In this document: in pieces, positions 1 through 20,000 of the stretch | Position numbering within the stretch: position 1 is the first letter of the stretch | Layout of the letters: the number at the start of each line of letters is the position of its first letter | Origin: Tricharina praecox | Taxonomy: Eukaryota | Assembly (NCBI RefSeq): GCF_024521635.1 | Contig: NW_026250441.1 | Coordinates: 170,865 to 190,864 of the forward strand | Length of the DNA: 20,000 nucleotides | Direction: 5' to 3' | Translations under genes and position numbers: made by a program | The notes under the pieces: generated by a model | What the model saw: the letters and a program-made list of their open reading frames with translations, nothing else | The model's database searches: none | Told to the model about the DNA's origin: nothing

Positions 1-3000
1 CCTGCGGAAAATCCGGGGAAGGGTAAATAGGGGGAGGGGGATGTTTCTATGAATGGAACGGAGAGGAGTGGAGCCAGACGGGTGTGCTCCGAAGCGATGA
101 GCACAGCCATGGATATGTTTATTTGCGCACATCTGCGACGGAATGGCCGATTGGAAGGTTCGGAGCGTTGTTTGTTTCGGTACGGGGGGTTCGTATGTAG
201 ATACGCTCGACATACTTACCGAGCTGCATTCCCATCGATGATCGGTTACGCAAGCAGCAGTCGAGAGGGAGTGTGCCGTATGCATATGCCCTGGAACCTG
301 GACAGAGCGGAGCACAAGCTGGGCGCCGTCAGACATTCGCAGTGGTCCCCCCCGCCCCGCCACACACAGCAAAATTCCACCAAAAATAATAATAATAATC
401 TATTTCGGCAAATTAAATCTATGAGGGATATTCTGGCCTCTATTTGCGCCTGACAAACGTGTGTATCTACTCTACTCGCACCCGTCGCGAGACTGTGGCG
501 ATGGCTAGTGCAAAGCTGCCCGCTCATTGGTCGGAGCTCATGTACCGGGATTATGTGGAGCGAGTGATATGCTATGGTGTACGCCGCCTGCCTTTCTAGA
601 CGTGCGGCGTGATGGGAGAGAGGTTACTTTACTGGAGGGGGCGTTTTTAGACCTGTGGTTGCTGTTATTGTCGACATACGCCAGACGGGATTCCCTGCGG
701 TCACAGTGGAGAGGCAGCTCTTCACTGGAGAGTGCGTACCTATGACATGTACATACCTAGGAATGATAGGTAGGTAGGTACGTAGACCACACCGGACGAT
801 TGCTTAGCTTCTTTGCCCTCCGCGATGACTGATTTGCGGACAGGAAGCTTAAAGATCGCGAGTAATCTGAGTGAAGCAAAGAAAGAAAGGGGGTCGATCA
901 TGGTACATGGTACCTATCGTGGGTTACGCCTACCGTTCGGTGCATGCTTCTATTTAGGTCAAGATACGGGGCTGACGACCTCGATTGGTGGTGAACGGTC
1001 CTATCGATTGGTCTGAACTTGGTGATGTTTTGCCGGGATTCTGTGGAGCTGAGCGGGGTAGATCTTGTATTACGCAGCTCTTACGAGCGAGTCTTGATGA
1101 CTCCATACGGAGCGCCCAGCGAGTGGTTGTATGGAACTGGCCGCGAAAGCGAGCGACTCAGCACTACGGTCTGGCCCATGGGAAAGAATCAAGGAGGCGG
1201 AAACAATCCTCTTGCAGCTCTCTCCCCCATCGCCCACGCCCCCTCCCCTCCCCTCCCCTCCCCCCGGTGCATCCCCGCTGTTGGTGTGATGCAGATACGC
1301 GCCTTGGATTCGACCAGATCATGCTGTATGGGGATAAGTCGTTGCCTACTGGAACGAGAAACTTATGCTCCTTTCTTTCAACTGGCTTGTTCCACACCAT
1401 CCCCTCCTCTCACCTCCCTTCGCTCCATGACCATGCTAGCCGGGATGAACCTCGCGTTCGATGGCAGACAAAGTTTGACTTGACATGACAGTTCTCGGCT
1501 TTCCGTTGTATTGGCTGTCAGTCCCCCTCGTCAATGTATGCTAGTCACCGTCCATGGATACAGCTTCGCCCAGCTCCGGTAGTTGCCCGGCATATGTATG
1601 TTTGGCGTGAACGTTTCCCAGACATCTCGCTCTCCTGGCCATCGCCCATGCCCCCCCAGTGGACGTGAAGCAGGTCAGGTCACAGCTTATGGCCGGAGTT
1701 GCGTGGGCGGTCGTGTGTGTGCAGCTCCCATGTACATGTATGTACTTCCTCGGGCAGCTCAACCTCCCCCGCCAATCCGCACACGAGGAAGATACTCTGG
1801 GCCATGATTCGTCTCAGCATTGCCGCGACGGACTTGGGCCATTAGGAGATGTTGGACTTTGACTCGGCGACATAGACGCCATCGTATCCACTACGTGCTT
1901 ACCTTCACTTACCGGAGGAATCCAGCAAGAGCTCGGTGATCTTCGGATCCCCGACTTGGGTGATTGGGTTGTAGCTTTCAGCCTGCGGAGTACCTAGTAG
2001 GTACTTGTGCTGCTGTTGAGAAACCCGATAAATGGCCATCATCCGTGGAGTTGGGGATATATGCGGATATGATCGCAGACTGACAAAGAGGGTTGTGGTA
2101 ACCGGAACGATGGGAAGGATCATCGCGAAAGCTACATACCTGTAGGTGAGACACTTCCAGCTTCACGGCTTGCTGAACTGCTGCTACTCTCTGGGAATTG
2201 GTCTGATCTGATCATATGTGCAACCGTTAACCGGACTTAACTGAAACATACAACGTAGTCAATCAAGATTCGGCCTGGCGCAGCGACAATTTCTCCAGCT
2301 ACGGACAGGATAAGTAGTTCTGGGGTTAGTAAGGGATAGACCGAAAATCGGGCTTCTGCAATGATGAATACAGCTGCCAAGTATCTTGTAAGATGGCCGT
2401 CGGATCTCCACTGACCGACTTGATACGGTTGTGATCGTGACAGATATTGCGCGGAAGTACTAGCTAGCCCGTGCCGTTCCGCAATTGCGAGCGCGGGTGG
2501 TTGTGCTGTCTTCGATGACCGAGGTTCCCCGTCAACTCCGCCCATTGAATGACTACGGGAAGACACAGAGTAGCCGAGCACAGTCATACGGCTGCAGTCG
2601 GTCGGGGATCTAGCCCAGCCGAGTGATCCGGCATGAAATTCATTTGCTCCGAAAATAAAAACCCTTTTCCACGCTGGGACGTAGATCAGCCAGTAACATT
2701 TCCCCATTTCTAAGATGACTCCCTGCAAGAAAGAACTCCACTCATTCGCCACCGCAAAATCTCCACCTGCCCTCCGGTGTCCCCGGCCAATCACAAAATC
2801 ACCATCCTCGGATCCCCTTGCTCGTGCGTCCGGATCCCCCCCAAAAAATTGTTGAGGCATTTCCGAATCCATCACATAATCTTTGTACACCTAGGCATAA
2901 AAAACCAAATCGTACCTCCGTACCGAGCACGGCCCTCGGACGCCTTATCGACAAGTCACCGACCATCTCCCCCCCACCCCCACAGACTCCGTCTCCACAT

Positions 3001-5919
3001 ACTCTCGGAGTTCACGCAATCAGAGACACGCAGCGAGCAGAGACCTCCGTGGGTGAGATCAACACATGCATCAGCAGCTATATGTAAGCTTGTAACCGCC
3101 GCCCTGTCGAGCACTGCCGCCTAGGCCAGCCTGGCAGCGCCCTGGAGTGTCCCGCGTGGTTATCACTTGACCTGTCAGACACGGGCCGGGGGGCCTCGGG
3201 CTCGCCGCTCTGTGATTGGTCGTAATAGACGGTAGCGCTGGCTGGTGATTGGAGCTGCTGGAGCGCGCGAGTGGGGGTTTCTGCCTTGCCTTGCAGCGTG
3301 CGGCTGGGTGCAAGTCGGCTGGAAATCGTACGCGGTCAAGGAATGAGGGGATGCGATGCTGAGTACTACACTGCACTACACTAACTATGCCGATGACTGT
3401 TCATACATGCCGCTTTCGACTCGGGTGTCTCGAAATTCAGTGTAGGGTGTTCTGTAACCGAAACGAGGCTAGGTTGCTGTGGGGTCGAGTGACATAGAGT
3501 GGGTAGTCCTTTTCTCTCAAACTCTGGCTATAATCCAAGTACGTGTGGGTACATTGAGAATGGGGTACTTACTTTTATCCTGTATCAAGATCTTCACTCC
3601 TTGAGCCTAGGATGGTGTCGCGTTGGGCTGGCTTGGTGGCCTGATAAACGCGGTGGCGAGTAAAAATGGTACATGGCGGTGTCAGTGATCAATGGCTACA
3701 TCTCGTCGTAATATGCGCATTCAGACCTAAAGGTCTTCATGCTAACACGTCCGATGATTACTTCTACTCACGGCTACAATTTTGCCTCCGTTTTGGCTCT
3801 GAAAAGCAATGCGTGAGTGGTGGTCGATTTCCCTAAGTGTAGTGAAGCGGGGCTCACGTCGATGAGAGCAGAAGCGGCGACACATCACTTTTATAACTTA
3901 CGAGAAAACCTTCTTTTGTAGAAGAACAACGGAGACTGCGTGTATCGAAGCCCGGGTCGCGCAGGAAGAGACGAGTCTAGGAAGAGTTTTCGGATGTTGC
4001 GCATACATTGTCACTCGATATAAGATGTCGCACTCCAGTGCAATATTTTCATATCAATAGCAAAGCCTAGATAAAGCCACTTGATCCTTTCACACTACAT
4101 CAGCTTTGAAGGAGCCCTTTGAGCTTCACTAGTCTATGTGCTTGCTACCCCAATCAGGGTTCACATGACTAACAACAAACAAGTATTAAACTAAAGTCAT
4201 AGATCGGCTTGAATTAGGGATCAGGTTCTACTCCCGATGTCCGCCTCAAAGTCTGACTCGCGTGAGCCTTTCGTATCAACCGTAGATCTTATCATGGACA
4301 TGATAAGACTACTGGCACTGTCCAAAGAGTTTTGAGTCTATTAGGCCAGAGCACCGAAGCAAGCCCATCATAGTATATCACTCGCACAAACCCCGTTGGT
4401 GAACATCCTCACCGGTTGCAAGCGGCAAAACGGTGGCCGGCGGCCTTTAGCAGGCCCTTCGGGATATAAAGTCGGCTCCAGCAAGGGCTGGGATAGTACG
4501 GCGGATAAGGACTTCGTCTGTGCAGAAAAAATTGATCGTATACAGTCCTCGGATATACGTCCCCAGCCATTACTTACTACTGGATACCGTTAAGAATTTG
4601 GAGCAGTGGCCGTCACAATTGATGAAGAACCATAGAATTCACAGTGATAATAAAAGCATGAAAGATTCATAACGGAAACGCGCACAGTCGGCACATCGGA
4701 GGACAGATACGATGAAGCGCGGAAGTGCGCGTAGACGCAACCTACACACCAAGAAATATGAAAGTGAGACTCCCAACACCCGAGCGGCCGTCAGAGAAAG
4801 TTACCCAAACCGGAGCACATCGCCCATCCAGAGAAGAATTTATCCCTAGCGCGCCCTAGTAGGGCCTATATTGCTGCGCGGCAGCCCTGTGTGCCTACCA
4901 GACCCTGTACAAACAGCGCTTGCCACATTGCTTGCTTGTCTGTCGAAGCCATCCGCCGGGGGTGGTGGTGGTTTTTTGGCATCAGCGATTGCGGGAGCAC
5001 TAGATGTCACTCGGCACGTGGCACGGTATTCGCTGCTGGTTTTTTGAAGGGTAATCTTCATTGCTTTCGACTGCGCTAGATCATGCAAGCTTACATATCC
5101 GCTTCCACCCGGCTGTTACCCCTAGCCGGTGCCCGCGAGCTCGATACCGGTTCCATATTGCGCTGCGCCTTGCCCTCCCCGTAAGTCAACCCTCCCTGCT
5201 CCCTCCCCGTCCAACCATCTCCATTTAACCCGACAGAAAGAAAGAGTTACAAAGCCGGCGCTTTCTATCCATGATACGGGCTGGAGGCATTGTCGGTGTG
5301 TGTCCCATTCAATAGATACCGCCGGATCGCTAGTTGTGACATGTGGAACCCGGAACTTTCTCCCAGCTCCCCTCGCCGGTTGCGTGGCCTAGGTAAGAAG
5401 GATGTAGTTGACCTCTAGACCATTCCGTGATGGATACTTGAATTCGAAGATTTTAAGGTGGTGGGGGCTCCGCTGCGCGGTGGTCAATAACGTAGGGGTA
5501 GAGTACACCATCACCGACGGAAAGTTAGATAGCTAGTATACCTATCCAGCAGTTCAACGTCAGCACAGGACGGACGTATTCCGCATCCCCAAATCCCCAA
5601 ATCCCCAAATCCTCTTAGCCACCAACCGTAGGACCATAAGATCGCGGGCAAATATCTAGTACATGACTATAGCTAGTACGTAGGTATATCTTCGCCCCCG
5701 GCTAAACGAGTGAGGGGACACCGCGCGGTCTCTGCTGCGCGACGCTGGCACCACAACGCAGTGGCCTCGATGCTCCCGTTCCTACATCCGGTACTTCCGG
5801 TGTCCGGACTCCGTGGAGATTCGCTTCGGCTAGTTCAGGTGCGATTTCTCGGTCTTGCTCCTGCCGCCCTCCTCGTTGTCAGGCCCACATCCAAAACAAC
5901 CGAGTTGCATCGTCGGCGA

Positions 5920-6054
5920 GGTTACAAATATCTGCTCACGGTCAAGCAGGAGGCAGACGAAGTAGTAGCGGAAACCTAAAAGTGGCTTGCGGCTCGTTTC
6001 TACTACTTGAAAACAAGACATGTCGTGACTGGGAAACATCTAGCATGGACCAAG
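5920..6054 (+). mobile_element. Degenerate relic resembling the C-terminal part of a fungal LINE (Tad1-like) ORF2
   Basis: Reading through the TAA at 5977-5979, the frame of ORF 5710..5979 gives GYKYLLTVKQEADEVVAET*KWLAARFYYLKTRHVVTGKHLAWTK. This resembles, from memory, the K-x-LA-x-RFYQLKTGH-x-x-TG-x-YL-x-WTK segment preceding the terminal zinc finger of fungal LINE ORF2. No RT or endonuclease is recognisable nearby. Confidence 0.5.
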
Positions 6055-6819
6055 AGCCCCGTCACAGCTCCGAACACGTAGTTAGCCATCTGCTGCTACC
6101 TAGGTGAGTGTCGCGAGGAGATCTTGGGGCGTCTCTGTGGCCTCAGCGGTACCGGTGTCCTCGCTGTTTGAAGAGTCCGCGTTGCCGAGTCAATCAGAAG
6201 CGAAGGATCTTGGGTTCCCGCGCCGCCATTTCTCTTCGCTCCCGTACGAGTCTACCACATGTTAACGAGGAACAGTGAGTCCTCCCACGCCCCCGACGAC
6301 CACCGCGTAAAACGCAACTTGAAGGGGTTCCCTCCGCTTCCGCATTCAAAATCCATGCCGGGAGTGCTGAGAAAACGCGGGAGTTTGGTGTCCAGGAGGA
6401 GAGCCCGAGGTCCCGAACGGTTCCCGTTGCGTGAACACTGCCAACTCCACCGGGCCGTCAGTCACCGCCACCCAAGAAGGACCTCCAGTGGAAAGACACC
6501 TCGCCGCAGGAATTCATCTGCGTGGTCTCGTTTTCGATTTTAGTTAATATGCATCTAGGCCACGGCTTAACTGAAAACTCGCAGCTGGCCTGTACGACTC
6601 CAGACGTGCTGCATAGTAGCGATACATTGGGCTGAAATGAATGAAGTCGACAGCATCTCTTCAATCAAATCAAAGCGAAGCGATACAAAAGACACGAACC
6701 GCAAATCCCAGCTCTTCTTTCCCCGACTAGACAACAAAGACCGACTCGAAAGCACATCCGCGATGTAGAAAAAAGTAAATCAGCCATCAGTTGCCACCAA
6801 TCACGTGCACTCACTCTAA

Positions 6820-9091
6820 CTACGCCAACCCAGCCCACCCAGCGGACCACTCCCTCAACCTTTTGCCCCAAACATAAATAGGTATACCGATAAGCGCAAA
6901 ACCACCAAATATACCAGCGTAGATTCCAAACGCGCCGTCGTATCCGCACGCATTGATGAAATCGACAATTTTAAAGTTCATGGCAAAACCGACGACGTTG
7001 CGGAGGGCGCAGACCATTACGAGAAGAGGACTATTTATTGATATTTGTTAGTGAATGAGCCGAATAAGGGAGTGGGGTGTGTACCCTGCCCAGCGAGGGT
7101 AGCATTCAACTGCGTAGACCGAGAGGGAGGTGTTCAGTGAGAGAAACCCGAAATTGAGGAAAAATGCACCAAGTAGGGAGATCGCCCAATGGTACTGGTC
7201 GGTGTGGGCGCTGGACACTCCGTATATGACACTGCCGATAACGGTGAAGATTGAAGGGAGGATCAGGGAGGGGAGACGAGACTCGGGCTGGTAGAAGAAT
7301 CAGTGCTGGAGTGCGGGCGATCAGGGAGCGAGAACTACGTACCTCGTGGATACCGCCATTTTTCTTTGCCATATGCTTCGAGATCCAATCCATACCCCAG
7401 CCGGATAGAAAGAACGATAAAAAGCAGGCGGGTAGCATCGCCAAGGTCGACAGCCCCAGATTATCTACAGTCCACGGCCCACCCTTCTCCCATACCATAA
7501 GGGGCTGTGCATAAGTCATTAAAGAACTGATCGATATCGCGATACAGATCGAGTTCAAGATCACCACCCAGGCGATATTGGGAAGAAAAGCGGCTTTGAG
7601 CATATGTCGGTAGCAGGTCCAGCAGTTGGCCCAGTTGACGTTGCCGTGGGAAAACTTCATGTCATTTGCCCAGCTGCGTGGTTTGTACCCGCTGTCCGAC
7701 CCAAGAGAGGGGGATCGCGCTACCATGTTGGTTGTGCTGTTGGTGTCGGTGACTTTGCCGATGACGCGGATGTTTCCGTACGCATCGGTATCGATGAGTT
7801 CGCCATCTATGGGAGTCAGCTAATGAATGCCAAACTAGTACTGCCAGGGGATACAGACCGATTTGCTGGATGGCACGAACATATCGTGTCTCCGGGACGA
7901 AGAAGATCATCATAACAGTTCCGAGTGCAGAGAGGATGCCAAAGATTCCATAAAGCCACCTCCAGCCGACCATGTTGACGATCTTCGAAGACATAACTCC
8001 AAATAGGTAACTGATAGCCGCAGAGAAAGTCCACATAGCCCCGATCGCCTATAAACATCAGGATCGCCCGCAAACGTCCTCGCCCGGGAAATCGGAATGG
8101 TACTTACGTTGCCTCTCTGATGAACGAAATAAACGTCATGCAGCACCAATGGACTCAACGACTCGAAACTTCCCGCACCAATTCCCATGACGCATCGCGC
8201 GGCCAGATGATGATCAAAGTTCTTCGAGAGCGCAGCCCAGATCATGCACGCAGTGGTGAGAGTCATCAGGATGCACAGGATTGCGCGGCGTCCAATTGCC
8301 AGGCAAAGGGGGACGGTGATAAAGTTGGACATGCCCATGAAGAGGGAGGGAAGCGAGCCAAGAAGAGAAATGGTCGCGATTGATTTGTAGCCGCCTGGCG
8401 GAGGCTTGGTGAGGTCGATTCCGGGGGGAAGGTCCGGCATTGACATTCCGCCGAGCTGCCCTGCACGAGGAAGAAGGGAAAAGTCAAGGTCGATGCCAGA
8501 GGTTGAGCGGGCTTTGACTGCCGGACCAATGATTACGGCAGGCTCTAGTATATTTTTAGCATAGATAATGATACGATTGATGGACCGGGATAGAAAACAT
8601 GCCTCCCGTGTTCACAACCGCGGGTTTTGAGGAACCGGGAACGGGTGCGGACAATGCGGCCAACACTTCGACGGGATCTCCATACTGTAGCTGCAGGATA
8701 GGAATGATGCCACCGATACTTGCAACCGCGGTCAATCCAGCGACACCATCTGTGTTGTATCATAGTTGGTAAGCCGTTGTAGTGCAGTTGGTAGGTGCCG
8801 GAAACTTACAAAGAATCATAGTGGCGAGGATCATATGTTTCCTCCACATGGGGAGGTTAAGGGGATCTTTTTCAAGTTCGTCAGCTATCCGTATCATCAT
8901 CACTGACCCCCACCACTGCGCATACCATTCGGATCATCAGTTGGCACGGGAATGAGCCTCAAAGTATTGTTCTCATCGTACAGCCTAACGGTCCCTAGAG
9001 CCTGCTCTTTCAGCTGCTCAACAACCTCCGTATGGACCGCCGTTGCGTCAAACTTCTCCATCGAGGAGCGATTCTTGCGGTGGCCACTCAT
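6820..9091 (-). CDS. Major facilitator superfamily (MFS) transporter, fungal DHA1-like; 8 exons, 624 aa
   Basis: Manually spliced exons: 9091-8926, 8866-8810, 8749-8603, 8544-8108, 8048-7859, 7806-7343, 7287-7085, 7030-6820 = 1875 nt, open through to the stop. Introns are 52-60 nt, most with CTRAY-like branch sites. Motifs: LIPVPTDDPNDPLNLPMWRK, AIGRRAIL, ARCVMGIGAG, DVYFVHQRG, GWRWLYG, VPETRY, GIHEPESRL, IPIYVWGKRLR, with many hydrophobic TM segments. Confidence 0.93.
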
Positions 9092-11837
9092 GTTTGCTTG
9101 TACGTACTGTCAGAAGAAGAAAATAGCGAAAGAGGAAATGCTTTTTATTTTCTCGTCAAGAGAATATTAGGAAGGCAAGAGAACGAACGGATGACTGGGG
9201 GTGCCGAAAGAGAATCGCCTTCCACTGGCTGCATTTTGAACTGTTGACTCGGACTATTCGGCTTTGCGGGGGCATGCATATTTAATCTGGGGGTGGCCAT
9301 AGCCATGAGGTTTGACAGCGGCACTGGTGAACGGGTGGCAAAGATAGCTGGCAGCTTCTGAGAATGTACTCTGAGAGTTAATATGAAGGGAACCTGCACG
9401 TAGGAAAATCATCGGATCGTGTGGTTGAGATAGTGATGGCTTTGGGTTCGGCTGTTTGAACTATAACCACGCATAGCATGGCCCGGACTGGAGACTGAAT
9501 GGAGATATTGACTGTGGGAAGAGCTGGAGGATTCATTAGCCATCACATACAGTAGTAGTTATAGATATTCAGAGTCAACTATTAAACTCTCGGTAACGCA
9601 GCAAGTTAAGGCGAGAACCTTTTATTCGCGTGTCATCTAACGGTCATTACTATGTAACGATCTCGAGACGAAAACGTTCTTCAGACTCAGCGATCAGTTG
9701 TTTTGACGCCCGTCGCTCATCAACAGATTGCCATCAGCCTCTCCGAATGGACATTCAATTACTTCGCTGGCTCCCTCGTCTAGCTTGCAATTTCATCGCT
9801 TGCGCCGTGCGGCCACATTGGTTAACGTTCTGCAGGACCTCCATGATCTGCCGGGCCCGCTTATCCAGAATTCTCGCCCCCGCTTTTATTGTACACACGG
9901 TATGACTGAATCTGTTATTCCGCGAGTACAATGTTTCTTCTGCAGTTTCGAGAAGGCTTTCAAGATAGAATCAACCCGAACATCCACACCTTACTCCCAT
10001 CCCCAGCAACGGAAACACTACATGTTTAACATCTCACGCCTTCCTACGACGACAACGTACTTAGAGGGATATCGCAACTACTTGCTTGCTGCCTGTACCA
10101 GTATATTCAACAGCCCTTGATGACGATGCCTGGCAGGGTTCGGCTACGGATCCGGTGCACAGGATTGCGACCGCAACCGCCGCCCGGAAGGTCGATGGGT
10201 GAGGTTGGGGAAGTACAAGATCACCTACTTGGGAGGCAGGCTCGGTTCGGCGGGGGATCGGTGATGATATGAAAGCGAATCTCGTCGTATGGAGGATTAA
10301 CTCAGGGATCGATAGTATCGGCGAAACGTGGGGTGTTTTTCGCCGACTGGGTGCCAAGGTAGGTTTTGGGTTAGGTAAGTGATCGCTGGGAAGCGTGGTT
10401 TGCACTGCATGTCGGGATTTTAGTTTCTTCGAATGCCGGTCGGAGAGAGAAGGCGGAATTGCGCTGTGTAGATTCGTCTAAATGGAAGGGGGGATATGAC
10501 ATGAGGAACACTATTATCGCCTATATATCACCTCCCAACGGGTACACCTACCGGTAAAGTCGAAATTGAGCTTGGACGGGGCGCCACGCCAAACGCAGCA
10601 TTTACGTTTGGCGACGGTCGACGGTCGACGACCGCAGTGTTTTCCCCGTTCAGTTTTAATGGATGGAGGTGGTGATGTGTAATTTGTACTGAGCCAGAAA
10701 CGACTGAACGATGTTGCTTCGATTGCTATTAAGGAGTGGTTTGCAACCCCCGGTCGCAGCGCATGAATTGGTTCGCACCACTTTTAGATGATAGCGAATA
10801 CTGCCACAGAAACAGTGCGCACGAAACACAAAGCGTCCGGCAAAACGAAACGCTTTTAGAGAAACTAGAGGTCATCGACATGGTAGAGCTTCCTTACGAT
10901 CGCAACCTACATATCCAGCGGGGGGCCCCGCCGCCACTGGCCAGAACGGGGCACGGTCGGCGAAATAAAAAGACCATTTCGGGTTTCAGAAGAAAGAAGC
11001 TGCACAGGAGTTGAAACGAGGGAGTAGACCATGATGAAACGAACGAAGTGCGGTTGTGGGAAAGCCGATACCGATGTAGTAGCCAGCCGCTTCCGCACTG
11101 AACATTCCCAGGCCCAGGCTTTTTGACACAGGACAGGACCGGGCTAGTCTGACAACTCATCGCCCCGGACGAGACCGTGTCGCCGGGCCCTCAATCGTCT
11201 TCCGTTCGGATGGACTGCTTCCAGGCCTACCCAAAGCTTTATGAATGCCCCATCGTCGGTCCATTCCAGATCACCAGTGGATGGCATCTTGTCGGGGGAA
11301 CTTGTCATCACCGTTTGCCTCCAGCGCGTATTGAGGTCCTTCCGCGTTTGACTCGTTCTGACGGGGCGCCACGCTGGCGTTCCGCGAATCCGCGCCTTCA
11401 TGTTCCCTTAGCTATGGCACTCTGCATGACGGTATCAGTACTGGAATCTCCGAGTCTCCCATGCGCTACCAATCTAGATGGTTCTGTGTATCCGCACACC
11501 CAAGAGCCGACCATCGCACTTGACCGAGAGTCCAGTCCAGAGCATGCCGGCGAGAATGCGCGAGTACGCGCAAGATTATGCCCGCGAGCTTGTCAGAGAG
11601 CTCTCCGGAGAGTATCCCCGAAAGTATGCCAGCGCAGGCATGGGAGTTTTCTGTCGGGACAGAACAGTGTTAGGGCCCGGTGACAGAGTGCCCTCCAGGG
11701 CGAGGATTTGCTGGACTAGAGCAGTCAGTATCCATCTGTTTCCCTCGACCAGACATTCGTTGGGATCCCCAAGGTACACGTCTTGTAACCTGGGTGTGAC
11801 GTTGTTTGCTGGTCGGCCATGGGCAATGCGGTTCCTT

Positions 11838-11945
11838 CGAGAACTTCCATTGCACGTCCAGCGACGAGAAACTTTGGCACGCGACGACGAGAAATTCAAT
11901 TGCACGCAACGGCGAGAACTTCTATTGCACCCCCGGCGACGAGAG
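11838..11945. repeat. Degenerate ~25-bp tandem repeat, about 4 units plus a partial
   Basis: Units start with cgaga at 11838, 11865, 11888, 11913 and 11940: cgagaacttccattgcacgtccagcga / cgagaaactttggcacgcgacga / cgagaaattcaattgcacgcaacgg / cgagaacttctattgcacccccggcga / cgagag. Confidence 0.65.
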
Positions 11946-11998
11946 GAGAAAGGAGGAGACAAGAAACTCTATCATATTTATGTACACAATTATAACTC

Positions 11999-12628
11999 TC
12001 AAGGCCTTCCGTGGTTCTTGAAAATTTCCTTCGGCAATACATGTGTAAGAGGTTCAACAACTTCTATGACAACTTCCATCCAATTTTCCACTACCGTGCG
12101 ATCATTTTCTTCATCGGTCCAACTTGCCTCCATCATTTCATCTGCTGTGTGCAGCTGTTGCCTCAGTTACTCATCCAACTCTCTCAGTTGGAGAACACTT
12201 TTGAGACGGATAGTATCCGTCTGCGGTATCTCTTCAGGTACCACCAATACTCTCTCAACAGTCTTATAAATAACGAAGCATGTAGCTGCCATCGCTGTTG
12301 GGTAAGAACTTTCAAGCTATGGTCCAATTAGAAAATATGCCGGAATAGTAGAAGATGTTTCCGAGCAAATCTATAGAAAATTTGTAAAACATATTATTTA
12401 TGAAAAGAAAGGAGCTTTGAATATGCCTGCAATGGCATCTAAAAAGTCTCATCAAAGCTAGGTGTGCGTTTTCTAACTTCATAGATCTCTAGGGCGAGCA
12501 ACTCTTGGATGGGTCTGGAAATTCACAAATTTTCAGATACTTTGTATACTGAACCTATAGGTGATTGGCACAGAAGTCATTTTGTGCCTTCTTCGCTTTT
12601 GCATTGCGGTGCTCTGCTTGTCGCATTA
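11999..12628 (-). pseudogene. Possible 3' remnant of a spliced gene of unknown identity, truncated by the LTR nest
   Basis: After a CTAAT...CATAG acceptor (AG at 12318-12317), frame 12316-11999 reads LESSYPTAMAATCFVIYKTVERVLVVPEEIPQTDTIRLKSVLQLRELDE*LRQQLHTADEMMEASWTDEENDRTVVENWMEVVIEVVEPLTHVLPKEIFKNHGRP*, with a single internal TAA (12169-12167). The region is AT-rich and no family is recognised. Confidence 0.35.
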
Positions 12629-12923
12629 TGCGGGACTGGAACAGTTTCGGCACGTCAGAGTTGTGAGACTGAAACGGTTTCGGGATGTCAGAGTATTGAT
12701 TGATATCGAGTATAGAATAAAAGTGAGGGATTTCGATAGTTCACAGCGGCATAATTTTGAGGGGTATCGTCGGTAGTTGTTCAGTGTTCTGGTTGTGCTG
12801 GTGTTGAGTTTTTCCGTGACACTAGTCCAGCAACCATATAGTCTACACCTACACCTAAGCACGTGATCGGAAAACTGTGTCGTAGGGAACTCTGTTGCAA
12901 ATGCCCTTTGGGTGATGCTCTGG
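12629..12923 (-). mobile_element. Partial LTR of family B (3' part), with a duplicated 33-bp terminus
   Basis: The reverse complement of 12662-12923 aligns with ~17940-18198 (shared gcaacagag, atcacgtgct.agg, tgtgaa.tatcgaaatccc..acttttattctatactcgata, cagtctcaca). 12629-12661 is a 27/33 identical tandem copy of 12662-12694. Confidence 0.85.
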
Positions 12924-13376
12924 TGTAACAGAACGGTCGGGCTGGACTCCAGGTAGCGGAGATGGGTGGGTAGGTGAACAGGAACTGGGTTGGACAAGGG
13001 CGAGGCAAGATTGGGAGAGGAGGCAAGACAGGACTCAGTGCAGATGGCAACCGAGAAACAAGGGTGAAGACAGGAACTACGGCACAGATGGCAGCTGAGG
13101 TGAGAACTGAGGTAACAGTGATTGAATCAACAAGCTGTTGCGTGAAGAACTAAGTACACAGAGGCGACGGCCCATTTATATAGCAGAACCTTCACTTCTT
13201 CCCGCAACGTGACAATGACCGTGGGTGTGTGCCACTCCCTGGGAAATACACCTGGCCATCACCCCGCTTCAGTGACTCATACCCTTCGCAGTCGGACTAA
13301 CCCTGCTTCCTGCACACAGCTCCAATCCTCTGCGACTCACTCCTGCGCTATCACTGCTCCTTGCAAACAGCCCCAA
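12924..13376 (-). mobile_element. Partial LTR of family A (3' LTR or solo), interrupted by element A
   Basis: Begins TGTAACA at 12924. Its reverse complement is colinear with 13488-13936 (shared cccacggtcattgtca, gttgcgggaagaagtg, ctatataaa, tcaatcactgttacctc, cgctacctggag...cccgaccgt), roughly 80% identical by eye. Confidence 0.92.
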
Positions 13377-13936
13377 TGTCACGGCTCGCGATGGAATGGC
13401 GAAGGGAGGGTCGGCACAAGGATCGGGAGAGTTGGGGGGCAGTGCAGAGGCAGTGCACCGGCAGTGCAAGGATGAGTCGCAGAGGATTTGGGGCTGTGTG
13501 TAGGGAGCAGGGATAGCGGAGCAATCAGTCGCAGGAGATTGGGGCTGTGTGCAGGAAGCAGGGGTAGTGCGGCTGCGCAGGGTATGAGTCACGGAAGTGG
13601 GGGTACTTGCAAGGTGGATTTCTCAGGGTCTGGCACACGCCCACGGTCATTGTCAGGTTGCGGGAAGAAGTGGAGGGTTTCCTATATAAACGGGCCGTTG
13701 CCCCTCTGTACTTAGTTCATCACGCAACAACTTGTTAATTCAATCACTGTTACCTCTGTCCTTGCCTCGGCTGCCGTCTGCGCCGTAGTCCTTGTCCCTG
13801 CCTCTGTTCTCAGTTGCCGTCTGCACTGAGTCCTGCCTCACCTTGTCCCCTGAACCCGTCTTGCCTCTACCGAACCCAGAACCCGATCCCCAGCCCGGCT
13901 TCGCTACCTGGAGCCTTGCCCGACCGTGCCGTTACA
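13377..13936 (+). repeat. 5' LTR of element A (560 bp)
   Basis: Termini TGTCACGGCTC...GTGCCGTTACA (9/11 inverted match). TATA at 13683. Internal repeats: gcagtgca x3 at ~13439-13468 and a ~53-bp tandem pair at ~13474-13580. The 3' boundary is confirmed by the inverted copy ending at 12924. Confidence 0.9.
13683..13690 (+). promoter_or_regulatory. TATA box of LTR A
   Basis: TATATAAA, conserved in the inverted LTR copy (tttatata at ~13175-13182). Confidence 0.7.
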
Positions 13937-13938
13937 CT

Positions 13939-13947
13939 TTGTTGCGT
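13939..13947 (+). other. Putative self-priming primer-binding site
   Basis: TTGTTGCGT, 2 nt after the LTR's terminal CA, is the exact reverse complement of ACGCAACAA (13722-13730) located ~32 nt after the TATA box. There is no TGG-type tRNA PBS. Confidence 0.65.
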
Positions 13948-13975
13948 CCCCTATCTCTCCACCTAGCGAACTACC

Positions 13976-15367
13976 ATGGCCACCAACACTCAGGTACCCG
14001 GCGTCCCCCAGCAGGACAAAGTACCAGTGGCACCCCCCTTCTACCGAGAAATTCCTGCCGCTATCTACGAACAACTCGAGATCATCGTCAATCATGATGT
14101 ACCCGCCGATGATGCAACCCTGATGGGGTTGTACAATGAATTCAGAATCCTCACCCGCGCAATCACCCAGTCCCCAATAGCCGTACCGACCTGGCGATTC
14201 GACGACCTTGAAGAACAACTTGCTGACGCCCGCCGCATCGCCAACCGCCTCGCAACCGTCGAAACCCAACCTCCAAGACGCGCTGAGCGCGTCCCAGAGC
14301 CAGCCATGTTCGACGGAACACGCGAGAAACTGGAAGGGTTCGTTGCGCAACTTTGACTCAAGCTGTACAGCGACCCAGCCCGTTTCCCAATTCCAGCACT
14401 CCGAATGGCCTATGCCTTCAACCGCTTGGAAGGCCGCGCCCAAGCCCAGATCCTGCCGTACATCGAGAATCACAACATCACCCTCACCGACGCTGATGCG
14501 ATCATCACACTCCTGAACAACGCATTTGGTGACCCTGACCCAGCGGCCACCGCTCGAGCCAAGCTACACCACTTGAAACAAGGCAATAAGGAGTTCATCT
14601 CCTACTTTGCGGAATTCCAGATGCTTGTCTCCAAGCTCAATTGGGACGAGCATGCGAAACCTGACGCGCTGCGAGAAGGAGTATCCATCGAACTCCACCA
14701 TCAACTTGTGGGCCGTACTCAGGGCCTCAACTACGATGAGTTTGTGGCACTCTGTCAACGCCTTGACTCCGAGCCGCGTGCCCTCCAACTTCGTGAGGGA
14801 CGCCGCACCACCAACCCCCCTCGGCAGAGTAGCGCCCCACACCCAACGGCTCCGCTCAGGCACACCACCTACAACACCATGCCCGCGACGACCACTGCCA
14901 CAGGAACGGCCCCCGGAGCCATGGACTTGAGTGCCAATAGCCGCAGGATCCCAGACCAAGAGCGTGCTGCCCGACTCCGCGAAGGCCACTGCCTGTACTG
15001 TGGGGGAAGTGGCCACATGGCCAGGCACTGCCCCAACAAGAACCGAAATCCGTTCCGAGCAGCTGTGGCCCGGCTGGAGTCAGCCCAGCCCACCAACACC
15101 ACCCCAACTCACACCTATCACAACTGCAACCAGGATTGCGGCGAGACCTCCCAGCAGTCGGGAAAAGCCTGGACCAACAACCGCTTGATGGCACTGTTGT
15201 TGGTCGTACCCAGGATAAGTCTTTGTCTCCTATGTCCCCTATTTTTCGTTTGTCTAGTCTCTCAGTGTCAGGAATGGTTGTGGAAGAATCATCAATGGAA
15301 GGAAAACATCTTGTTGTATTGTGTAACCTTTCGTTTGGTGACAAAACTATTGCCACGCATGCGCTGA
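13976..15367 (+). pseudogene. gag: gag of element A, one in-frame stop
   Basis: ORFs 13976..14356 and 14405..15367 share a frame and are split by TGA at 14354-14356. Motifs: PEPAMFDGTREKLEGFVAQL, LKQG..FISYFAEF, PGAMDL and the zinc knuckle CLYCGGSGHMARHC (from 14990). The ancestral end is probably near SGKA (~15170). Confidence 0.92.
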
Positions 15368-17508
15368 TCGACTCTGGGGCAACCGGAATTGCATTTGTAG
15401 ACAAAGACTTCGCCCGCCATCACCACCTACCCCTCGTACCCCTGAAATCCCCGCGAAGTCTCGAAGTCAACGATGGCCGTCCCATCGAGTCAGGCGACAT
15501 CACACATGTTGCCACCACCACCCTGTCCATACAGGAACACCACGAGCAAATCCCTATGTTTGTCACCAAACTAGGCCACTACCCCGTTGTACTCGGAATT
15601 CCCTGGATGGACCTCCACGATGTGGCCATCCGGTTCAGCTCCCGAACCCTCACCTTCGGCTCCCAATACTGCACAGCCAATTGCGATGCGGTGCCCACAG
15701 TTGCACATGGAATCACCACCGACCCGCCTGACGTATCCACCTACGCTCTCGCGTCAAAAGCAGCTCAGCAAGAGCCAGCGGTAAGCGCGGGGGCCGGCGA
15801 CATCGTGGCCCGCTACATTACGTCTCCCCCAAGGAAGAATCACCAAGAATGCACTAACCTTTCAAGGGAAAGCACAGTCAGAATCTCAGCCTTACAGATG
15901 GAGTCATTCCAAGAACTGGTCAACAAGGAGAGCCTCACGATTTTCAACACCACGCTTGCCGAGGTCAACGGTGCACTGGAAGGAAACAAGGACCCCACGG
16001 CAAATATCCCTCACGAATACCAAGAATTCCTACCGCTGTTCTCTGAAGCACTTGCTCAGAACTTGCCCCCGCACCAACACTACGGCCATAAGATTCCACT
16101 CAAGGAGGGATTTACGTCACCATACGGACCACTGTACTCACTTTCGAAAACGGAGCTTGTCGCACTGAAGGAATGACTTGACGACAACCTCAGCAAAGGT
16201 TTCATCCGTGCCTCTTCCTCTCCAGCAGCATCGCCAATCCTGTTTGTCAAGAAATCGGATGGCTGCCTACGCCTGTGTGTGGATTACAGGGGCCTGAACG
16301 AAGGAACAATCAAGAATAGGTACCCACTCTCACTTCTCCAAGAAACTCTGATGCGGCTATCCGGGGCAAAATACTTCACCACCCTGGATATCCGCGGTGC
16401 CTACAACCTTGTGCGGATGGCGGAAGGAGAAGAGTGGAAAACTGCCTTCCGGACACGCTACGGGCTCTTCGAATCCCTCGTCATGCCCTTCGGCCTCACC
16501 AACGCCCCTGCCGACTTCCAAGCTCTGATCAACGATGTGCTACGCCCGTTCCTCGACGACTTCTGTACCGCATTCATCGATGACGTCTTCATTTACAGCG
16601 GATCCTTAGATGAACACCGGAAACATGTCAGGAAAGTACTTCAGGCCTTATCAGCAGCCGGTCTACATCTCAAACCCGAAAAATGTCATTTCCACCAGAC
16701 AGAAGTCAAGTATTTGGGACTGATCATTACAACAAACGGGATCAAGATGGACCCAGCGAAAGTCTCCTGCATACTGGAATGGGAGGAGCCGAGTACCGTC
16801 ACCGATGTGCAATGCTTTCTGGGATTTGCGAACTTCTACCGGCGATTCATCCAAGACTATTCCAAGGTGGTATCCCCATTGACAGCATTGACCAAGAAGG
16901 AGGATGGAAAGTATGTTCCCTTCATGTGGGGACCGGAACAGCAGAAAGCATTCGACGAACTAAAAACAGCATTCACCTCGGCCCCGATCATCCTGCACTT
17001 CGACTACGATCGGCAGATAGTAGTGGAAACTGATGCCTCCGACTACGTCTCTGCCAGAGTCCTATCTCAGTACACCAACGAGGGAATCCTGCACCCAGTG
17101 GCTTTCTATTCCAAGAAACACTCCCTCGCAGAATGCAACTACGAGATCTATGACAAAGAACTCCTTGCAATCATCCGCGCCTTTGAGTAGTGGAGACCAC
17201 CTCTGGAGGGCGCTCCTCACCCCATCCAAGTCCTAAGCGGCCACAAGAATCTGGAGTATTTTATGACAACGAAACTACTCAACCGACTACCAGCTCGATG
17301 GTCAGAGTTCCTTTCCCGTTTCCATTTCAAGATTGTCTACCGACCAGGCAAAGCGGGAGGAAAACCGGATGCACTGACCAGGAGGTCAGGAGACCTCCCC
17401 AAAGAAGGGGATGAAAGACTGCTTGCCAACCAGCAGGCAGTCCTGAAACCGGACAACCTACCCGAAGAGCTCCGGTTGGCAGCAACCAACACACCCGAAC
17501 AAGACCGT
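15136..17508 (+). pseudogene. pol: pol of element A: aspartic protease, reverse transcriptase, RNase H; two in-frame stops; no integrase
   Basis: One frame throughout: ALIDSGATG (15361), [50 protein letters not shown] (FIDD at 16573-16584), [46 protein letters not shown]. Stops are TGA 16174-16176 and TAG 17188-17190. Confidence 0.96.
15160..15166 (+). other. Candidate -1 ribosomal frameshift heptamer G GGA AAA
   Basis: X XXY YYZ pattern correctly phased in the gag frame. The pol ORF (15136..) is in the -1 frame and open at this point. Confidence 0.7.
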
Positions 17509-18198
17509 TGTGACACCCCGATAGGTATCGGAGGTCACGACGGTCCCAAGAAATGTGATTAGATAGTTCGGGTGATTAGAATAGAGTTCCAAGCCGAAAG
17601 GATAGTTAGAAGCGATCGAGGACAAGATAGGAAGGAGAGAGCAAACGGATTCCAGAGTCTAGACAGTGATCGGAGATGCGGGAGATCGGGATAACAGTCC
17701 AGAGGACTTTGAGATCTCCGATCATAGGGCCCCATAGTAGGAACTCCGATCCAGGAAAAAACTGTTATGACGAGAGAATCGAACATCGACCGATGGGGGT
17801 AGAGAACTTCGAGCGAAGAAATCTGGCGGCGCATGAGGGAGATAATTGCTCGGAAACTCCAATCTATCTTGGTCGCGTGGTGCTTACCACCTGCCTAGTC
17901 GAGAAGACTATCCGAAGAGAGCTGACGACGACTCGAGGCTAGGCCGCGGAACTTTGATGCAAAGGAAGCAACAGAGCTACGTTAGGCCGCACTCTAGAGA
18001 AATCACGTGCTGAGGATCGGCACGGCTATAAGTCGAACCGAGCGGGCAACCGAACCAAACTACAATCATCGCACCGAACAAACCATCGAAGAAACCTCCT
18101 TTAGCTTATTCCGTTGTGAATTATCGAAATCCCGGACTTTTATTCTATACTCGATAATACCATAGACTCCGACGACCTGAACTCGTTCCAGTCTCACA
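17509..18198 (+). repeat. 5' LTR of element B (690 bp)
   Basis: Termini TGTGACAC...GTCTCACA (7/8 inverted match). The 3' boundary is supported by the inverted homolog ending at 12662, and the gag ATG follows at 18237. Confidence 0.85.
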
Positions 18199-18236
18199 CT
18201 ATAATCTTAAGGTTACAGTCACCGATTTCTAACGAA

Positions 18237-19431
18237 ATGTCCTCCTCAAACCTCGACATGCTCCGCCTCGAACTTCCTCAGACCCTGAGCAATGCGCTCG
18301 TTAGCATCCCGCAAGCATCCGAAACCGTCGAAGTACGAAACCCGGCAGCCTGGCTCAGGCTGATGAACCACCAATACCAAACGGCACAAAGAGACCTGCG
18401 CCAACTTTACCAAGCATGCGATCAGAAGTTCAACGAAGAGGACTCCCGAATGCAGGAAATCAGAAGGAACTACGAACAACTCTGCGATGGGGTCAAGTAT
18501 GTGTACAACCTCTACGCTCACAATGCCGAAATGAATACAGAATGGCTTCGAACCGAGCTCTCAACGGTAGCGAACGCGACGCACGCCCTGAGCAGCGACG
18601 TATGGGCAGTCATTCGAGAACGTAACCAGAAAGACGAAGACAACCGCGAACTGAAAAGCGTCGCAAACGCTCGGCTACAAGATGCCATCGTGTTCCTCGC
18701 AACGGCGCAAGTCGAACAACGCAGGGAGCAAGCGGTGTATAACCGCAACGTGGAAATATGGGCAGGGAAACAGGAAGAGAAGGCAGAATACCTCTACAAA
18801 GAGCAACAGCGAATCAAGGAAAAAATCGCTCGAGCAGAGAAAAAATTGAAGGCTGTAGAGGTAAGGACAGGAAAGGCGAAGGAAAAGGCCCCAGAGTGGG
18901 TAAACACCACACCAAGAGGAGGATCGCGGGCAGAAAGATCAGCGACAAGGGAAACTCCGGCAGGTGCAGGAATGTCCCCTCCTCCTCCACCCCCAAGACG
19001 TCTGGTGACTAACCTTGGAGGTGATCCCTCGGGTGAGGAACCATTGGATGATGACGATTCCATCCCCTTGCCGCGTCGTTCGCCGCCCCGTCACCGAAAC
19101 GCTCCACTACCAAGAGAAAACGACGAAGATGAAGAGAGTCGCTTCACTCGGATCATCGCTGCTGCCGTCTCCGCATCGAACCCGAGGGCCATCAAGCTTA
19201 AGATGAAAGAGCCCAAGTCGTTCGATGGCAAGTGTCACAGTTCAGAAATCCTGACCTTAAGTAGCTACTGGGATGATGGTCTTCAGCCATCAAAATACCT
19301 TTTGGTCGAGTGGTATAGTACTTTCCCAGTGTACTTTATTACAGCAAGCAAAGGACAGCCTTCCGTCCATGGTGGGACTCAGTCGAAGAATATCTTGAGT
19401 TCCACCCAGAGACAAACGAGCAGCAGAAGAT
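18237..19431 (+). pseudogene. gag: gag of element B with a long coiled-coil-like N-terminus; disrupted by an insertion and a deletion
   Basis: Open from 18237 to KLKMKEPKSFDGK. Removing 19233-19348 restores FDGK-QRTAFRPWWDSVEEYLEFHPETNEQQKI, typical of the start of a retrotransposon capsid domain. Confidence 0.82.
19233..19343. mobile_element. 111-bp solo-LTR-like insertion with a 5-bp target site duplication
   Basis: GCAAG(19228-19232)-TGTCACAG...TTATTACA-GCAAG(19344-19348). It has TG...CA ends, is AT-richer than its flanks, and its excision restores the gag frame. Confidence 0.88.
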
Positions 19432-19869
19432 ATGGACCTGGGACTGGTCGCGTACATCGATGACCTCCTCATCTATGCTAAGACGCACGAGGAGCATGAC
19501 AAGATAGTCATCGAGGTACTAAAGAGGTTGTAAGAAAATAAGTTGGCAATCTCACCAGAGAAGTGTGTCTGGTCGACAGGCAGAGTCGAGTTCCTAGGAT
19601 ACGTGATATCCCAAGATGGAATTGAGATGGCTAAGGACAAGGTGGAATCTGTGCTCTCGTGGGAGGCGCCGCGGTCCCTGAAGGAAGTACAAGCCTTTCT
19701 TGGGTTCGCCAATTTTTACAGGCGCTTCATCAAGGATTTCTCAAAGATCACGAGACCCTTGACCGAGAGCACAAAAGAAAAAGGGAAGGATTGGAGATGG
19801 ACAGGAGAAATGGAACTGGCCTTCGAGGAGCTGAAGTCTAGGTTCACCACGGCACCGATTATCGGACAC
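19432..19869 (+). pseudogene. pol: C-terminal half of a Gypsy reverse transcriptase (largely missed by the ORF track)
   Basis: MDLGLVAYIDDLLIYAKTHEEHDKIVIEVLKRL*ENKLAISPEKCVWSTGRVEFLGYVISQDGIEM...[26 protein letters not shown]...FTTAPIIGH. YIDD is at 19453-19464 and there is a TAA at 19531-19533. Confidence 0.95.
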
Positions 19870-20000
19870 TTAGGGTTAGGGTTAGGGTTAGGGTTAGGGT
19901 TAGGGTTAGGGTTAGGGTTAGGGTTAGGGTTAGGGTTAGGGTTAGGGTTAGGGTTAGGGTTAGGGTTAGGGTTAGGGTTAGGGTTAGGGTTAGGGTTAGG
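19870..20000 (+). repeat. Telomere (TTAGGG)n
   Basis: 21 perfect TTAGGG units plus TTAGG to the window end, with the G-rich strand running 5'->3' towards the terminus. Confidence 0.99.

Follow-up and report, generated by a model that had tools for sequence, protein, structure and literature searches.

The 20,000-nucleotide stretch of DNA analysed here (the window) finishes in a perfect array of TTAGGG repeats, which starts directly behind the interrupted reverse transcriptase (RT) frame of a Ty3/gypsy retrotransposon. This retrotransposon (element B) is itself inserted in another one (element A). The arrangement probably arose by terminal truncation of a chromosome, followed by telomerase-mediated de novo addition of a telomere directly on non-telomeric DNA. 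We infer the participation of telomerase from the anatomy of the junction. The features involved are listed below in the order in which they occur.

13488 to 13937, plus strand: right arm of an inverted repeat, LTR- or leader-like and containing a TATATAA box, upstream of the element A gag.
13967 to 17509, plus strand: internal region of element A with gag, protease, RT and RNase H, containing frameshifts and stops (Pfam, ORFs).
17510 to 18198, plus strand: 5′ LTR of element B, 689 bp, TGTGACAC...GTCTCACA, with TG...CA ends (contig depth, loose contig ends, sequence).
18199 to 19432, plus strand: leader and gag-like ORF of element B, the ATG being at 18237 (ORF, Pfam, contigs).
19233 to 19344: 112-bp insertion in the element B gag, which other copies do not have.
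19433 to 19869, plus strand: pol fragment of element B, comprising the C-terminal part of the RT (YIDD onward) and the linker to the first RNase H residues.
19870 to 19871, plus strand: TT common to the repeat and to the Phe codon (TTY) predicted from relatives rather than from the copy's own ancestor; putative 2-nt seed.
19870 to 20000, plus strand: telomere array, (TTAGGG)21.8 (TRF, 12-mer probe, sequence).

TRF identified the final 131 bases (19870 to 20000) of the window as a single array with a period of 6, 21.8 copies and the consensus TTAGGG, with 100% matches and 0% indels. The 12-mer TTAGGGTTAGGG, searched with at most one mismatch, has 20 matches, all of them on the plus strand between 19870 and 19995 and none elsewhere in the window. 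Shuffled sequences gave a mean of 0.06 matches, and none of the 200 shuffles reached 20. Within the window, this probe found no telomere repeats proximal to element B. The hexamer TTAGGG is the canonical telomere repeat of Pezizomycotina, and complete fungal telomeres typically have a length such as the 21.8 copies found here. The G-strand of the array runs 5′ to 3′ toward the window end, and the array reaches the final base. An outward G-strand is the orientation expected of a right-hand chromosome terminus.

The junction reads ...GCA CCG ATT ATC GGA CAC TTAGGG..., and it is translated as ...FTTAPIIGH followed by L(GL)n. The frame before the array is ...ELKSRFTTAPIIGH, and L(GL)n is the translated repeat. 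The Ty3/gypsy RT frame of element B is therefore cut after ...APIIGH, at the boundary between RT and RNase H. In the Pfam search, 19399 to 19869 matched RVT_1 positions 146 to 205 of 205 (E 7e-13), and this match ends approximately 90 residues short of the junction. The frame of element B stops exactly where RT_RNaseH_2 begins in element A. The RT frame meets the array directly, and neither variant repeats nor an LTR nor a subtelomeric or donor-end spacer intervenes. In element A, the corresponding site (16981 to 17004) reads GCC CCG ATC ATC CTG CAC TTC GAC, that is APIILHFD, with which its RT_RNaseH_2 match begins. The sequence, the translation and TRF thus bear out two points of the preliminary description, namely that the RT frame runs straight into perfect TTAGGG repeats with no variants, LTR or spacer, and that the homologous site of element A is APIILHFD with CAC TTC GAC. 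The flank on which the array sits is internal sequence in intact homologues: element A and all of the related metagenome loci that extend to this point (47/47) continue as coding sequence. The junction sequence and the lack of a spacer are direct observations.

The extent of the missing part was estimated from P0004, a 1074-aa metagenome polyprotein that is the closest full-length relative of the element B pol. A gap-free alignment matches the 112 residues that precede the junction to P0004 residues 288 to 399 at 79% identity, and the junction corresponds to residue 399 of 1074. The distal domains of P0004 are RNase H (376 to 505), integrase H2C2 (633 to 690) and rve (707 to 805), with SH3 (922 to 982) and a chromodomain (1008 to 1045) further on. 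RNase H, integrase, chromodomain and 3′ LTR are all absent from the element B copy. The alignment to P0004 and its domain order indicate that about 675 codons of the element B pol and the 3′ LTR are gone. The truncation point relative to homologues is directly visible. The rest of element A and whatever lay distal to it are also lost. Among Ty3/gypsy traits, element B has the RT C-terminus and is devoid of the RNase H, and of the integrase behind it, that its closest relatives possess. Given its canonical 5′ LTR, element B is therefore a normal integration that lost its 3′ part later.

The first TT of the array coincides with the Phe codon expected at this position, as had been proposed earlier, and the relatives of element B agree with this claim. 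The protein set consisted of 121 sequences, 120 database matches plus element A of the window, of which 105 matched a regular expression for the motif. Phe follows the ...H/Q position in 99 of these 105 proteins and another residue in six. The motif forms among the 99 are AHF (78), GHF, THF and SHF (4 each), RQF (3), NHF (2) and four that occur once. At the DNA level, 80 related metagenome loci share 37 to 68% protein identity with the element B RT. The codon count covers 47 of them, 33 having been excluded for a match that ends short of query residue 112. The codon after the CAC position is TTC in 33 of the 47, TTT in 8 and another codon in 6, which makes TTY the codon in 41/47. The closest relatives are 79% identical in the protein database and 68% or less among the metagenome loci. 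An exact or degenerate DNA pattern for FTTAPIIGH had 0 matches in the metagenome contigs, so that neither the junction nor near-identical copies occur in that contig collection.

The bases of element B ahead of the expected TTY codon are ...ATCGGACAC. Judged from the relatives, the original sequence was very probably CAC TTY, in which case the array would open with a TT of retained and not added DNA. If TT is the seed, the true breakpoint putatively lies between 19869 and 19871. The overlap ends at TT because the relatives go on with C/T GAC, whereas the array goes on with AGGG. A null distribution was obtained from every window position and the six repeat registers, in which an overlap of at least 2 nt was found in 5.8% and of at least 1 nt in 24.6%. 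The 2-nt overlap by itself is weakly non-random (p ~0.06), that is, marginally unlikely by chance. A TT seed is plausible and fits the mechanism, without being strong evidence on its own.

The structure of element B was examined with contigs (Logan) of four public runs (X16, X1, X3 and X7) out of the 19 that contain part of the stretch. Contigs were aligned to 15000 to 19895 without the repeat-masked 19862 to 19895. The numbers aligned were 11,792 for X16, 714 for X1, 2,126 for X3 and 2,245 for X7, most of them at least 95% alike, and elements A and B are both very abundant families in the four runs. Contig depth rises to 2–5 times that of the flanks across approximately 17460 to 18279. Depth peak and loose ends are seen in all four runs, and loose ends occur at both LTR borders. 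Other copies diverge before 17510, where eight X16 contigs share a purine-rich ...GGGAGGGGAGATGG, and again after 18198, where 15 X1 contigs continue differently. Both retrotransposon families are present at 95–99% identity or better in soil/air metagenome runs X1 to X15 from several studies. Judged from the transposable element sequences and not from the locus, the host, or close relatives of it, would seem to occur widely in soil and air samples.

The gag-like ORF of element B matches no Pfam family, and a search of 5.8 billion proteins yielded no homologue of comparable length. The ORF (18237 to 19232) is rich in charged, coiled-coil-like sequence, and the element is very high-copy in the soil/air metagenome runs. 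The 112-bp insertion behind it is seen from contig joints that skip 115–122 bases in all four runs (e.g., 19232 to 19355) and from loose ends at 19344. Elsewhere, the same piece is found on the opposite strand beside the LTR borders (X1 joints 17507/19246 and 18198/19319), so that the insertion is itself a repeated fragment. An internal deletion, flanked on either side by loose ends in X1, X3 and X7, joins gag to mid-RT at 19432/19433, and the RT frame contains an in-frame TAA at 19531 to 19533. The internal deletion and the in-frame stop indicate that this copy was already dead. Element B was dead before, or independently of, the telomere event. Its RT shares 47.7% protein identity with that of element A, and the two elements accordingly belong to different families.

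The LTR of element B begins exactly where element A breaks off, between RNase H and integrase, which places element B within the pol of element A. This nesting can be read directly from the window. In element A, one X16 contig has a loose end at 16999, at the homologous TTC, and this was taken as a coincidence. Upstream of the element A gag lies an inverted repeat with arms at 12923 to 13376 and 13488 to 13937, each of about 450 bp, 79.6% identical and separated by a 111-bp spacer. Each arm carries a TATATAA box directed outward, and the right arm leads to the element A gag. The inverted repeat is probably two transposable element copies arranged head to head. A 125-bp segment on the minus strand (12662 to 12786), 137 bp past the left arm, matches the 3′ end of the element B LTR (18072 to 18198) and ends exactly at the LTR terminus.

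An MFS/sugar-transporter gene with introns was predicted by Pfam on the minus strand at approximately 7665 to 8611, about 11 kb from the telomere, and it is the sole non-transposable-element Pfam signal in 1 to 13600. For one exon of this gene, the identity is 100% to a Tricharina praecox protein, with half of the query covered, and 58% to one of Ascodesmis nigricans. The window is accordingly of pezizomycete origin. A tandem repeat with a 25-bp period (11838 to 11930; 3.7 copies, 72% matches) lies in overlapping ORFs that have no Pfam family. A search against Rfam at gathering thresholds identified no RNA family in the window.

Based on these observations, the history of this chromosome end may be reconstructed as follows. 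Before the tip was lost, the subtelomere would have contained nested Ty3/gypsy elements, with element B integrated in the pol of element A. Element B would already have decayed by then through its internal deletion, the 112-bp insertion and the stop codon. A break within element B, or one farther out from which erosion or resection proceeded into the element, would have exposed a 3′ end that finishes in ...GGACACTT. The terminal TT may then have paired with the telomerase RNA template and been extended by AGGG(TTAGGG)n. The distal loss would have comprised the RNase H, integrase, chromodomain and 3′ LTR of element B, the rest of element A and the old telomere. In this reconstruction the TT seed and the terminal position of the array are deductions. 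The suggestion that the end arose from a break inside the element followed by telomerase addition is supported by the internal truncation, the perfect outward array, the absence of a spacer and the TTY of the relatives. The process is an already-known one, of which this is an ordinary instance, and no new mechanism is revealed.

Family B is extremely high-copy in the runs, as the 11,792 contigs from X16 illustrate, and this favors an assembly artefact or misplacement, in which the junction would come from a chimeric read or would be the real junction of another element B copy attached here via repeat collapse. Such an origin is nevertheless unlikely. Two private markers near the junction, the 19233 to 19344 insertion and the 19432/19433 deletion, are both missing in other copies and help to place it uniquely. 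In addition, assemblers do not create a junction on a 2-nt overlap alone, and the array has the orientation of a right-hand end.

The window stops inside the array, so it might have been cut within an internal TTAGGG tract left by break repair or end fusion, with other DNA beyond 20000. Internalised telomere tracts are indeed reported in Pyricularia (PMC8381367). However, the same paper calls internal tracts extremely rare once they exceed four repeats, whereas the window has 21.8 perfect copies, and the orientation suits a terminus, which makes an interstitial telomeric sequence improbable.

The inverted repeat with its flanking fragments of the element B LTR lies 6.4 kb from the telomere and may have been left as a scar by a fold-back or a breakage-fusion-bridge cycle that was stopped by telomerase healing in element B. 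If true, the healed end would be the last step of a larger history of end rearrangement. We consider this improbable as well. The arms are 79.6% identical, compared with the identity of at least 95% among most element A and B contigs, the left arm is without 4.1 kb that is present in the right arm, and the sequence past the element B LTR end differs between the arms.

The telomere might also have been captured from another chromosome end, either copied by break-induced replication or joined by end joining; uncapped ends of the blast fungus have been documented to take both routes (PMC7367193). The donor chromosome end would read ...CACTTAGGG. Break-induced replication needs homology and normally imports the donor subtelomere, whereas here the repeats directly follow RT coding sequence. 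A bare telomere tract could have been attached in the correct orientation by end joining, which would be indistinguishable from healing but is less parsimonious, and capture by either route is very improbable.

Elements that prime on chromosome ends by target-primed reverse transcription are 5′-truncated and capped at their 5′ side. Element B has the opposite configuration, with its 5′ end proximal and its 3′ part missing. Telomere-associated retroelements do exist in fungi (PMC7367193; PMC12857005), but a programmed or element-driven junction, in which family B or a derivative would be telomere-attached or telomere-targeted (as MoTeR/FoTeR or Penelope-like elements are) or would contain a recurrent breakpoint, is extremely improbable, since element B belongs to the LTR elements, has a canonical 5′ LTR and sits in the pol of another element. 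The preliminary description had favored a random break over a programmed junction, and this agrees with the finding that none of the 80 related loci, all of them distant relatives with 37–68% protein identity, contains (TTAGGG)3 or its complement.

Tip loss and healing by telomerase is thus the reading we prefer for this end. It would provide one clean pezizomycete example of tip loss and re-capping inside a nested retrotransposon cluster, and it fits the short-seed rule of the blast fungus. The junction probably marks a true contig end, which would be an aid to assembly quality control. A strain-specific junction of this kind could also be a marker of chromosome-end turnover among isolates.

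In telomerase chromosome healing, the RNA template anneals to the outermost few nucleotides of the broken end, which is then extended (Melek and Shippen, 1996, as cited in PMC7367193). Human neotelomeres at terminal deletions are ascribed to the same healing mechanism (PMC4427916). The mechanism proposed here is identical to this general one and is deduced from the junction anatomy. Growth from seeds of 1–4 nt was reported for 19 of the 24 de novo telomeres described in Magnaporthe oryzae, where truncated retroelements were re-capped likewise (PMC7367193). Terminal truncation with de novo telomeres is also reported as common in Pyricularia strains, including nested truncations (PMC8381367). 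The present junction resembles those of M. oryzae (Rahnama et al., 2020, PMC7367193; Rahnama et al., 2021, PMC8381367) in that TTAGGG repeats lie directly on non-telomeric DNA, which there includes truncated retroelements and rDNA, with no subtelomeric spacer. The events in M. oryzae, however, were watched as they arose and were verified by clones and long reads, whereas here a single assembled pezizomycete junction is described. The truncated elements also differ. Those of M. oryzae are telomere-targeted non-LTR MoTeRs, which are 5′-truncated and capped on the 5′ side (PMC7367193), while a nested Ty3/gypsy LTR element is cut on its 3′ side here.

Element B resembles fungal Ty3/gypsy chromoviruses, in which RVT_1 is followed by RT_RNaseH_2, in that its closest full-length relatives carry an integrase and a chromodomain and its LTR has TG...CA ends. 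Unlike intact chromoviruses, it is a dead fragment that lacks RNase H, integrase and 3′ LTR. It is also unlike MoTeR/FoTeR and Penelope-like elements, which are non-LTR or endonuclease-deficient and have their 3′ end on proximal telomere repeats and their 5′ end distal, whereas element B has a proximal 5′ LTR.
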